From NCBI GenBank assembly GCA_963713945.1, contig OY970215.1, positions 273,916 to 337,915 on the forward strand: a stretch of 64,000 bases of DNA, in the 5' to 3' direction. This document shows positions 1-64,000 of this stretch, in pieces. The stretch's first letter is position 1, and every line of letters begins with the position of its first letter. This stretch comes from an uncultured Actinomycetota bacterium. Lineage in GTDB: Bacteria; Actinomycetota; Actinomycetes; Actinomycetales; Microbacteriaceae. The translations under genes were made by a program, and so were the position numbers. The notes below the pieces were generated by a model. The model worked only from the letters and a program-made list of their open reading frames with translations. It searched no databases and was not told where the DNA came from.

Positions 1-1230
1 TCCGAGTCCAGCGACGGATCGATCGAGGTCTGGGCGCACAGCGGTCAGGCGTCCGAGGCGGAGGCGCTGGAAGCGCTGGTCAAAGAATTCAATTCGTCGC
101 AGGAGGATGTGAAGGTCGAGTTGACCCTCATCCCGGAGGCGGACTACACGGGCACCATTCAGGCGACGTCGCCCAATGACCTGCCGGATGTCATGGAGAT
201 GGACGCACCCACGATGGCGGCGTTCGCCTACGATCGCAAGCTCGTCCCGCTCGAAGACATCGTCTCTGCTGAAACGCTCGACAACCGGATTTCGGGTGTC
301 GAGGAGAGCGGAACCTACAACGACCAGACGTACGCGGTCGGCATGTTTGACGTCGGTCTCGGCCTGTGGGGTAATAAGACGCTGCTGACCGACGCCGGCG
401 TCGACATCCCGACCACGAGCGACGAGGCCTGGACCACCGAGGAATTCGGCACCGTCCTCGAGACACTCTCCAAGACAACCCCGTCCGGTAAGGCGCTGGA
501 TCTCGGCGAAGCGAACGGTTTCGCCGGCGAGTGGGGGACGTTTACCACCACTCCCGCTATCTGGTCGGCCGGCGGAACCCTTGTGCTTGACGGGAAGGCC
601 GAGGGCGTCATCAACAGCTCGACGAACGTGGAAGCACTCGAGGAGTGGGTCTCCTGGAAGCCTTTCACCGACCCGAACACCGGTGGGACCGCTCTTCAGG
701 ATGGCCAGGTTGCCCTGAGCGTGACAGGAAACTGGATGTACCCGAACTTCAGCGAGGCGCTCGGGGAGGACCTGGTTCTGATGCCGATGCCGGACTTCGG
801 AATGGGCACCAAATCCGGACACGGTTCATGGCAATGGGGCGTGACATCCGCCGCTGAGGACAACGACGACGCGGCAGGACAGTTCATCGACTTCCTCATG
901 ACCGATGACAGCATCGGCGCCATGACGAAGGCAAACGCGGCCGTCCCGGGAAGCACCACCGCACTCGAGCAGAGCGAACTCTACGGTGAGGGCAAGCCTC
1001 TGGAACTCTTCGCGAACGGCCTGGCCAGCGCGTGCAGTTCGGAAGACGTAACCGAGGACTGCATTGCTGTCGCTCGTCCGGTGACACCGGGTTATCCGAC
1101 CGTCACGTCCTCGTTCGGAAGTGCCCTGCTCGCCATCTGGGGCGGAGCTGACGTCAAGGAGGAGCTGGATACGGCTGCCCGCACGATCGACGCTGACTTC
1201 TCGGACAACAACGGATACCAGGAAGACTAA
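1..1230 (+). CDS. Sugar ABC transporter substrate-binding protein (5' end outside window)
   Basis: Frame 1 is open from base 1 (SESSDGSIEVWAHSGQASEAEALEALVKEFN...) and runs into track ORF 109..1230, so the gene starts upstream of the window. It has family-1 solute-binding-protein character and is followed by two MalF/MalG-type permease genes. Confidence 0.85.
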   Translation, partial: SESSDGSIEVWAHSGQASEAEALEALVKEFNSSQEDVKVELTLIPEADYTGTIQATSPNDLPDVMEMDAPTMAAFAYDRKLVPLEDIVSAETLDNRISGVEESGTYNDQTYAVGMFDVGLGLWGNKTLLTDAGVDIPTTSDEAWTTEEFGTVLETLSKTTPSGKALDLGEANGFAGEWGTFTTTPAIWSAGGTLVLDGKAEGVINSSTNVEALEEWVSWKPFTDPNTGGTALQDGQVALSVTGNWMYPNFSEALGEDLVLMPMPDFGMGTKSGHGSWQWGVTSAAEDNDDAAGQFIDFLMTDDSIGAMTKANAAVPGSTTALEQSELYGEGKPLELFANGLASACSSEDVTEDCIAVARPVTPGYPTVTSSFGSALLAIWGGADVKEELDTAARTIDADFSDNNGYQED

Positions 1231-1310
1231 GCAGGTTTCGGGCGGGGCTGGGAATCCGGCCCCGCCCGTTCCGGCGTAAGGAGCACCCCATCACCACATC
1301 AACCGGTCTT

Positions 1311-2246
1311 GTGCCACCAGCGACGGACAAGAAACGCCGAAAAGGGGCTGCGGGACGCAGCGGAGCAGGCCCGCTCATGGCGGCCCCGGCCGTCGTACTC
1401 CTCATAGCCTTTCTGGCGGTTCCTTTCCTCTCAGCGATCGGGTTCTCGCTCTTCAGCCTGCGTCTGGGCGACCCCCGCCCACCAAACTTCCTGGGGTTCG
1501 AACAGTACGTTCGGATATTCACAGATCCTGACGTCTCCAGCGAGTTTTTCGGTGCCCTGCTTCACAACTTCATCTTTGCCGCCATCGTCGTCCCCGTTCA
1601 GACGGCGCTGGCGCTGGCGCTGGCCATGCTCGTCAACAGGAGCCTGCCGGGAATCGGCGTGTTCCGGGCCCTCTACTTTCTCCCCGTCATCTTTCCCATC
1701 GCCCTCGTGGCGATCATCTGGCGATTGATCCTGGCCCGGGGGGACCAGGGCCTGCTCAATGAGGCCCTGATCTTCTTCTCCGGCGGAGCCTTCGGCTCCC
1801 AGGATTGGCTTGGTTCAGAATTGACGGCTCTTGGCTCCGTCATCGTTCTGTCCATCTGGCAGGGCTGCGGCTTCCAGATGGTCATCCTCCTCGCCGCTCT
1901 CCAGCAGGTTCCGGCCGAACTGTACGAAGCGGCGGAACTCGACCGGGCCAATCCCTGGCATCGGTTCATCCACGTCACGGTTCCCGGAATCCGGACCACG
2001 CTGGTGTTTGTCGCGCTCTACACGACGATCCTCTCCCTCCGGGTGTTCGACCAGGTGTACGTGCTGGCGAAGGGCGGTGGCGGGCTCAACGAAGATGCCA
2101 CACGAACGGTGATGTACGAGGCCGTCACATCGGCCTTCGATGAAAATAACGTCGGCCGTGCGAGCGCGATCTCCGTTGTCTTCTTCGTCATCGTTGTCGT
2201 CCTGTCCCTCATCCAACGCCGCGCCACGCAAGAGCGGGAGAACTGA
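1311..2246 (+). CDS. ABC transporter permease (MalF/UgpA type)
   Basis: 311-aa track ORF, multi-TM, with an EAA-type loop (LYEAAELDRANPWHRFIHVTVPGIR). Start choice (GTG 1311 vs ATG 1377) is uncertain. Confidence 0.85.
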   Translation: MPPATDKKRRKGAAGRSGAGPLMAAPAVVLLIAFLAVPFLSAIGFSLFSLRLGDPRPPNFLGFEQYVRIFTDPDVSSEFFGALLHNFIFAAIVVPVQTALALALAMLVNRSLPGIGVFRALYFLPVIFPIALVAIIWRLILARGDQGLLNEALIFFSGGAFGSQDWLGSELTALGSVIVLSIWQGCGFQMVILLAALQQVPAELYEAAELDRANPWHRFIHVTVPGIRTTLVFVALYTTILSLRVFDQVYVLAKGGGGLNEDATRTVMYEAVTSAFDENNVGRASAISVVFFVIVVVLSLIQRRATQEREN

Positions 2247-2250
2247 TCCC

Positions 2251-3117
2251 ATGACATCGACCACATCGGCCCGGACTGTCAGCCGCAGGGAACGAAAAGC
2301 ACGGGTGCCCCGGTACATCGTCCTGGTGGTGACAGGGGTACTCTTCCTGGCACCGATCGCGTACATGGTGGCGGCTTCATTCGCTCAGCCCCGGGATACT
2401 CTCTCCGGATTTGCAGTCTTCGACGTGACCAAGTGGGGACTGCATAACTACTCAGGCGTTTCCAACAGCTTGTCCTCGAGCAGTACCGGATATCTGTACC
2501 AGTTCTTCCTCGTCTCTTTCACCGTGACCGTCTCGGTCGTCCTCCTCGGACTCATCGTGAACTCGATGGCCGCCTATGCGCTTTCCCGCTTGTCGTGGAA
2601 GGGTCGCGACCTGACCTTGCTCGGCATCCTGCTCCTGCTCGTCGTTCCATTTGAAGCTGTCGCCGTGCCGATGTTCTATCTGTATAACGACGCACGGAAC
2701 ACGCTCTGGATCCAGATCGTCCCCTTCATCGGGAACGCGCTGTCCATCTTTCTGTTCTATTCGTTCTTCTCGGGTATCCCCAGGAGCATCGATGAGGCTG
2801 CTCGCATGGATGGCGCGGGCCCGTGGCGGATCTTCTTCCGCATCATCGCTCCGATGAGCAAGCCGGTTTACGCGTCGGTCGCCATCCTCACGTTCCTGAC
2901 ACAGTGGGGCTCGTTCCTCTGGCCCGTCCTCATGATCTCGGACCCAGATCTGCGGCCACTGCCCCTGCAGATCAGCGTGTTCGCTGGCCAACTTCCGCCA
3001 GCCTGGGGCCAGGTGATGGCGTTCGGCGTTTTGCTGGTCATCCCCGTCGTCGTCGTGTTCCTGATCTTCCAACGCTGGTTCATCGAGGGCGTCGCCAGTT
3101 CGGCGGTGAAGGGCTGA
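2251..3117 (+). CDS. ABC transporter permease (MalG/UgpE type)
   Basis: ATG 2251 lies just after the upstream stop (2244-2246). EAA loop IDEAARMDGAGPWRIFFRIIAPM is present. The track start at 2140 overlaps the preceding gene and is unlikely. Confidence 0.85.
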   Translation: MTSTTSARTVSRRERKARVPRYIVLVVTGVLFLAPIAYMVAASFAQPRDTLSGFAVFDVTKWGLHNYSGVSNSLSSSSTGYLYQFFLVSFTVTVSVVLLGLIVNSMAAYALSRLSWKGRDLTLLGILLLLVVPFEAVAVPMFYLYNDARNTLWIQIVPFIGNALSIFLFYSFFSGIPRSIDEAARMDGAGPWRIFFRIIAPMSKPVYASVAILTFLTQWGSFLWPVLMISDPDLRPLPLQISVFAGQLPPAWGQVMAFGVLLVIPVVVVFLIFQRWFIEGVASSAVKG

Positions 3118-3118
3118 C

Positions 3119-4039
3119 ATGTCGTTCCGACTCGCCGATCACTGGGTGTGGGATAGCTGGATGGCTGACGATGGGGAGAACTATCACCTGTTCTTCCTCC
3201 GGGCCAGCAGGGCACTGATCGATCCACACCGACGCCACTTCCGGGCCTCGATCGGCCATGCTGTCTCATCCGACCTGCTCACATGGGAACTGCTCCCTGA
3301 CGCGCTGGTGGCTGGAGAGGAATCAGCGTGGGATGGCCAGGCAACCTGGACCGGATGCACCGTCCAGGCCCCCGACGGGACCTGGTACCTCTTCTACACC
3401 GGCATCAGCAGGGCAGAGGCCGGACTGAAACAGCGCATCGGGTGGGCCACATCTACCGACCTGATCTCCTGGCAGCGGTCTGAGGCGCCTCCGCTCGAAG
3501 CAGACCCACGATGGTACGAGAAACTCGGCGAGGGCACCTGGCCGGACGAGGCGTGGCGGGACCCGTTCGTCTTTCGCGATGCCGAATCGGACGACTGGCA
3601 CATGCTCATTACCGCCCGAGCATCCACCGGCGATCCTGCCGGGCGCGCTGTTGTCGGTCACGCCACCAGCCCCGACCTCAAGACCTGGACGGTCCAGCCT
3701 CCACTAACGGAGCCCTCCGGATTCGGAGAGATGGAAGTCTTCCAGTCGAGGGTCGTCGATGGAAAGAACATTCTCGTCTTCTCCTGCCTCCCCGAACATG
3801 CCGACCACCAAGTCACCTCCGGTCAGGCGACGGGGTCGTGGATCGCGTACGGTGAGAGCTCGCTCGGCCCTTGGGACGTGCACCAGGCACAGAGCTTCTT
3901 CCTCCCGGGACTGTATGCCACGCAGGTCTTCCGCAAACGGGACGGCGAGTGGGTTGTCTTCGGCTTTATCAACGATGTCGAGGGACAATTCGGGGGCGCG
4001 ATCTCCCAACCCGTGCCGCTCAGCGACTTCCTGGCATAG
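3119..4039 (+). CDS. Clan GH-J (GH32/GH68-like) glycoside hydrolase, beta-fructosidase-like
   Basis: 306 aa with WVWDSW near the N-terminus, WRDPFVF (RDP motif) and EMEVF. Its size fits a single five-bladed propeller. The start is 2 nt after the permease stop. Confidence 0.7.
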   Translation: MSFRLADHWVWDSWMADDGENYHLFFLRASRALIDPHRRHFRASIGHAVSSDLLTWELLPDALVAGEESAWDGQATWTGCTVQAPDGTWYLFYTGISRAEAGLKQRIGWATSTDLISWQRSEAPPLEADPRWYEKLGEGTWPDEAWRDPFVFRDAESDDWHMLITARASTGDPAGRAVVGHATSPDLKTWTVQPPLTEPSGFGEMEVFQSRVVDGKNILVFSCLPEHADHQVTSGQATGSWIAYGESSLGPWDVHQAQSFFLPGLYATQVFRKRDGEWVVFGFINDVEGQFGGAISQPVPLSDFLA

Positions 4040-4054
4040 CATCTCGTCGCTTGC

Positions 4055-4078
4055 GACTATACCCCCGGGGGTATAGTC
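4055..4078. promoter_or_regulatory. Perfect 24-bp palindrome GACTATACCCCCGGGGGTATAGTC; candidate CsoR/CstR-family operator
   Basis: Read directly from the sequence. It ends 8 nt before the thioredoxin start (4086). It shares the TACCCCCGGGGGTA core with the site at 8529..8542. A C/G tract flanked by AT-rich inverted arms is the general form of CsoR-family operators. Confidence 0.65.
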
Positions 4079-4085
4079 TGGAGCC

Positions 4086-4478
4086 ATGCCAATCATCGAT
4101 CTCACAGAGCAGAGCCTCCCCGAAGTCGTCTCGACCCACGGAATCGTCCTCGTGGACTTCTGGGCCGAGTGGTGCGGCCCCTGCCGCATGTTCGCGCCCG
4201 TCTACGCCGCCGCCGCCGAGAACCACCCCGACATCACGTTCGGCAAGGTCGACACCGAAGCCGAGCAGCAGCTCGCCGCTGCCGCCCAGATCTCGTCAAT
4301 CCCTACCCTGATGGCGTTCCGCGATGGCATTCTGGTGTTCTCACAGCCGGGCGCAGTACCCGCACCAGCTTTGGAGGAGATCATCGCCGCGGTCCGCGCG
4401 CTCGATATGGACGCATTCCGGGCCCGTGTGGCCGACCACGACCACGACCACGACAACGCCTCCGCGCACGCCGAGTAG
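4086..4478 (+). CDS. Thioredoxin with His/Asp-rich C-terminal tail
   Basis: 130 aa with WCGPC active site (FWAEWCGPCRMF). The C-terminus is DHDHDHDNASAHAE. Confidence 0.9.
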   Translation: MPIIDLTEQSLPEVVSTHGIVLVDFWAEWCGPCRMFAPVYAAAAENHPDITFGKVDTEAEQQLAAAAQISSIPTLMAFRDGILVFSQPGAVPAPALEEIIAAVRALDMDAFRARVADHDHDHDNASAHAE

Positions 4479-4497
4479 TAATCGAAAGGACACGACA

Positions 4498-5853
4498 ATG
4501 CATGTATCCGTCATCGAAACCCCTCAGCTCGGGGACCGCAGCTACCTCATTCACGACGGCGAGGTCGCACTTGTCATCGACCCCCAGCGCGACACCGACC
4601 GCATCCTGACTGCCGCCACGAACGCGGGCGCACGGATCACCCACATCGCCGAAACCCACATCCACAACGACTACGTCACCGGCGGCCTCGTCCTTGCCGG
4701 CGAGACCGGCGCGGCCTACCTCGTCAACGCGGCGGACTCCGTCAACTACGAGCGCCAGCCCATCGCCGACGGCGAGATCGTCACCGTCGGCGAGCTGAGG
4801 GTCAAGGCCGTCGCAACACCCGGCCACACGCACACGCACCTCTCGTACATCGTGACGCACGGCGATGAGCAGGCCGTCTTCTCCGGCGGAAGCCTGCTGT
4901 ATGGATCGGTCGGACGCACCGACCTCGTGCACGCCGACGACACCGTCAAGCTGACCCGCGACCAGTACGCCTCGGTACGACGGCTCGTCGACGAAGCAGA
5001 GCACGACGCCGCGCTGTACCCGACCCACGGTTTCGGTTCCTTCTGTTCATCGGGGCCCGCGAGCGGTGCCGGCGAGTCGACGGTCGGCGAGCAACTGGAG
5101 TCCAACCACGCCCTGACCGACCCGGACGAAGAGCACTTCGTTCAGGAGCTGATCGCGAACCTCACCAACTACCCCTCGTACTACGCGCACATGGCGCCGG
5201 CCAACCTCGCCGGCCCGACCCCTCCCGACCTCGCGGTTCCCGAATCGCTGGACGCCGACGAACTCGGCAAGCGCCTGGCCGACGGCGAATGGGTCGTCGA
5301 CCTGCGCAACCGGGTCGCCTTCGCCAGCAGCCACCTCCAGGGCACAGTGAGCTTCGAGTATGGCGACGGATCGTCCTTCACGACGTTCCTCGGCTGGGTG
5401 CTGCCGTGGAAAGAGCAGCTGACGCTGGTCGGATCCCGCGACGACGTCGAGAACGCCATCCGCGACCTCTCCCGCATCGGCATCGACTCGCCCGACGCGG
5501 CCGTCGGCACCGACCCGACCGCGCTGGCTCCGGACGTGACCGTGACGTCGTACCCGCGCGAATCGTGGGACGGATACGTGGAGAACCGACGCGAGGACGA
5601 GACCGTTCTCGACGTGCGCCGGGTAGACGAGTATGCCGCCGCGCACCTGCCCGGAGCGGTCAACATCCCGCTGCACGAACTTCTCGGACGCCTGGCGGAT
5701 GTTCCCACCGGTCGTCTCTGGATCCACTGCGGCTCCGGCTACCGCGCGGGCGTCGCTGCCAGTCTCCTCGAGCGCGTCGGCCATGACGTTGTCCACATCG
5801 ATGCGAAGTTCGATGACGCCGAGGGTTCCGGCGTCCCGATCGTCCGCGGCTAA
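4498..5853 (+). CDS. MBL-fold persulfide-dioxygenase-like protein fused to rhodanese domains (CstB-like)
   Basis: ATG 4498 is preceded by GAAAGGA. The N-terminal metallo-beta-lactamase fold shows ETHIHNDYVTGG and ATPGHTHTHLSY. Two rhodanese-like modules follow; the last has active-site loop HCGSGYRAG. The track start at 4324 overlaps the thioredoxin gene. Confidence 0.8.
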   Translation: MHVSVIETPQLGDRSYLIHDGEVALVIDPQRDTDRILTAATNAGARITHIAETHIHNDYVTGGLVLAGETGAAYLVNAADSVNYERQPIADGEIVTVGELRVKAVATPGHTHTHLSYIVTHGDEQAVFSGGSLLYGSVGRTDLVHADDTVKLTRDQYASVRRLVDEAEHDAALYPTHGFGSFCSSGPASGAGESTVGEQLESNHALTDPDEEHFVQELIANLTNYPSYYAHMAPANLAGPTPPDLAVPESLDADELGKRLADGEWVVDLRNRVAFASSHLQGTVSFEYGDGSSFTTFLGWVLPWKEQLTLVGSRDDVENAIRDLSRIGIDSPDAAVGTDPTALAPDVTVTSYPRESWDGYVENRREDETVLDVRRVDEYAAAHLPGAVNIPLHELLGRLADVPTGRLWIHCGSGYRAGVAASLLERVGHDVVHIDAKFDDAEGSGVPIVRG

Positions 5854-5870
5854 GCGGCCACCAGCACACA

Positions 5871-6923
5871 GTGATAGACATCCAGGTCAGCCCGCCGCGA
5901 GCAAACACTCGCGGCGGGCTCAGGATTCCTGCGACCATCCTCGCGCTGCACGCCCTCGGCTGGGGAGCACTGTTCGGCGTGATTTTGCCGGCGCAACAGT
6001 CCGCCGGCGGCGATGGCACCGCTCTGCTGGCTCTGTCGCTGGGTGCGTACGCTCTCGGGATACGCCACGCTTTTGACGCCGACCACATCGCCGCGATCGA
6101 CAACGCAACCAGACAACTGATCGCACGAGGTAGACGGTCCGCCTCCGTGGGCTTCTGGTTCGCACTGGGACACTCCAGCGTTGTCGCCCTCGCCGTGCTG
6201 CTCATTGCAGCCGGGGCGAGCGCATTCACCGCCGTCGTCGCCGACGATAATTCCTCACTCCGCCACATCGCGGGAATCTGGGGAGGGACCGTCTCCGGAG
6301 TCTTCCTCCTGGCCACCGGCATTCTGAACCTGCCCGCGCTCAAGTCGTTGACCGCTGCCCGGCGAAATCTTCGACCGGGGCAGACCCACCAGCCCGAAGA
6401 CGTTGCCAGGGCCCTCAACGGTCGCGGTGTGATGTCCCGACTCCTGAGCCCGGTGACGAAGCTTGTCGATCGTCCGTCACGGATGTATCCGGTCGGCGTC
6501 CTGTTCGGACTCGGATTGGACACGGTCGCATCCATCAGCCTGTTCGCGCTCGCCGGCACGTTCTCCCAGGCCCTGCCCTGGTACGCCGTCCTGGTCCTCC
6601 CGATTCTCTTCACCGCCGGCATGACCCTCTTCGACACCCTGGACGGTGCGCTGGTCTCCCGGGTCTACCGGTGGGCGTCCTCGGACGCGAAACGCACGTT
6701 GAACCACAACATCGCGACAACCTCAGTATCGGTGGCGCTCGCGTTCGTGGTCGGCACATCCGGACTGATCGCCGTCGTCGGCGAGATCGTCGGCGCCGAT
6801 TTCGCACTCACATCCATCCTCGAGTCTGTCGACTTCAACATTCTCGGAATCGCGGCGGTCGCGTTCTTCGCTGTGGCCTGGCTGGCGACGGCATCCCGTC
6901 GCGGCCAGCGCGCCGTCTCCTGA
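5871..6923 (+). CDS. HoxN/HupN/NixA-family (NiCoT) nickel/cobalt permease
   Basis: 350 aa, multi-TM. Both NiCoT signature motifs are present: RHAFDADHIAAIDNATR and FALGHSSVV. The GTG start at 5871 is uncertain. Confidence 0.8.
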   Translation: MIDIQVSPPRANTRGGLRIPATILALHALGWGALFGVILPAQQSAGGDGTALLALSLGAYALGIRHAFDADHIAAIDNATRQLIARGRRSASVGFWFALGHSSVVALAVLLIAAGASAFTAVVADDNSSLRHIAGIWGGTVSGVFLLATGILNLPALKSLTAARRNLRPGQTHQPEDVARALNGRGVMSRLLSPVTKLVDRPSRMYPVGVLFGLGLDTVASISLFALAGTFSQALPWYAVLVLPILFTAGMTLFDTLDGALVSRVYRWASSDAKRTLNHNIATTSVSVALAFVVGTSGLIAVVGEIVGADFALTSILESVDFNILGIAAVAFFAVAWLATASRRGQRAVS

Positions 6924-6968
6924 CCTTCGCGCCATTCGCCCTGACGCCCCCGTTTCGAAAGCAGACCC

Positions 6969-7742
6969 ATGTCCTCACTCATCGCGATCCCGCTCGGGCT
7001 CATCATCGGCGCGCTCCTGGGCCTCGTTGGAGCGGGCGGTTCCATCATCGCCGTCCCTGCCCTGGTCTACGGGGTGGGATTCAGCCCCGCTGAGGCAATC
7101 CCGGCTTCGCTCATCATCGTCGGACTGGCATCGCTCTCTGCCGTCATCCCCCGCATCCGCACCAGCATCGACTGGCCGACCGTCGGGATCGTGGGAATCG
7201 CCGGCATCCCGGCCGCGTGGGCGGGTGCCGCCGTCAACCGCCTCCTGCACCCGGACGTCCTGCTGCTGATCTTCGCCGGGCTGATGATCGTTGCCGCGGT
7301 GCGCATGTTCGCCAGCCCCGGCGCCGGAACGACATCCGGCGCAGCGAACCGCACCATGAAGACCTATCTGCCCAAGGCGCTGCTCGTCGGCCTGGCCGTA
7401 GGATTCCTGACGGGCATGCTCGGCATCGGCGGAGGATTCATCATCACGCCGGCGCTCGTTCTGCTGCTCGGGCTCCGCATGAGCGTCGCCGTCGGCACGT
7501 CGCTGGCCATCATCGTGATCAACTCGGCGGCCGGTTTCACCGCGCACCTCAACGACAGTGCGTTGAACTGGCCTCTGGTTTTGACCTTCTCAGCGGCCGC
7601 GATTGTCGGATCGCTCATCGCAGGACGGTTCGCGAAACGACTACCCGAACGCGTGGTCAAGGTGGCTTTCGCCAGCCTGATCCTGCTGATCGCTGCCTTC
7701 GTTCTGATCCAGAGCATCACATCGCTGATCGCCGGCGCCTGA
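6969..7742 (+). CDS. TauE/SafE (DUF81) family sulfite/anion exporter
   Basis: 257 aa polytopic membrane protein with duplicated glycine-rich motifs (GLVGAGGSIIAVP; GMLGIGGGFIITP) typical of the TauE/SafE family. Confidence 0.8.
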   Translation: MSSLIAIPLGLIIGALLGLVGAGGSIIAVPALVYGVGFSPAEAIPASLIIVGLASLSAVIPRIRTSIDWPTVGIVGIAGIPAAWAGAAVNRLLHPDVLLLIFAGLMIVAAVRMFASPGAGTTSGAANRTMKTYLPKALLVGLAVGFLTGMLGIGGGFIITPALVLLLGLRMSVAVGTSLAIIVINSAAGFTAHLNDSALNWPLVLTFSAAAIVGSLIAGRFAKRLPERVVKVAFASLILLIAAFVLIQSITSLIAGA

Positions 7743-7765
7743 CCCGAGCGCTGTCGCCCCGTGCG

Positions 7766-8176
7766 TCAGGGGCCGGTGACCGCCGCAAGCACGCCGTCGA
7801 GCAACTCTGAGACCTCGGACGCGACCGCGGCAATTTCGGGAGCGTCGCTGAGTTGTTCCATGGTTTGGGGATCGATCGCCTGAACGGTTGTCGCCTCAGC
7901 GCCCTGGCCGCGTCGAACGACGACGTTGCACGGGAGGAGCGCACCGATGTTGGGGTCTGCAGCGATCGCGCGCTGTGCCAGCTTCGGGTTGCAGGCGCCC
8001 AGGATGAGGTAGTCGCCGACGGCGTCCGCGCTCTCGGCGCCGAGCTTCTCTGCGAAGGTCGCCGTCACGTTGATCTCGGTCAGGATTCCGAATCCGTGTT
8101 CCGTCAGGCTCTCCCTCGTGCGGGCGACAGCGTCGTCGAAGCTCGAGGCGACCAGCACGGTTTTCGTATAAGGCAT
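7766..8176 (-). CDS. DUF302 domain protein
   Basis: 136-aa track ORF (MPYTKTVLVASSFDDAVARTRESLTEHGFGILTEINVTATFAEKLG...) resembles the DUF302 family, which often sits in sulfur-stress loci. Confidence 0.7.
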   Translation of the reverse strand: MPYTKTVLVASSFDDAVARTRESLTEHGFGILTEINVTATFAEKLGAESADAVGDYLILGACNPKLAQRAIAADPNIGALLPCNVVVRRGQGAEATTVQAIDPQTMEQLSDAPEIAAVASEVSELLDGVLAAVTGP

Positions 8177-8265
8177 TCAATACTCCTGTCGATGACAACG
8201 AGGCACGGTCGTGCCCCACTGTCCATTGTTCTTGGTTGGCGTGATAACCGGAAGGCGAAAGACAA

Positions 8266-8302
8266 AACGCCGCCGCTGCGGTTTCGCCCGCGCGGCGGCG
8301 TT
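8266..8302 (-). terminator. Intrinsic terminator after the small Cys-rich ORF
   Basis: An 11-bp stem (AACGCCGCCGC ... GCGGCGGCGTT) is followed on the minus strand by TTTGTCTTTCG. It lies 23 nt downstream of the stop at 8325. Confidence 0.65.
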
Positions 8303-8324
8303 GGGGATGAATCCCCTCGTCGGC

Positions 8325-8489
8325 TTAGCGTCCGAAGAGACGAGACAGGAACGAACCGCTTCCCGGTTCCTTCGCGTGCCCTTCGCACCGGTTGTTCTTG
8401 GGGACGTTGCGCATGACCTGGTCCACGTGCTGGCCACAGCCCGCCCACGTCGTCTTGCCACACTTACGGCAGGTAACTGCACTGCACAT
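8325..8489 (-). CDS. Small Cys-rich protein, 54 aa (below the ORF-track cutoff)
   Basis: My translation: MCSAVTCRKCGKTTWAGCGQHVDQVMRNVPKNNRCEGHAKEPGSGSFLSRLFGR. It has five Cys plus His residues, AAGGA 7 nt upstream of the ATG, a terminator downstream and an operator-like palindrome upstream. Confidence 0.6.
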   Translation of the reverse strand: MCSAVTCRKCGKTTWAGCGQHVDQVMRNVPKNNRCEGHAKEPGSGSFLSRLFGR

Positions 8490-8528
8490 GAATTTTCCTT
8501 TCACCGATGACTGGTACTCGACTTAGTA

Positions 8529-8542
8529 TACCCCCGGGGGTA
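8529..8542. promoter_or_regulatory. Palindrome TACCCCCGGGGGTA; second candidate CsoR/CstR-family operator
   Basis: Perfect 14-bp palindrome in the divergent intergenic region between the small Cys-rich ORF (-) and rhodanese-cstR-like genes (+). It has the same core as 4055..4078. Confidence 0.65.
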
Positions 8543-8644
8543 ATATGATGTAAACCGAACTTACGGAGAGCCAGGCCGGGTACCATTTCACTCAGTCGGC
8601 TAGAACGCCTACCCGGGCGGAAATCCGCGGAAGGAAAACACCTC

Positions 8645-9312
<668 letters not shown>

Positions 9313-9331
9313 GCGAGACCCGCAGTTCGGG

Positions 9332-10177
9332 TCAGGAACCGGCCGCGAGTTCCTTCGCGCGTGCGAGCGCGGCATCCGTCGCTTCACCGAACGTGCGGGC
9401 GAGATCAGCCTGCTGCAGTACGGCGACAGCGCGCTCGGTTGTTCCCTTGGGGCTCGTCACCTGAATGCGTAACTGCTCGGGCGTCTTGTCTGACTGTGCG
9501 AGCAGCTCCGCCGCCCCCCTGAACGTTCCGTTCACGAGTACCGCTGCCTGCTCCGGGGTGAAGCCCTTCGAGATGGCCGTCTTCGTCAGCTCCTCGATCA
9601 GAAGAAACACGTACGCAGGGCCGGAGCCCGAGATCGTGCTGAGGGCGTCGATCTGGCTCTCGGCCACCTCGACGACGGTTCCTACGGTCTCGAACACGGC
9701 GCGTCCGAGCGCGAGGTCGGATTCGCTTGAGCGGGTGCCAGCCGATAGCCCAGTGACTCCGCGGCCGACGACGGACGGTGTGTTCGGCATCGAACGCAGC
9801 ACCGGGATGCCTGCGGGAAGCAGGGACTCGAATGTGGCAACCGGAACGCCGACCGCGACGCTGATCACGAGTGTTCCCGGATCGAGTGCGTCGGCGATCT
9901 CGCGCAGGAGGTCGGGCACCATGACGGGCTTCACCGCCACCAGAACCACACCAGCGCCGGCGACCGCCCTGCGGTTGGCCTCCGGGTCATCCTCGACGGC
10001 CAGCGACGTCACACCGGGAAGCTTCGCGAGATCATCGGCCTTCGCGCGGGTCCGGTTGGTGACGCGGATGCCGCCCGTCACCGTCACCCCGGGTTGGAGC
10101 AGGCCGGACAGGATCGCCGACCCCATCGAACCGCTGCCGAGAATCGCAATGCTGGGGATCGTCACGTCGTCGCTCAC
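9332..10177 (-). CDS. proC: Pyrroline-5-carboxylate reductase
   Basis: Rossmann motif IAILGSGSMGSAIL and C-terminal P5CR motif VTSPKGTTERAV. GTG 10177 was chosen as start; the track ORF extends to 10240. Confidence 0.85.
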   Translation of the reverse strand: MSDDVTIPSIAILGSGSMGSAILSGLLQPGVTVTGGIRVTNRTRAKADDLAKLPGVTSLAVEDDPEANRRAVAGAGVVLVAVKPVMVPDLLREIADALDPGTLVISVAVGVPVATFESLLPAGIPVLRSMPNTPSVVGRGVTGLSAGTRSSESDLALGRAVFETVGTVVEVAESQIDALSTISGSGPAYVFLLIEELTKTAISKGFTPEQAAVLVNGTFRGAAELLAQSDKTPEQLRIQVTSPKGTTERAVAVLQQADLARTFGEATDAALARAKELAAGS

Positions 10178-10236
10178 CCTGCCAGTGTAGGCGTCAGCTG
10201 ATCGCTGCTGCCCGGGTGGTGCGCGTCGATCCCCGC

Positions 10237-12675
10237 TCACGCGGTGACGAGGTCATTGACCGAGCACACCACCGGAAACCCGGTGTGAACGTCGCGGATG
10301 TCGCCGGTGATGGCAAAGACGGCGGTCGCTCCGGCCGGGAGGGTGACCAGTCCGATGTCGACGGATGCTGCGGCATCCAGACGGTCGGCCTGGATCACGA
10401 TGTCCTTGACGAGCGATGACGCGGCGACCACCATGCGGATGCCGCCGGGCATCGCCTCGGTTGTGACACTGAGCGCCTCCGCCGTGGGCAGCAGTGCCAG
10501 CTGTGGATCCTCCACGAAGTACCAGAATGCCGGGTTCGCGTCCGCTGCGGTCGCCGAGACGAACTCGCCCGCGGCATCCGTCGCGGTGATCACGGACTCA
10601 TCGAGATCGACCGAGAGGATGCCGCGCCCGGCGATGTCGAGATCGATCGACTCACGGGCGATCACGGTGCCGTCGATCGCCTGTCGCACAACGTCCGCCG
10701 TTGCGTGCCAGGGCTCATCCGAGTCGTTGTGCGCGATGAGGGTCGGCCTGCCGTTGCGCGGCTGGATGGTGAGCAACCGGTCGGCGAAGGCGTGTTTGAG
10801 CGCATGCCAGAGCGGCTTGCGGTGACCGGCGTAGTCGACGGCTGCCCAGGAGATGACGGGCCAGTCGTCGTTGAGCTGCCAGACGATCGAACCGGCGTTC
10901 AGCGGGCTGAGTGACCGGAAGTGCTCGATGCCGAAGCGGATCGCCCTGGCCTGGTTGAGCTGGGTTGCCCAGTGCCACTCCTCGATCGATCGGGGCTGAG
11001 GCAGGTGCTCGCCCAGTCCGCGTTCGAGTTTGAGATTGCCGTCTGCGGCTTTCTGATGCACGAGCATCTGATCGCCGTGCGGCTCAAGTGGCTGGTCGTG
11101 GACGGATGCCGTGAGGGTCGACCAGGCGGGTGGGCCCTGGAATCCGAACTCACTCGCGAACCGCGGCGCATACTCGCCGTAGACGGAGTAGTCCTTCACA
11201 TTCCACACGTCCCAGATGTGGGTGGTGCCATGCTTGGGATCGTTCGGGTGGGCATACCGGGTGAAGGAGAAGGGGCTACCGGGAGAGTACGGGGTCCGCG
11301 GGTCGAGTTCGGCGACGAGCGACGGGAGCAGATCGAAGTAGTAGCCCTCGCCCCAGGTCTTGTCGCCGAGCTGGCGACGCCAGTCCCAGTCGAGATAGCC
11401 CCAGATGTTCTCGTTGCAGCCGTTCCACAGGGCCAGGCTCGGGTGGGTGGAGAGACGCGTGATCGCCTGTCTTGCCTCCGCGTCTACTTCGCTGCGCAGC
11501 GGGTCTTCCTCGGAGTAGGCGGCGCAGGCGAAGGGAAAGTCCTGCCAGACCAGCACCCCGGCTTCATCGCAGGCATCGTAGAAGTCGTCGGATTCGTAGA
11601 GCCCGCCGCCCCAGACCCGGAGCAGGTTCATGTTCGCGTCGACGGCGTCCCTGACCCGCGACCGGTATCGCTCCCGGGTGACCCGGGTGACGAATGCATC
11701 GTCCGGGATCCAGTTGGCGCCGCGAACGCCGATGATCCGGCCGTTGACCGTGAGGTGGAACGGCGATCCGTTCTCGTCCGGTGCGATATCGAGCACGACT
11801 GCCCTGAAGCCCACCCGGCCCGACCAGGAGGCGTCGCCGACAGCGACCTCGACGTCGTAGAGTGGCTGGTCGCCATACCCGCGCGGCCACCAGAGGGCAA
11901 TCTGTCCCGGGGCGACCCGCACGACGACCTCCGTCTGTCCGGCGGCGGCGGTCACGGCTTCGGTGCGCCCGTTGATGCTGACTTTGACGTCTGTGCCCCG
12001 GCCGTTGTCCGCCCACTCGAGCTCGACGTGGGCGGTGAGCGTGCCGGTGGTGCCGTCGACCTCGGCGAGCGGACGCACCGACGCGATGCGTACTCCCGAC
12101 CAGGACTCGATCCCGATGGATTTCACGATGCCGGAGCTCGACACATCGATGCCCCAGTCCCAGCCGAAGTTCGAGGCGACCTTGCGGATGGCGTTGAACG
12201 GGTGGTGCATCACCGTCGGGCGTTCTCCGAGGAGAGTCTCCTGCTCGCGGGCGAACTCGATCGGTGAGCGGAAGTCGACGACGAGTTCGTTCACGCCCTC
12301 GCGCAGCAGCCCGGCGAGGTCGAACCGATATCCCCGGTGCTGGTTCTGCGTTCGACCGACGTCGATGCCGTTGAGCGTGATCGTCGCCGCGGTGTCGAGG
12401 CCGTCGGCGACGAGGTCATGCCGGTCATGGTCGCTCGGCGTCCAGGAAAAGGTGGTGCTGTACCGCCAGTCGCAGTAGCCGATCCACGCCTGGACTGTCT
12501 CGTTGGAGCCGTCGAACGGGTCACCGATCAGGCCGTCGGCGAGCAGGTCGAGCTGCACTTCGCCCGGAACGGACGCCGGAATGTCGCGACCGGCGATGTC
12601 GGCGTCGATCGGGCCGGCCGTCGCCCGGAGAACCCAGGCCGTGCCGTCTGCGGTGTTGAGGGATGTGATGCTCAC
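10237..12675 (-). CDS. GH2 beta-mannosidase
   Basis: 812 aa with GH2 layout. WNGCNEN is the acid/base region and FASEFGFQG the nucleophile region. The N-terminus (PASVPGEVQLDLLADGLIGDPF) is typical of beta-mannosidases. Confidence 0.8.
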   Translation of the reverse strand: MSITSLNTADGTAWVLRATAGPIDADIAGRDIPASVPGEVQLDLLADGLIGDPFDGSNETVQAWIGYCDWRYSTTFSWTPSDHDRHDLVADGLDTAATITLNGIDVGRTQNQHRGYRFDLAGLLREGVNELVVDFRSPIEFAREQETLLGERPTVMHHPFNAIRKVASNFGWDWGIDVSSSGIVKSIGIESWSGVRIASVRPLAEVDGTTGTLTAHVELEWADNGRGTDVKVSINGRTEAVTAAAGQTEVVVRVAPGQIALWWPRGYGDQPLYDVEVAVGDASWSGRVGFRAVVLDIAPDENGSPFHLTVNGRIIGVRGANWIPDDAFVTRVTRERYRSRVRDAVDANMNLLRVWGGGLYESDDFYDACDEAGVLVWQDFPFACAAYSEEDPLRSEVDAEARQAITRLSTHPSLALWNGCNENIWGYLDWDWRRQLGDKTWGEGYYFDLLPSLVAELDPRTPYSPGSPFSFTRYAHPNDPKHGTTHIWDVWNVKDYSVYGEYAPRFASEFGFQGPPAWSTLTASVHDQPLEPHGDQMLVHQKAADGNLKLERGLGEHLPQPRSIEEWHWATQLNQARAIRFGIEHFRSLSPLNAGSIVWQLNDDWPVISWAAVDYAGHRKPLWHALKHAFADRLLTIQPRNGRPTLIAHNDSDEPWHATADVVRQAIDGTVIARESIDLDIAGRGILSVDLDESVITATDAAGEFVSATAADANPAFWYFVEDPQLALLPTAEALSVTTEAMPGGIRMVVAASSLVKDIVIQADRLDAAASVDIGLVTLPAGATAVFAITGDIRDVHTGFPVVCSVNDLVTA

Positions 12676-12829
12676 GCGGAGGAACCTTCGTTTGGAGGGG
12701 GCAGGTGGCTACGGGCAGCCTGGTGTAGTCAACCATGTTCACCCCGCCCCTGACAGGGCGACATCCATTGATCCCGAGCACCGCTAGTCTCGTAGATCAG
12801 TCAAGAAACTGGCGCAAAACACACGAAGG

Positions 12830-13597
12830 ATGACGGAGTCAATGCCTGTATTTTCGAACCCCTCCCTCCAGCTTTACACCCTGAGAAACGCCCTCGAGAT
12901 CGACTTTGCCGGAACGATGCAGCGCGTCGCCGAGATCGGCTACCGCCGTGTGGAGCCGTTCAATTTCGTTGATAGCGCGGACCAGCTCGCGGCGGCATTC
13001 GCGGAAACCGGGCTCACCGCTCCCTCTACCCACATTGGACTTCTCAACGCCGACGACCAGCGACCGGTCTTCGAGACCGCCGCGCGGCTGGGCATCACCT
13101 ACGTCATCGACCCGTTCGTCGACCCGTCCCACTGGACCACGTCCGACGGCATCGAGTCCACCGCTGACAAGCTCAACGCGGCCGCCCGGCTCGCCGCCGA
13201 CTTCGGAATCACCGTCGGCTACCACAACCACCATTTCGAGCTCGAGAACCGCATCGACGGGCGCCCTGCCCTCGAACTGCTCGTCGACCGGCTCGATCCG
13301 GCCGTCGTTCTCGAAGTGGACACGTATTGGGCCCAGGCGGGTGGAGTCGACCCGGTCGAGCTGCTCAAGCGCCTCGGCCACCGCGTGGCCGCCATCCATA
13401 TCAAGGACGGTGACGGCAGCCTCGACACGAAAAAGCAGGTCGCCGTCGGCTCCGGCAGCCTGCCGATCTGGTCGATCATCGACGCGGTGCCCGACCTCCA
13501 GATCGGCGTGGTCGAACTCGACGACTTCGACGGCGATGTCTTCGACGCCGTCGCGGACAGCTACACCTACCTCACCTCCGGAAAGGCCACCTCATGA
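12830..13597 (+). CDS. Sugar phosphate isomerase/epimerase (xylose-isomerase-like TIM barrel)
   Basis: 255-aa track ORF with TIM-barrel family character (VGYHNHHFELEN, AAIHIKD). Its stop overlaps the next start (13594-13597). Confidence 0.75.
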   Translation: MTESMPVFSNPSLQLYTLRNALEIDFAGTMQRVAEIGYRRVEPFNFVDSADQLAAAFAETGLTAPSTHIGLLNADDQRPVFETAARLGITYVIDPFVDPSHWTTSDGIESTADKLNAAARLAADFGITVGYHNHHFELENRIDGRPALELLVDRLDPAVVLEVDTYWAQAGGVDPVELLKRLGHRVAAIHIKDGDGSLDTKKQVAVGSGSLPIWSIIDAVPDLQIGVVELDDFDGDVFDAVADSYTYLTSGKATS

Positions 13598-14700
13598 CCG
13601 GCACAGGTCCCGTCGGCATCGGTGTCATCGGCACGGGAGTCATCAGCGAAACCTACCTGGAGAATCTGACGTCGTTCCCGGATGTCGTCGTTCACGCGGT
13701 CGGCGACCTCTTTGAGGACTCAGCGGCCAAACGCGCCGCTCAATTCGGCATCGAAACGAGTGGCGGGGTCGACGCCGTGCTCTCGCACCCGGACGTCGAG
13801 ATCGTAGTGAACCTCACAATCCCGACCGCCCACGTGCCGATCGCGCTGGATGCCGTCGCCGCGGGCAAGCACGTCGTCAGCGAGAAGCCGTTTTCCCTCG
13901 ACCGGGAGAGCGGCCACCGTCTTCTCGCCGCGGCGGATGCCGCCGGTGTCCGTGTGGGCTGCGCCCCTGACACCTTCCTCGGCGCCGGACTGCAGGCCGC
14001 TTTTCGTGCCATCCACGACGGCCAGATCGGCACACCGCTGTCGGCCCTCACACTGATGCAGTCCCCCGGACCTGAAGCCTGGCATCCGAACCCCGCGTTC
14101 CTCTTCCAGGAGGGAGCCGGCCCGCTGTTCGACATCGGCCCGTACTACCTGACGGCGCTCGTCCAGGCGTTCGGATCGATCGCACGTGTCGCCGCCTCCG
14201 GATCCACCGCCCACCCGCGCCGGACCATCGGCTCAGGACCAAAGGCGGGCGAAGAATTCGACGTGACCGTGCCGTCCCACGTCGGAGCGCTTCTGCAATT
14301 CGCGGCGGGCGGCTCTGGGCAGAGCATCTGGAGTTTCGACTCCGCCCTGTCGCGCAACGGGTTCATCGAGATCTCAGGGACAGAGGGCACGCTGGTCCTC
14401 CCCGACCCGAACAACTTCGATGGAGAACTCGTCATCCACCGGCGCGGAGCCGAGGGCCCGGAGGTCCTGGCCTCCACGGTCGCGACCTCTACCCGCGGCA
14501 CCGGGGTGCTCGAACTCGCCCGGGCGATCCGTGAGGACCGCCCCCACCGGGCCACGGGAGAACTCGCGTTCCACGTCGTCGATGCCATGGTCGCGATCGC
14601 CGAGTCGGCAGATTCCGGCGAATTCGTCACCGTCGCCAGCACCGCCCCCTCCGTCCTGCCGCTCCCGGAGGATTGGGATCCGCGGGCCGCTACCCTGTGA
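13594..14700 (+). CDS. Gfo/Idh/MocA family oxidoreductase
   Basis: 368 aa with N-terminal Rossmann motif VGIGVIGTGVISETYLENL and EKP motif (VVSEKPFS). Confidence 0.85.
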   Translation: MTGTGPVGIGVIGTGVISETYLENLTSFPDVVVHAVGDLFEDSAAKRAAQFGIETSGGVDAVLSHPDVEIVVNLTIPTAHVPIALDAVAAGKHVVSEKPFSLDRESGHRLLAAADAAGVRVGCAPDTFLGAGLQAAFRAIHDGQIGTPLSALTLMQSPGPEAWHPNPAFLFQEGAGPLFDIGPYYLTALVQAFGSIARVAASGSTAHPRRTIGSGPKAGEEFDVTVPSHVGALLQFAAGGSGQSIWSFDSALSRNGFIEISGTEGTLVLPDPNNFDGELVIHRRGAEGPEVLASTVATSTRGTGVLELARAIREDRPHRATGELAFHVVDAMVAIAESADSGEFVTVASTAPSVLPLPEDWDPRAATL

Positions 14701-14714
14701 TCCGCGGAGCACCC

Positions 14715-15665
14715 ATGACCTCCTCTCCGCTTCGCCTGTCGATCGACGGCGGCCAGACCGGCGCCCGCCTGCGCCTCACCCATTCCGGCAGCGTCGTTGC
14801 TGAAACCGAGGGGCACGGCATCCTCACCGATCGCCCTGTCGTCGACCAGATCGCTGACCTGGCCATCGACCTGGCGGCCAGCACCGGGCACCGCATCGGC
14901 GAACTCGCCGTTGGAACGTCCGGGCTCACCCCAGCTGCGGCCAACCCCGAAGCACTGCTCGCTGCGACACAGGGGATCGGCGTGCAGCGGGTCGCGCTCG
15001 CGCACGATTCGATCACCGGGTATCTCGCGGCGAACGGCACAGCCCCCGGCGTCATGCTCGCCGTGGGCACTGGCGTCGTTGTTCTTGCGCTGTCCGAGTC
15101 GACGGTGGCCAAGGTCGACGGCTGGGGTTCCCTGCTCGGCGACGCGGGCAGCGGATACTGGGTCGGACGTGCCGGACTGGACGCCGCGCTCCGTGCCTTC
15201 GACGGCCGCGGGCCCCACACCAGCCTGGAGGCGACGGCCATCGACCGGTTTGGGCCGCTCGATGAGGTGTACATGGTGGTGCAGGCCGACCCCAAGCGGG
15301 TCTCCCTCATCGCCTCCTTCAGCCGGGCCGTCGTTGCCGCCGCGACCGCGGGCGACGAGACCGCTCGCGCGATCGTTGTCGCCGCGGCGGACGAACTCGC
15401 GCATTCTGCGGCCAGCGCGCTGCGGCGCGTGGGCTGGCAGTCCGGTCAACCGGCACGGGTCGGAGCGGTCGGAGCGATGGCGGCAGCGCCCGCCGTGCGC
15501 GAAGCCCTCGCCGCGGCCCTGGCCGCCCAGGCACCGGGAACCTCCCTCGAAGAGCCACTCGGTCGCCCCCTCGATGGCGTCGGCGCGCTCCTCGATGTCG
15601 CAGACAACCATCCGCTTCAATCGTTCATTCACCGTGCCGGGTTCTTGCCACGAGCCGAGCAATAA
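14715..15665 (+). CDS. BadF/BadG/BcrA/BcrD-type ATPase (N-acetylglucosamine-kinase-like)
   Basis: ATG 14715. Motifs LSIDGGQTG and DGWGSLLGDAGSGYWVGRAGL are characteristic of GlcNAc-kinase-like ASKHA proteins. Confidence 0.75.
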   Translation: MTSSPLRLSIDGGQTGARLRLTHSGSVVAETEGHGILTDRPVVDQIADLAIDLAASTGHRIGELAVGTSGLTPAAANPEALLAATQGIGVQRVALAHDSITGYLAANGTAPGVMLAVGTGVVVLALSESTVAKVDGWGSLLGDAGSGYWVGRAGLDAALRAFDGRGPHTSLEATAIDRFGPLDEVYMVVQADPKRVSLIASFSRAVVAAATAGDETARAIVVAAADELAHSAASALRRVGWQSGQPARVGAVGAMAAAPAVREALAAALAAQAPGTSLEEPLGRPLDGVGALLDVADNHPLQSFIHRAGFLPRAEQ

Positions 15666-15695
15666 CTACACTTCGTACAGACCAAAGGGAGAAGC

Positions 15696-16658
15696 ATGAG
15701 CGCATCGGGCGGCACCAAGGCAATAATGGCGGCGTTCCTGGCCAACTCAGGGATCGCGGTCACCAAGTTCATTGCGTTCCTGTTCTCCGGATCATCGTCG
15801 ATGCTCGCGGAAAGCGTCCACTCGGTCGCCGACGCCGGCAACCAGTTGCTGCTGATTTGGGGCGGACGCCAGGCGAAGCGCGCAGCCGACAAGGAACACC
15901 CGTTCGGCTACGGTCGCGAACGCTACGTGTATGCCTTCGTCGTGGCCATCATCCTGTTCTCCGTCGGTGGCATGTTCTCGATCTATGAAGGTGTCCTCAA
16001 GTTGCAGGACCCGCACCCGATCGATGTTCCCTGGCTGCCGCTCGTGGTGCTGGCCATCGCCATCGTGCTTGAATCCTTCTCGCTGCGCACCGCTGTCCGC
16101 GAGTCGAATCACATCCGCGGGTCCCAGACCTGGGTGCAGTTCATCCGGCGGGCAAAAGCCCCTGAGCTTCCCGTCGTCCTGCTCGAGGATGTCGCCGCGC
16201 TCCTCGGCCTTACGTTCGCGTTCGTCGGCGTTTCCCTCAGCGTGATCACCGGTGACGGAATCTGGGATGCCATCGGAACCCTGTTCATCGGTGTGCTCCT
16301 CATCGTCGTCGCCATCGTGCTCGGCATCGAGACGAAGAGCCTCCTCGTCGGAGAAGGCGCGACGGACCGCGACACCAAGGCCATCGTGGCGGTCATCGAG
16401 CGTGATGACGACGTGGAGAAGCTCATCCACATGAAGACGCTCTACCTCGGCCCCGATGAACTCCTCGTCGCTGCCAAGCTCGGCTTCGCCACCGATCTTC
16501 CGCTCGGCCAGGTCGCCACCACGATCAATGACATCGAGGTGCGCATCCGTGAGGCTGTCCCGACGGCGCGCGTGATCTACATCGAGCCCGACGTCTACCG
16601 GGTGCCTGCCGGGCAGGCCCCCGCCACCGACACCATCATCCTCAAGAGCGAGGATTGA
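15696..16658 (+). CDS. Cation diffusion facilitator (CDF) metal efflux transporter
   Basis: 320 aa with six TM segments plus a cytoplasmic domain. The TM2 metal-site motif ESVHSVADAGNQ is present. Confidence 0.85.
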   Translation: MSASGGTKAIMAAFLANSGIAVTKFIAFLFSGSSSMLAESVHSVADAGNQLLLIWGGRQAKRAADKEHPFGYGRERYVYAFVVAIILFSVGGMFSIYEGVLKLQDPHPIDVPWLPLVVLAIAIVLESFSLRTAVRESNHIRGSQTWVQFIRRAKAPELPVVLLEDVAALLGLTFAFVGVSLSVITGDGIWDAIGTLFIGVLLIVVAIVLGIETKSLLVGEGATDRDTKAIVAVIERDDDVEKLIHMKTLYLGPDELLVAAKLGFATDLPLGQVATTINDIEVRIREAVPTARVIYIEPDVYRVPAGQAPATDTIILKSED

Positions 16659-17362
16659 GCACCGCCGCCGCGACCAGAAGCGCCCTCGTCGTTCAGCACT
16701 TCGCCAGCGGCGGGCTGGGGAACCTCGAACCGGTGCTCGCTGAGCGCGGATATTCGGTCATCACGGTCCAGGCTGAGGCAGACACACTCGCTCGGCTCGA
16801 CCCGCACGAACATGACCTGTTGATCGTGCTCGGGTCGACGGACGGCGTGTACGAGAACCTCGAATACATGGCACCGGAGATCGACCTCGTCCGTCGTCGA
16901 CTTGCCGCAGCGCAACCAACGCTCGGAATCTGCTTCGGCGCGCAGGTCATGGCATCCGCCCTGGGAAAACAGGTCTATCGCGGCGACACTGACGAAATCG
17001 GATACCGAGCCATCACCCCGACGGAGGCCGGACGGGAATCGCCGGTCAGGCATTTCGCCGGTGTGCCGGCCGCAGCCTGGCACTCAGACACCTTCGAGCT
17101 CCCCGACGGGGTCACCCTCCTCGCTTCGTCCGCCCAGTACGAGAACCAGGCGTTCGCCGTCGGCTCCCATGCTCTCGCGGTGCAGTTTCACCCGGAACTG
17201 ACCGCCGAGATGCACGAGGCGTGGGTGGCCGAAAGCCAGCCCGAGCTGCAGCGAAACGGACTGACGGATGCAGCGATGCACGCCGAGAGGACGGCACACG
17301 CCCCGGCGGCCCAGGACGCGTCGCGGGCCATGCTCGCCGAGTGGCTCGACGGCCTGGACTGA
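16655..17362 (+). CDS. Class I glutamine amidotransferase (GMP-synthase-like domain)
   Basis: Nucleophile elbow GICFGAQ and QFHPE catalytic His/Glu region. The TTG start overlaps the upstream stop. Confidence 0.75.
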   Translation: MSTAAATRSALVVQHFASGGLGNLEPVLAERGYSVITVQAEADTLARLDPHEHDLLIVLGSTDGVYENLEYMAPEIDLVRRRLAAAQPTLGICFGAQVMASALGKQVYRGDTDEIGYRAITPTEAGRESPVRHFAGVPAAAWHSDTFELPDGVTLLASSAQYENQAFAVGSHALAVQFHPELTAEMHEAWVAESQPELQRNGLTDAAMHAERTAHAPAAQDASRAMLAEWLDGLD

Positions 17363-17452
17363 CGCGCGGAGGCGGTCGACGAGCCGGAGAGATCTGAGCG
17401 CGGCCCCGATCACGGGATCGCGCCCCGTGCTGCCGAGTGGTAAGCATGAGAC

Positions 17453-18031
17453 ATGACGCCCCGCCTGACGATCACCGGAGATCGCGACGCAGACGACCTG
17501 CTGTCGACCGATCCGCTCGCGCTTCTGGTCGGGATGCTCCTCGACCAGCAGGTCCCGATGGAGACGGCGTTCGCCGGCCCGGCGAAGATCCGGGACCGGC
17601 TTGGTTCGTTCGACGCCAGGGCGATCGCCGACACCGACCCTGACGCCTTCGTCGACGTCTGCCGAACACCGCCCGCTGTGCACCGTTATCCGGGCAACAT
17701 GGCAGGCAGGATCCAGACGCTGTGCCGCAGCCTTCTCGAGGACTGGGACGGTGACGCATCCGCCCTGTGGACCCGGGGTGAGCCTGACGGTGCCGAGGTC
17801 TACCGCCGGCTGGCGGCACTGCCCGGTTTCGGTGACCAGAAGGCACGAATCTTCGTCGCACTCCTCGGCAAGCAATACGGCTTCGACGGGTCCGGCTGGC
17901 GTCAGGCAGCTGGCGCATACGGTGAGGACGGCAGCCATCGCTCCGTCGCCGACATCGTCGACGCCGAGTCGCTGGCGAAGGTACGCGAGACCAAACGAGC
18001 GGCCAAAGCGGCCGCGAAGAAGACCTCCTGA
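17453..18031 (+). CDS. HhH-GPD-type base-excision repair family protein
   Basis: 192-aa track ORF. The N-terminus LSTDPLALLVGMLLDQQVPMETAF and GFGDQKARIF motif match the conserved actinobacterial HhH-GPD-like family. Confidence 0.7.
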   Translation: MTPRLTITGDRDADDLLSTDPLALLVGMLLDQQVPMETAFAGPAKIRDRLGSFDARAIADTDPDAFVDVCRTPPAVHRYPGNMAGRIQTLCRSLLEDWDGDASALWTRGEPDGAEVYRRLAALPGFGDQKARIFVALLGKQYGFDGSGWRQAAGAYGEDGSHRSVADIVDAESLAKVRETKRAAKAAAKKTS

Positions 18032-18055
18032 ACACTGAACGAGAGCGAGGACCCC

Positions 18056-18901
18056 ATGGTTGATCGGATGCTGGTCGGAGTTCGGAATGTCGACACGAGC
18101 AGGGCGGCGGTCCAGTGGGCGGCCAGGCGCGCGCACTCCCGCGGGCTGGGACTGCACCTCGTGCACATCGTCGATGCCGGGATGCGCCGCGCCGACAATG
18201 CCGGGCTTCTCGAAGCGACAAGGCTCGACGTCGACGCCATGCTGGCGGCTGCGGCGAACATCGCCCGCGAGGTCGCTCCAGGGGTTGCGGTGACGACCGA
18301 CTCGGCGGAAGGCGACCCCCTGGGTGAGTTGGTGCGCCTGTCACAGGATGCCGACATGGTGGTCGTCGGCAGCGACTCGGCCGGCGACGATTCGTCGGGC
18401 AGTCACGGGAACCGCGGGTTCCGGATCGCTGCGGCCAGCACGACACCGGTCGCCGTGATCCCCACCCTCGATGTGACGCAACGCCACGGGGTCGTCGTCG
18501 GTGTCGACGGGTCACCGCTGTCGGACCACGCTCTCGCCTTCGCCATCGACGAGGCCGATCGCCTGGGTGAAACGCTCGTCGCTGTGAACGCCTGGCCGAA
18601 CCCGGTCGTCTATGGGTACGACCTGGCTTTCCCCGTCGAATACGTCGAAGACCTCACCGAAATCGGCGGCGACACCCTGACACGCTCTCTCGACAAGGTG
18701 ATGGGGGCTCACCCCAACGTGAGCGTGCGCCGCGTGGTTGCCGAGGGCGACCCCACGTCGGTGCTGCTCGACGAGGCGGCGAGCGCTTCGCTCGTGGTCG
18801 TCGGCAGCCACGGCCGTGGAGCCGTCGCACGGTTCCTGCTCGGCTCGGTCAGCCACGGTGTGCTCAACAAGCTTGCGGCGCCGACGGTGATCGTGCGCTG
18901 A
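18056..18901 (+). CDS. Universal stress protein (tandem Usp domains)
   Basis: 281 aa with two Usp halves. The C-terminal ATP-binding motif is VVVGSHGRGAVARFLLGSVSHGVL. Confidence 0.85.
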   Translation: MVDRMLVGVRNVDTSRAAVQWAARRAHSRGLGLHLVHIVDAGMRRADNAGLLEATRLDVDAMLAAAANIAREVAPGVAVTTDSAEGDPLGELVRLSQDADMVVVGSDSAGDDSSGSHGNRGFRIAAASTTPVAVIPTLDVTQRHGVVVGVDGSPLSDHALAFAIDEADRLGETLVAVNAWPNPVVYGYDLAFPVEYVEDLTEIGGDTLTRSLDKVMGAHPNVSVRRVVAEGDPTSVLLDEAASASLVVVGSHGRGAVARFLLGSVSHGVLNKLAAPTVIVR

Positions 18902-18934
18902 CCGGACGCTGCGTGGCTTCGGTCAGGAACCGCG

Positions 18935-19414
<480 letters not shown>

Positions 19415-19436
19415 CTATTCGACCCCTATGGCCGGG

Positions 19437-20411
19437 TCAGCGCGATCCGGCAGCGCCAAGCGCCCTGCGGAGAAACCCGTCGTGCTCGGCGAGGAGGGCC
19501 GTGGCAGCTTCGGGTTCGATTCCGGCGAGGTGCACGAGGATCGCCGCTTTGACCGATCCGTCGACGGCGGCGAGGGTCTGTGACGCCGTCGCGGAGTCCA
19601 CGCCGGTCGCGAGCATGACCGTGCGTTCCGACCGCGCCACCAGCTTCTTGTTGGTGGCTTTGAGGTCGACCATGAGATTGCCGTACGTCTTGCCCAGTCG
19701 CACCATCGCCAGGGTGCTGAGCATGTTCAGCACCATCTTCTGGGCTGTGCCCGCCTTGAGCCTGGTGGACCCGGTGAGAAGTTCGGGTCCGACGACCACG
19801 TCGATCCGCACCTCGGCCGCCCTTCCGAGGTCGGATGCCGCGTTGCAGGCCACGCCGACGGTGAGCGCCCCGCGGCGCCTCGCCTCCGCGATCGCACCGA
19901 GCACGTATGGCGTTCGGCCCGATGCTGAAATGCCGACAACCGTGTCCTGCTCGCCGACGTCGAGGTTGGCGATGTCCCCCAGGCCGGCCTCGCTGTCGTC
20001 CTCGGCGTCCTCCACCGCAGAGACGAGCGCGGTCTTGCCTCCGGCGATCACCCCGACGATGCGCCCGGGGTCGATGCCGAAGGTGGGCGGCGCTTCGCTC
20101 GCGTCGAGCACGCCGAGGCGCCCGGGTGTGCCAGCGCCGACGTAGATCAGGCGACCCCCGCGGAGCATCCGTTCGGAGATTCCGTCGACCGCTGTTGCGA
20201 TGGCATCCGCGTTTTCGGCCACCGCCGAAGCCACGCCGGCATCTTCGGCGTTCATCGCCGCGACGAGCTCTCGCGTCGAAAGCAGGTCGAGGTCGGCGTA
20301 CCGTTCGTTTACCCGCTCGGTCGACAGATCGGCGAGGACGGCGTGCAGTGCGGGCGCAGCAGGGGTGGAGTCGGACACGGAGGACCTCGATTCGTCTGGG
20401 GGCGTGTTCAA
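19437..20411 (-). CDS. murQ: N-acetylmuramic acid 6-phosphate etherase
   Basis: 324 aa SIS-domain protein with MurQ-type N-terminus (LSTERVNERYADLDLLSTRELVAAMNAED) and GAGTPGRLG. Confidence 0.85.
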   Translation of the reverse strand: MNTPPDESRSSVSDSTPAAPALHAVLADLSTERVNERYADLDLLSTRELVAAMNAEDAGVASAVAENADAIATAVDGISERMLRGGRLIYVGAGTPGRLGVLDASEAPPTFGIDPGRIVGVIAGGKTALVSAVEDAEDDSEAGLGDIANLDVGEQDTVVGISASGRTPYVLGAIAEARRRGALTVGVACNAASDLGRAAEVRIDVVVGPELLTGSTRLKAGTAQKMVLNMLSTLAMVRLGKTYGNLMVDLKATNKKLVARSERTVMLATGVDSATASQTLAAVDGSVKAAILVHLAGIEPEAATALLAEHDGFLRRALGAAGSR

Positions 20412-20490
20412 AACAGTACTGATCCGCGGCCCCGGGCGCAGCGGTGAGCTTTCCGCCGAGGAAAGCGTCGGCAGGCGGTAGGTTTAACCC

Positions 20491-21123
20491 ATGCGAGTGC
20501 ACGTAGCGGACCACCCCCTGATCACCCACAAACTCACGGTGTTGCGGGATCGGACGACCCCGTCTCCGGTGTTCCGGGCGCTGACGGAAGAGTTGGTGAC
20601 GCTGCTCGCCTACGAGGCCACCCGCAATGTGCGCACCGAGAGCGTCGAGATCGAGACCCCGGTCACCACGACAACGGGCCTGGCGATCAGCCAGCCTCGA
20701 CCGCTTGTGGTGCCGATCCTCCGTGCAGGACTCGGGATGCTCGAGGGCATGGTCAAGCTGCTTCCGACCGCCGAGGTCGGCTTCCTGGGCATGGTTCGCA
20801 ACGAGGAGACCCTCGAACCGACCACCTACGCCGAGCGCCTGCCGGACGACCTGTCCGACCGCCAGTGCTTCGTGCTCGACCCGATGCTGGCCACGGGCGG
20901 ATCGCTCGGTGCAGCCATCGACTTCCTCTTCGACCGCGGTGCCGTCGACGTGACCGCGATCTGCCTCCTGGCCGCGCCCGAGGGCATTGCCGCACTTGAG
21001 AAGGCGACCGAGGGCCGCGATGTGACCATCGTCCTCGGTGCGCTCGACGAACGACTCGACGAGAACGGCTACATCGTGCCGGGTCTCGGCGATGCGGGCG
21101 ACCGCCTGTACGGGCTCGTCTAG
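20491..21123 (+). CDS. upp: Uracil phosphoribosyltransferase
   Basis: 210 aa with PRPP-binding motif [13 protein letters not shown] and C-terminal [15 protein letters not shown]. Confidence 0.95.
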
Positions 21124-21160
21124 CCTCTGCTCCCGCCGGCGCGCGCTCTTGACCCCGCGC

Positions 21161-22135
21161 CGCTCGGACAGAAACGGTTGCTCCACGGGCCAATCTCCAG
21201 CCGTTTGTGGCCAAGCGACGAGCACAACAGCCGTTTGTGGCCGAGCAATGTGCGCCCGGGCGATAGCGGGCCAGTGACACGTGCACGCCAGACGTTTCGA
21301 GCGCGATGACGCGGAAGCATCCGCCCACGAACGCTCCTCGGACAGAAATGGCTGCTCCACGGGCCAAACTCCAGCCATTCGTGACCGAGCAGTGTGCGCA
21401 ACAGCGCCCAGCCATCTGCGGCCACGTGGCTGGTGCACGCCAGACTTTTCGAGCGCGATGACGCGGAGGCATTTGCCCACGAACGCTCCTCGGACAGAAA
21501 TGGCTGCTCCACGAGCCAAACTCCAGCCATTCGTGACCGAGCAGTGAGCGCAACAGCCATTTGTGACCGAGCAGCGCGCGGCGAGCCGTACGCGGCAAAG
21601 CGCACCAGGCGATAGCTGGCCAAGTAACTGGTGCACGCCGGACATTTCGAGCGCGATGACGCCGAAGCATCCGCCCACGACCGCTCCTCGGACAGAAACG
21701 GCTGCTCCACGCGCCAAACTCCAGCCATTTGTGACCGAGCAGTGTGCGCAACAGCGCCCAGCCATCTGCGGCCACGTGGCTGGTGCTCGCCAGACTTTTA
21801 GAGCGCGATGACGCGGAAGCATCCGCCCACGAACGCTCCTCAGACAGAAACGGCTGCTCCACGAGACAAACTCCAGCCATTCGTGACCGAGCAGTGAGCG
21901 CAACAGCCATTCGTGACCGAGCAGTGAGCGCAACAGCCAAATGTGGCCGAGCAATGTGCGCCCGGGCGTTGGCGGGCCAAGCGACAGGTGCACGCCAGAC
22001 ATTTCGAGCGCGATGAGGACGCGGCGGCATCCGCTCACGAACGCTCCTCGGACAGAAATGGCTGCTCCACGAGCCAAACTCCAGCCATTTGTGACCGAGC
22101 AGCGCGCGCAACAGCCGTTTGTGACCGAGCGACGC
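21161..22135. repeat. Nested tandem-repeat array (six ~60-nt cores; at least eleven copies of a 21-nt motif)
   Basis: Cores GACAGAAA(T/C)GGCTGCTCCACG(A/G)GCCAAACTCCAGCCATT(C/T)GTGACCGAGCAG start at 21167, 21341, 21493, 21691, 21843 and 22051. Motif CAGCC(A/G)TT(C/T)GTG(A/G)CCGAGCA starts at 21198, 21228, 21372, 21524, 21554, 21722, 21874, 21904, 21934, 22082 and 22112. Unit lengths are not multiples of 3. Confidence 0.9.
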
Positions 22136-22635
22136 CCGCACGCGGCACCCTCGACGCGCCCCTACCACCGCGATCTTCCGCGATGCAGGCTCTGCGACAG
22201 AACGACCACGCCGACAGACACCTCGCAGATCTTGTGCGATAAACGCCACGCACACGAAGAATCTTCTGAATCTGACGGATATTCGTCACGCGGTGCAAAG
22301 ATTTGACACACGGCGACACCGTGCTGTTGACTCATCCACATGACTGATAACGCACATCCCCTGAGCTCCCCCGAGCCTCGTGGAACTGCGGGCATGATGA
22401 TGGCCCGTAGCGCAGTCGTGTGTTGTCGAATGTGTCGCTAACCGCGTAACCCGACGCCACGCTCGCGCCGACCGATCTCGTCGTCGCGTTGCGTCCCGGA
22501 TGCCACACCTCGCATCCGTTCCGGCCACCGCACAGGCCACATTCCGAACCGCCGTCAGATGAACGGCATCCGTCGTATCCGCTTCACGCGGCGACCGCGG
22601 TTCGACGCATCATCATCATTCAAAGGATTGCCCGC

Positions 22636-23334
22636 ATGTCTCTCGCTCACGCCACCACCTTCGCACCGTCCACCGCCGTCGCCCCGACCGCCGCGGCATC
22701 CGCCCCCCGCCTCCGCGCTGTTCCCGAAGGGACCGAGGCACGCGGGTTCGTTCTCTACGTCGGCATCGACGACGTCAAGGCCGCCGCCGCCGGAACGAAC
22801 CTCGGTGCGATCGTGCAGGCGCTCAAGGCCCTCGCAGCTGAACTCGCCCCCGAATCCGAAACGTACGCGGCTGTTGCACTCGCCCCCAAGGAGGCCGGTG
22901 GTCGCGATGTCGACGTCGTGCGCCTCGCGCTCCAGGACCCGTCGGCGCTGGCCAAGCACCGCCAGGCAGAGGAGGACGAGGACCTCGATCGGGCACATTC
23001 CGGCGTCGTGATCGACATCTCGCGCAAGCGCCTCCTGCTCGACAACGACTCGGTGGGCCTCACCTACAAGGAGTTCGAACTGCTGCAGTACCTGGTTCTC
23101 CGCGAGGGACGCACCATCGAGCGTGCCGAACTGATCTCCTCGCTCTGGAAAGCCGGCGACGAGGACGAGGTTCCCAACGAACGCACCATCGACGTGCACG
23201 TGCGTCGCCTGCGCGCCAAGCTCGGCCGCTACGAAGACATCGTTCGCACCGTTCGCGGGGTCGGATACCGCTTCGACCGTCACGCCGACGTGTCGATCCG
23301 GCACTCCTCCACTCCGTCGCCCGACCTCTTCTAG
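22636..23334 (+). CDS. Orphan OmpR/PhoB-type winged-helix DNA-binding protein (no recognisable receiver domain)
   Basis: ATG 22636 is preceded by AAAGGA. The C-terminal wHTH reads LTYKEFELLQYLVLREGRTIERAELISSLW...TIDVHVRRLRAKLGRYEDIVRTVRGVGYRF. The Ala-rich N-terminal ~120 aa lacks obvious phospho-acceptor motifs. Confidence 0.75.
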   Translation: MSLAHATTFAPSTAVAPTAAASAPRLRAVPEGTEARGFVLYVGIDDVKAAAAGTNLGAIVQALKALAAELAPESETYAAVALAPKEAGGRDVDVVRLALQDPSALAKHRQAEEDEDLDRAHSGVVIDISRKRLLLDNDSVGLTYKEFELLQYLVLREGRTIERAELISSLWKAGDEDEVPNERTIDVHVRRLRAKLGRYEDIVRTVRGVGYRFDRHADVSIRHSSTPSPDLF

Positions 23335-23396
23335 GACATTTCCGTGACGCCAGCGGGAACGCACTAACGGGACGTCACCGCTTCTAAGCTGGTGCC

Positions 23397-24597
23397 ATGA
23401 CAGCAGGGGACGGATCGGTCGGCCGCGGAATTCGGACGAGGATGACGGCTCGCGCTGTCGACGAACCACACCGGGCGGCGAGCCCGCTCGAACTACTCTT
23501 CGACCTCACCTTCGTCGTCGCTATTGCCAGCATCACCAGCCAGCTCGCCCATGGCATCGCCGAGGGGCACGCCGGGGAGGTTTCGCTGCCGTTCCTTCAG
23601 GTCTTCTTCGCTATCTGGTGGGCGTGGATGAACTTCACCTGGTTCGCGTCGTCGTACGACACCGACGATATCCCGTACCGGCTGCTCACCATGGTGCAGA
23701 TGGCCGGTGTCCTTCTGCTTGCCGCCGGCGTGCCTGCCGCCTTCAACGATGGGGACTTCCTGGCCATCACGCTCGGCTACCTCCTGATGCGTATCGGCCT
23801 CGTCGCGCAGTGGTTGCGTGCCGCCTGGGAGCATCCGGCTGGCCGAAGTACCGCGCTTCGCTACGCCGCCGGGATCAGCCTGGTCCAGGTCGGGTGGCTG
23901 CTCCGCACCACCGAACTGATGCCCGCTGACTGGCTGCTGGCCTCCTTCTTCGTCCTCGTGGTGGGAGAGCTGTTGATTCCGAGATGGGCGGAACGTCGGG
24001 GCCGCACCTCGTGGCATCCGCATCACATCGCCGAACGCTACGGGCTGTTCACGATCATCCTCCTCGGCGAAAGCGTGTTGGCGGCGTCGGTCGGGGTGAC
24101 GGCCGCACTGGATGCTGGCGGGATCACGGGCATGCTCGTGCTGATCGCGACATCCGGCCTGGTGCTTCTCTTCGCGCTGTGGTGGATGTACTTCCTTGAA
24201 CCTGCTGGTGATGGCCTCGCCGCCAACCGGCATCGCTCATTTCTCTGGGGATACGGCCATTACGGACTGTTCGCCGCACTCGCCGCTCTCGGAGCCGGAC
24301 TCGAGGTCGCGGTCGAACAGACCCGGACATCACCTCGAGGTCTCGCCGACCATCGTTGGTTTTGCGGTGGCTATCCCAACAGCGGTCTTTGTCGTGCTGC
24401 TCTGGGCCGTGCACGCGCCCATCGTGTCACGCCCGATCATCCGGCCGGGGCTTCTCCTCGGTGCCGCGGTTCTCATCCTCCTGTTCCCGCTGGCTGCTGG
24501 GTCAATCGGGGTCGGGCCCGTGGTCGCTGCGATCGCGGTGACCTGCGCTGCCGTCGTCGCAGTGACGATCATCAGGAGCGCGGGCAGGGAATCCTGA
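23397..24597 (+). pseudogene. ltrA: Low-temperature-requirement protein A (LtrA) family membrane protein, frameshifted
   Basis: The N-terminal part is in the frame of ORF 23397..24860 (SPLELLFDLTFVVAIASITSQL). The membrane-like C-terminal part continues in ORF 24196..24597. Removing one C from ACCC at 24321-24324 gives ...VEQTGHHLEVSPTIVGFAV... Confidence 0.75.
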
Positions 24598-24613
24598 CCC
24601 GCGGCGCCGAGGG

Positions 24614-27185
24614 CTACCGCGTCGAAGCGCGCGAGTACTCGGCGATCCGTTCGGCCAGGTACGGTGCCGTTCGACTGTCCGGATGCTCCGCGACGTCTGC
24701 AGGGACGCCAGCGACGACGACGCGCCCGCCTTCATTGCCCCCGGATGGACCCATGTCGATGACCCAGTCTGCGCCGGCGACGACATCCATGTCGTGCTCG
24801 ACGAGAACGACGGTATTGCCGGTATCAACAAGTCGATTGAGCTGCGTCATCAGGAGCTGAACGTCGGCGGGGTGCAGGCCCGTGGTCGGCTCATCGAGGA
24901 GGTACAGCGTGTGACCGCGACGTGCACGCTGCAGCTCGGTGGCGAGCTTGATGCGCTGGGCCTCGCCGCCGGACAGTTCCGTCGCGGGCTGGCCGAGCCG
25001 CAGGTATCCGAGGCCGACCTCCTTGAGCGTCTCCAGGCTGCGGGATGCCGCCGGCACTTCCGCGAGGAACACGGATGCGTCGTCGACGGTCATCCGCAGC
25101 ACGTCGGCGACGTTGGTGTCGCGGTAGAGGATCTCGAGCGTCTCGGCGTTGTACCGGGATCCGCCACAGGTGGGGCAGGGCGCATAGCTGCCGGGCAGGA
25201 ACAGGAGTTCCACCTCGACGAAACCCTCACCGAGGCACGTGTCGCAGCGACCACCGACGACGTTGAACGAGAACCGGCCGGCGTCGTAGCCGCGCGCGAC
25301 GGCATCCGGTGTCGCCGCGAACGTCGCCCGGACGGCATCGAACAGGCCGGTGTACGTCGCCAGGTTCGACCGTGGCGTGCGACCGATGGGGCGCTGGTCG
25401 ACGCGCACCAGCCGGTCGACAGCCTCGAGTCCGGTCACATCATCGATCGCGGTCGCCTCGGTCGGGTCGACGAGGTCGCCATCCGGGAGGTCGCCAGTCG
25501 GCTCGGCGAGCGGCACCTGATGTCCGCGCGCACGGTGCAGACCCTCGTGGACCGCATCCGCCAGCACACGACTGACCAGCGTCGACTTGCCCGAGCCGGA
25601 CACCCCGGTCACGGCGGTGAGCACGCCGAGCGGGATCTTCACGTCGAGATCGATGAGGTTGTGCCGGGTAATGCCGTGTAGTCCGAGCCAGCCTGAGGGG
25701 GTGCGGAGGGTCGGCTGCTCGGGAATCGCGGCTGCGTCCCGGAACAGGAACGGCCGGGTGAGCGAGGTCTCAACTTCGGCGAGCCCCGCAACCGGTCCGC
25801 TGTAGAGAACCGAACCGCCGCCAGACCCGGCACGCGGACCCACATCCACGAGCCAGTCGGCATGCCGGACGACGTCCATGTTGTGCTCGACGACGAAGAC
25901 GGAGTTGCCGGCGGCCACGAGCTGTTCGAGCACGATGATCAGCGGCTCGGCGTCGGCCGGGTGCAGGCCCGCCGACGGCTCGTCGAGCACGTAGACGACG
26001 CCGAAGAGGCCCGAGCGCAGCTGGGTGGCGATGCGCAGCCGTTGCATCTCGCCCGGCGACAGTGTCGGCGTCTTGCGCCCCAGGCTCAGGTAGCCGAGGC
26101 CGAGGCTGCTGAGCACCTCGATCCGCTCGAGCAGGTCGGTCGTGATGGTGACGGCAACTTCGGTCACCTCCCCTGATGACGCGGATGCGACGGCTGCGGT
26201 CGCTGCGTCCAGCTGGGTGGTCGGCCGGATGACCTCGGCGAGCTCGGAGAGCGGCAGGGCGTTGAGCTCCGCGATGGTGTGTCCGGCAAAGGTGACCGCG
26301 AGCGCGGCCCGGGTGAGACCGCTGCCACCGCAGAGGTCGCACGGACCTGTGTCGACGAATCGCAGCGCACGCGCTGCGGGCGGTCTCGCTCTTCGAATCG
26401 GCGAGGGTGTGCATGACGTAGCTTTTCGCGCTCCAGAAACGACCCTTGTATGGCTTCGCGACCCGGTCCCGCTGCGGCGTCACTTCGACGACGGGCTGTT
26501 CCTCCGTGAACAGCAGCCAGTCCCGGTCGGCACGAGGCAGGTCCCGCCACGGAATCTCGATGTTGTATCCGAGCTCAGACACGACATCCCGCAGATTCTT
26601 CCCCTGCCAGGCGCCGGGCCACGCGGTGATCGCCCCGTCCCGGATGCTGAGGGTCGGGTCGAGGACCGCCGACGCCTCCGTCACCGTATGGGCGATTCCG
26701 AGTCCGTGGCAGCGCGGACATGCGCCGGCTGCGGTGTTGGGCGAGAAGGAGTCGGACTCTAGCCGCGGCGCATCGGCCGGGTAGCTGCCCGCCCGCGAGT
26801 AGAGCATGCGGGTCGAGTTCGACAGGGTCGTGAGGGTTCCCACAGTGGAGCGGGAACTCGCGGCGCCGCGGCGCTGCTGCAGTGCGACCGCGGGAGGCAG
26901 GCCCGTGATCTCGTCGACGTGGGGCGTGTGTCCCTGGGCGATCAGGCGCCGGGCGTACGGCGCAACGGACTCCAGGAACCGCCTCTGGGCTTCGGCGAAG
27001 ATCGTGCCGAACGCGAGCGAGGACTTACCCGAGCCGGATACCCCGGTGAAGGCGACGATGCTCCCGCGGGGAACATCGACGTCGACATCGCGGAGGTTGT
27101 TTTCGCGGGCGCCACGGACGCGGACGAAACCGGCGTCGTGGGCATCCGGGGTGGCGGGGCTGGGGTGTTGCTGGAGGGTCGACAC
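24614..27185 (-). pseudogene. UvrA-like excinuclease ATPase paralogue (class II size), frameshifted
   Basis: The N-part is ORF 25770..27227 (Walker A GVSGSGKSSLAF). The C-part frame (ORF 24614..26167) stays open upstream and reads ...ALRFVDTGPCDLCGGSGL... It carries a second Walker A (GVSGSGKSTLV), LSGGEAQRIKLA and CxxC fingers. The frame switch is near 26365-26378. Confidence 0.8.
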
Positions 27186-27318
27186 CGTCTCCACCCTAGG
27201 CGGGGAGCGGATGCGGACGGGGGCCATTGACAGCGGCTGCTGAGCGCTGGCCGCATCTGAGCTCCGCCGTGATCAGCACCACAGCAATCGCGATGAGCTC
27301 TTCAGCCCTGCTCTTCCC

Positions 27319-28149
27319 TCACGCCTGGTTATTGCGCCGGCGCATCTTGAAGAGCTCGCCACCTCGCACGATGCGCAACGCCGTCACAAGCATCACGCCG
27401 CCGAGCAGGTTGAACGCGAGGACCGGCACAAACCAGCCCAGCCATTCGAGGTAGCTGATGTCGGCACCGCTGAGAATCGCTCCGAACGCAAAGAGTGAGT
27501 CCAGAATCGAGTGGAACAGCTGAAACCCCGCTAGAACGAAGCCGCCCACAACTGCGGCGACGATCTTCGGCATTTCAGAGTGGGCTCCCTCCTGCATCCG
27601 AGTCATGAGGGTGATCACTGCGCCGCCCAGCAGAGCAAGGGTGACGAACTGCCAGGAGAACGGCGCGTCGATGAAGTGATGGGCTGTTTCAGCAAGAAGC
27701 GAGTGCCACTCAGGGAAGGCGGTCACGATGATGAGCATCACCAGCCAGCCGCCGAGGAGGTTGGCGAACAGCGTTCCTGACCACAGCTTGGCCAGCTGCC
27801 AGAACGTTCCTTCACGGGCGATGAGTGCTGCGATCGGCATGAGAAAGTTCTCGGTGAACAATTCACTGTGCGCCATCAGCAGCGCGATCAATCCGATGCT
27901 GAAGGCAAGGCCTGCGAGGAGCTGGTCGCCGGTCTCGTGGAGAACGCCGAGATAGGCGAGCACTCCGATGCCCACTTCGACGCCACCGAGAAACCCTGTG
28001 ACGAGGGTCGCTCGAAAGGTGCGGTGCAGGCGTTCAGCCCCCTCGCCGACCACGTCCTCAAACTCGAGCTCAAGCTCTTCTTCGACGGGCCCTTCGTTCG
28101 CCCCGTCGGCGCGCCGCTCGTCGGCACTTGTCTCGTGATCGTCAGCCAT
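27319..28149 (-). CDS. Formate/nitrite transporter (FNT) family protein
   Basis: ATG 28149 (MADDHE...). This is a polytopic protein with FNT-like segments (LAFSIGLIALLMAHSELFTENFLMP). Confidence 0.75.
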   Translation of the reverse strand: MADDHETSADERRADGANEGPVEEELELEFEDVVGEGAERLHRTFRATLVTGFLGGVEVGIGVLAYLGVLHETGDQLLAGLAFSIGLIALLMAHSELFTENFLMPIAALIAREGTFWQLAKLWSGTLFANLLGGWLVMLIIVTAFPEWHSLLAETAHHFIDAPFSWQFVTLALLGGAVITLMTRMQEGAHSEMPKIVAAVVGGFVLAGFQLFHSILDSLFAFGAILSGADISYLEWLGWFVPVLAFNLLGGVMLVTALRIVRGGELFKMRRRNNQA

Positions 28150-28272
28150 AACCCGAGTTTCGCACGTGGATGCCACCCTGCGGCGGGATTGACATCGCAG
28201 CGTGTGAGGTTTCACATCACCAGTCCTCCCACCCGCTGACGACGATGCGAGCGGCTAGCAAGGTATGGAATC

Positions 28273-28749
28273 TCAGACCCGGGTCGGATGCTCGGCGTTG
28301 CGCCGGGCGAATCCGAGGATCGCCAGGCTTGCTGTTGCGGCAAGGAAGATCAGTTGGATGATCGTCCGCGGAACGAGCGTGCTCGTCCAGGGCAAGTCGG
28401 TTCCGGTGAGGGCGAGGTTGATGTTAGCCGGGAACATCGCGATGAGCAGCGCGGTGAGCCCGAGAGCAGCCCACGGAGCGAGCCGGCGCGAGACCATCGC
28501 GACGGCAGCGGCGAGTTGAAGCAGGCCGGTGCCGGTGACGATCAGGTCGGGAGCCGGCAGCCACTCCGGAACCATCTCGATCATCTGCTCGCGCATGCCG
28601 ACGAAGTGGCTGATGCCGGTGACGAGGAACATCGCGCCGATGGCGATGCGCAACGAGATGGCCACATCCGGATGCCCCGATTCGCCACGGCGAGACGTCG
28701 CGAACATTGCAACACCGAACATCAGGGTGAGAACGATGAGAGGAACCAT
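28273..28749 (-). CDS. DoxX-like small membrane protein
   Basis: 158 aa with four predicted TM helices and DoxX-like character (LRIAIGAMFLVTGISHF, FPANINLAL). The family assignment is tentative. Confidence 0.5.
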   Translation of the reverse strand: MVPLIVLTLMFGVAMFATSRRGESGHPDVAISLRIAIGAMFLVTGISHFVGMREQMIEMVPEWLPAPDLIVTGTGLLQLAAAVAMVSRRLAPWAALGLTALLIAMFPANINLALTGTDLPWTSTLVPRTIIQLIFLAATASLAILGFARRNAEHPTRV

Positions 28750-28926
28750 GGACTACTCCGATCAGAGCCCGGTCACGCCAGTGCGCGTACACGCACATTG
28801 TGATCTCGACCGGTCAGTCCCGCAAGGGACCGCAGGTAGCCGGGCTCATCTGACTTTGTGATCGTCAGCCGGGTCGGTGGTGAGCGCACCGCGGCGGGCG
28901 GTAGCGTAGGCGCCAGGGGGGATGGC

Positions 28927-29763
28927 ATGGCGCAGCAGAAGCAACAGGAACTGGTAGAAAGCGATGCCCGTCTGTGGCGGGCGGAATTGAGGTCGCTCAC
29001 GACCGGGGTCAACCTGGTTGTGCTTCTCATCGCTGTCGCGGCCGGTGTGTGGGGGGTCTTCGACGGTATGATCGATGCCGGAGGCGATCGTTTCGCCGGG
29101 ACCTTGAGCACCGTCGCGCCGAGCATCTATGCCGGATGGTGCATGCTGGAGCCGGCACTGCGCCGCACGACGACTACGGCGTCGGTGATAGTGCGGTTGG
29201 CGTCGGCCTGTCTGGTTGCGCCAGGGTTGGCAGCTGTCGCGATTGGGGCGGTGCAGGCCATCGCCGTGATCTTCCCCGGGATCCGAGATGTCATCGACGT
29301 TGCGACGGAAAATAACCGCGGATTCCACTACTACTGGGACGAGGGCATTGGTGCCCAACTGTTCCTCGTGCCGTTGGCGGGCTGGGCGATAGGCATGGTC
29401 GTTGCTCTGGGCGTCTGCATGATCCTGACGCTGCCGATTCTCTCGCTGCGGGCGCCCCACACGGTATCCAGCGGCTCACACATTGAAGCGGTAACTGCCG
29501 AAAAGCGAGACCCAACAGCTGCGCTTGTGTTCTGCGGCCTCGGTGCGACGATGCTGGGGACTGCACTCTGGCAATTCGGTGACGGCGGGAACATTGCCGA
29601 GTTCCCCGAGGATCTCGGGGACTTTATTCGATCGCTCTCGTACGGCTATTTCTACTGGAACGACGCGATGTGGCTGATCGGCGTCGTGTTCGTCGTCGCT
29701 GGTGTGCTCGCGATGGCTTGGGGATGTGTGACCGTGGTATCTGCGCGACGGCGCAGGCGCTGA
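28927..29763 (+). CDS. Hypothetical polytopic membrane protein
   Basis: In-frame ATG 28927 (MAQQKQQELVES...) followed by several hydrophobic segments. I recognise no family. Confidence 0.5.
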   Translation: MAQQKQQELVESDARLWRAELRSLTTGVNLVVLLIAVAAGVWGVFDGMIDAGGDRFAGTLSTVAPSIYAGWCMLEPALRRTTTTASVIVRLASACLVAPGLAAVAIGAVQAIAVIFPGIRDVIDVATENNRGFHYYWDEGIGAQLFLVPLAGWAIGMVVALGVCMILTLPILSLRAPHTVSSGSHIEAVTAEKRDPTAALVFCGLGATMLGTALWQFGDGGNIAEFPEDLGDFIRSLSYGYFYWNDAMWLIGVVFVVAGVLAMAWGCVTVVSARRRRR

Positions 29764-29846
29764 CCCGGCGGGGCTCTCGTCGATCAGGCAGACGACTCGC
29801 CTCTTCCGGCTCCTCGAGGTGTCGGGCCTTCCCTCTCGTCGTGTCT

Positions 29847-30812
29847 TCAATCGGCGCCTGCCCGCACCTCGACCACCACCTTGCCGAGCGCGTGGCCCTC
29901 GCCCACGTAGGCGAGCGCTTCGGGCACCTGCGCGAGTGGGAACACGCGGTCGATGTGGATGCGAACATCTCCTGCAATGCATCGCTCGGCGAGGGGCGAG
30001 AAATGCGCCGGACCCAGCTTGACGGCGAGAACCCCCAAACGCCGACCCGTGATGGCACCGATCAGCGCGCCAATCGTCACCACTCGCAGCAGGGCGCGCG
30101 TCGTCCCGCCGACGATCAGGTAGGTGCCACCGGGGGCGAGCGCGCGGCGATACGCGAACACCGACCGCCGGGCGACGAGGTCGATGATGACGTCGTACGG
30201 GCCGGTGCGCGTGAAGTCGCCGGTTCGGTAGTCGATGACCTCGGCAGCACCCAGGTCGCGCATGAAGTCGAGCTTGCCGGCGTTGTCCACTCCCGTGACA
30301 TGGATGCCGGCGGCAGCCGCGAGCTGGAGCGCGAACGCCCCAGTTCCTCCGCCGGCGCCGTTGATCAGCATCCGCCCACCTGGTTTCGCACGCGCAACCG
30401 CTTGCGCCGCGATCGCCCCCGACTGCGGCACGCAAGCGGCCTGAGCGAACGACAATTGCGACGGCTTCGCGGCGAGAGCGTGCTCCGGCGCCACCGCGTA
30501 CTCCGCGAAGCCGCCTTTCAGAGCGAGATTGTCGCCGTAAACGTCGTCACCGAGCTGGAACCGCGTGACCCCTGCGCCAACCGCCTGGACCACTCCCGCG
30601 ATGTCCGAACCGAGCGTGCGGCGGGCGGGTCTGAACAGGCCGCCGAATCGGGCGTAGGCGGGCGACCCGTGCAGCGCCTCCCAATCGCTCAGATTGACCG
30701 AGGTCGCGATCACCCGCACGAGCACCTGGCCTCTCCCCGGCGTCGGCGTGGCGATATCGCCGAGCCGCAGCACATCGGGCGACCCGTAGCGGTCATAGAC
30801 GATCGCTCTCAT
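29847..30812 (-). CDS. Zinc-type/quinone oxidoreductase (MDR superfamily, NAD(P)-dependent)
   Basis: 321 aa with an N-terminal GroES-like domain and nucleotide-binding motif INGAGGGTGAFALQLA. Confidence 0.85.
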   Translation of the reverse strand: MRAIVYDRYGSPDVLRLGDIATPTPGRGQVLVRVIATSVNLSDWEALHGSPAYARFGGLFRPARRTLGSDIAGVVQAVGAGVTRFQLGDDVYGDNLALKGGFAEYAVAPEHALAAKPSQLSFAQAACVPQSGAIAAQAVARAKPGGRMLINGAGGGTGAFALQLAAAAGIHVTGVDNAGKLDFMRDLGAAEVIDYRTGDFTRTGPYDVIIDLVARRSVFAYRRALAPGGTYLIVGGTTRALLRVVTIGALIGAITGRRLGVLAVKLGPAHFSPLAERCIAGDVRIHIDRVFPLAQVPEALAYVGEGHALGKVVVEVRAGAD

Positions 30813-31539
30813 GCCCCGACGCTAGTCGCGCCCGCCGTCGCGCACAATCACTCGCCGACAGGCGGATGCGCTGAGGCTCGCGAAGCGCGGGGATCTCGTC
30901 GGCGACCCGACGTTCCAGGCCCTCCAGCAGCAGCTCCAACCCGTAGTCGAACTCGTCCGCGAACGTGTAACCGCCATCGCCAAACAGCTCGGCGCGCGAG
31001 CGCGCGATGTGCGGATACAGCTCCGCCGGCGCCGCGACCTTGACGGCGAATGCTTCCTCGGCGCCGTCCCCCGGTTCGAACGGCAGGCTCGTCTCGGTCA
31101 GCGCGAACCCGTACACGTAGGCGTCGATCGCCGAGAACGCGTGTGTTGCGAGCGCGGCGCTGAATCCCTCGGTCATCAGCACGCCGAGGAGACGGTCGTG
31201 GTGTTGCAGCAGCGCCGGGCCGGGGTTGGGGCGAGATTCCATCATCCCGAGCGCCCACGGATGAGCGGTGAGCACCGACCGTGCTGATCGTGCCCGGCCG
31301 GTCAGCGCCTCCCGCCATGTAGCGCCGACCTGGGGCAGTTCGATCCTCTCGAATACCCAGTCGGCGAGGTCGTCGAGCAGCGCCTCCTTGCTTGGGACGT
31401 GATGGTAGAGCGACATCGCCTCGACGCCGAGCACCTTCGCGACACTGCGCATGCTCACGGCGGCGACACCCGCACTGTCGGCGACTGCGGCAGCGGCGGC
31501 GGCGATCCTCTCTCTGCTCAGTGGTGTGCGTCGCGTCAT
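30793..31539 (-). CDS. TetR family transcriptional regulator
   Basis: ATG 31539. The N-terminal HTH is VSMRSVAKVLGVEAMSLYHHVPSKEALL. The 3' end overlaps the downstream oxidoreductase start by 20 nt. Confidence 0.85.
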   Translation of the reverse strand: MTRRTPLSRERIAAAAAAVADSAGVAAVSMRSVAKVLGVEAMSLYHHVPSKEALLDDLADWVFERIELPQVGATWREALTGRARSARSVLTAHPWALGMMESRPNPGPALLQHHDRLLGVLMTEGFSAALATHAFSAIDAYVYGFALTETSLPFEPGDGAEEAFAVKVAAPAELYPHIARSRAELFGDGGYTFADEFDYGLELLLEGLERRVADEIPALREPQRIRLSASDCARRRARLASGHESDRL

Positions 31540-31556
31540 TTTCCCATCCTTGCGCA

Positions 31557-31603
31557 CTTACGCTCGTAAGGCTACCCTTGTGATCGCCCCTTACACCCGT
31601 AAG
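31557..31603. promoter_or_regulatory. Two CTTAC-N4-GTAAG palindromes; candidate TetR operators
   Basis: CTTACGCTCGTAAG (31557-31570) and CTTACACCCGTAAG (31590-31603) lie in the divergent TetR/membrane-protein intergenic region. They are flanked by GCGCAC...GTGCGC arms. Confidence 0.55.
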
Positions 31604-31659
31604 GTGCGCGCTTGACGAACCCCGAGGATCTACCGATCCTCATCACAACAACGGAGCCC

Positions 31660-32151
31660 ATGATGAGAACACGTCAACACACCGATACGCTCGACAACCC
31701 GCCGGTCTCGGTGCAAGCCAGGCTCGCGGCCGCCTGGACCAGCCTCATGTTCCTCGTCATCTACATTGACTACTTCCACCTCTACCAGCCCGGCGAAATC
31801 GACGCGATCCGGGGTGGCGTCATTTTTGAGTTCGACATCAGCGCAACATTGATGTCCGTTTTCTTCGTGATCATCGCCATCCCGGCACTGATGGTGATGC
31901 TCTCCATGACGTTGGCCGCTCGTGCGAACCGCGTCACGAACCTCGTCGTGGGATCGCTGTACATCCCGGTGATGGTGTTCAACTTTGTGGGGGCGTCTTC
32001 GGACTGGGCCTTCTACTACGCCCTCACCATCGGGGTCGAGGTGCTGATCCTGGCCTTCATTCTGCGCTCCGCCTGGACCTGGCCCCGAACGCACTCCGAC
32101 GCTGCAGATGTCGCGACGACCGACCGACTGCAACAGAAAGCCCACGCATGA
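31660..32151 (+). CDS. Hypothetical membrane protein (possibly DUF6326-like)
   Basis: ATG 31660 lies within track ORF 31612..32151. The protein has four hydrophobic segments and is divergent from the TetR gene. The family name is from memory only. Confidence 0.55.
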   Translation: MMRTRQHTDTLDNPPVSVQARLAAAWTSLMFLVIYIDYFHLYQPGEIDAIRGGVIFEFDISATLMSVFFVIIAIPALMVMLSMTLAARANRVTNLVVGSLYIPVMVFNFVGASSDWAFYYALTIGVEVLILAFILRSAWTWPRTHSDAADVATTDRLQQKAHA

Positions 32152-32390
32152 GCCATCGGCACGAGCTGAGAATGATGAAGGCGCTAACCCAACGCCGCTA
32201 CGGCGGGATTGACACTCTCGAATACGAGACTGCTGCCCGGCCCGAAGCGGTGTTGGACGACAGCTTCACCGAATACACCGTCGCTCAGGCAAAGCGCCTC
32301 GCTCACAAGCCTTCGCGAATGAGCGTGGAGAAGCTGATCTGTCGGTGGGCAGTCAGCGTTCGTAGACGTTGCTGCGATGACCAAGCGTGA
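32148..32390 (+). pseudogene. Remnant of an MDR-type oxidoreductase
   Basis: MKALTQRRYGGIDTLEYETAARPE resembles an MDR N-terminus. It jumps straight to FTEYTVAQAKRLAHKPSRMS, a region about 100 aa further in when compared with the intact paralogue at 29847..30812. It then ends inside the adjacent toxin gene, so it is internally deleted and truncated. Confidence 0.6.
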
Positions 32391-32610
32391 TCACTGCTAC
32401 AACGAGGATGTCGTCGTCAACCGTGTAGACGATGCGGTAGTCCCCTACGCGAACCCTGAGGCCGGGACGCCCTTGGAGGGCCTTGGCTCCTGGCGGTCGT
32501 GGATTCTCACCGAGCAGCGCGATCGCTCCACGAATTCGGTCGCGATCCTGATGGTCGATTCGTTTCAACGCGCGAACTGCGGCAGGGCGCAACTCGACTC
32601 GGTAGGTCAT
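32353..32610 (-). CDS. RelE/ParE-family type II toxin
   Basis: 85 aa with a typical RelE/ParE pattern (RPAAVRALKRIDHQDRDRIRGAI...GDYRIVYTVDDDILVVAVITLGHRSNVY). It overlaps the antitoxin stop by 4 nt. Confidence 0.85.
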   Translation of the reverse strand: MTYRVELRPAAVRALKRIDHQDRDRIRGAIALLGENPRPPGAKALQGRPGLRVRVGDYRIVYTVDDDILVVAVITLGHRSNVYER

Positions 32611-32855
32611 GCCCAGCCCAGGTCGGCTTTCACTTGAGCCCAGGGGATGTTGGGGCCCTCCTCTGCCATCGCCTCATCGAATGCGGCCATATCTTCGGCT
32701 TCTTCCAGAGCTTCAAGCATCTGCTCGTAGCGCTCAGGGCTAACAACCACGGCAGCGCGATGACCGCGGCGCTCGATGAACACCGCTTCGGTCTTCGAGC
32801 GCTCGATGACGTCTGAAAAGTGGTTGCGTGCGTCTGCGACGCTGACAATGGACAT
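32607..32855 (-). CDS. Phd/YefM-family antitoxin
   Basis: ATG 32855 (MSIVSVADARNHFSDVIERSKTEAVFIERRGHRAAVVVSPERYEQMLE...). The track ORF start at 32936 is unlikely. Confidence 0.85.
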   Translation of the reverse strand: MSIVSVADARNHFSDVIERSKTEAVFIERRGHRAAVVVSPERYEQMLEALEEAEDMAAFDEAMAEEGPNIPWAQVKADLGWA

Positions 32856-32863
32856 AGATGAAT

Positions 32864-32891
32864 TGTACATCCAGAACTTTGCAATGTACAT
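32864..32891. promoter_or_regulatory. Two TGTACAT repeats 21 bp apart; candidate Phd/YefM operator
   Basis: TGTACAT occurs at 32864-32870 and 32885-32891, immediately upstream of the antitoxin start. A TGTACA core hexamer is the described operator motif of yefM-yoeB/axe-txe type modules. Confidence 0.6.
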
Positions 32892-33104
32892 GAACGCAAC
32901 AGCGACCAAGCGTGCTCGGCACCTTGTCCGGGCCAACCGCTGGATGGTCCAGTTCGGGGCACACTCACTGAACCGTCTTTAGTTCAACATGGCGTCGGGA
33001 TGAAAGGCGCGCATTCGCTCTTTCCGGAGGCCGCATAAGAGGAACGGTGAGCGCGACAGGAATCTGTGTTTCGAAACCGGTGACCTGGCATCGCGCCTCT
33101 ATCT

Positions 33105-33371
33105 TCAAAGCTTGTTATAGACCTCGCGGCGGTGCGCGACCTCAACGATGAGGATCAAAATCTGGTCATCGTCGATATTCGTGAGGATCCGGTAGTCGCC
33201 CACTCGATAACGCCAGAATTCCTCGTTCACGAGCTTCTTGCCAAGCAAGCGCGGATTATCAAGCTGGGCAAGCTTTTGCTCAAGAAAAATACGGATACGC
33301 TTTGCTGCCGTTGGGTCAAGTTTCCCGACCTGCTTTGCGGCCTTTGGAGTGAATCTGATCGAGTAGCTCAC
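33105..33371 (-). CDS. RelE/ParE-family type II toxin (second module)
   Basis: 88 aa (FTPKAAKQVGKLDPTAAKRIRIFLE...WRYRVGDYRILTNIDDDQILILIVEVAHRREVY). It is visibly AT-richer than its surroundings and overlaps the antitoxin stop by 4 nt. Confidence 0.85.
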   Translation of the reverse strand: MSYSIRFTPKAAKQVGKLDPTAAKRIRIFLEQKLAQLDNPRLLGKKLVNEEFWRYRVGDYRILTNIDDDQILILIVEVAHRREVYNKL

Positions 33372-33586
33372 GCAGGCCAGACCACGTCAGCAAGATCGAT
33401 CGCGTCGTCGTTGGACTGAGTGAATTCCTCCAAAGCATCTTTCGCCAGGAGGTAGTCCTCGTTCTCGTCCAGATACTGTGTCAATGCTTCGGTTGCATAG
33501 AACGTTTTCGACCGCCCAGTGCGGGCAGACAAGTACTGCAGACGTTGCTCAGTTTCTTCGTCTACGCGAAGGTTGATTTGCGGCAT
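33368..33586 (-). CDS. Ribbon-helix-helix antitoxin (RelB/ParD-like)
   Basis: 72 aa with N-terminal RHH (MPQINLRVDEETEQRLQYLSARTGRSKTFYATEALTQYL). Confidence 0.8.
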   Translation of the reverse strand: MPQINLRVDEETEQRLQYLSARTGRSKTFYATEALTQYLDENEDYLLAKDALEEFTQSNDDAIDLADVVWPA

Positions 33587-33602
33587 GGGGCACTCCTCAA
33601 GT

Positions 33603-33620
33603 TGCTATACAAATATAGCA
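33603..33620. promoter_or_regulatory. Palindrome TGCTATA-N4-TATAGCA; candidate antitoxin operator
   Basis: This 7-4-7 perfect inverted repeat lies 17 nt upstream of the RHH antitoxin start codon. Confidence 0.55.
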
Positions 33621-33855
33621 GGATCGAGCGCATGTAACGCTGATTTTCCGCCCAACAGTGCCCGCAAGCCGGACGTTCTGCGGGCACATCCGCGCCACTA
33701 TAAGGCTTGATGCGCTCCGCAACCTATCGCTGCCCGTTTCACCCGCCCGCATTAAATTCCCGGTGAGGTACCTTCTGCGCGGCATCATCGCCTCCCATCC
33801 TCAACTGCTGGGGAAATGCTCACCGCTCGCAGGAGCACCGACTTCGATCCGATCG

Positions 33856-33893
33856 GTCTCAACTTGCCTGGCAGAAGTCTCAACTAGCCTGGC
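33856..33893. repeat. Two 17-bp direct repeats with 21-bp period
   Basis: GTCTCAACTTGCCTGGC (33856-33872) and GTCTCAACTAGCCTGGC (33877-33893) differ by one mismatch. They sit in a gene-free AT-richer stretch. Confidence 0.8.
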
Positions 33894-33942
33894 GAACGAC
33901 AAATGGGCACCGTTTTGGCGCTGTGAGAAAACTTTTTGAAAA

Positions 33943-33982
33943 ATAACGTTTCGATAACTAGACGCCGTTATCTTTCCGTTAT
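33943..33982. repeat. Phased ATAAC/GTTAT motif quartet
   Basis: ATAAC occurs at 33943 and 33954, and GTTAT at 33967 and 33978. The 11-bp phasing within each pair is symmetric about 33962/33963. Confidence 0.8.
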
Positions 33983-34059
33983 ATATTCAGAGAGCGTTAG
34001 TTGTTTTGCTGTGGCAGCTACCGCGGAATGTGATTGCAGGACACTCTTGGTGCAAGGGT

Positions 34060-34091
34060 AAGGCCGGTCGTAAGCCTCTACGACCGGCCTT
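34060..34091. other. Perfect 13-bp stem / 6-nt loop hairpin
   Basis: AAGGCCGGTCGTA-agcctc-TACGACCGGCCTT. There is no clear U-tract on either strand. It may be a terminator or the end of a small RNA. Confidence 0.5.
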
Positions 34092-34148
34092 CAATCGTTA
34101 ACCGGCGAGGTCGACAACCCGCGCGGTTAGCGCCGCTAGCCTGAGACG

Positions 34149-34436
34149 ATGAGCCACGACAATTCGGATGCCGACGCAACGGGCGCGAACCCTCCCCGGC
34201 TGCTCACCACCCCTGTCGTTCTCGGCATCGTCTGCTTCGGAATCGGCCTACTGACTCTGGTCGGCGGCATCCTGCTCGCGCTGAGCTGGCTGCTGACGCT
34301 GAACCCCGCGGCTATCATCTTCGGCATCCTGCTCGCCCTGGTCGGACTCGCCGTCACCGCAACCGGACTCGTGCTGCTGTATCGCGGCGCCGTCAACCCC
34401 AGGCTAGGGACTGGGAATGGCGACCGAAAGCTCTAG
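34149..34436 (+). CDS. Hypothetical small membrane protein
   Basis: 95-aa track ORF with two to three hydrophobic helices, directly upstream of a MarR gene. The RBS is weak. Confidence 0.45.
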   Translation: MSHDNSDADATGANPPRLLTTPVVLGIVCFGIGLLTLVGGILLALSWLLTLNPAAIIFGILLALVGLAVTATGLVLLYRGAVNPRLGTGNGDRKL

Positions 34437-34460
34437 GCTTGGTCGTCAGGAGGCGCGGGC

Positions 34461-34925
34461 ATGACAGATCGTGAGCTGGCGGTAGCGGCATGGGAGTCGC
34501 TGTTCCGCGCACAGGTTGGGGTCATCCGCGCGCTCGCGTCGGAGTTCCCGACGCACACCATGTCGCTCAACGAGTACGACGTGCTGTTCAACCTCTCGCT
34601 CCAGCCTGATCATCGCGCACGGCTGCGCGACATCAATCAGCTGGTGCTGCTGAGCCAGCCCAGCGTGAGCCGCCTCATCGACCGACTCGTTTCGCGCGGT
34701 CTGGTGTCGAAACATCCGGACCCCACAGACAAGCGCGGCACGATCGTCGCCATCACGGATGCCGGCTTCGCCGAGTACCGGGACGTCGCCCGACTGCACA
34801 TGCAAACGATCACCGAGCTCATGGGGTCCGCGCTCAACGACGACGAACTTGCGCAGCTCGCGCACCTCACGGCCAAACTCCGCTGCCCGGAGCCCGAGCT
34901 TTCCGAGACGCCCGCCGCCGAGTAG
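34461..34925 (+). CDS. MarR family transcriptional regulator
   Basis: 154 aa. AGGAGG lies upstream of the ATG. The wHTH is LSQPSVSRLIDRLVSRGLVSKHPDPTDKRG. Confidence 0.85.
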   Translation: MTDRELAVAAWESLFRAQVGVIRALASEFPTHTMSLNEYDVLFNLSLQPDHRARLRDINQLVLLSQPSVSRLIDRLVSRGLVSKHPDPTDKRGTIVAITDAGFAEYRDVARLHMQTITELMGSALNDDELAQLAHLTAKLRCPEPELSETPAAE

Positions 34926-35006
34926 CTCCCGCTTGCCTCACAGGCCCCCCACGGTCATGTCCGATTTCCGCTAGCGAGTCGACATCCGCTGTGTCAGGCT
35001 GAGGCC

Positions 35007-36488
35007 ATGGACTTCACCGAGCGGTACCGCGTCATCCAGGCGAAGGATGCCCGCTTCGACGGACAGTTCATCACCGCGGTGCGCTCAACCGGCATCTACT
35101 GCCGGCCGTCCTGCCCGGCGCGGACGCCCAAGGCGGAGAACGTCACCTTCTACGCCACAAGCGCTGCCGCACACGAAGCCGGTTTCCGCGCGTGCAAACG
35201 GTGCCTCCCCGAGGCCGTCCCCGGAACCCCCGACTGGAACCTGCGCAACGACCTCGCCTCCCGCGCCATGCGCCTGATCGGCGACGGCATCGTCGAGCGT
35301 GAGGGAATCCCCGGGCTCGCCGGTCGACTCGGTTACTCGTCCAGGCACCTCACCCGCGTATTGCACCAGGAGCTGGGCGCCGGGCCGCTCGCTCTCTCCC
35401 GCGCCCACCGGGCACAGACCGCCCGCACCCTTCTGACGGCGACCACCCTGCCCGTCGCCGACATCGCCTTCGCGGCCGGGTTCGCCAGCATCCGCCAGTT
35501 CAACGACACCATCGCCGAGGTCTTCGAGCTGACACCGGGGCAGATCCGGGCGAAGCGCGGAGCCCAGTCATCCACTCCGGGCACGCTGTCGTTGTCGCTG
35601 CCGTTCCGCGCGCCGTTCGACGCCGCCGGCGTGTTCGGCTGGCTGATCCCCCGCGCCGTCACCGGGGTCGAGGTCGCCACGGCGACGACGTACGCCCGCA
35701 CGCTTCTGCTCCCCGGAGGCCCTGCCCGGTTCGAGGTCCGCTTCGACGGACGCGCACTCCGCCTCGACGCACGACTCACCCAACTCGGCGACCTCCCCGT
35801 GCTCGTGTCCCGCGTGCGCCGGTTGTTCGACCTCGACGCCGACCCGATCGCCGTCGACACCGCGCTCAGCGCAGACCCCCTCCTCGCCCCACGCGTCGCG
35901 GCGATCCCCGGCATCCGACTTCCGGGAGCAGTGGATGCCGAGGAGATGCTGTTCCGCGCGATCATCGGCCAGCAGATCACCGTCGCCGCCGCGCGCACGC
36001 AGCTCAACCGACTGACCGAGGCGTGCGGCGCACACCTCGACCCGGCCGCCGACGCCGACGGCCTGACCCGTCTGTTCCCGACCGCCGCGCAGATCGTCGC
36101 ACACGGCCGGGATGCCCTCGTCGGGCCACGGGCCAAAATCGACACGGTGATGCGCATCGCGGATGCCCTCGCCGCCGGCGATCTCACCCTCGGCCTCGGC
36201 GATGACGCCGCAGAACAGCACGCCAGGCTCACCGCCTACGCCGGTATCGGTGACTGGACCGCCGGCTATGTCGGGATGCGCGTGCTCGGCAACCCGGACG
36301 TGTTCCTCTCCGGCGACGTCGCCGTTCGCTCCGGTGCCCGCAAGCTCGGCCTGCCGGGTGAGGCACGCCCCCTCACCGCCTACGCCGCCGGGCTCTCGCC
36401 CTGGCGGTCCTACCTCTGCCTGCACCTCTGGCGCGCCGCCGGGCTGCCGGCCCCGATTCCGAGCCCGATTCCCCAGGAGATCTCATGA
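35007..36488 (+). CDS. alkA: Ada (Zn/AraC-HTH) - AlkA (DNA-3-methyladenine glycosylase II) fusion protein
   Basis: 493 aa. The N-terminal Ada Zn-binding domain shows [12 protein letters not shown]...ACKRCLPE. An AraC-type HTH region follows, and the C-terminus is an AlkA/HhH-GPD domain. The stop overlaps the next ATG (ATGA at 36485-36488). Confidence 0.85.
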
Positions 36489-37008
36489 CATCCATCGACC
36501 CGAACCCCGGCCGTGTTCGAGACGATCGACACCCCCGACGGACCGTTCAGCATCCTCGCGCGCGCCGACGGCGCCGTGCTCTCGTCGGGCTGGACGGCAT
36601 CCGTCGACGCCCTGCTCGCCCGCCTGAGTCCCGGAACTCCGGCCGACGGCCACCGAGCCGGGCCACGTCGCGGCCGCCGACGCCGTCACCGCGTACTACG
36701 CCGGCGACGTGTCAGCCATCGACGATGTGACCGTCGCTCAGCAGGGTGGCGATTTTCGGATGCGCGGATGGGAGCAGCTGCGTCGCATCCGCCCCGGTCA
36801 CCCGCAGAGCTACACGGAGTTCGCCGCCGCAATCGGCAATCCGCGGGCGGTGCGGGCCGCGGCGAGCGCCTGCGCCACGAACGCTCCAGCCCTGTTCGTG
36901 CCGTGCCACCGGGTACTACGCACCGACGGTTCCCTCGGCGGATTCGCCTGGGGCGTCGAGGTGAAGCGCTCACTGCTCGAGCGGGAGGCTGCCGCTGCCG
37001 CCAGCTGA
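36485..37008 (+). pseudogene. ogt: Methylated-DNA-protein-cysteine methyltransferase, frameshifted
   Basis: The C-terminal part (ORF 36709..37008) carries the PCHRV active site. The N-terminal part ([15 protein letters not shown]...) is in another frame (ORF 36513..). The frame switches near 36629-36634 (TCCCGG). A second switch is probable in the C-run at 36505-36508 if the ATGA-coupled ATG 36485 is the true start. Confidence 0.75.
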
Positions 37009-37017
37009 CAGTCCGGG

Positions 37018-38115
37018 TCAGCCCTCCTGGCGGATCCGCTTCGCCTCGAGCACGGCCTTGGCCTCAGCTTCGATCGCCGAGTCGATCTTCGAGGTCCCCC
37101 GCAGCGGCAGCTGCACGGCATACTCGGCCTTGATTCCCGCCCGCAGCTCGCGCATCCGTTCGACCTCGGAGTCCACCTCGGCTCCATACATGAGCGCCAT
37201 GTTGCTGAGATAGAGCCACAGCAGGAAGACGATCACGCCACCGAGGGTGCCGTACACCGCGTCGTAACTCCCGAAGTTCGACACGTAGAAGAAGAAACCG
37301 AGCGTCGCAACTGCCCACACGACGATCGCCGTGGTCGAGCCGATCGTCAGCCAGCGGAACTTGTGCTGCTTCACGTTCGGCGTGGCGTAGTACAGCATGG
37401 CGAGGATCAGCATGGCCAGGAGGGCGAGAACGGGCCACTTGACGATGTTCCAGATCAGCACGGCTTCGGCACCGACGCCGATGACGCTGCCGACCGCTTC
37501 GGCGATGCCGCCGCTCACCACGACGATCAGTGCCATCGCCGTGAGGGTGACCAGGGAGATAACGGTGACGAGCAGGATCACGGGCTGGAACTTGAGGTAG
37601 CTGCGCCCCTCCTCCACACGGTAGATGCGGTTCATGCCCCTCGAGAAGGCACGAACAAAGCCGGAGGCGGAGAAAATGGCACCCACGAGACCGACAACGA
37701 GACCGAACCCGGCAGCCGGGGTCTCCGTGAGAGCAGCGATCGGGCCTTCGAGGGTCTCCGCCGTGCTCGCCGGCGCGATCGACCGGAAGATGCCGAGCAG
37801 CTGCTCCGTGACGTTGTCGCCCTGGTTGATCAGCGAGAGCAGCGACACGATGGCGATGATGGCCGGAAAGAGCGAGAGGACGGCGAAGTAGGTCAGCGCG
37901 GCCGCGATATCCGGAACCTGGTCCGCGCCGAACTGTTGCAGCGCCCTCCGGTACACCGCCAGGAGGTCAGACGCACGCAGGTTCGGCGGTGTCACCTTCG
38001 CGTCGGATGGCGCCCGATCGGTCAGCTCGGCATCCGACGGCGCCGAGGCGATCGCTGTGTCGTCGGCTTCCCGTTCCGACTCGTTGCGGTCGCTGTCTGC
38101 CTTACTCGGAGTCAT
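37018..38115 (-). CDS. YihY/BrkB family membrane protein
   Basis: ATG 38115. Motif [25 protein letters not shown] and a polytopic body are typical of YihY/BrkB. Confidence 0.8.
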
Positions 38116-38344
38116 GATCACCACTCGAAATCGCGACGACTGCTGCGACGATGATGCCGACGAAGGCCGCGGAGACTCCGATGACGGCGACGAGCGACAC
38201 CCGGCGGCGAATCTCCGAGAGCGTCGACGCCAGGTCCTCCCTGATCTCCTCAAGATTGAGCATGCGCACCTGCTCACCCATCGTGTCGTCCCGTTTGCGA
38301 CGATCGGTGGGGAGCGTCATCGCGACGCCATTTTGTTCAGCCAT
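38102..38344 (-). CDS. Hypothetical small protein with C-terminal TM helix
   Basis: ATG 38344 (MAEQNGVAM...). The C-terminus LVAVIGVSAAFVGIIVAAVVAI is hydrophobic. The gene overlaps the yihY-like start by 14 nt. Confidence 0.45.
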   Translation of the reverse strand: MAEQNGVAMTLPTDRRKRDDTMGEQVRMLNLEEIREDLASTLSEIRRRVSLVAVIGVSAAFVGIIVAAVVAISSGDHDSE

Positions 38345-38453
38345 GTTCTTCACCATAATCGTCCGTCGCAAATTCGAGATAGGGCTTGCCTGCCCGAGAC
38401 GGAACTGGCACCGTCACGCAACCCCACGACAGCATCCGTTCACACTCCGTATC

Positions 38454-39227
38454 GTGGGGACTGTGACCAGCATCTCGGTGATCATCCCCGTCTACAACGA
38501 CGCAGCGCTCCTCACCGTCTGCCTCGACGCCCTCGCCCGGCAGACCCGGTTGCCTGATGAGGTGATCGTCGTCGACAACGCGAGCACGGATGCCTCCGCT
38601 CACGTCGCTCACTCGGCCGGCGCCCGTGTCGTGTTCGAACCGAAACGCGGCGTTCCTGCGGCGACGAGCGCCGGCTTCGATGCCGCTGAGGGAGACATCT
38701 TCGCCCGCCTCGACGCGGACTCGGTGCCGCCCGCGGACTGGCTCGAACGCATCGAGCGCGCACTCGAGGAGAATCCGAACGTTGCCGCGGTCACCGGCAC
38801 CGCCGATTTCTACGGCGGGACCGCGCTGAGCCGATGGTTCGGTCGCTCCTGCTACCTGGCGAGCTACTTCTGGGTGATGGAGCGACTCCTCGGGCATCCG
38901 CCGCTGTTCGGCTCGAACTACGCCCTCCGAGCGGACGCCTGGCGGGTGCTGCGGGAAGTGGCGCACCGGGACAGGGCTGACGTGCACGACGACCTCGACC
39001 TCAGCTTCCAGTTCCGACCGGGCATGACCGTGCACTTCGAGCCCGACCTCACCGTCTCGGTGTCAGCCCGCCCGTTCGAATCCTGGGCTGGCTTCGGCAA
39101 ACGGGTCTACTGGGGAGTCGTCACGGTTTCGGTGAACGTGCTCGCCGAGTCGCCGGTGCGGAGACGAGCCGCGCGACGCCAGGCGGCCCGCCCGACCCTG
39201 GAGGGCGGTTACTCCGGCGCCGGATAG
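38454..39227 (+). CDS. Family 2 glycosyltransferase
   Basis: GT2 N-terminus ISVIIPVYNDAALLTVCLDALARQT and motifs VVDNASTD and LDADS. The GTG start (38454 or 38463) is uncertain; the track start at 38151 is unlikely. Confidence 0.8.
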   Translation: MGTVTSISVIIPVYNDAALLTVCLDALARQTRLPDEVIVVDNASTDASAHVAHSAGARVVFEPKRGVPAATSAGFDAAEGDIFARLDADSVPPADWLERIERALEENPNVAAVTGTADFYGGTALSRWFGRSCYLASYFWVMERLLGHPPLFGSNYALRADAWRVLREVAHRDRADVHDDLDLSFQFRPGMTVHFEPDLTVSVSARPFESWAGFGKRVYWGVVTVSVNVLAESPVRRRAARRQAARPTLEGGYSGAG

Positions 39228-39826
39228 TTGGCGCTCTTGAGCAGTCCGGCGAGGTGCACCGCGTTCGCTGCGGCAGACGACACCGCGGATGCCGTGGCCT
39301 CTGGGGTTCTCTCGAGGTCCTTGTAGTCGGTGGTGTGCATGGCTTCACCGTTCCAGTACGACCCGCCCTGCGCAGGGATCGTGTATCCGTAGTCGTTGAG
39401 CGCCTGGAACAGGTCGGCGGTGACCTTGTGGGCTCCGTCCTCGTTGCCCACGACGCCGACCAGCGCCACCTTGCCGGCCAGGATCGGGCGTCCGGCATCG
39501 TCCGTCTCAGCCAGCTCGGCATCGAGCCGTTCAACGACGCGCGAGGCGACGCTCGACATGTGACCGGCCCAGATCGGAGCGCTGATCAGCAGGATGTCGG
39601 CGGCAAGGATTTTCTCGCGGATCGCCGGCCAGGCGTCACCGTCGCCCATGTCGGTCTTGACGCCGGGCTTCACATCGTGATCGACGACTCGAACTTTGTC
39701 GACGGCCACGCCGTGACCGCTGAGTGCCTCGAGGAACTGGTCCGCGAGGAGATCGCTGCTGGATGCATCGGGGGACGGGGTCAAGGTGCAGACAAGGGCA
39801 AAGGCGCTGAGCGATGAAGTGGTCAT
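39209..39826 (-). CDS. Flavodoxin-like NAD(P)H-dependent FMN reductase family protein
   Basis: ATG 39826 (MTTSSLSAFALVCTLTPSPD...). Flavodoxin-like fold motifs are present (ILLISAPIWAGHMSS, GNEDGAH). Confidence 0.7.
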   Translation of the reverse strand: MTTSSLSAFALVCTLTPSPDASSSDLLADQFLEALSGHGVAVDKVRVVDHDVKPGVKTDMGDGDAWPAIREKILAADILLISAPIWAGHMSSVASRVVERLDAELAETDDAGRPILAGKVALVGVVGNEDGAHKVTADLFQALNDYGYTIPAQGGSYWNGEAMHTTDYKDLERTPEATASAVSSAAANAVHLAGLLKSANYPAPE

Positions 39827-39947
39827 CGAACCAGTGAAACGGGGGCCCAAACCGTGCGTCAAGGGCCTTGCGTTCGGCGCGATCTTGCGCGGCTTGACCG
39901 CCGTGGTGTGTCCCGGCAGAATGGGCGTCCGACCCAGAGGAGAAGCG

Positions 39948-40163
39948 ATGAGCAACCCGCTCGACGACAACGAGAATGCACCGGACGACGCACTGCTCGG
40001 ACCCGGCAGCACAGCGACAGGTGGCGGCACCGCACAGGATTCCACCGGCGATCCGGATGCTCCCGGCACGTCCGCGTCTGACGGAGATAACCACATCCGT
40101 CCGCTCGACCAGGACGCCCCGGCGCAGCTCGCCGACGACCGGTTCCGTCACCCGGATCTGTAG
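39948..40163 (+). CDS. Hypothetical small acidic protein
   Basis: ATG 39948 is preceded by GGAGAAG. The product is 71 aa, Asp/Gly/Pro-rich and of low complexity. Confidence 0.4.
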   Translation: MSNPLDDNENAPDDALLGPGSTATGGGTAQDSTGDPDAPGTSASDGDNHIRPLDQDAPAQLADDRFRHPDL

Positions 40164-40286
40164 CGAGGCCGAGCCTCACCGTAGTCCCGTTGTCAAGGCC
40201 CTTGAGCAACCGAACTGCGCTGCTTAGCCTGAGGGAGTTCGGCCGCGGGAAACCGCGGATCGCCTAGACAGAAAGCGAGGGACCAT

Positions 40287-40460
40287 ATGGGACTCGGAGA
40301 CAAGATCGGCAACGCTGCTGAAGAAGGTACTGGCAAGGCCAAAGAAGGCATTGGCAAGGCGACGGACAACGAGCGCCTCGAGGCCGAAGGCCAGGCTGAC
40401 CAGTCCAAAGCCAATCTGAAGCAGGCCGGCGAAAACGTAAAGGACGCGTTCACCAACTAG
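40287..40460 (+). CDS. csbD: CsbD family stress protein (57 aa, below track cutoff)
   Basis: My translation: MGLGDKIGNAAEEGTGKAKEGIGKATDNERLEAEGQADQSKANLKQAGENVKDAFTN. This is the typical CsbD repeat pattern. Confidence 0.8.
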   Translation: MGLGDKIGNAAEEGTGKAKEGIGKATDNERLEAEGQADQSKANLKQAGENVKDAFTN

Positions 40461-40472
40461 TGACGCCTGATC

Positions 40473-40516
40473 AACAGTGGCCCGGGTTCCGCCTTAGCGG
40501 GGTTCGGGCCACTGTT
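40473..40516. terminator. Hairpin between convergent genes (candidate bidirectional terminator)
   Basis: AACAGTGGCCC ... GGGCCACTGTT is an 11-bp stem with an inner CCGC/GCGG stem. It lies between the csbD stop (40460) and the DUF1206-like stop (40546). Confidence 0.55.
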
Positions 40517-40545
40517 CTGTGTCTGGCGCCGACAGTCGCCGGGGG

Positions 40546-41427
40546 TCAGCGTTCGCCCACCGACGTCACCACCATCGGCCCCCGCCGCAGGAACCTCGCG
40601 CGCGCGAACAGGTAGCAGCCGTAGGCGATGAATCCGCTCGCGACGATCACGAGCAGCAGCCCCCCGCCGAGCGGAACGGTCGCCACCCATTTGAGAGCGC
40701 CATCAAGACCCCGTGCCGGACCGGGATCGGTGAAGACGGCGGATGCGAGAAACAGGACCCCGGTGACCACCAGGGCAAGACCTTTCGCCACGTGGCCGAC
40801 GACGCCCAGCGCATCGACGGACCGGGAGAGGGTGCCCTCCAGCGGTTCCAGCTCCTCACGGAAGTTGCGGGTAACTCCGCGGAAGACGAGCGTGCCGCCG
40901 ACGGTGCCGACGAGTACGCCCACCGCGGCGAGGACGAAGACACCGCCAGGGCTACCGAGCAAAAACGCGCTCAGACCCTGCCACGTCTCTGAGGCGTTCG
41001 ATCGTCCGCCGAGTGCGTAGAAGCCAACCACGAACGCGATGGCCGCGAAGCCGAGGGCTTTTGCCACGTTGGTGATTCGCCGCATGATGACGAGTCGTCG
41101 CTTCTTCGACACCACCTGTGCGGCCTCGGTCCACTGGAGCAGCGCCAGTCCGAACAGCGCGATTGTTGCGGCCCACAGCAGGAATGGGCCACCGGGGATA
41201 TCCGAGACCGTCCGCAGGGCACCGGACTGGTCCGCGTCAGCCCTGCTTCCCCAAGCCACGCCAATGCCGATGGAGCCGATGAGCACGTGGATGACCCCGT
41301 TGGCGATGAGTCCGGCGCGACCGAACCCGCGCACCTTGGGGTCACGGTTGGCTCGACGGGCTGCGTCCTTCATGTCGTCGCGCCTGCGGTCGGACTCGTC
41401 CGCGCTCGACTCAACGGAGGGGACCAC
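40546..41427 (-). CDS. DUF1206-like membrane protein
   Basis: 293-aa track ORF with repeated TM-pair modules (RAGLIANGVIHVLIGSIGIGVAWG and similar). The start could instead be ATG 41373. Confidence 0.6.
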   Translation of the reverse strand: MVPSVESSADESDRRRDDMKDAARRANRDPKVRGFGRAGLIANGVIHVLIGSIGIGVAWGSRADADQSGALRTVSDIPGGPFLLWAATIALFGLALLQWTEAAQVVSKKRRLVIMRRITNVAKALGFAAIAFVVGFYALGGRSNASETWQGLSAFLLGSPGGVFVLAAVGVLVGTVGGTLVFRGVTRNFREELEPLEGTLSRSVDALGVVGHVAKGLALVVTGVLFLASAVFTDPGPARGLDGALKWVATVPLGGGLLLVIVASGFIAYGCYLFARARFLRRGPMVVTSVGER

Positions 41428-41535
41428 GGGTCACCGCCTGGGAGATGGAGCAGCGACGCGGTCTGAGTGGGGATGTCACATCCTCATCCTAGGAAGCCGC
41501 GCGGGTTGGCGAGACCCGTAGGCGACATCCGGCCG

Positions 41536-41802
41536 TTACTGGTAGGTGCGGACGATGACCCATTCGGATTCGGTGTGCACCGCGTCGACGACGACGGACT
41601 CCCCGGACTCGTCCGTGGCCTGAAACCTCCAGCCGATGCGAACGAGAGGGGAATGGGTCATCAGCGGATGCAGGTACTCCGGTTCACCGTAGAGCCCGGT
41701 CGGCGTGTCAGAGACACGCCAGCGTCGCTCTCGCCAGAACATCCGCAGCGGGCGAGTCCCGTCTGTCCAGATCGTCGCGGTTCGATCCGTTATCGTGTCC
41801 AT
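41536..41802 (-). CDS. Hypothetical conserved small protein
   Basis: 88-aa track ORF (…RWRVSDTPTGLYGEP…IGWRFQATDESGESVVVDAVH…). No family is confidently recognised. Confidence 0.5.
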   Translation of the reverse strand: MDTITDRTATIWTDGTRPLRMFWRERRWRVSDTPTGLYGEPEYLHPLMTHSPLVRIGWRFQATDESGESVVVDAVHTESEWVIVRTYQ

Positions 41803-41930
41803 GAATGCCTCATTCGTAGATATGTTCGAATGTTAAAGAAGCATAGACACGATTCGGCGACACGCCAAACATTCCGGCCCCACTCCGCCAGGAGGGTCAT
41901 TGTCAGCTTGCCTGCGTAGGCTTGGCGGCT

Positions 41931-42591
41931 ATGCGAATCCTCTTCATCCGCCACGGACAGACGCCGGCCAACGTGCTGGGCCAGCTGGATACGGCTCACC
42001 CCGGTCCTGGGACTCACCGCGTTGGGACATCGGCAGGCCGAGGCGATTCCCGACGCCCTGCGCGCCGAGCAGATCGGGGGGATTTTCGTCTCCACGCTGG
42101 TGCGCACGCAGCTCACGGCGGCGCCCCTGGCGCGCGACAGGTCCCTGGAACGGGACGTGATCGACGGCATCCATGAGATCGAAGCCAGCGACCTCGAGGG
42201 AAAGAGCGACTATGCCGCGGGCCAGACCTATCTGGAGACCGTCGTCTCGTGGGCGAGCGGTGACCTCGACCGGCCCATGCCCGGCGGGCCGAATGGCCAC
42301 GATTTCTTCGGTCGCTTCGATTCCGCTGTCGATGCCATCAGCGCGCAGCACAAGGGCACGGTTGCGGTCGTGAGCCACGGAGCAGCGATCCGCACCTGGG
42401 CGGGAGCCCGCGCGAGCAATGTCGACGCCGACTACGCAGCAGAGCACGCCCTGTCGAATACCGGCGTGGTCATCGTTCGGGGCAGCGCTCGTGCTGGCTG
42501 GATCGTCGAGGAATGGGATGGTGAACCGGTCGGCGGTCCGGCACTGGATGATGACTCAGCGGACGACCCGACCGGCGAACCACTCCGCTGA
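41931..42591 (+). pseudogene. Histidine phosphatase (phosphoglycerate-mutase-like) family protein, frameshifted
   Basis: The N-terminus MRILFIRHGQTPANVLGQLDTAHPGPG (RHG motif) is in the frame of ORF 41922... The remainder (LGHRQAEAIPDAL...VSHGAAIR) is in ORF 42022..42591. Removing one G from GGG at 42009-42011 restores ...GPGLTALGHRQAE... Confidence 0.75.
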
Positions 42592-42607
42592 GCCTGTGCT
42601 CGTGCGG

Positions 42608-43588
42608 TCAGGCCGAAAGCGGCCTCCCGCCGGTATCGACGCGCCCCTCAGCGATCAACCACTCGAGTCCATCGGCGATGGCCGCCGCAGAGGAGTATCG
42701 CGGGGTGTAACCGAGGTCTGCAACCGCAGCCGCGATGCTCATCGACGGACTTCTGCTGACGTGGTCGAGGGTGGCGGCGGCATGCTCGGAAGGAATCTGC
42801 GCGAGGAACTCGTCGAGAGGCAGATACTCGAGGGCGGGCTCCTGTCCGAACCAGCCGGATGCCGTCTCGGCAATACCGCGCAGCGTCATCGCGCGCGCAG
42901 AGACGGCGTGGTAGCTCTTCCCCGCTGCAACCTCGGGTCGTTCGGTTGCGAGCTGGAAGAGCTGGGCGACATCGTCGGCGTGCACGTGATGCACGGTTTC
43001 GAGGCCCTGGTTCGGCAGGGTCAGGGGCGATCCGGCGGCGAGCGTCTCCCAGACACCGAGATCGAAGTTGCCCGCCGCGTTGACCATCGGCCAGCCGCGG
43101 CCGGTGATGTGCCCGGGGTGCAGAACGGTCGACGGGAGTCCCCCGTCCCGGTTCGACTCCTCCATCAGAATTGATTCGATCGCGGCCTTGCGGACACCGT
43201 ATTCGCCGAACGGCCGACGCTCGTCAGCCTCGGTCGTCGGAACGGCAACGCCCGCTCCGTGCACCCAGATCGTGCCGCAGCTCACAAGGTGGCCCACCCG
43301 CCCCCGCAGGGCGTCGACGAGCTGGCGGGCCGAGTCCTCGGTGAAGCACATCATGTCGATGACGATGTCGGCCTCGAGGTCTGCGACGGCGCGCGCGAAT
43401 GAGCCATCAGCATCCCCGGCATCTCGGTCCAGTTCGACCCGCGTGACCCGCGCCCACGCGTCGTCCTCGTGGTAGGGAGCGCGTAGTCCCCGGCTGATCG
43501 CGACGACATCGTGGCCCGCGTTGACGAGCCGGGGCACGAGGTATCCCCCGACGTGACCGGTCGCTCCGATGACAATGATCCGGGACAT
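42608..43588 (-). CDS. NAD-dependent epimerase/dehydratase (SDR) family protein
   Basis: ATG 43588. The Rossmann motif is IIVIGATGHVGGYLV. Confidence 0.8.
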   Translation of the reverse strand: MSRIIVIGATGHVGGYLVPRLVNAGHDVVAISRGLRAPYHEDDAWARVTRVELDRDAGDADGSFARAVADLEADIVIDMMCFTEDSARQLVDALRGRVGHLVSCGTIWVHGAGVAVPTTEADERRPFGEYGVRKAAIESILMEESNRDGGLPSTVLHPGHITGRGWPMVNAAGNFDLGVWETLAAGSPLTLPNQGLETVHHVHADDVAQLFQLATERPEVAAGKSYHAVSARAMTLRGIAETASGWFGQEPALEYLPLDEFLAQIPSEHAAATLDHVSRSPSMSIAAAVADLGYTPRYSSAAAIADGLEWLIAEGRVDTGGRPLSA

Positions 43589-43673
43589 GGTTTCCTTCCG
43601 CAGGCGAGTGGATGCGCCCGATCCTATGCCAGAGCCGCCCGCGACCTGCTGGCGCAACGGGGGGTCCGCGGGG

Positions 43674-44862
43674 TTATGTGGTGAGGGATGCGTCGTGTTC
43701 GGCGTGCGCGCGCTGCAGCAGTGCCATGAGTTCGGCCTCGTCCCGCACCCACTGCCGGTACTTCGGCTGGAGTGAGCGAATCGCTTCTTCCTCCAGCAGG
43801 AGTTTGGCGAAGATGCGGTCGCGCTCGGCCTGGTCGGCCGTGTAGTCGAGGTCGACGTATGCGGTCGCGTGGCGGCGGGCCCCGGAGATCGCGGCGTGCG
43901 CCTTCCCCTTCGGGCTCACGATCGATGCGACGACGGTGACGATGAGCACTCCGAGGATGACGGTGAGCGACAATCCGGTGCTGATCTCAACGACGGGCAC
44001 CGGCTCGCCCTCGTTGATGAAGGCGACATTGTTCTCGTGGAGGGCGTGCAGCACCAGCTTGACACCGATGAAGGCGAGGATCGCGGACAGCCCGTACGAG
44101 AGGTAGACCAGGCGGTCGAGCAGACCGTCGATGAGGAAGTAGAGCTGCCGCAGGCCCAGTAGGGAGAACGCTGTGGCGGTGAACACGATGAAGACGTTTT
44201 GGGTAAGACCGAATATCGCCGGAATCGAGTCGAGTGCGAAGAGAATGTCGGTGCCGCCGATGGCCACCATCACGAGAAGCATCGGGGTGAGGACCCGCTT
44301 GCCGTTCTCCTGGGTGAAGAGTTTGTCGCCGTCGTAGTGCTCCGATGTCGGGAGGACTTTCTTCGCGAGTCGGATGATGAAATTGTCCGCCTCATCCGCT
44401 TCGTCCTTTTTCGGTTTGAGCATGTTCCCGGCGGTGAGCAGGAGAATGAGACCGAAGAAGTAGAACACCCAGGCGAAGGTGTTGATCAGGGCTGCGCCGA
44501 GGAGGATGAACCCGGCGCGAGCGATGAGCGAGAACACGATCCCGAACAGGAGGACTTTCTGCTGGTCCTCGCGGGGCACCCGGAAGCTCGACATGATGAT
44601 CAGGAAAACGAAGAGGTTGTCGACGGAGAGGGCCTTCTCGGTGATGTAACCGGCAAAGTATTCAGAACCGGGATCCGGACCTCCGAAGATCAGGATGCCC
44701 AGCCCGAAGAGGATCGGCGATGCCGACGTAGATCGACGACCAGACCGCTGCTTCCCCGAGGGTAGGAATGTGCGCCTTGCGAACGTGGAAGATGAAGTCG
44801 AATGCCAGCAGCGCCACGATGAAGACGATCGTCAGGGTCCAGACCAGCGGCGAGATTTCCAT
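43674..44862 (-). pseudogene. terC: TerC family integral membrane protein, frameshifted
   Basis: The N-terminal 50 aa are in ORF 44662..44862 (MEISPLVWTLTIVFIVALLAFDF...). The continuation ...ILFGLGILIFGGPDPGSEYFAGYITEKALSVDNLFVFLIIMSSFRVP... is in the frame of ORF 43674..44594. The switch is near 44711-44718. Confidence 0.75.
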
Positions 44863-44928
44863 CGACAGCGCCTTCCTCGAGATGGCGGGCCAGCGCCCAT
44901 TTCAGGCGTGCACTCCGGCTCATCGCCA

Positions 44929-45432
44929 TCAGCGTATCGTCAGCCGCGCGAGCTGCCCAACCGTCGCAAGAGACCGGCAAGTTGAGCCTGCTGCTGAGTG
45001 CGAGAGAACCTGCAGCTCCTCGGCCTCCAGCTGAACCAGGGCGATCATCGCGGCGTCCACCCGTTCCAGTCCTTCCGCCGTCAGCCGGGCGAGGTTGCTC
45101 CGCCCGTCGTTCGGGTTGGGCTTGCGCGCGATGAGGTCGCGCGCCGCGAGGTTCTCGAGGCGGTTGGTCATCGCGGCGGTGCCGATCATCGTCGCCCGGG
45201 AGAGTTCCATCGGGCTCATCTCGTGGGGCGGCTCGGCCCGGCGGAGTGCCGCGAGCACGTCGAATTCCCAGCTGGTCAGCTCGGCACCGCGAAAGGCGGC
45301 CGTGCGAAGTTCGTTGAGCCGGAGAGCGACGCGGCGGAGCCGGGACATGACATCCAGCGGCGCGAAGTCCACACCGGGCAGACGATCGGCCCAGGCGTCC
45401 ACCAGCAGGTCTACTTCGTCGTCATCGTTCAC
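44929..45432 (-). CDS. MarR family transcriptional regulator
   Basis: GTG 45432 (VNDDDEVDLLVDAW...). The wHTH region is MSPMELSRATMIGTAAMTNRLENLAARDLIARKPNPNDGR. It lies directly upstream of terC. Confidence 0.75.
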   Translation of the reverse strand: MNDDDEVDLLVDAWADRLPGVDFAPLDVMSRLRRVALRLNELRTAAFRGAELTSWEFDVLAALRRAEPPHEMSPMELSRATMIGTAAMTNRLENLAARDLIARKPNPNDGRSNLARLTAEGLERVDAAMIALVQLEAEELQVLSHSAAGSTCRSLATVGQLARLTIR

Positions 45433-45604
45433 TGTTGCTCCAGTTTGGCCGGGCTCACCTGACGGGTGTGCCGGATGGCCGCTCTCCGCAGGTAGTCGTC
45501 GATTGCACCATATACCGTGGGGAAATCGCGCGCGCCATGCGGCGGGCGGTGAGAGCACTCATGCGGCGGGTCTGCTCGTGTGCGGCACGCGGGGACAACC
45601 TCGC

Positions 45605-46486
45605 CTATGCCCTCGACAGCATCCGCTCGGCGGCAGCGCCCAGCGCGGTCGCGACACGGTCGAGCGCACCGATCCGCAACGCCCACTGCTGCCAGTAGAG
45701 CGCCACGTCGACCACGTCTCCCGCGTCAAGCTCGACCAGTTCACCACGAGCGACGAGTTCCGCAGACTGCTGGTCGGGCAGCATGGCCCAGCCGAAGCCG
45801 AGCCGAACGGCCTCAGCGAAGTCTGCCGAACTGGGGACGAAGTGCCGCGGAGGGTCTAGCGGAACCCGTGAGAAGGTCCGCAGGTAGCGGTGCTGAATAT
45901 CGTCCTTCCGGTCGAAGACGACCACGGGCGCCGCGGCGAGTGAGCGGGCATCCACCCCGTTCTGGAACCATCGGGAGATGAAGTCGGGGGATGCCATCGG
46001 CCGGTAGTGCATGATGCCGAGGGGTGTCGACGTGCATCCCTGCACGGGCCGCGCCTGGGTCGTGATCGCTGCCATGACCGTGCCACTCCTGAGCAACTCA
46101 GCCGAGTGGTCCTGATCTTCGCGATGAATGTCGAAGGTGACCTCGTGCGCGAGTTCGGCGAGCGCGGGCATCACCCAGGTCGCGAGCGAGTCTCCGTTGA
46201 TGGCGAGGGACACATTCGGCCACGCTCCGGCCGACCCGTTGGTGGTTTCAGCAGCGGCGTCCGCGGTCAGTATTTCGATCTGCCGGGCGAGCCTGAGGTA
46301 GGTGAGCCCGACCGAGGTTGCCGTGATCGGTTTGCTGCGCAGGACGAGAACGCCGCCAACGGTGTTCTCGAGGGCACGGATCCGCTGGCTGATCGCTGAC
46401 GGCGTCACGTGCAGTGTTCGTGCAGCTGCCTCGAAAGTGCCGCCATCCACTGCAGCGGCCAGTGCCTGCAATTGCGAGAGATCCAT
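45605..46486 (-). CDS. argP: LysR-type regulator of the ArgP/LysG subfamily
   Basis: The N-terminal HTH is LSQLQALAAAVDGGTFEAAARTLHVTPSAISQRIRALE. It is divergent from a LysE-family exporter gene, the classical pairing. Confidence 0.8.
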   Translation of the reverse strand: MDLSQLQALAAAVDGGTFEAAARTLHVTPSAISQRIRALENTVGGVLVLRSKPITATSVGLTYLRLARQIEILTADAAAETTNGSAGAWPNVSLAINGDSLATWVMPALAELAHEVTFDIHREDQDHSAELLRSGTVMAAITTQARPVQGCTSTPLGIMHYRPMASPDFISRWFQNGVDARSLAAAPVVVFDRKDDIQHRYLRTFSRVPLDPPRHFVPSSADFAEAVRLGFGWAMLPDQQSAELVARGELVELDAGDVVDVALYWQQWALRIGALDRVATALGAAAERMLSRA

Positions 46487-46557
46487 GAACAGCAATGCTA
46501 ATGCACCCGTAGAATCCGTAGCTGGCCTTATGCGAGTTCTGTCTCTAGCGTGGAACC

Positions 46558-47164
46558 ATGCTCGTTCCCCTGCTGGCCGGACTCGGCCTCGGCCTCTCCC
46601 TCATCATCGCGATCGGCGCCCAGAACGCGTTCGTGTTGCGTCAGGGCATCCGGCGGGAGCACATCATCACAATCGTCGCCATCTGCGCCGTCTCCGATGC
46701 CGTGCTGATCGCTCTGGGCATCTGGGGCCTTGGCGCGATCATCGAGCAAGCGGGATGGCTGCTCACGGTCGTCCGGATTGCCGGGGCCGCGTTCCTGGTC
46801 TGGTACGGCGTGCGGTCGGCGATCCGCGCAGCCCGCCCGGGCAGCCTCGACACGAGCCCCGCCGGTGCGCCGGTGCCTCTGCGAACCGCGATCTTCACCG
46901 CGCTCGCGCTCACCTGGCTGAACCCTCACGTGTACCTCGACACGGTTGTGCTCCTCGGGTCGATCGGCGCGACCTACGGTGACGGCCGGTGGTGGTTCGC
47001 GTTCGGCGCCGCCCTCGGCAGCGTCGCCTGGTTTGCGGCGCTGGGTTTCGGATCGAGGCTCCTCGGACCGGTCTTCTCCAGGCCCGTCTCCTGGCGCATC
47101 CTCGACGCCCTGATCGCGGTCGTCATGATCGCCATCGCGGCAGAGCCTGCTCCTGGGCATTTAG
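46558..47164 (+). CDS. lysE: LysE/ArgO family basic amino-acid exporter (3' end uncertain)
   Basis: The N-terminus LLAGLGLGLSLIIAIGAQNAFVLRQGIRREH is typical of LysE. The track frame runs on to 47352, adding a non-membrane tail that overlaps the convergent GH127 gene. A frame switch near 47140 would end the protein as ...QSLLLGI at TAG 47162-47164, about 200 aa. Confidence 0.65.
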
Positions 47165-47204
47165 CGGCAGGACGGGACACTCGAGTTCACTTCCAGAGCT
47201 CAGC

Positions 47205-49132
47205 TCATCCGGAGACCGTGTTCCCGTCGACCGGCAACCACACGCGCATCGTCGACGGACCTCGGTTCGCCCACGAATGGTATGGCTGGAGGCGCACATG
47301 TTCCGTCTCGGGCGAGATCTCTGGCGTATCGACACCATACGGCCACGCGTGATCGGAGACAGTCATTCGGTGGACGGCGATGGTCACCTCTCCCCCGGAA
47401 TCCCGGATGCCCCCAGTGGCGCGCAAGTCATCGACGCTCGTCGAACTGGGGATGTCCGTGGACTCGAGACACATAACGAGAGGGCCGCGCTCAACAGCGA
47501 GCTGGCCTCGAAGGGCGTCGATCCGGGGATCGGGTGCGGTCCAGCGCGCATCGACGGGAAGCGTGAGAATGATCTGGTCGCCGATTTCGAACGCCCGACG
47601 GAGTGACACCGTTCCCGGGGCCACGTCGCGCGTTTCTCCGTTTGTGCGGAGCGATGCACCCGTTCGAGCCCAGGCCGGAACCCGAAGCGAGAGCTCCCAT
47701 TCGCCGCAGATGGTCTCGGTAACAACGAACCGAATTTCCCCATCTGTCGGATAGTTCGTCTCGACTCGGACCGCGACCACCCCGCCGGCGAGGGTCGCAG
47801 ACACCTCGCCTGCGGCGTACTGGTGCACCTGGACACCGTCTACGGTCGATGTCGCGAAATACGAGCCGAGCGACGCGAGTGTACGGGCCACGTTCGTGGG
47901 GCAGCACGAGAACATCGAACCAGGGCGCTCGCAGGCTGGATGACGCGCGCGGACTGGCTTCGTCTTCGGACGGCGTCGAACCCGGCTCCCGCTGGTGGAG
48001 GGTGTTCGTGTAGTAGAAGGCGCGGCCATCCGCGGCCGGTGACGTGGCGACGACGTTGAACAGGGTGCGTTCGATCAGGTCGGCGTAGCGCGGGTCTCCC
48101 GTCCTGAGCAGCAGGCGGTAGTTGAGCATGATTGATCCGATGCCGGCACAGGTCTCGGAGTATGCCCGATCGCTCGGCAACTCGAAGTCGGCGCCAAAGG
48201 ACTCGCCCTCGTGGTGAGCTCCCATCCCGCCGGTCAGATACGTTCGCCGGGCGACCGTTCGTTCGAGTTGCGATGCGACGGCCTCGATGAGCTCGTCTTG
48301 CTCGTCTTCGACACCGAGGTCAACAGCACCGGCGGCCAGGTAGACGGCGCGGACGCGCATGCCCGCGCAGCACGTCGGCGTCGCGGACGGGCACGTCGTC
48401 CTGGTAATAGCTGCGGCCGAGTTCGATGTCCCCAAGCACTCCGTGTCCGCGGCGGTCGATGAACAGCTTCGCTTGGTCGATGTACCGGCGATCGCCGGTG
48501 TACCGGCCGAACTCGATGAGCGCCATCTCGACCTCGGGGTGGCCACAGACGGATTCGATGCCACCCTCGCCGAAGACTTCGCAGACGTGGTCGGCTGCGC
48601 GGCGGGCCATCCGGACGAAGGCATCCTCTCCCACGGTGCGGCCGCGCGCCACCGCCGCCTGCAGGAGGTGGCCGTAGCAGTACAGTTCATGTCCCCACTG
48701 GAGATCGGAATAGCGCTCGTCCTGACCTGGGCGACCGAATCTGGTGTTGAGGTATCCGTCCGACTCCTGGACCGGTTCGATGCGGGCGACCAGGGCCAGG
48801 AACCGGGCGTCGAGTTGCTCGTCGTGCGTGCGGCCGATTTCCCAGGCCATGGCTTCCATCAATTTGTAGACATCCGAGTCGGAAAACTCGCGCCCCGTCC
48901 GGTCGGCCGGCAGCCGCCCCTCGACGGCAGCATCGAAGTTGCCGATCCAGCCCACCTTCTCCATCCAGGCTTCGCAGTGGGCGATGATCGCCGAAGCGTT
49001 TAGCTCCTGCTTCTCGGCCCAGAACCCTCCGTCGATCCGGACCTGCGCCAGCGACAGCGGGTTGAGCGCCCCGCTGGACGGGTCGACAGGGATGGAAGTG
49101 GTTGAGGTGGTCGTGTCGGTGTGCACAGTCAT
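47205..49132 (-). pseudogene. GH127 (DUF1680, beta-L-arabinofuranosidase-like) glycoside hydrolase, two frameshifts
   Basis: Three consecutive minus-strand ORFs (48320..49132, 47491..48690, 47205..48029) read as one GH127-like protein that includes the SCCPTNVAR motif. Frame switches lie near 48352-48358 and 47908-47914. Confidence 0.8.
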
Positions 49133-49170
49133 GGAGTCTCCAATTGGGGAGTGTCGAGTAAGAATCGGGG

Positions 49171-50056
49171 CTACTTCACGGCACCGAGCGTGAGTCCTTC
49201 ACGCAGCAGCCGGTAGGTGAAGGAGAAAAGAATGAGGATGGGAATGGACGTGATGACACCGAGCGCCATCAGCCCGGGCCAGTTGATGCCGAACGCCGAG
49301 ACCTGCTGAGCGAGCAAGGCGCTGAGCGGGTAGTTGCCCGGCGACAGGAAGAAGTTGACGGCGTAGAGGAATTCGCCCCAGGAGAGCAGGAAGACGAGGG
49401 TGCCGGTCGTGGCCACTCCGTTTCGGGCGATCGGGAGCATGATCGACCAGAACGTCTTCATCACGCTTGCACCGTCGATGGACGCGGCTTCCTCGAGCGC
49501 CTCAGGCACAGCCCGAAAGAACGGTCGGAGCAGAAGCGTGGCGAAAGGAATGAGCAGGGCGGTATCGGCGATGATCACGCCGATGTTCTGGTCGAGCAGG
49601 CCCCACGCTCCGAAGATCTGGTAGAGCGGGATCACGTTCGCGGTTTGACGGCACCATCTGCAGAACGATCAGCAGCCCGAGTCCGATGGTGGTGAGGCGC
49701 GAGTTGACCCGGGCCAGGCCGTAGCCGGCTCGGATGGCGACCAGGAGGGTCAAAGCCGTCGTACCCGCCGCGATGACAAGGGACTGCTGCATCGCCACGA
49801 AGAGACCCTGGTTCGAGAGAACCGAGGTGTACGCCTCGAGCGTGGGGGTGAACAGGAACGATGACTGCGACGAGATCACGTCGCTCGGATCCTTGAGCGA
49901 GGTCAGGACGATGAAGAGGATCGGCACTGCATAGACGAGGAGGAGCCCCACCCTCAGCGGACCGGCGACGGGCTCGAAGCGCCGCCTCTTCCGTCGCGGC
50001 CGGGGAGGAGTCGGCGCGGCCGACGTAGGATCCGCTGCCGGAATCACGATGCTCAT
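49171..50056 (-). pseudogene. ABC transporter permease (MalG type), frameshifted
   Basis: The N-part is ORF 49502..50056 and the C-part ORF 49171..49635 (contains IDGASVMKTFWSIMLPIA). Removing one base near 49648 gives ...LQMVPQTANVIPLYQIF... Confidence 0.8.
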
Positions 50057-50398
50057 GAGTTGGCCTCCTCTGAACGGACGCTGCGCGCGTAGATCACGGC
50101 GGAACGAGAACCAGAAGCACGGAGATGACCGCGGTCGCGGCGCCCATGCCGAAGTCGAACCGGACGAACGCCTGCAGGTAGCTGAGGAACGGCAGCGTGT
50201 TTGTCGCGACCCCCGGCCCCCCGTAGGTCATGACGAAAATGAAGTCGAATGATCGGAAGGCGTAGACGATGGTGAGGACAGCGAGCGCAAGTGCGTTGGT
50301 CGAACGGCGGACGATCATGTGCCGATCTCCTGCCAGCGGGTCGCGCCGTCGATGCGAGCCGCTTCAAAGGTCTCAGCGTGGATCGAGATCCTCCCAGC
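50053..50398 (-). pseudogene. Remnant (C-terminal third) of MalF-type ABC permease
   Basis: Only ...ETFEAARIDGATRWQEI / MIVRRSTNALALAVLTIVYAFRSFDFIFVMTYGGPG... survives, spread over three frames. Switches lie near 50325 and 50100. The N-terminal ~200 aa are absent. Confidence 0.7.
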
Positions 50399-51219
50399 TT
50401 ACCCGCGGCTTCGTTGGCGATCTCCGGCGGCCCAGGTCTGGAACGGAACGGTACGGTCCCAGGTGACGGCTTCGCGAGTGAGTGCGCCGGAAGCAGTCCA
50501 GGACTGAATGGTCGCGAATGCTTCCTCGAGCGGTGCTGCCTGCGGGTCGTCGTAGGTGAAGCCGAAGCTGGACAGCCATGGGTATGCCTGCCATTCACCC
50601 TGGGACTGGGGAAGGCCGGAGAAGCGTGATGCCACCCTTGCCTGCCGCGATCGCGGCGTCGAGCGCCGAGTTCAACTCGTCCATTGTGGTGGGCGGTTCG
50701 ACACCGACCTCATCGAGGATGTCCTGGTTGTACCAGAGCCCGAGGAGGTTGACGTATCCCTGGGCCGCGTAGACCTCGCCCTCGAGCGAGTGAACGGACC
50801 GACTCGGGAAACTCGTCTTTCTCGCCAAAGCTCTCCCACTGCTCGGTCATCGGCGCGAGCGCGCCGCCGAGCGCCAGGGTGGAGGTCTCTGCTCCGTTGA
50901 AGACCACGACGTCGGGCCCGGTCTTCGACCCGACAGCCGAGATCAGCTTGGAATTCATCTGGTCGTAGGGAACGAAGACATTGTCGACGGTCACTCCGTC
51001 GTCGTTCTTCTCGAAGAGTTCCTTGTAGTCGGTCATGACCTTGACCTCGTTCTCGTCGCTGAAGTAGTGCCACGCCGTGATGGTGTCGCTGTCGCCGGAT
51101 GATCCGCCCGACGAGCTGGGGGTGCACCCGGTGAGTGCGAGCGCTGCCGAAGCGGCAATTGCCACCCCGACGAACGGGAGGAAGCAGTTGCGGCTGATAC
51201 GCGGAATTTTCGCTGCCAT
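50399..51219 (-). pseudogene. Remnant of sugar ABC substrate-binding lipoprotein
   Basis: ATG 51219 with a lipoprotein signal (AALALTGCTPSSSGGSSG). The body is split over three frames, with switches near 50798 and 50625. It ends at an in-frame TAA (50399-50401) and is fused to the permease remnant. It is about 130 aa shorter than typical. Confidence 0.7.
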
Positions 51220-51278
51220 GTGAGTTCCTTGTCTGGAATCGTCTTTGATTGGAGTAGTGCACGGGTTTGCCACCTTGA

Positions 51279-51289
51279 CGAAACGTTCC
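51279..51289. promoter_or_regulatory. LacI-type operator half-palindrome CGAAACGTTCC
   Basis: This lies in the divergent region between the SBP remnant and lacI remnant. It is near-identical to the reverse complement of the site at 51370-51380. Confidence 0.5.
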
Positions 51290-51369
51290 GAAAAGGTTTT
51301 CGGTGAATCTAGCATTACCTCATCGCTTCCGTCAACCGGTGTATTGTCAAGTCAGCCGAAAGAGTTGGT

Positions 51370-51380
51370 CGAACGTTTCG
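51370..51380. promoter_or_regulatory. LacI-type operator CGAACGTTTCG
   Basis: This is the palindromic AACGTT core typical of LacI/GalR operators and the second copy in the same intergenic region. Confidence 0.5.
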
Positions 51381-51459
51381 TGACAGACGCGAGAGCGCCA
51401 ACGGCACCGCTCTGGCGGTGCCACAGAGCCAGCAGCCGCGAACACCCCAGGGGCGCACC

Positions 51460-52471
51460 ATGACAATCGCACACACGCCGCCTCCTCGGGCAACCCTTCG
51501 CGACGTCGCGAAACTGGCGGAAGTACTCCGTCGCCACCGCATCAAAAGCACTGAATGGCCGGGCTGAAGTCCATCCCGATACACGAGCACGGGTACTCGT
51601 CGCCGCCGAGAAGATCTCCTTCACACCGAACGCCCTGGCGCGAGGCCTCCTCGCTGGCCAGACCGGAACGGTCGGCCTCATCGCCGGCGACCTCGACGGC
51701 AGATTCTCGCTCCCATCCTGATGGGGGCCGAGGATGCCTTCGGGAAGGGAAAAATGTCGGTGTTCCTCTGCGACGCGAGAGGCGACTCGATCCGCGAGCA
51801 ATACCATCTGGAGGCGCTCCTGAGCCGCCGCGTCGATGGCCTGATCGTCGTCGGGTCGCGGACGGACCCACGACCGTCGATCGGACGGAACCTGCCGGTC
51901 CCTGTCGTGTACGCCTACGGTCCATCGACCGACGAGAACGACCTCTCGCTCATCGTCGACAACGTGGGTGGCGGCGCCGATTCCGCCGAGTTCATGGTGT
52001 CTCGAGGCCGCCGGCGTATCGCGCACATCACCGGTGAGTCCGACTATGTGGCCGCGCAAGACCCGCGTCCCGGTATCGAGAAAGCGCTCAGTCGCCACGG
52101 CCTCTCGCTCGTGGGCGGTGCGCAGTTCGGCTCGTGGACCGAGCAGTGGGGACGCAACGCGACAGCACGACTGATCGAGAAACATCCGGATGTCGATGGC
52201 ATCCTCTGCGGAAACGATCAGATCGCCCGCGGCGCGCTCGACACACTGCACGAAGCGGGCTGGGGCGTCCCCTCCCGCGTTTCCGTGATGGGATACGACA
52301 ACTGGGAAGTCTTCACGACGGGGGCGAGCCCGCACCTCACGAGTGTCGACATGAACCTCGAGGCGCTCAGGGGCTCGTGCTGCACGTCGTCTGTTCGACG
52401 CGATCAACGGAGAAGCCAGCCCAGGCATCGAGTCCCTGCCGTGCCGCGTCGTCCCGCGCGAAAGCACGTAG
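51460..52471 (+). pseudogene. LacI family transcriptional regulator, three frameshifts
   Basis: The HTH ...ATLRDVAKLA / YSVATASKALNGRAEVHPDTRARV and the sugar-binding body (ORF 51721..52518) are in different frames. Switches lie near 51518-51523, 51712-51715 and 52368-52376. The restored C-terminus would be ...ARAARRLFDAINGEASPGIESLPCRVVPRES. Confidence 0.8.
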
Positions 52472-52514
52472 AGGCCCCGCCAGCCAAGCCGACGAGGCCT
52501 CCACCAGACAGGTG

Positions 52515-53377
52515 CTAGCGCTCGATCTTGTCGAGGTGCAGCATCCTGGCGAGGTTCTTGTCGAGTTCATCGTCGCGGAAGACCTTCTTCCAGTCCTCTT
52601 TGATGATGGAATCCTTGCCGTAATCCATCGCGATCAGACAGGCGTCGCTGAACGGGTTATCGCCGCGAAGTCCGTTGGCGAGGGCAACCTGGGTGTGGCC
52701 GAGCAGGATCGAACGGGCAGCCGGCTCGGGGACGCCCATGGTGTTCACGGCTTCGTCGAGTGCCTCCTTCAGAAGCGCACCGATCATGCAGGCGATGGTC
52801 TCGACGAGTGTGGGCTCGAGCTGGGCGAGCTGTTTGATCGTGACCCAGTGCACGTCGACGACGGGTGCGTAGATGGCGCGGACCGTCGCCTCGACGATGG
52901 CTTTCTTGGCCGGGTCGTCCGATTCGATGGCGGCGATGGCATCCTGCGGCGCGGCGATCCCGCCAAAAGTATCCGCGTATTCCTCCGGAGTAGTTCGCTG
53001 GAGGAAGATCGACGGGTGGCAGGGGTGCGCCACCGCCTGGATGACGTCATCGCGGGTGGTGAGCAGTCCCGCATACGCAGCCGCAGGGTCGAGCGTCAGT
53101 ACTATGGCACCGGCCTTCAACTGGGGAACGATATCCGCCGTCACCGGCCCGAGGGCGAGGTCAGGAACGGCGAGCACGACGATGTCGGCATCGGCCACAG
53201 CATCGGTCGTCTCGGTGAGCTCCCTCCCCGCCGCTCGAACCCGATCCTGGCCGGCGGGTGAATTCTCGCTGTAGAAGACGGTGTGATCCGTCTTCGCGAG
53301 ATTGTCGGAGACGCGAGTCCCCATCTTCCGCCTGCGCCGATCACGGCGATGGTGGGGGTGAAGTCTGTCAGGGTCAT
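52515..53377 (-). pseudogene. NAD(P)-binding oxidoreductase (6-phosphogluconate/beta-hydroxyacid-dehydrogenase-like), N-terminal frameshift
   Basis: ATG 53377 gives MTLTDFTPTIAVIGAGG. The body (MGTRVSDNLAK...) is ORF 52515..53324 in another frame. One missing base near 53325-53330 would restore IGAGGKMGTRV. Confidence 0.7.
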
Positions 53378-54168
53378 CGGTTTCTCCTCAGGTAGTCCAG
53401 GGTGGTAGCCGTCCAGTCAATCTCTGCCCGGACGGTGGTCTCGGGGTCGCCCTGCCACGGCAACCAGTGTTCGACGATTTCGTTGATGCCTCTTGGCGTT
53501 GGCCGTACCTTCTCGAGCAGGTGGGGGTAGTCGTGCAAGCCCTCGCCCATCGGGGTACCGCTGTAGGTGAATCCGACCCAACCGTCCTGGCGCGCGAAGG
53601 CGAAATCCTTCACGTGGACATTGCGGGCGAGCGCGGCGCATCGTTCGACTGCTTCTTTCGGAAGCTCCAGCCCCGCCACGACATTCGCCGGGTCGAGACA
53701 GATACCGAGCTGCTCGCTGCCGACTCCCTCGACGAGGCGGACGAGATCGGTTGTGTGCACCTGCTCGTACGTCTCGAGCGCGAGCGTCACACCTGCGGCC
53801 TCGAATGCAGGCATCATCGCGTCGAGCATCTGCGCGGCTTCGTCGAGGCCAGGCCGAGATTCCGGCGTATACAGCATGCTGCGAATGAGCTTCGCGTCGA
53901 ACAGGTCGGCGAGCCGGAGGAAGTCCGTGAGGTGCGCGCGTTCGATTCCCTTGGTGCCCAGTTCGATCTCGAGCCCGAGCGTACGGGCTTCGCGCGCGGC
54001 CGACTCGAGTTCGGTGTGGGACATGGTGAGCAGCGGCGCGTAGTCACAGATCTGAAAAAGCTCCACGTCGAGCTCCCTGGTCCGCTCAAAAGCGCCGATC
54101 AGGCTGAGCGGGTTTGGCACGCGCGTCGAATGCTGCCAGAAGAAGGCGTAGGTCCCGAGTCCGATCAT
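53374..54168 (-). CDS. Sugar phosphate isomerase/epimerase (xylose-isomerase-like TIM barrel)
   Basis: ATG 54168 (MIGLGTYAFFW...) overlaps the upstream stop (ATGA). Family motifs LETYEQ and NVHVKDF are present. Confidence 0.75.
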   Translation of the reverse strand: MIGLGTYAFFWQHSTRVPNPLSLIGAFERTRELDVELFQICDYAPLLTMSHTELESAAREARTLGLEIELGTKGIERAHLTDFLRLADLFDAKLIRSMLYTPESRPGLDEAAQMLDAMMPAFEAAGVTLALETYEQVHTTDLVRLVEGVGSEQLGICLDPANVVAGLELPKEAVERCAALARNVHVKDFAFARQDGWVGFTYSGTPMGEGLHDYPHLLEKVRPTPRGINEIVEHWLPWQGDPETTVRAEIDWTATTLDYLRRNR

Positions 54169-54935
54169 GCGCGCACCGTCGAATGGGCGAGATTGGCGGC
54201 TTCGTCGAGCACGGATGCCAGAGCGACGGGGTCGTGGGCGAACCGACCGAGAAAGAGACCGTCGACGGCACCGTTCAGTGAGGTCAGCAGCCCGGGACCC
54301 GCAGATCCACCGTAGATTACGGAGCTTCCCGTTCGACCGTCGAGCGACGCGATGACGGTGCGCAGACGAGCGCACACCACCCGAATATGTTCAGCGCCTG
54401 CGGGCTCAGCCGCGCCGATCGCCCAGATGGGCTCATAGGCAACGACCACCCGTCCGGCCGGAGCATCCGCGAGGGCGAATTCCAGTTGGCTTGCGACATC
54501 CTCTGCCGCGACACGCGCCTCGCCACGGACCGACTCCCCGATGCAGAGCACTGGAGTAATCCCGTTTCGTAAGGCCGCGGACGTCTTTGCCGCAACGATC
54601 TCCTCAGTTTCACCGAACATTCGTCGTCGTTCAGCGTGGCCGACCTCGACGACGCCGACACCAAGTTCCGCAAGTTCGACACCGCTGACTTCCCCGGTGT
54701 ATGCGCCCTCGTCCTCCCAGAACAGATCCTGGGCACCGATGATCACCGGTGTGTGCGCGAGGGCACCGACCGCTGCGGGGATTGCAACGAAGCTGGGAAT
54801 GATGAACAGTTCGACGGCTCCGTTCTGCACGGACTCGTTCTTCCGGGCGAGCCGATCGACCTGATCGAACCACTCAAGGGCGCGGGCGTGCCGGAAATAC
54901 ATCTTCAGGCTCACACCCACGACAACGGGAGGCAT
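54165..54935 (-). CDS. Triose-phosphate-isomerase family protein (paralogue)
   Basis: 256 aa with TIM motifs (VGVSLKMY, GAQDLFWEDEGAYTGEVS, VEVGHAERR, CIGE). Confidence 0.8.
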   Translation of the reverse strand: MPPVVVGVSLKMYFRHARALEWFDQVDRLARKNESVQNGAVELFIIPSFVAIPAAVGALAHTPVIIGAQDLFWEDEGAYTGEVSGVELAELGVGVVEVGHAERRRMFGETEEIVAAKTSAALRNGITPVLCIGESVRGEARVAAEDVASQLEFALADAPAGRVVVAYEPIWAIGAAEPAGAEHIRVVCARLRTVIASLDGRTGSSVIYGGSAGPGLLTSLNGAVDGLFLGRFAHDPVALASVLDEAANLAHSTVRA

Positions 54936-55402
54936 CAGCAGCTGCCGGTGGATTCATACGTGTCGAGGACGGCCACTTTCTCGGCACTCGCCGACGTCTC
55001 ATCGAAGCGGTAAGTGAGCCACTCGCGGACGAGCCGTCGGGCGAGTTCGGCGCCGATGACACGTTGCCCGAGGGCGAGGACCTGGGCGTTGTTCGAGAGA
55101 ACGAGGCGCTCGACAGAAAAGCTATCGTGGGCGACGGATGCACGGATGCCGCGAACCTTGCCCGCGGCCATGGCGACTCCCATGCCCGTTCCGCAGATCA
55201 CGAGCCCGCGGTCGGCCTTCCCTGCAGCGACCGTCTCGCCGACCGTGACGCCGACCCGGGGGTAGGGAGTGCGTCCGCCAGCATCCACGCCGACGTCGGT
55301 GACGCTCTCGACCAGGTCGCTGGCGAGAAGATCCTTCTTGAGGATCTCTTTGTAGTCGAACCCGGCGTCATCCGACCCGATCACAATACGAAGCTTGTCC
55401 AT
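54935..55402 (-). CDS. rpiB: Ribose-5-phosphate isomerase B family (RpiB/LacA/LacB)
   Basis: 155 aa (MDKLRIVIGSDDAGFDYKE...VICGTGMGVAMAAGKVRGIRA). Start and stop share bases with the neighbouring genes. Confidence 0.85.
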   Translation of the reverse strand: MDKLRIVIGSDDAGFDYKEILKKDLLASDLVESVTDVGVDAGGRTPYPRVGVTVGETVAAGKADRGLVICGTGMGVAMAAGKVRGIRASVAHDSFSVERLVLSNNAQVLALGQRVIGAELARRLVREWLTYRFDETSASAEKVAVLDTYESTGSC

Positions 55403-57132
55403 TATTTTTCCTGTTCGTTTTCCGCGAGGACGGTTGTGATGCGCTGCACGATGAGCGCGAGGGAGTGGGCCCCGGCATCCGGTGTTCCGAGGGATTTCTC
55501 GGCGTGGGGGCGGGCCCGCCCCATGAGCGGAAGCAAATCGGCCGTTGCTGCGGCGGCGGCGCTGGACACGTCAGCGGCGACCGCCCACGCTGCGGCCAAC
55601 CGTGCTCCCCCGGCGATTTCGTGCGAGAGCGCATCAGCGAATGGCACGAGTGAGTCGACCATTGTCTTGTCGCCCGGTACCGCACCGAACGTGAGAATCC
55701 TGTCTGTCGCCGCCCGTACCCCCGCACTGACGGCGACGGCGGCGGGCGCATCGGTGTTCCCGAGTTCAGTGGCCACCGCGGTGAGCGCTGCACCCCAGAG
55801 TGCGCCGGATGTTCCTCCGGCTCGGTCGGACCACGCATCGGCGGCTCGGGTGAGCAAGGTCTCGACTCCGGCGCCGCGGTCGAGGGCGTCATATGCTGCA
55901 GCACGTGCAGCGTGCGCCCCGCGCTGCATTCCGATGCCGTGGTCACCGTCTCCGGCGACCGCGTCGATCCGCCCGAGTTCGTCGACGTTTTCGTCGACGA
56001 CCGAGGCAATCGCGTCAACCACACGAGCGGCAATAACTGCAGCGGCTCGCGACTCGTCGCTCGCCTCCGGAATCTCATCGACGGAATCGATCTGGTCGGC
56101 GACCGGCGCCTGCTCGACCCTCGCGACCGATCCCTTGCGGTAGGCGGGTGTGTCAGCGGGTGCACGCCAGAAGCCCTCGAGTTCGTCGTCGAGCCAGAAC
56201 AAGGTCAGCGAAGTCCCGGCCATGTCGAAGCTCGTCACTAGTTCGCCGACCTCAGGGTCGACGATGGTCACGCCCACATCACTCAGCAGTTCGGCCACCC
56301 GTCGGTAGACAACAAAGAGTTCCTCGTACTTGACCGAGCCGAGGCCGTTGAGAATGACTCCGGCCCGCTGCCCGTCGGCCGAAGCGATCCCCTCCGGTAA
56401 TTCGGCGAGCAGGGTCGAGACAAACAGTTCGGCGAGACCGTTCGCGGTCGGAACGTCCGTTTCGTCAATTCCCGGCTCACCGTGAATTCCGATACCGACA
56501 CCCATCCGCCCCTCTGGCACCGTGAACAGTGGCGCGTCGGCGCCGGGCAGCGTGCAGCCGGTGAACGCGACACCGAACGAACGAGTGCGCTCATTGGCGA
56601 GAGTGGCGACACGCACCACCTCATCGAGGGAGTACCCTGCCTCCGCGGCTGCTGCAGCCGCCTTGAAAACGGTCAGGTCACCAGCGATCCCCCGGCGTTT
56701 GTGTTTCTCCGATATTGGGGCACTGGCAACGTCGTCCGTGACGACGACCGTCCGGCAGTCGATGCCCTCGGCGATGAGCCGCTCCTGGGCCTGGTTGAAA
56801 TGAAGCACATCTCCGGCGTAGTTGCCGTAGCTGAACAGCACGCCCCCACCGAGGTGTGCTGCTGCGCCGACCGCGTGCACCTGCTGTGCAGACGGAGACG
56901 CGAAGAGGTTGCCCATCGCCGCACCATGCGCGAGACCCTGCCCGACGAGCCCGCCGAATGCCGGGTAGTGCCCGGAACCGCCGCCAATGACGAGAGCGAC
57001 CGATCCGGGCGTCGAAACAGTGCTTCGGATGACTCCGCCAGACACTCGGCGCACCTGGTGCGCGTTGGCGGCGACGAAACCGTCGATCATCTCGTCGGCG
57101 AACGCGACGGGGTCGTTGAACAAGCGGGTCAT
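55402..57132 (-). CDS. Fused DhaK-DhaL dihydroxyacetone-kinase-family kinase (possible tetrulose kinase)
   Basis: ATG 57132 (MTRLFNDPVAFADEMIDGF...). The DhaK region shows GGGSGHYPAFGG and the C-terminal DhaL region shows GDGDHG. Total length is 577 aa. Confidence 0.8.
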   Translation of the reverse strand: MTRLFNDPVAFADEMIDGFVAANAHQVRRVSGGVIRSTVSTPGSVALVIGGGSGHYPAFGGLVGQGLAHGAAMGNLFASPSAQQVHAVGAAAHLGGGVLFSYGNYAGDVLHFNQAQERLIAEGIDCRTVVVTDDVASAPISEKHKRRGIAGDLTVFKAAAAAAEAGYSLDEVVRVATLANERTRSFGVAFTGCTLPGADAPLFTVPEGRMGVGIGIHGEPGIDETDVPTANGLAELFVSTLLAELPEGIASADGQRAGVILNGLGSVKYEELFVVYRRVAELLSDVGVTIVDPEVGELVTSFDMAGTSLTLFWLDDELEGFWRAPADTPAYRKGSVARVEQAPVADQIDSVDEIPEASDESRAAAVIAARVVDAIASVVDENVDELGRIDAVAGDGDHGIGMQRGAHAARAAAYDALDRGAGVETLLTRAADAWSDRAGGTSGALWGAALTAVATELGNTDAPAAVAVSAGVRAATDRILTFGAVPGDKTMVDSLVPFADALSHEIAGGARLAAAWAVAADVSSAAAAATADLLPLMGRARPHAEKSLGTPDAGAHSLALIVQRITTVLAENEQEK

Positions 57133-57208
57133 GATCTCTGTGCTCCGATGGCTGGGATGTGACGAGTAGGGGAAGCGGAGCGGCAGGAAGCTGCCGCTCC
57201 GCCGGTGC

Positions 57209-58582
57209 TTAGTGCGCCAGTGTTTCGGTGGCGATCGGCTCGACCGGATCGATCGATCCTGGCTTCTTCCGGGCACGCGCGAGCAGAAGCATGATGACCC
57301 CTGAGAGGGCCATGAACCCGCCCACGATGAACATGGGGACTTCATATCCGCCGGTGAGGTCGGCAGCTGCCCCCGTGATGTACGGAGCCGAGAAGCCGGC
57401 GAGGTTACCAACAGTGTTGATCAGCGCGATACCCGCCGCAGCAGCAGCACCGGTCAGGAACTGAGTCGGCAGGGTCCAGAAGTTCGGCAGCGCGGAGAAG
57501 ATCGCCATGGCGGTGACGGCGATGATCGCGATGGTCGCAACGGGCGATCCAGCGAACAGAGCGAAGGGGATGCTCAGTGCGCCGACGAAGGCTGGAATCG
57601 CGATGTGCCAGGTCTTCAAGCCGCGCTTGGTCGCATCCCGAGCCCAGAAATGCAGCGCGATGGCGGCCGGAATATAAGGGATAGCGGTGATGAGCCCCTT
57701 CTGGAAGACATCGAGCTCAGTACCGAACTGGGCTTGGAACCCTTCGATGATGGTCGGGAGGAAGAACCCGAGAGCGTAGAGACCGTAGATGAATCCGAAA
57801 TAGATGAACGCCAGCGCCCACACGCGCCCGCTCTTGAACGCGTCGCGAATACGGCCGCGCCCGTGTTTCTGCTCGGTGGAGGTACGCTCGTGCTCGAGGG
57901 CTGCGGTGAGCCAGACTTTTTCGTCAGCAGTCAGCCACTTCGCGTCGGCAGGGCGATCCTTGAGGTAGAACCAGGCGATGACTCCGATGATGATCGCGGG
58001 GATCGCGACTCCGGCGAACATGAAACGCCATCCCTCAAGACCGAACAGCCCGTCCTGCTGAATCAGGATGGCAGCGAGCGGGGCGCCGATCACAGTGGTG
58101 AGCGGCTGTGCCAGGTAGAACAGCGCGAGGATCTTCGACCGATGTGCTGCGGGCACCCACAGGCTGAGGAAGAGGATTGCCCCGGGGAAGAATCCGGCCT
58201 CGGCGACGCCAAGTAGGAATCGCAGTCCGATGAGCTGTTCAAAGTTCCCGACCCAGGTGAAGAGCAGGGCGACGATTCCCCAGCTGACCATGATGCGGGC
58301 GAGCCACTTGCGTGCCCCAAACCGATGCAGCGCGAGGTTTGACGGGACCTCGAGCAGGATGTAGCCAATGAAGAAAACTCCGGACGCAAATCCGAACTGG
58401 GCGGCAGACAAAGCGAGATCGTCGTTCATCCCGTTGGGAGCGGCGAACCCGATCGCGGTCCTGTCCAGGTAATTGATGAAGAACATCAGCGCCACGAATG
58501 GCACAAGGCGGATGGCAACCTTCTTGATGGCGGATTTTTCGACCGCTGACTGGGGGCGTGGGCCCGGGGTGGTGGATGCCAC
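57209..58582 (-). CDS. MFS transporter, anion:cation symporter (ACS)-like
   Basis: 457 aa with 12 TM segments. The N-terminal motif is FFINYLDRTAIGFAAP, and GVAEAGFFPG is typical of ACS-family organic-anion permeases. Confidence 0.8.
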   Translation of the reverse strand: MASTTPGPRPQSAVEKSAIKKVAIRLVPFVALMFFINYLDRTAIGFAAPNGMNDDLALSAAQFGFASGVFFIGYILLEVPSNLALHRFGARKWLARIMVSWGIVALLFTWVGNFEQLIGLRFLLGVAEAGFFPGAILFLSLWVPAAHRSKILALFYLAQPLTTVIGAPLAAILIQQDGLFGLEGWRFMFAGVAIPAIIIGVIAWFYLKDRPADAKWLTADEKVWLTAALEHERTSTEQKHGRGRIRDAFKSGRVWALAFIYFGFIYGLYALGFFLPTIIEGFQAQFGTELDVFQKGLITAIPYIPAAIALHFWARDATKRGLKTWHIAIPAFVGALSIPFALFAGSPVATIAIIAVTAMAIFSALPNFWTLPTQFLTGAAAAAGIALINTVGNLAGFSAPYITGAAADLTGGYEVPMFIVGGFMALSGVIMLLLARARKKPGSIDPVEPIATETLAH

Positions 58583-58675
58583 AGTAACTCCTTCGTTAAG
58601 ACGGGTGGCGGCACACGCATTCGAGAGGGAACTTCGATGCTCGCCTCAATGAGTATTCGCTTTTCTCTCGATCCT

Positions 58676-58711
58676 GTCAACCGGTTGACCAAAATAAGTC
58701 AACCGGTGGAC
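58676..58711. promoter_or_regulatory. Two GTCAACCGGT(T/G)GAC palindromes; candidate GntR/FadR operators
   Basis: GTCAACCGGTTGAC (58676-58689) is a perfect 14-bp palindrome, and GTCAACCGGTGGAC (58698-58711) is a near copy 22 bp away centre to centre. Both lie in the divergent MFS/GntR intergenic region. Confidence 0.6.
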
Positions 58712-58744
58712 ACGTGACGTCGGTAGGTCTTGTAGCTTGGAGTC

Positions 58745-59482
58745 ATGCCGGCATACCCCAGAGATACTTCATCGGGAATCGCAGCCTCCATCGGTAGCCT
58801 TTCCGGAGGTACCCCTGTGTCCGCCGTAGCAAAACGGCTCCTGGAAATCTTCACCAAGGGAGATATTGAACCGGGGACACGCCTCCCCCCTGAGCGCCAG
58901 CTCGCGTCGACTCTCGGCGTCGGGCGATCAGCGGTGCGCGAAGCGCTCGCCGCGCTCGAGATCCTCGGCATTCTCGACGTGCGGCCAGGCTCGGGTACCT
59001 ACCTGCGAGGCGCAACGAGCGAACTCCTCCCGCAGACACTGAGCTGGGGCCTCATGCTCGGCGAGCCGCGAACGGTCGAACTCATCGAGGTGCGTGGCGC
59101 GCTCGAGATCTACGCAGCCCGACTCGCCGCATCGCGCATCACGGACGATGCACTCGAACGACTCGGCAAACACCTCGACGATATGCGGAGCAACGCCGAC
59201 GACCTCGGTGCGTTCGTGGAGGCCGACCTCCAATTCCATTCCGAACTGGCTCGCAGTATCAACAACACGGTGCTTCTCGACCTTCTGCAGAGCATCAGGT
59301 CGCTGCTGCGCGTCTGGGTGGACCGGGCTGTGCAACAGCCGGAAGAGGCAGCGGCCGCGATCACCGAGCACACGGCGGTGTATGACGCGATCGCCACGCG
59401 TGATCCGGATGCCGCCGCGAGCGCCATGGCCATCCACATGAATACGGCGGGTGCCCGGCTCACAAAGTCGCTGACACCCTGA
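58745..59482 (+). CDS. GntR family (FadR subfamily) transcriptional regulator
   Basis: The wHTH is LPPERQLASTLGVGRSAVREALAALEILGILDVRPGSGTYL, followed by an all-helical FCD-type C-terminus. An alternative start at GTG 58817 is preceded by GGAGG. Confidence 0.85.
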   Translation: MPAYPRDTSSGIAASIGSLSGGTPVSAVAKRLLEIFTKGDIEPGTRLPPERQLASTLGVGRSAVREALAALEILGILDVRPGSGTYLRGATSELLPQTLSWGLMLGEPRTVELIEVRGALEIYAARLAASRITDDALERLGKHLDDMRSNADDLGAFVEADLQFHSELARSINNTVLLDLLQSIRSLLRVWVDRAVQQPEEAAAAITEHTAVYDAIATRDPDAAASAMAIHMNTAGARLTKSLTP

Positions 59483-59539
59483 GACGGGTGTGATCGGCGG
59501 GCCCGCTCGTGCGAACCCGCCGATCACTGTGCTTGCGAC

Positions 59540-60604
<1,065 letters not shown>

Positions 60605-61738
60605 TCAGGAGGTCGTGGCGGGAGTCACGAGGTCGCTGTGATTGCTCGCGGCGAGGGCAGCGTTCTTCGAGCGCTTGATGCGCTGTTGAGCCTGGTCGAG
60701 CATGACGGCGAGGATGATGACCGCACCTTTGATCGTGATCTGCCAAAAAGTGGAGACACCGACGATGACAAGGCCATCGCTCAGGAAACCGATGACGAAC
60801 GCTCCGATGAGCACTCCGCGCACGTTACCGCGTCCTCCCGTGAGGGCTGCGCCTCCGATGACCACCGCCGCAATGGCGTTCAGTTCGAACGATTCGCCCA
60901 GCTGCGGTGCCGCGCTCGTCAGTTCGGACGAGATGATCAGCCCGGTTGTCGCCGCGCAGAATCCGCTGACCATGTAGACACGTAATTTCACCCGACGCAC
61001 GGGTACGCCGGAGAGTTCGGCCGCTCGCTCGTTCCCGCCTGTCGCGTACACCCAGCGACCGAACGGAGTGTTCTTCAGGACAAAGGCGGCCACGAGCGCG
61101 AAGACGACCATGACCCAGATTGCGGTTGGAACGCCGAATACGCGGCCTCCGCCGATGATGCCGAATCCGGTATTGCCCAGCGACTCCTCGCCGTTGAGTC
61201 GCGGATACGTTGAGCCGTTTGAAATGAGGAGCGCGGCACCGCGAGCGACGTACAACATACCCAGCGTCGCGATGAACGGGGCTACAGCGAACTTCGTCAC
61301 GAGGAGACCGTTGACGTACCCGACCAGAGTGCCGACCGCCAGGGAGCAGAGAACCACCACCCAGACCGGCGGGTAGATGACTACGCCGAAGAGGTCCAGC
61401 TGCCACCCCTGCAACAACACCCCAGCCACCACGCCGGAGAGGCCCACGGTGGAACCGACGGAGAGGTCGATGCCGCCTTTCAGGATGACGAAGAGCATGC
61501 CGAGCGCAAGGATCGCGTTGTACGCCACATGCTTGGTCATCGTCAGAAGGTTGTTGAAGGTCAGGAAGGAGTCGGAGAGCAGCGCGAAGATGATGATCAG
61601 GACGATCAGGGCGATGAAGGCTCGACCCTCCAGAAGTATCCCGAGGTAGTCGATCTGCCTTTTCTCTGCAGCGGAGTTTCCGCCGTCAGGCCCTCGGCCA
61701 TTCGTGGACGGGCGCACGCCCGAGGTGGTAGCAGTCAC
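60605..61738 (-). CDS. Sugar ABC transporter permease (RbsC/AraH type)
   Basis: 377-aa polytopic track ORF with typical RbsC-like segments (GGIDLSVGS, GGRGNVRGVLIGAF). Its start overlaps the ATPase stop. Confidence 0.85.
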   Translation of the reverse strand: MTATTSGVRPSTNGRGPDGGNSAAEKRQIDYLGILLEGRAFIALIVLIIIFALLSDSFLTFNNLLTMTKHVAYNAILALGMLFVILKGGIDLSVGSTVGLSGVVAGVLLQGWQLDLFGVVIYPPVWVVVLCSLAVGTLVGYVNGLLVTKFAVAPFIATLGMLYVARGAALLISNGSTYPRLNGEESLGNTGFGIIGGGRVFGVPTAIWVMVVFALVAAFVLKNTPFGRWVYATGGNERAAELSGVPVRRVKLRVYMVSGFCAATTGLIISSELTSAAPQLGESFELNAIAAVVIGGAALTGGRGNVRGVLIGAFVIGFLSDGLVIVGVSTFWQITIKGAVIILAVMLDQAQQRIKRSKNAALAASNHSDLVTPATTS

Positions 61739-63289
61739 TTTCCAAGTCCGTTCTCTGGTTTCGCAGCTTCAGTTGACTCGCCGGAGGCCACCATGAGGCC
61801 TTCACGGTCGGTGGTCTTCGGGTCGAATTCGCCCACGATGCGCCCCTTCGACAGCACGATGACACGATTGGAGACGCCCAAGGCTTCTCCAACTTCGGAG
61901 GTCGCGAACAGCACGCCGAGGCCACGCCTGGCCTCGCGCGCCATGAGCCCGAAGATTTCTGCTTTCGCACCGACGTCGATTCCGCGAGAGGGTTCGTCCA
62001 GCAGGATGACGTCCGGATTGGTCATCAGGATTTTGGCGATCACGACTTTCTGTTGGTTGCCTCCGGAGAGCGACGTAATGGCGGCCGACGGACCGGAGGT
62101 CTTGACCCTGACATCCGCGACGGCCTTGTCGATGCTTGCGCGCTCCCGCTCGTTTGCTGAGCATGAGCCCCTTCACGAACGCCAGGAGGTTGGCCAGGGA
62201 TGAGTTCTCGCCCACCGACATCGTCTGCACGAGACCGTCACGCTGGCGGTCCTCCGGCACCAGGGCAAGACCGAGGGCGATCCGCTCTGCCACGGATTCG
62301 CGGCCGAGGGCACGACCCTTGAGTTCCACCGTCCCCGACTGGATGGGCGTGCGACCTGCGAGGGCTTCGAGGAGCTCAGTCCGCCCCGCGCCCATGAGCC
62401 CGTAGAGGCAGACGATCTCTCCGGCCCGGACGTCCAGTGAGAGGCCGTCGATGGCAAGTCGTGCTGGGTTGGACGGGTCGGCGATCACGACGTCCCTCAG
62501 CGACAGCACCGGTTCGCCGAACTCGTCGCGGAGATCCGGGGACAGGTCACCGACGTCGCGGCCGACCATATTCGATATCACCCAACCGAGGTCGATCTCG
62601 TCGCGATCACCGAGAGCGACGAGATCACCGTCGCGGAACACCACGGCGTGGTCGGCAATCTCCAGAGCTTCTTCGAGATGGTGAGAAATGTAGACGATGG
62701 CCACGTTCTCTGCGGTGAGTTCGCGGATCAGCCTGAACAGCACCTCGACTTCGCTCCCGCTGAGGGCTGAGGTCGGTTCGTCCATGATGAGGACCCGGGC
62801 TTCGCCCGCGAGTGCACGAGCGATCTCGACGATCTGCTGCTGCCCCAGCCGAAGGTCGCCGACCAGGGTCTTCGGATCGAGATACTCCTCCAGCCGCTCC
62901 ATGAGACGTACCGTGGTGGCGTTCTCGGTGCCATAGTCGATGAGGACGCCGCCACGAGCCTTCTCTCGCCCCATGTAGATGTTGTCCCGCACGTTGAGAT
63001 TGGGGGCAAGGCTCAGCTCCTGATGAATGATCGCGATACCGCGGGATGCCGCATCCACCGTGCCGCGGAGCTGTAGCGGCTCCCCATCGAGTTCGAGTGT
63101 GCCGGATGTCGGGGTCTCGACGCCGCTGAGAATCTTCATCAGGGTGGACTTGCCGGCGCCATTCTCGCCGAACAGCACGGTGACCGAACCCTTCCGGATC
63201 GAGAAATCGACGCCCTTCAGCGCACGCGTGCCGCCGTAGCTCTTCGTGATGCCGATGGCCCGCATCACCACTCCGTCAGAGCCGCTCAT
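61735..63289 (-). pseudogene. Sugar ABC transporter ATP-binding protein (two-domain RbsA type), frameshifted
   Basis: The N-part is ORF 61802..63289 (Walker A GENGAGKST; second P-loop GLMGAGRTE). The C-terminal part (...ITSLSGGNQQKVVIAKILMTNPDVILLDEPSRGIDVG...) is in the frame of ORF 61735..62043. The switch is near 62148-62156. Confidence 0.8.
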
Positions 63290-63933
63290 TGCGCGATGTC
63301 CAAAGACACGGGCACGACGGAGACGAGTGCCGGATTGACGCGGGTGAATGCACCGGTCACCGTGATGGTCTTGCCCGCGATCGATGCGGGGTCGATGTCG
63401 GCCAGCACCTGGGTCTTGACGAGCGTGTTGAGCTCAGTGGCCACCTGCTGGAATTCCAGCTGGTTGGTGAAGTCGTTGAACTTCACGGTGCCCGTGGCAT
63501 CGCGGATGGCGGTGCCGTTGATTGCCGGACCGATTTGCACTTGAACAACGGTCCCCTCGGGTATACCGGCGACCGTGACCGGGAGGATTGACCCGTTCGG
63601 AGTCCCGGCTACGCCCTCGAAGGTGACCGGGAAGGAAAAGGCACTCGACGAGCCCGCTGAGTTGCCGAAGTCGGCTTCTTCGGCGCCCCCGGCCAAGTCT
63701 GAGAGCAGTGTCGACAAGTCGACCGCGTCGTCGGTGATCTTCGGAACGATGTCCGCGTCGAAGTGTTCGGCCGCGTAGTCGGCAGGCTCGAATGCACCGG
63801 CTTGCGACGCTTCCGCAGCCTCGTCGGTCGACAACACCCGGGTGCTGGAGACCGCGGCGCTAACCACCACGAGAGCGAGGACTGCTCCGGCGAGCTTCAC
63901 TATCAGGCGTCGTCCTGGTGCTGAGAGGGCCAT
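63286..63933 (-). CDS. DUF2291-like lipoprotein associated with sugar ABC operons
   Basis: 215-aa track ORF with an N-terminal signal/TM. It is the first gene of the RbsA/C/B-type operon, and its stop overlaps the ATPase start. The family name is from memory. Confidence 0.6.
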   Translation of the reverse strand: MALSAPGRRLIVKLAGAVLALVVVSAAVSSTRVLSTDEAAEASQAGAFEPADYAAEHFDADIVPKITDDAVDLSTLLSDLAGGAEEADFGNSAGSSSAFSFPVTFEGVAGTPNGSILPVTVAGIPEGTVVQVQIGPAINGTAIRDATGTVKFNDFTNQLEFQQVATELNTLVKTQVLADIDPASIAGKTITVTGAFTRVNPALVSVVPVSLDIAQ

Positions 63934-64000
63934 CGACCGCTCCTTTGCGGGTCAGGCACCTCGTCGTGTCGACATGAGGCCGGTAACGACGGGATGCAGT

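What the first reader, a model, noticed from the sequence alone, without database searches (positions are those of the whole stretch)
21161..22135. Nested ~1-kb tandem-repeat array in the non-coding gap between upp and an orphan wHTH gene
The 1.5-kb gap after upp has no credible coding potential but is highly structured.
- Six copies of a ~60-nt core start at 21167, 21341, 21493, 21691, 21843 and 22051. The spacings are 174/152/198/152/208 nt, so short and long units alternate and form a ~350-360-bp higher-order repeat.
- A 21-nt motif CAGCC(A/G)TT(C/T)GTG(A/G)CCGAGCA recurs at least 11 times. In the long units it forms 2-3 tandem copies with an exact 30-bp period (21198/21228, 21524/21554, 21874/21904/21934, 22082/22112).
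- Each core can fold as AATGGCTG - 17 nt - CAGCCATT.
- Unit lengths are not multiples of three, so this is not a protein repeat. There are no unique spacers, so it is not a CRISPR array.

The nearest gene (22636..23334) encodes an OmpR/PhoB-type winged-helix protein without a receiver domain. That family binds direct repeats, so one hypothesis is a binding-site array for this protein. Alternatives are a tandem small-RNA array or local expansion of a lineage-specific dispersed repeat. I know of no described element with this architecture.
Basis: partly seen in the sequence, partly recalled or inferred. Interest (0 to 1): 0.7.

Follow-up and report, generated by a model that had tools for sequence, protein, structure and literature searches.

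The report
Tandemly expanded palindromic intergenic repeat
The 1-kb structured stretch after the upp gene is a locally amplified cluster of a hairpin-forming repeat found only in Mycetocola, comparable to the REP/BIME and BOX repeats of other bacteria, and it is probably not a docking array for the neighbouring regulator.

Summary
Positions 21131-22138 hold six hairpin modules, spaced 174/152/198/152/208 nt. There are 17 copies of a 20-nt motif, 11 direct and 6 inverted, some at an exact 30-bp period, plus a 350-bp higher-order repeat. The region has no coding signature and no Rfam match.

The interpretation needs correcting:
- **Distribution.** The module (left arm, 17-nt loop, right arm, extra right arms) occurs only in Mycetocola. 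It sits in the same upp-wHTH gap with 0, 2-3, 11, 13 or 17 motif copies depending on the genome.
- **Other sites.** It also occurs at unrelated sites, two of them between convergent genes. A diverged sub-family forms a second ~1.1-kb nested array at another locus of a relative.
- **The regulator.** The wHTH is a core Microbacteriaceae gene. Its DNA-binding region is identical or nearly so in species that lack the motif, and it has its own conserved leader.

My best reading is a genus-specific dispersed palindromic repeat, similar in architecture to REPIN clusters, BIMEs and BOX elements. It was probably amplified by slippage or unequal recombination and may act as a terminator-like hairpin block.

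It is not a proven REP/RAYT member: it has no GTAG/CGTC tag, no RAYT was found, and the copy number looks low. I rate it a new member of a known kind, of modest interest.

The parts
21131..22138 (+). Whole nested tandem array. It has six units of 152-208 nt and a 350-bp higher-order repeat.
   Evidence: TRF periods 350/152/30. D1 family of six 124-nt copies. It is the only tandem array in the 64-kb window.
21155..21223 (+). Hairpin module 1 (left arm, 17-nt loop, right arm). It is the most diverged copy.
   Evidence: Covariance model R1 scores 79.2 bits. Weight-matrix hits at 21161(-) and 21198(+).
21329..21397 (+). Hairpin module 2 (short unit).
   Evidence: R1 81.0 bits. RNA fold -29.1 kcal/mol.
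21481..21549 (+). Hairpin module 3 (long unit).
   Evidence: R1 81.3 bits. RNA fold of 21480-21580 is -37.7 (+ strand) and -52.5 (- strand) kcal/mol.
21679..21747 (+). Hairpin module 4 (short unit).
   Evidence: R1 79.1 bits.
21831..21899 (+). Hairpin module 5 (long unit).
   Evidence: R1 74.9 bits.
22039..22107 (+). Hairpin module 6.
   Evidence: R1 83.8 bits. RNA fold -39.3 kcal/mol.
21228..21247 (+). Extra right-arm copy, 30 nt after the arm of module 1.
   Evidence: Weight-matrix score 32.2 bits.
21554..21573 (+). Extra right-arm copy, 30 nt after the arm of module 3.
   Evidence: Weight-matrix score 35.0 bits.
21904..21953 (+). Two extra right-arm copies (21904 and 21934) after module 5, at a 30-bp period.
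   Evidence: TRF period 30, 2.9 copies. Weight-matrix scores 31.5 and 24.5 bits.
22112..22131 (+). Extra right-arm copy after module 6. It marks the end of the array.
   Evidence: Weight-matrix score 30.4 bits.
21409..21428 (+). Decayed right-arm copy in a short unit. A second one lies at 21759-21778.
   Evidence: 13 of 20 matches to the consensus, 4.3 bits.
20491..21123 (+). upp (uracil phosphoribosyltransferase). The array begins 8 nt after its stop codon.
   Evidence: Pfam UPRTase, E 2.7e-66.
22258..22635 (+). Conserved leader of the wHTH gene. It is not part of the repeat. It holds a TTGACA-like box, a 33-codon upstream ORF (22340-22441) and a hairpin.
   Evidence: It aligns by eye with the relatives L118, L053, L120, L142 and L143, which lack the array or have only 2-3 motif copies.
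22636..23334 (+). OmpR/PhoB-type winged-helix gene without a receiver domain. It is a neighbour of the array, not a demonstrated partner.
   Evidence: Pfam Trans_reg_C at residues 139-213 only. All NCBIfam hits fall below their cut-offs and cover the C-terminal domain only.

Best explanation
The array is a locally amplified cluster of a Mycetocola-specific dispersed palindromic repeat.

**The module.** The basic module is about 70-100 nt. It consists of a left arm, a loop of exactly 17 nt, a right arm (CAGCCRTTYGTGRCCGAGCA) and one or more further right arms at a 30-31-bp period. It forms a long imperfect hairpin.

**How the array arose.**
- Shown: one such module sits just 3' of upp in several Mycetocola genomes.
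- Inferred: it was already there in their common ancestor.
- Inferred: in some lineages it was amplified by replication slippage or unequal recombination. This happened first at the right-arm level (30 bp), then at the unit level (152-208 bp, carrying lineage-specific flanking DNA). In this window it went on to a two-unit block (350 bp).
- Shown: copy number differs between close relatives, as it does at minisatellite (VNTR) loci.

**What it does (inferred).** The array is not an operator for the wHTH. At most it acts passively as a block of strong hairpins at the 3' end of upp. In that role it would work as a terminator, an mRNA 3'-end protector or an insulator ahead of the upstream-ORF/wHTH promoter. 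It occupies the place where related genomes have an ordinary terminator.

Spread to other loci implies some mobility. The agent is unknown; it could be a RAYT-like or IS-encoded enzyme, or recombination.
For: **Restricted to Mycetocola**
- Among 114 genome blocks that match the motif, only the five Mycetocola blocks show extended homology and clustered copies.
- The covariance model R1 finds no convincing copy in 772 kb of the other blocks.
- A 354-nt stretch of the array has no match in the plasmid and phage collections, and motif-pattern scans of the viral and JGI metagenome collections found only isolated single-copy hits.

**Same site, variable copy number**

| Genome | upp-wHTH gap | Motif copies |
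|---|---|---|
| M. zhujimingii, M. spongiae, Leifsonia | 388-447 nt | 0 |
| L118 | 744 nt | 3 |
| L053, L067 | not measured | 2-3 |
| L115 (flanks 98.5% identical to the window) | not measured | 11 |
| L116 | 1210 nt | 13 |
| Window | 1513 nt | 17 |

**Unrelated sites**
- In M. miduiensis the module fills the 133-nt gap between penicillin amidase and citrate synthase, which converge.
- It also fills the gap next to a LacI-family gene.
- A Mycetocola metagenome-assembled genome has a mini-array upstream of an MFS transporter gene, at a contig end.
- The amidase/citrate-synthase gap lacks the element in four close relatives. In M. zhujimingii that gap holds a canonical terminator.

**A second sub-family**
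- A diverged sub-family has the same layout, with right arm CGCCCTTTGGGCCCGATCGA, a 30-bp period and a 192-nt unit in 4.5 copies.
- It forms a ~1.1-kb array at another convergent gap, in the same 3.47-Mb contig that holds the L116 array.
- A relative with an identical citrate synthase has a single hairpin there.

**Independent amplification.** Only the hairpin module is shared between lineages. The inter-hairpin segments are lineage-specific.

**The palindrome is maintained.** The loop is 17 nt in all 17 aligned modules. In register, 67% of cells pair, against 24-41% when the register is slid. Pair 16-54 reads AU in 10 modules, GC in 6 and GU in 1, with none unpaired.

**Non-coding, and not a known RNA**.

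Against: - **Copy number looks low for a REP-type family.** Apart from the arrays, I found no further copy in about 145 kb of unselected sequence from motif-bearing genomes.
- **No sign of a transposase or a clean insertion.** tblastn with E. coli RayT found nothing in 269 kb. I saw no target-site duplication and no clean empty-site junction: the orthologous gaps simply do not align.
- **The REP tag is absent.** There is no GTAG or CGTC tag next to the hairpin (sequence).
- **The motif is strongly conserved.** It is conserved across species and shares a core, GCCnTTTGnGnCCGAnC, with the second sub-family (my manual comparison of the two consensus arms, 13 of 19 positions). One mismatch position is unpaired in all 17 modules. 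This suggests recognition by a specific protein, so 'passive hairpin' may understate its function.
- **The terminator role is only inferred.** No U-tract follows the hairpin, and I had no expression data.
Confidence: 0.7

Rival explanations
1. Protein-recognised element. The 20-nt arm would be the specific binding or cleavage site of a dedicated protein that is not the neighbouring wHTH. Candidates are a RAYT-like HUH transposase, a nucleoid-associated protein or a partition-type protein. The arrays would then be functional multi-site platforms or true REPIN clusters.
For: - The arm sequence is far better conserved between species than the adjacent spacers.
- The two sub-families share the core GCCnTTTGnGnCCGAnC and the same 17-nt loop and 30-bp period (the shared core is my manual comparison of the two consensus arms).
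- One mid-stem mismatch is kept in all 17 modules even though the bases change.
- A period of 30-31 bp places the copies on roughly one face of the helix (inference).
Against: - No candidate protein was identified, and there is no RayT homolog in 269 kb.
- There is no GTAG/CGTC tag.
- Recent duplication and gene conversion can also keep the arms alike.
- The covariation statistics do not exceed the shuffles.
Confidence: 0.13
2. Operator or decoy array for the adjacent OmpR/PhoB-type wHTH. The tandem right arms would titrate or recruit the regulator encoded 500 nt downstream.
For: - The motif and the gene are neighbours in at least six Mycetocola genomes.
- OmpR-family proteins bind direct repeats (established knowledge).
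Against: - Adjacency is explained by orthology of a single insertion.
- The wHTH recognition helix and wing are identical in M. zhujimingii, and differ by one conservative residue each in M. spongiae and Leifsonia. Their syntenic gaps have no motif.
- The motif occurs at other loci with no wHTH nearby.
- The conserved 370-nt leader next to the gene has no motif copy.
- The inverted-arm geometry and 30-bp period are unlike the 10-11-bp direct repeats typical of the family.
Confidence: 0.05
3. Array of structured RNAs, either tandem small RNAs or a cis-acting 3'-UTR element of upp, with a sequence-specific RNA function.
For: - The hairpins are stable on both strands, with z-scores of -2 to -5.
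- A few pairs show changes on both sides.
- The array starts 8 nt after the upp stop codon, so read-through transcription is likely (inference).
Against: - There is no Rfam match even at E<=5.
- No promoter-like site was found in the region.
- The element occurs in both orientations relative to flanking genes.
- Copy number is unconstrained, from 0 to 17.
- A perfect DNA palindrome gives the same pairing signal without any RNA function.
Confidence: 0.08
4. Assembly artefact: a single unit or a few units inflated or mis-joined by the assembler.
For: - A Logan contig of a relative breaks inside the array (L117), and L040 ends in one.
- The window carries single-base indels relative to a 98% relative.
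Against: - Units differ from one another by 5-30%, so they are not collapsed or duplicated reads.
- Independent assemblies show arrays at the same site, including one inside a 3.47-Mb contig.
- A second array of the same type exists elsewhere.
Confidence: 0.03

Closest known systems
REPIN clusters, REP tandem arrays and BIMEs (Pseudomonas, E. coli). See PMC3116915 and PMC2817692.
   Same: - A short conserved sequence occurs as an inverted doublet that forms a hairpin.
- Location is extragenic.
- Clusters are tandem repeats of the doublet together with flanking DNA.
- Alternating spacings give a higher-order period.
- Several sequence sub-families share one layout.
   Different: - No GTAG/CGTC tag and no RAYT found.
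- Each arm is not itself a small palindrome.
- Extra copies of one arm only, at a strict 30-bp period.
- Apparently low copy number.
- The host is an actinobacterium. Neither of the two REP/RAYT surveys I text-searched (PMC3733652, PMC5581495) mentions Actinobacteria.
BOX elements of Streptococcus pneumoniae (boxA, boxB in n copies, boxC). See PMC3049150.
   Same: - A modular dispersed repeat whose outer parts pair into a stem.
- One inner or lateral module is tandemly repeated a variable number of times.
- Length varies between strains, and larger elements vary more.
   Different: - Similarity to BOX sequences was not tested and is not expected in a 65% GC actinobacterium.
- Here the repeated module is a copy of the stem arm itself.
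- Whole elements are further amplified into arrays of about 1 kb.
SPRITE (terminator-like dispersed repeat of S. pneumoniae). See PMC3049150.
   Same: A dispersed hairpin element enriched at the 3' ends of convergent genes, where a terminator would normally sit.
   Different: The hairpin here has no U-rich tail, and its stem is much longer and imperfect. Terminator activity has not been tested.
MIRU-VNTR minisatellites of mycobacteria. See PMC3635867.
   Same: Actinobacterial intergenic tandem repeats at several loci, with copy-number differences between close strains.
   Different: MIRUs are simple 40-100-bp direct repeats (my own knowledge). They have neither the long palindrome nor the nested 30/152-208/350-bp hierarchy. 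Sequence similarity was not tested.

Membership tests
REP / REPIN (RAYT-mobilised) | Two conserved ~20-nt sequences in inverted orientation with a short spacer, able to form a hairpin | tested here: met
   Arms of 20-23 nt and a 17-nt loop in all 17 modules. Folds of -29 to -54 kcal/mol.
REP / REPIN (RAYT-mobilised) | Extragenic and dispersed over many unrelated loci at high copy number (usually more than 100 per genome) | tested here: inconclusive
   The element is dispersed, at four or more distinct loci within the genus. No further copy was seen in about 145 kb of unselected sequence.
REP / REPIN (RAYT-mobilised) | GTAG or CGTC tetranucleotide at one foot of the hairpin (PMC3733652) | tested here: not met
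   The hairpin feet read ...GAACGCTCCTCGG / CCGAGCAGTG.... Neither tag is present in any module.
REP / REPIN (RAYT-mobilised) | A cognate RAYT (Y1 HUH transposase) gene in the genome, usually flanked by the repeats | not testable with these tools
   tblastn with E. coli RayT gave no hit below E 0.49 in the window plus 205 kb of Mycetocola loci. That is under 10% of a genome.
REP / REPIN (RAYT-mobilised) | Clusters formed as tandem repeats of the doublet plus flanking DNA | tested here: met
   Six units of 152-208 nt that include 90-nt lineage-specific flanks.
MITE | Terminal inverted repeats plus a target-site duplication, and a clean empty site in relatives | tested here: inconclusive
   Inverted arms are present. 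Orthologous gaps with and without the element do not align, and no duplication was seen.
OmpR/PhoB-family operator of the adjacent wHTH | The motif co-occurs with the regulator and lies in or near regulated promoters as direct repeats with a period of about 10-11 bp | tested here: not met
   The regulator is present and its DNA-binding region is identical or differs by one conservative residue in three genomes without the motif. The motif occurs between convergent genes. The period is 30 bp, with an inverted copy.
CRISPR array | Identical repeats separated by unique spacers of similar length, with cas genes | tested here: not met
   The 'spacers' are themselves repeated, as part of the 152/350-nt units. 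No cas gene lies among the neighbours.
Any Rfam RNA family | A match at or above the gathering score | tested here: not met
   No hit at gathering thresholds in the whole window. The only hit in 21000-22700 was 11.5 bits at E 3.8.
VNTR / minisatellite behaviour | Copy number differs between closely related genomes at the same locus | tested here: met
   17 against 11 motif copies when flanks are 98.5% identical. 5 against 1 hairpin units between L137 and L136, which have identical citrate synthase.

The most novel reading that the evidence does not exclude
The element would be the DNA half of a previously undescribed actinobacterial repeat-plus-enzyme system. The arm core GCCnTTTGnGnCCGAnC is conserved. 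It is held in an imperfect hairpin with a fixed 17-nt loop and followed by direct copies of one arm every 30 bp. A dedicated protein, such as a RAYT-like HUH enzyme or a rolling-circle-type Rep, would recognise it. The one-sided arm reiteration would be the footprint of that protein's copying mechanism rather than of random slippage.
Probability: 0.12. Interest if true: 0.55.

Novelty: new member of a known kind. Interest (0 to 1): 0.3.

Why it matters
- **Annotation.** Gene callers place spurious ORFs of 200-300 codons on these arrays in relatives (L115 6678-7559, L116 8855-9673, L137 3328-3921). The arrays also break short-read assemblies (L117, L040).
- **Strain typing.** The repeats offer a ready strain-typing (VNTR) marker for Mycetocola.
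- **Biology.** They extend REPIN/BIME-like higher-order repeat clusters to a high-GC Gram-positive genus. They also show an unusual one-sided reiteration of a hairpin arm at a fixed 30-bp period in two diverged sub-families, which hints at a specific generating or recognising activity.
- **The regulator.** The finding does not reveal a new regulatory mechanism for the neighbouring wHTH.

Tried and rejected
**Searches that gave little or nothing**
Nearly all hits were single chance matches in unrelated phyla, so it cannot be used to count copies per genome.
- The JGI metagenome scan with a doublet pattern gave three single-copy chance hits. The viral scan gave 12 single copies and no arrays.
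- An exact look-up of the window's wHTH protein found nothing, so I used upp instead.
- blastn of a 354-nt stretch (21457-21810) found no match in plasmids or phages.
- Rfam found nothing at gathering or E-value thresholds.
- The sigma-70 promoter scan found no sites. The terminator-like hits are only sub-hairpins on the minus strand.
- tblastn with RayT was negative but covers too little genome to count.

**Tests that were uninformative**
- The empty-site and target-duplication test at the citrate-synthase gap failed because the gaps do not align.
- The covariation statistics on the hairpin do not exceed the shuffles, because most modules are recent duplicates.

**Ideas considered and rejected**
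- A coding repeat: flat GC phase and no Pfam match.
- CRISPR.
- A PyrR-binding attenuator: only a UCCAG pentamer is shared, and there is no Rfam PyrR hit.
- A Streptomyces TraB clt-like site: a GGCCCGGA resemblance occurs only in the spacers of the second sub-family.
- Integron attC sites: there are no cassettes.

Full report
**1. What is in the window**

The sequence is about 65% GC, and its genes match Mycetocola (Microbacteriaceae). The wHTH protein is 94% identical to the best database hits, and named hits of 80-90% are Mycetocola species.

upp (20491-21123; Pfam UPRTase) is followed 8 nt later by a repeat array at 21131-22138.
- Tandem Repeats Finder reports periods of 350 (2.4 copies, 88%), 152 and 30 nt.
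- The repeat finder gives six 124-nt copies spaced 174/152/198/152/208 nt.
- The 20-nt motif has 15 hits at up to 3 mismatches, against 0.05 expected.
- A weight matrix finds 17 copies, 11 direct and 6 inverted. It finds none elsewhere in the 64 kb.
- This is the only tandem array in the window.

Each unit holds a long imperfect palindrome. The left arm (CTCGGACAGAAATGGCTG) is followed by 17 nt and then the right arm (CAGCCATTYGTGACCGAG). The arms extend to 23 nt at 87% complementarity. RNA folds range from -29 to -52 kcal/mol.

Long units add one or two more right arms at exactly 30 bp. Short units keep a decayed second copy.

The array shows no codon-phase GC signal: 0.62/0.66/0.66, against 0.72/0.45/0.86 in upp. 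The open minus-strand frames have no Pfam match. There is no Rfam hit.

**2. Where else the element occurs**

A scan of one genome per species returned 114 blocks. Only the five Mycetocola blocks share more than the bare motif. The covariance model built from 17 modules (R1) finds nothing convincing in 772 kb of the other blocks. A 354-nt stretch of the array has no match in plasmids or phages, and motif-pattern scans of the viral and JGI metagenome collections found only isolated single-copy hits.

**3. The same locus in relatives**

upp-wHTH synteny holds from Mycetocola to Leifsonia.

| Genome | Gap (nt) | Motif copies |
|---|---|---|
| M. spongiae | 388 | 0 |
| Leifsonia | 395 | 0 |
| M. 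zhujimingii | 447 | 0 |
| L118/L119 | 744 | 3 |
| L053, L067 | not measured | 2-3 |
| L115 (flanks 98.5% identical) | not measured | 11 |
| L116 (inside a 3.47-Mb contig) | 1210 | 13 |
| Window | 1513 | 17 |

Only the hairpin module is alignable between lineages. The ~90-nt inter-hairpin segments differ. This points to independent amplification of an ancestral single module.

The ~370 nt next to the wHTH gene are conserved in all these genomes and carry no motif.

**4. Other loci**

- In M. miduiensis the module fills the 133-nt gap between penicillin amidase and citrate synthase, which converge. It also fills the gap next to a LacI-family gene.
- A Mycetocola metagenome-assembled genome has a mini-array upstream of an MFS transporter gene, at a contig end.
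- The amidase/citrate-synthase gap lacks the element in four close relatives. M. zhujimingii has a canonical bidirectional terminator there. Mycetocola sp. 2940 has an unrelated 830-bp array of period 191/385.
- R1 also detected weaker copies in L137, in the same 3.47-Mb contig that holds L116. Inspection showed a second ~1.1-kb nested array at 3367-4471, between azlD and a Dyp peroxidase gene.
- That array belongs to a diverged sub-family with the same layout. It has a left arm, a loop of about 17 nt, the right arm CGCCCTTTGGGCCCGATCGA, and right arms reiterated every 30 bp. Its unit is 192 nt in 4.5 copies.
- L136, whose citrate synthase is identical, has one hairpin plus six right arms at that site.

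So the architecture recurs with a different sequence, at a different locus, and is again polymorphic.

**5. The neighbouring regulator**

The 232-aa product has only a C-terminal Trans_reg_C domain. It is 75-94% identical across Microbacteriaceae genera. Its recognition helix and wing are identical in M. zhujimingii, and differ by one conservative residue each in M. spongiae and Leifsonia; all three lack the motif. The element also occurs away from any wHTH gene and between convergent genes. For these reasons I judge the operator-array hypothesis unlikely (about 5%).

**6. Mechanism**

- Shown: this is a genus-restricted palindromic module that occurs at several loci, has at least two sub-families and expands and contracts locally.
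- Inferred: amplification was by slippage or unequal recombination at three nested levels (30 bp, 152-208 bp and 350 bp).
- Inferred: any function is passive, as a terminator-like block or a 3'-end stabiliser. The element sits where relatives have terminators, for example M. spongiae GCGGCACATCCCGGTTACGGGATGTGCCGCCTTTTTC after upp and the M. zhujimingii citrate-synthase terminator.
- Against a purely passive view: the arm sequence is much better conserved than the spacers. The two sub-families share the core GCCnTTTGnGnCCGAnC, which is my manual comparison of the two consensus arms (13 of 19 positions). One mid-stem position is mismatched in all 17 modules. A specific binding or processing protein therefore remains possible (about 13%).

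**7. Comparison with known systems**

- REPINs are inverted REP doublets that form hairpins.
- REP arrays with alternating 112/72-bp spacing and 12 copies are described (PMC3116915).
- BIMEs have regularly spaced REPs in alternating orientation (PMC2817692).
- BOX elements carry a tandemly variable inner module and vary in length between strains. SPRITE is a terminator-like repeat enriched at convergent 3' ends (PMC3049150).

The present element works like these. Membership of the RAYT-mobilised REP family is not established:
- the GTAG/CGTC tag is absent (PMC3733652; sequence);
- no RAYT was found in the little genome available;
- abundance looks low.

I found no description of this repeat in a text search for Mycetocola. 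Neither of the two REP/RAYT surveys I text-searched (PMC3733652, PMC5581495) mentions Actinobacteria.

**8. Verdict**

- This is a new member of a known kind of element.
- Interest is modest (0.3). It is raised slightly by the recurrent one-sided 30-bp arm reiteration and by the actinobacterial host.

Noticed in passing
window 22258-22635 (upstream ORF 22340-22441, hairpin 22385-22409): A 33-codon upstream ORF (MTDNAHPLSSPEPRGTAGMMMARSAVVCCRMCR*) lies about 195 nt upstream of the wHTH gene. It has an internal hairpin, CTGCGGGC-ATGATGATG-GCCCGTAG, and follows a TTGACA-like box. The peptide (MTDN...GMMMA...CCRMCR) and the hairpin, which shows compensatory changes, are conserved in M. zhujimingii, M. 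spongiae and Leifsonia. There is no Pfam, NCBIfam or Rfam match. It looks like a conserved leader peptide or small protein coupled to this core regulator.
   Followed up: partly
L137 3367-4471 and L136 4262-4470: A second nested array (~1.1 kb) of a diverged sub-family lies between azlD and a Dyp peroxidase gene in a relative. Its right arm is CGCCCTTTGGGCCCGATCGA, with a 30-bp period and a 192-nt unit in 4.5 copies. The closest relative has a single hairpin plus six right arms there. A gene caller placed a 197-aa ORF on it.
   Followed up: partly
L138 11344-12175: Mycetocola sp. 2940 has an unrelated 830-bp tandem array (period 191/385, 4.3 copies). It is built on the citrate-synthase terminator region, between citrate synthase and penicillin amidase. 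This suggests that Mycetocola genomes in general tend to amplify hairpin regions at 3' ends.
   Followed up: no
window 24244, 24324, 24589, 26376, 26895; ORFs 24614-26167 and 25770-27227 (-): The window and a 98.2%-identical contig (L115) differ by five single-base indels inside the LtrA and UvrA-like genes. In the window the UvrA-like gene is split into two overlapping frames, whereas a relative has one 850-aa gene. The LtrA ORF has an out-of-frame-looking tail. These are either pseudogenes or residual indel errors of a long-read assembly. If the latter, exact periods in the array could be off by a base.
   Followed up: partly
L063 5483-6049: In M. miduiensis the ORF upstream of the element seems to run into it. 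Its last ~20 codons and its stop codon lie within the repeat, so the insertion may have remodelled a C-terminus.
   Followed up: no
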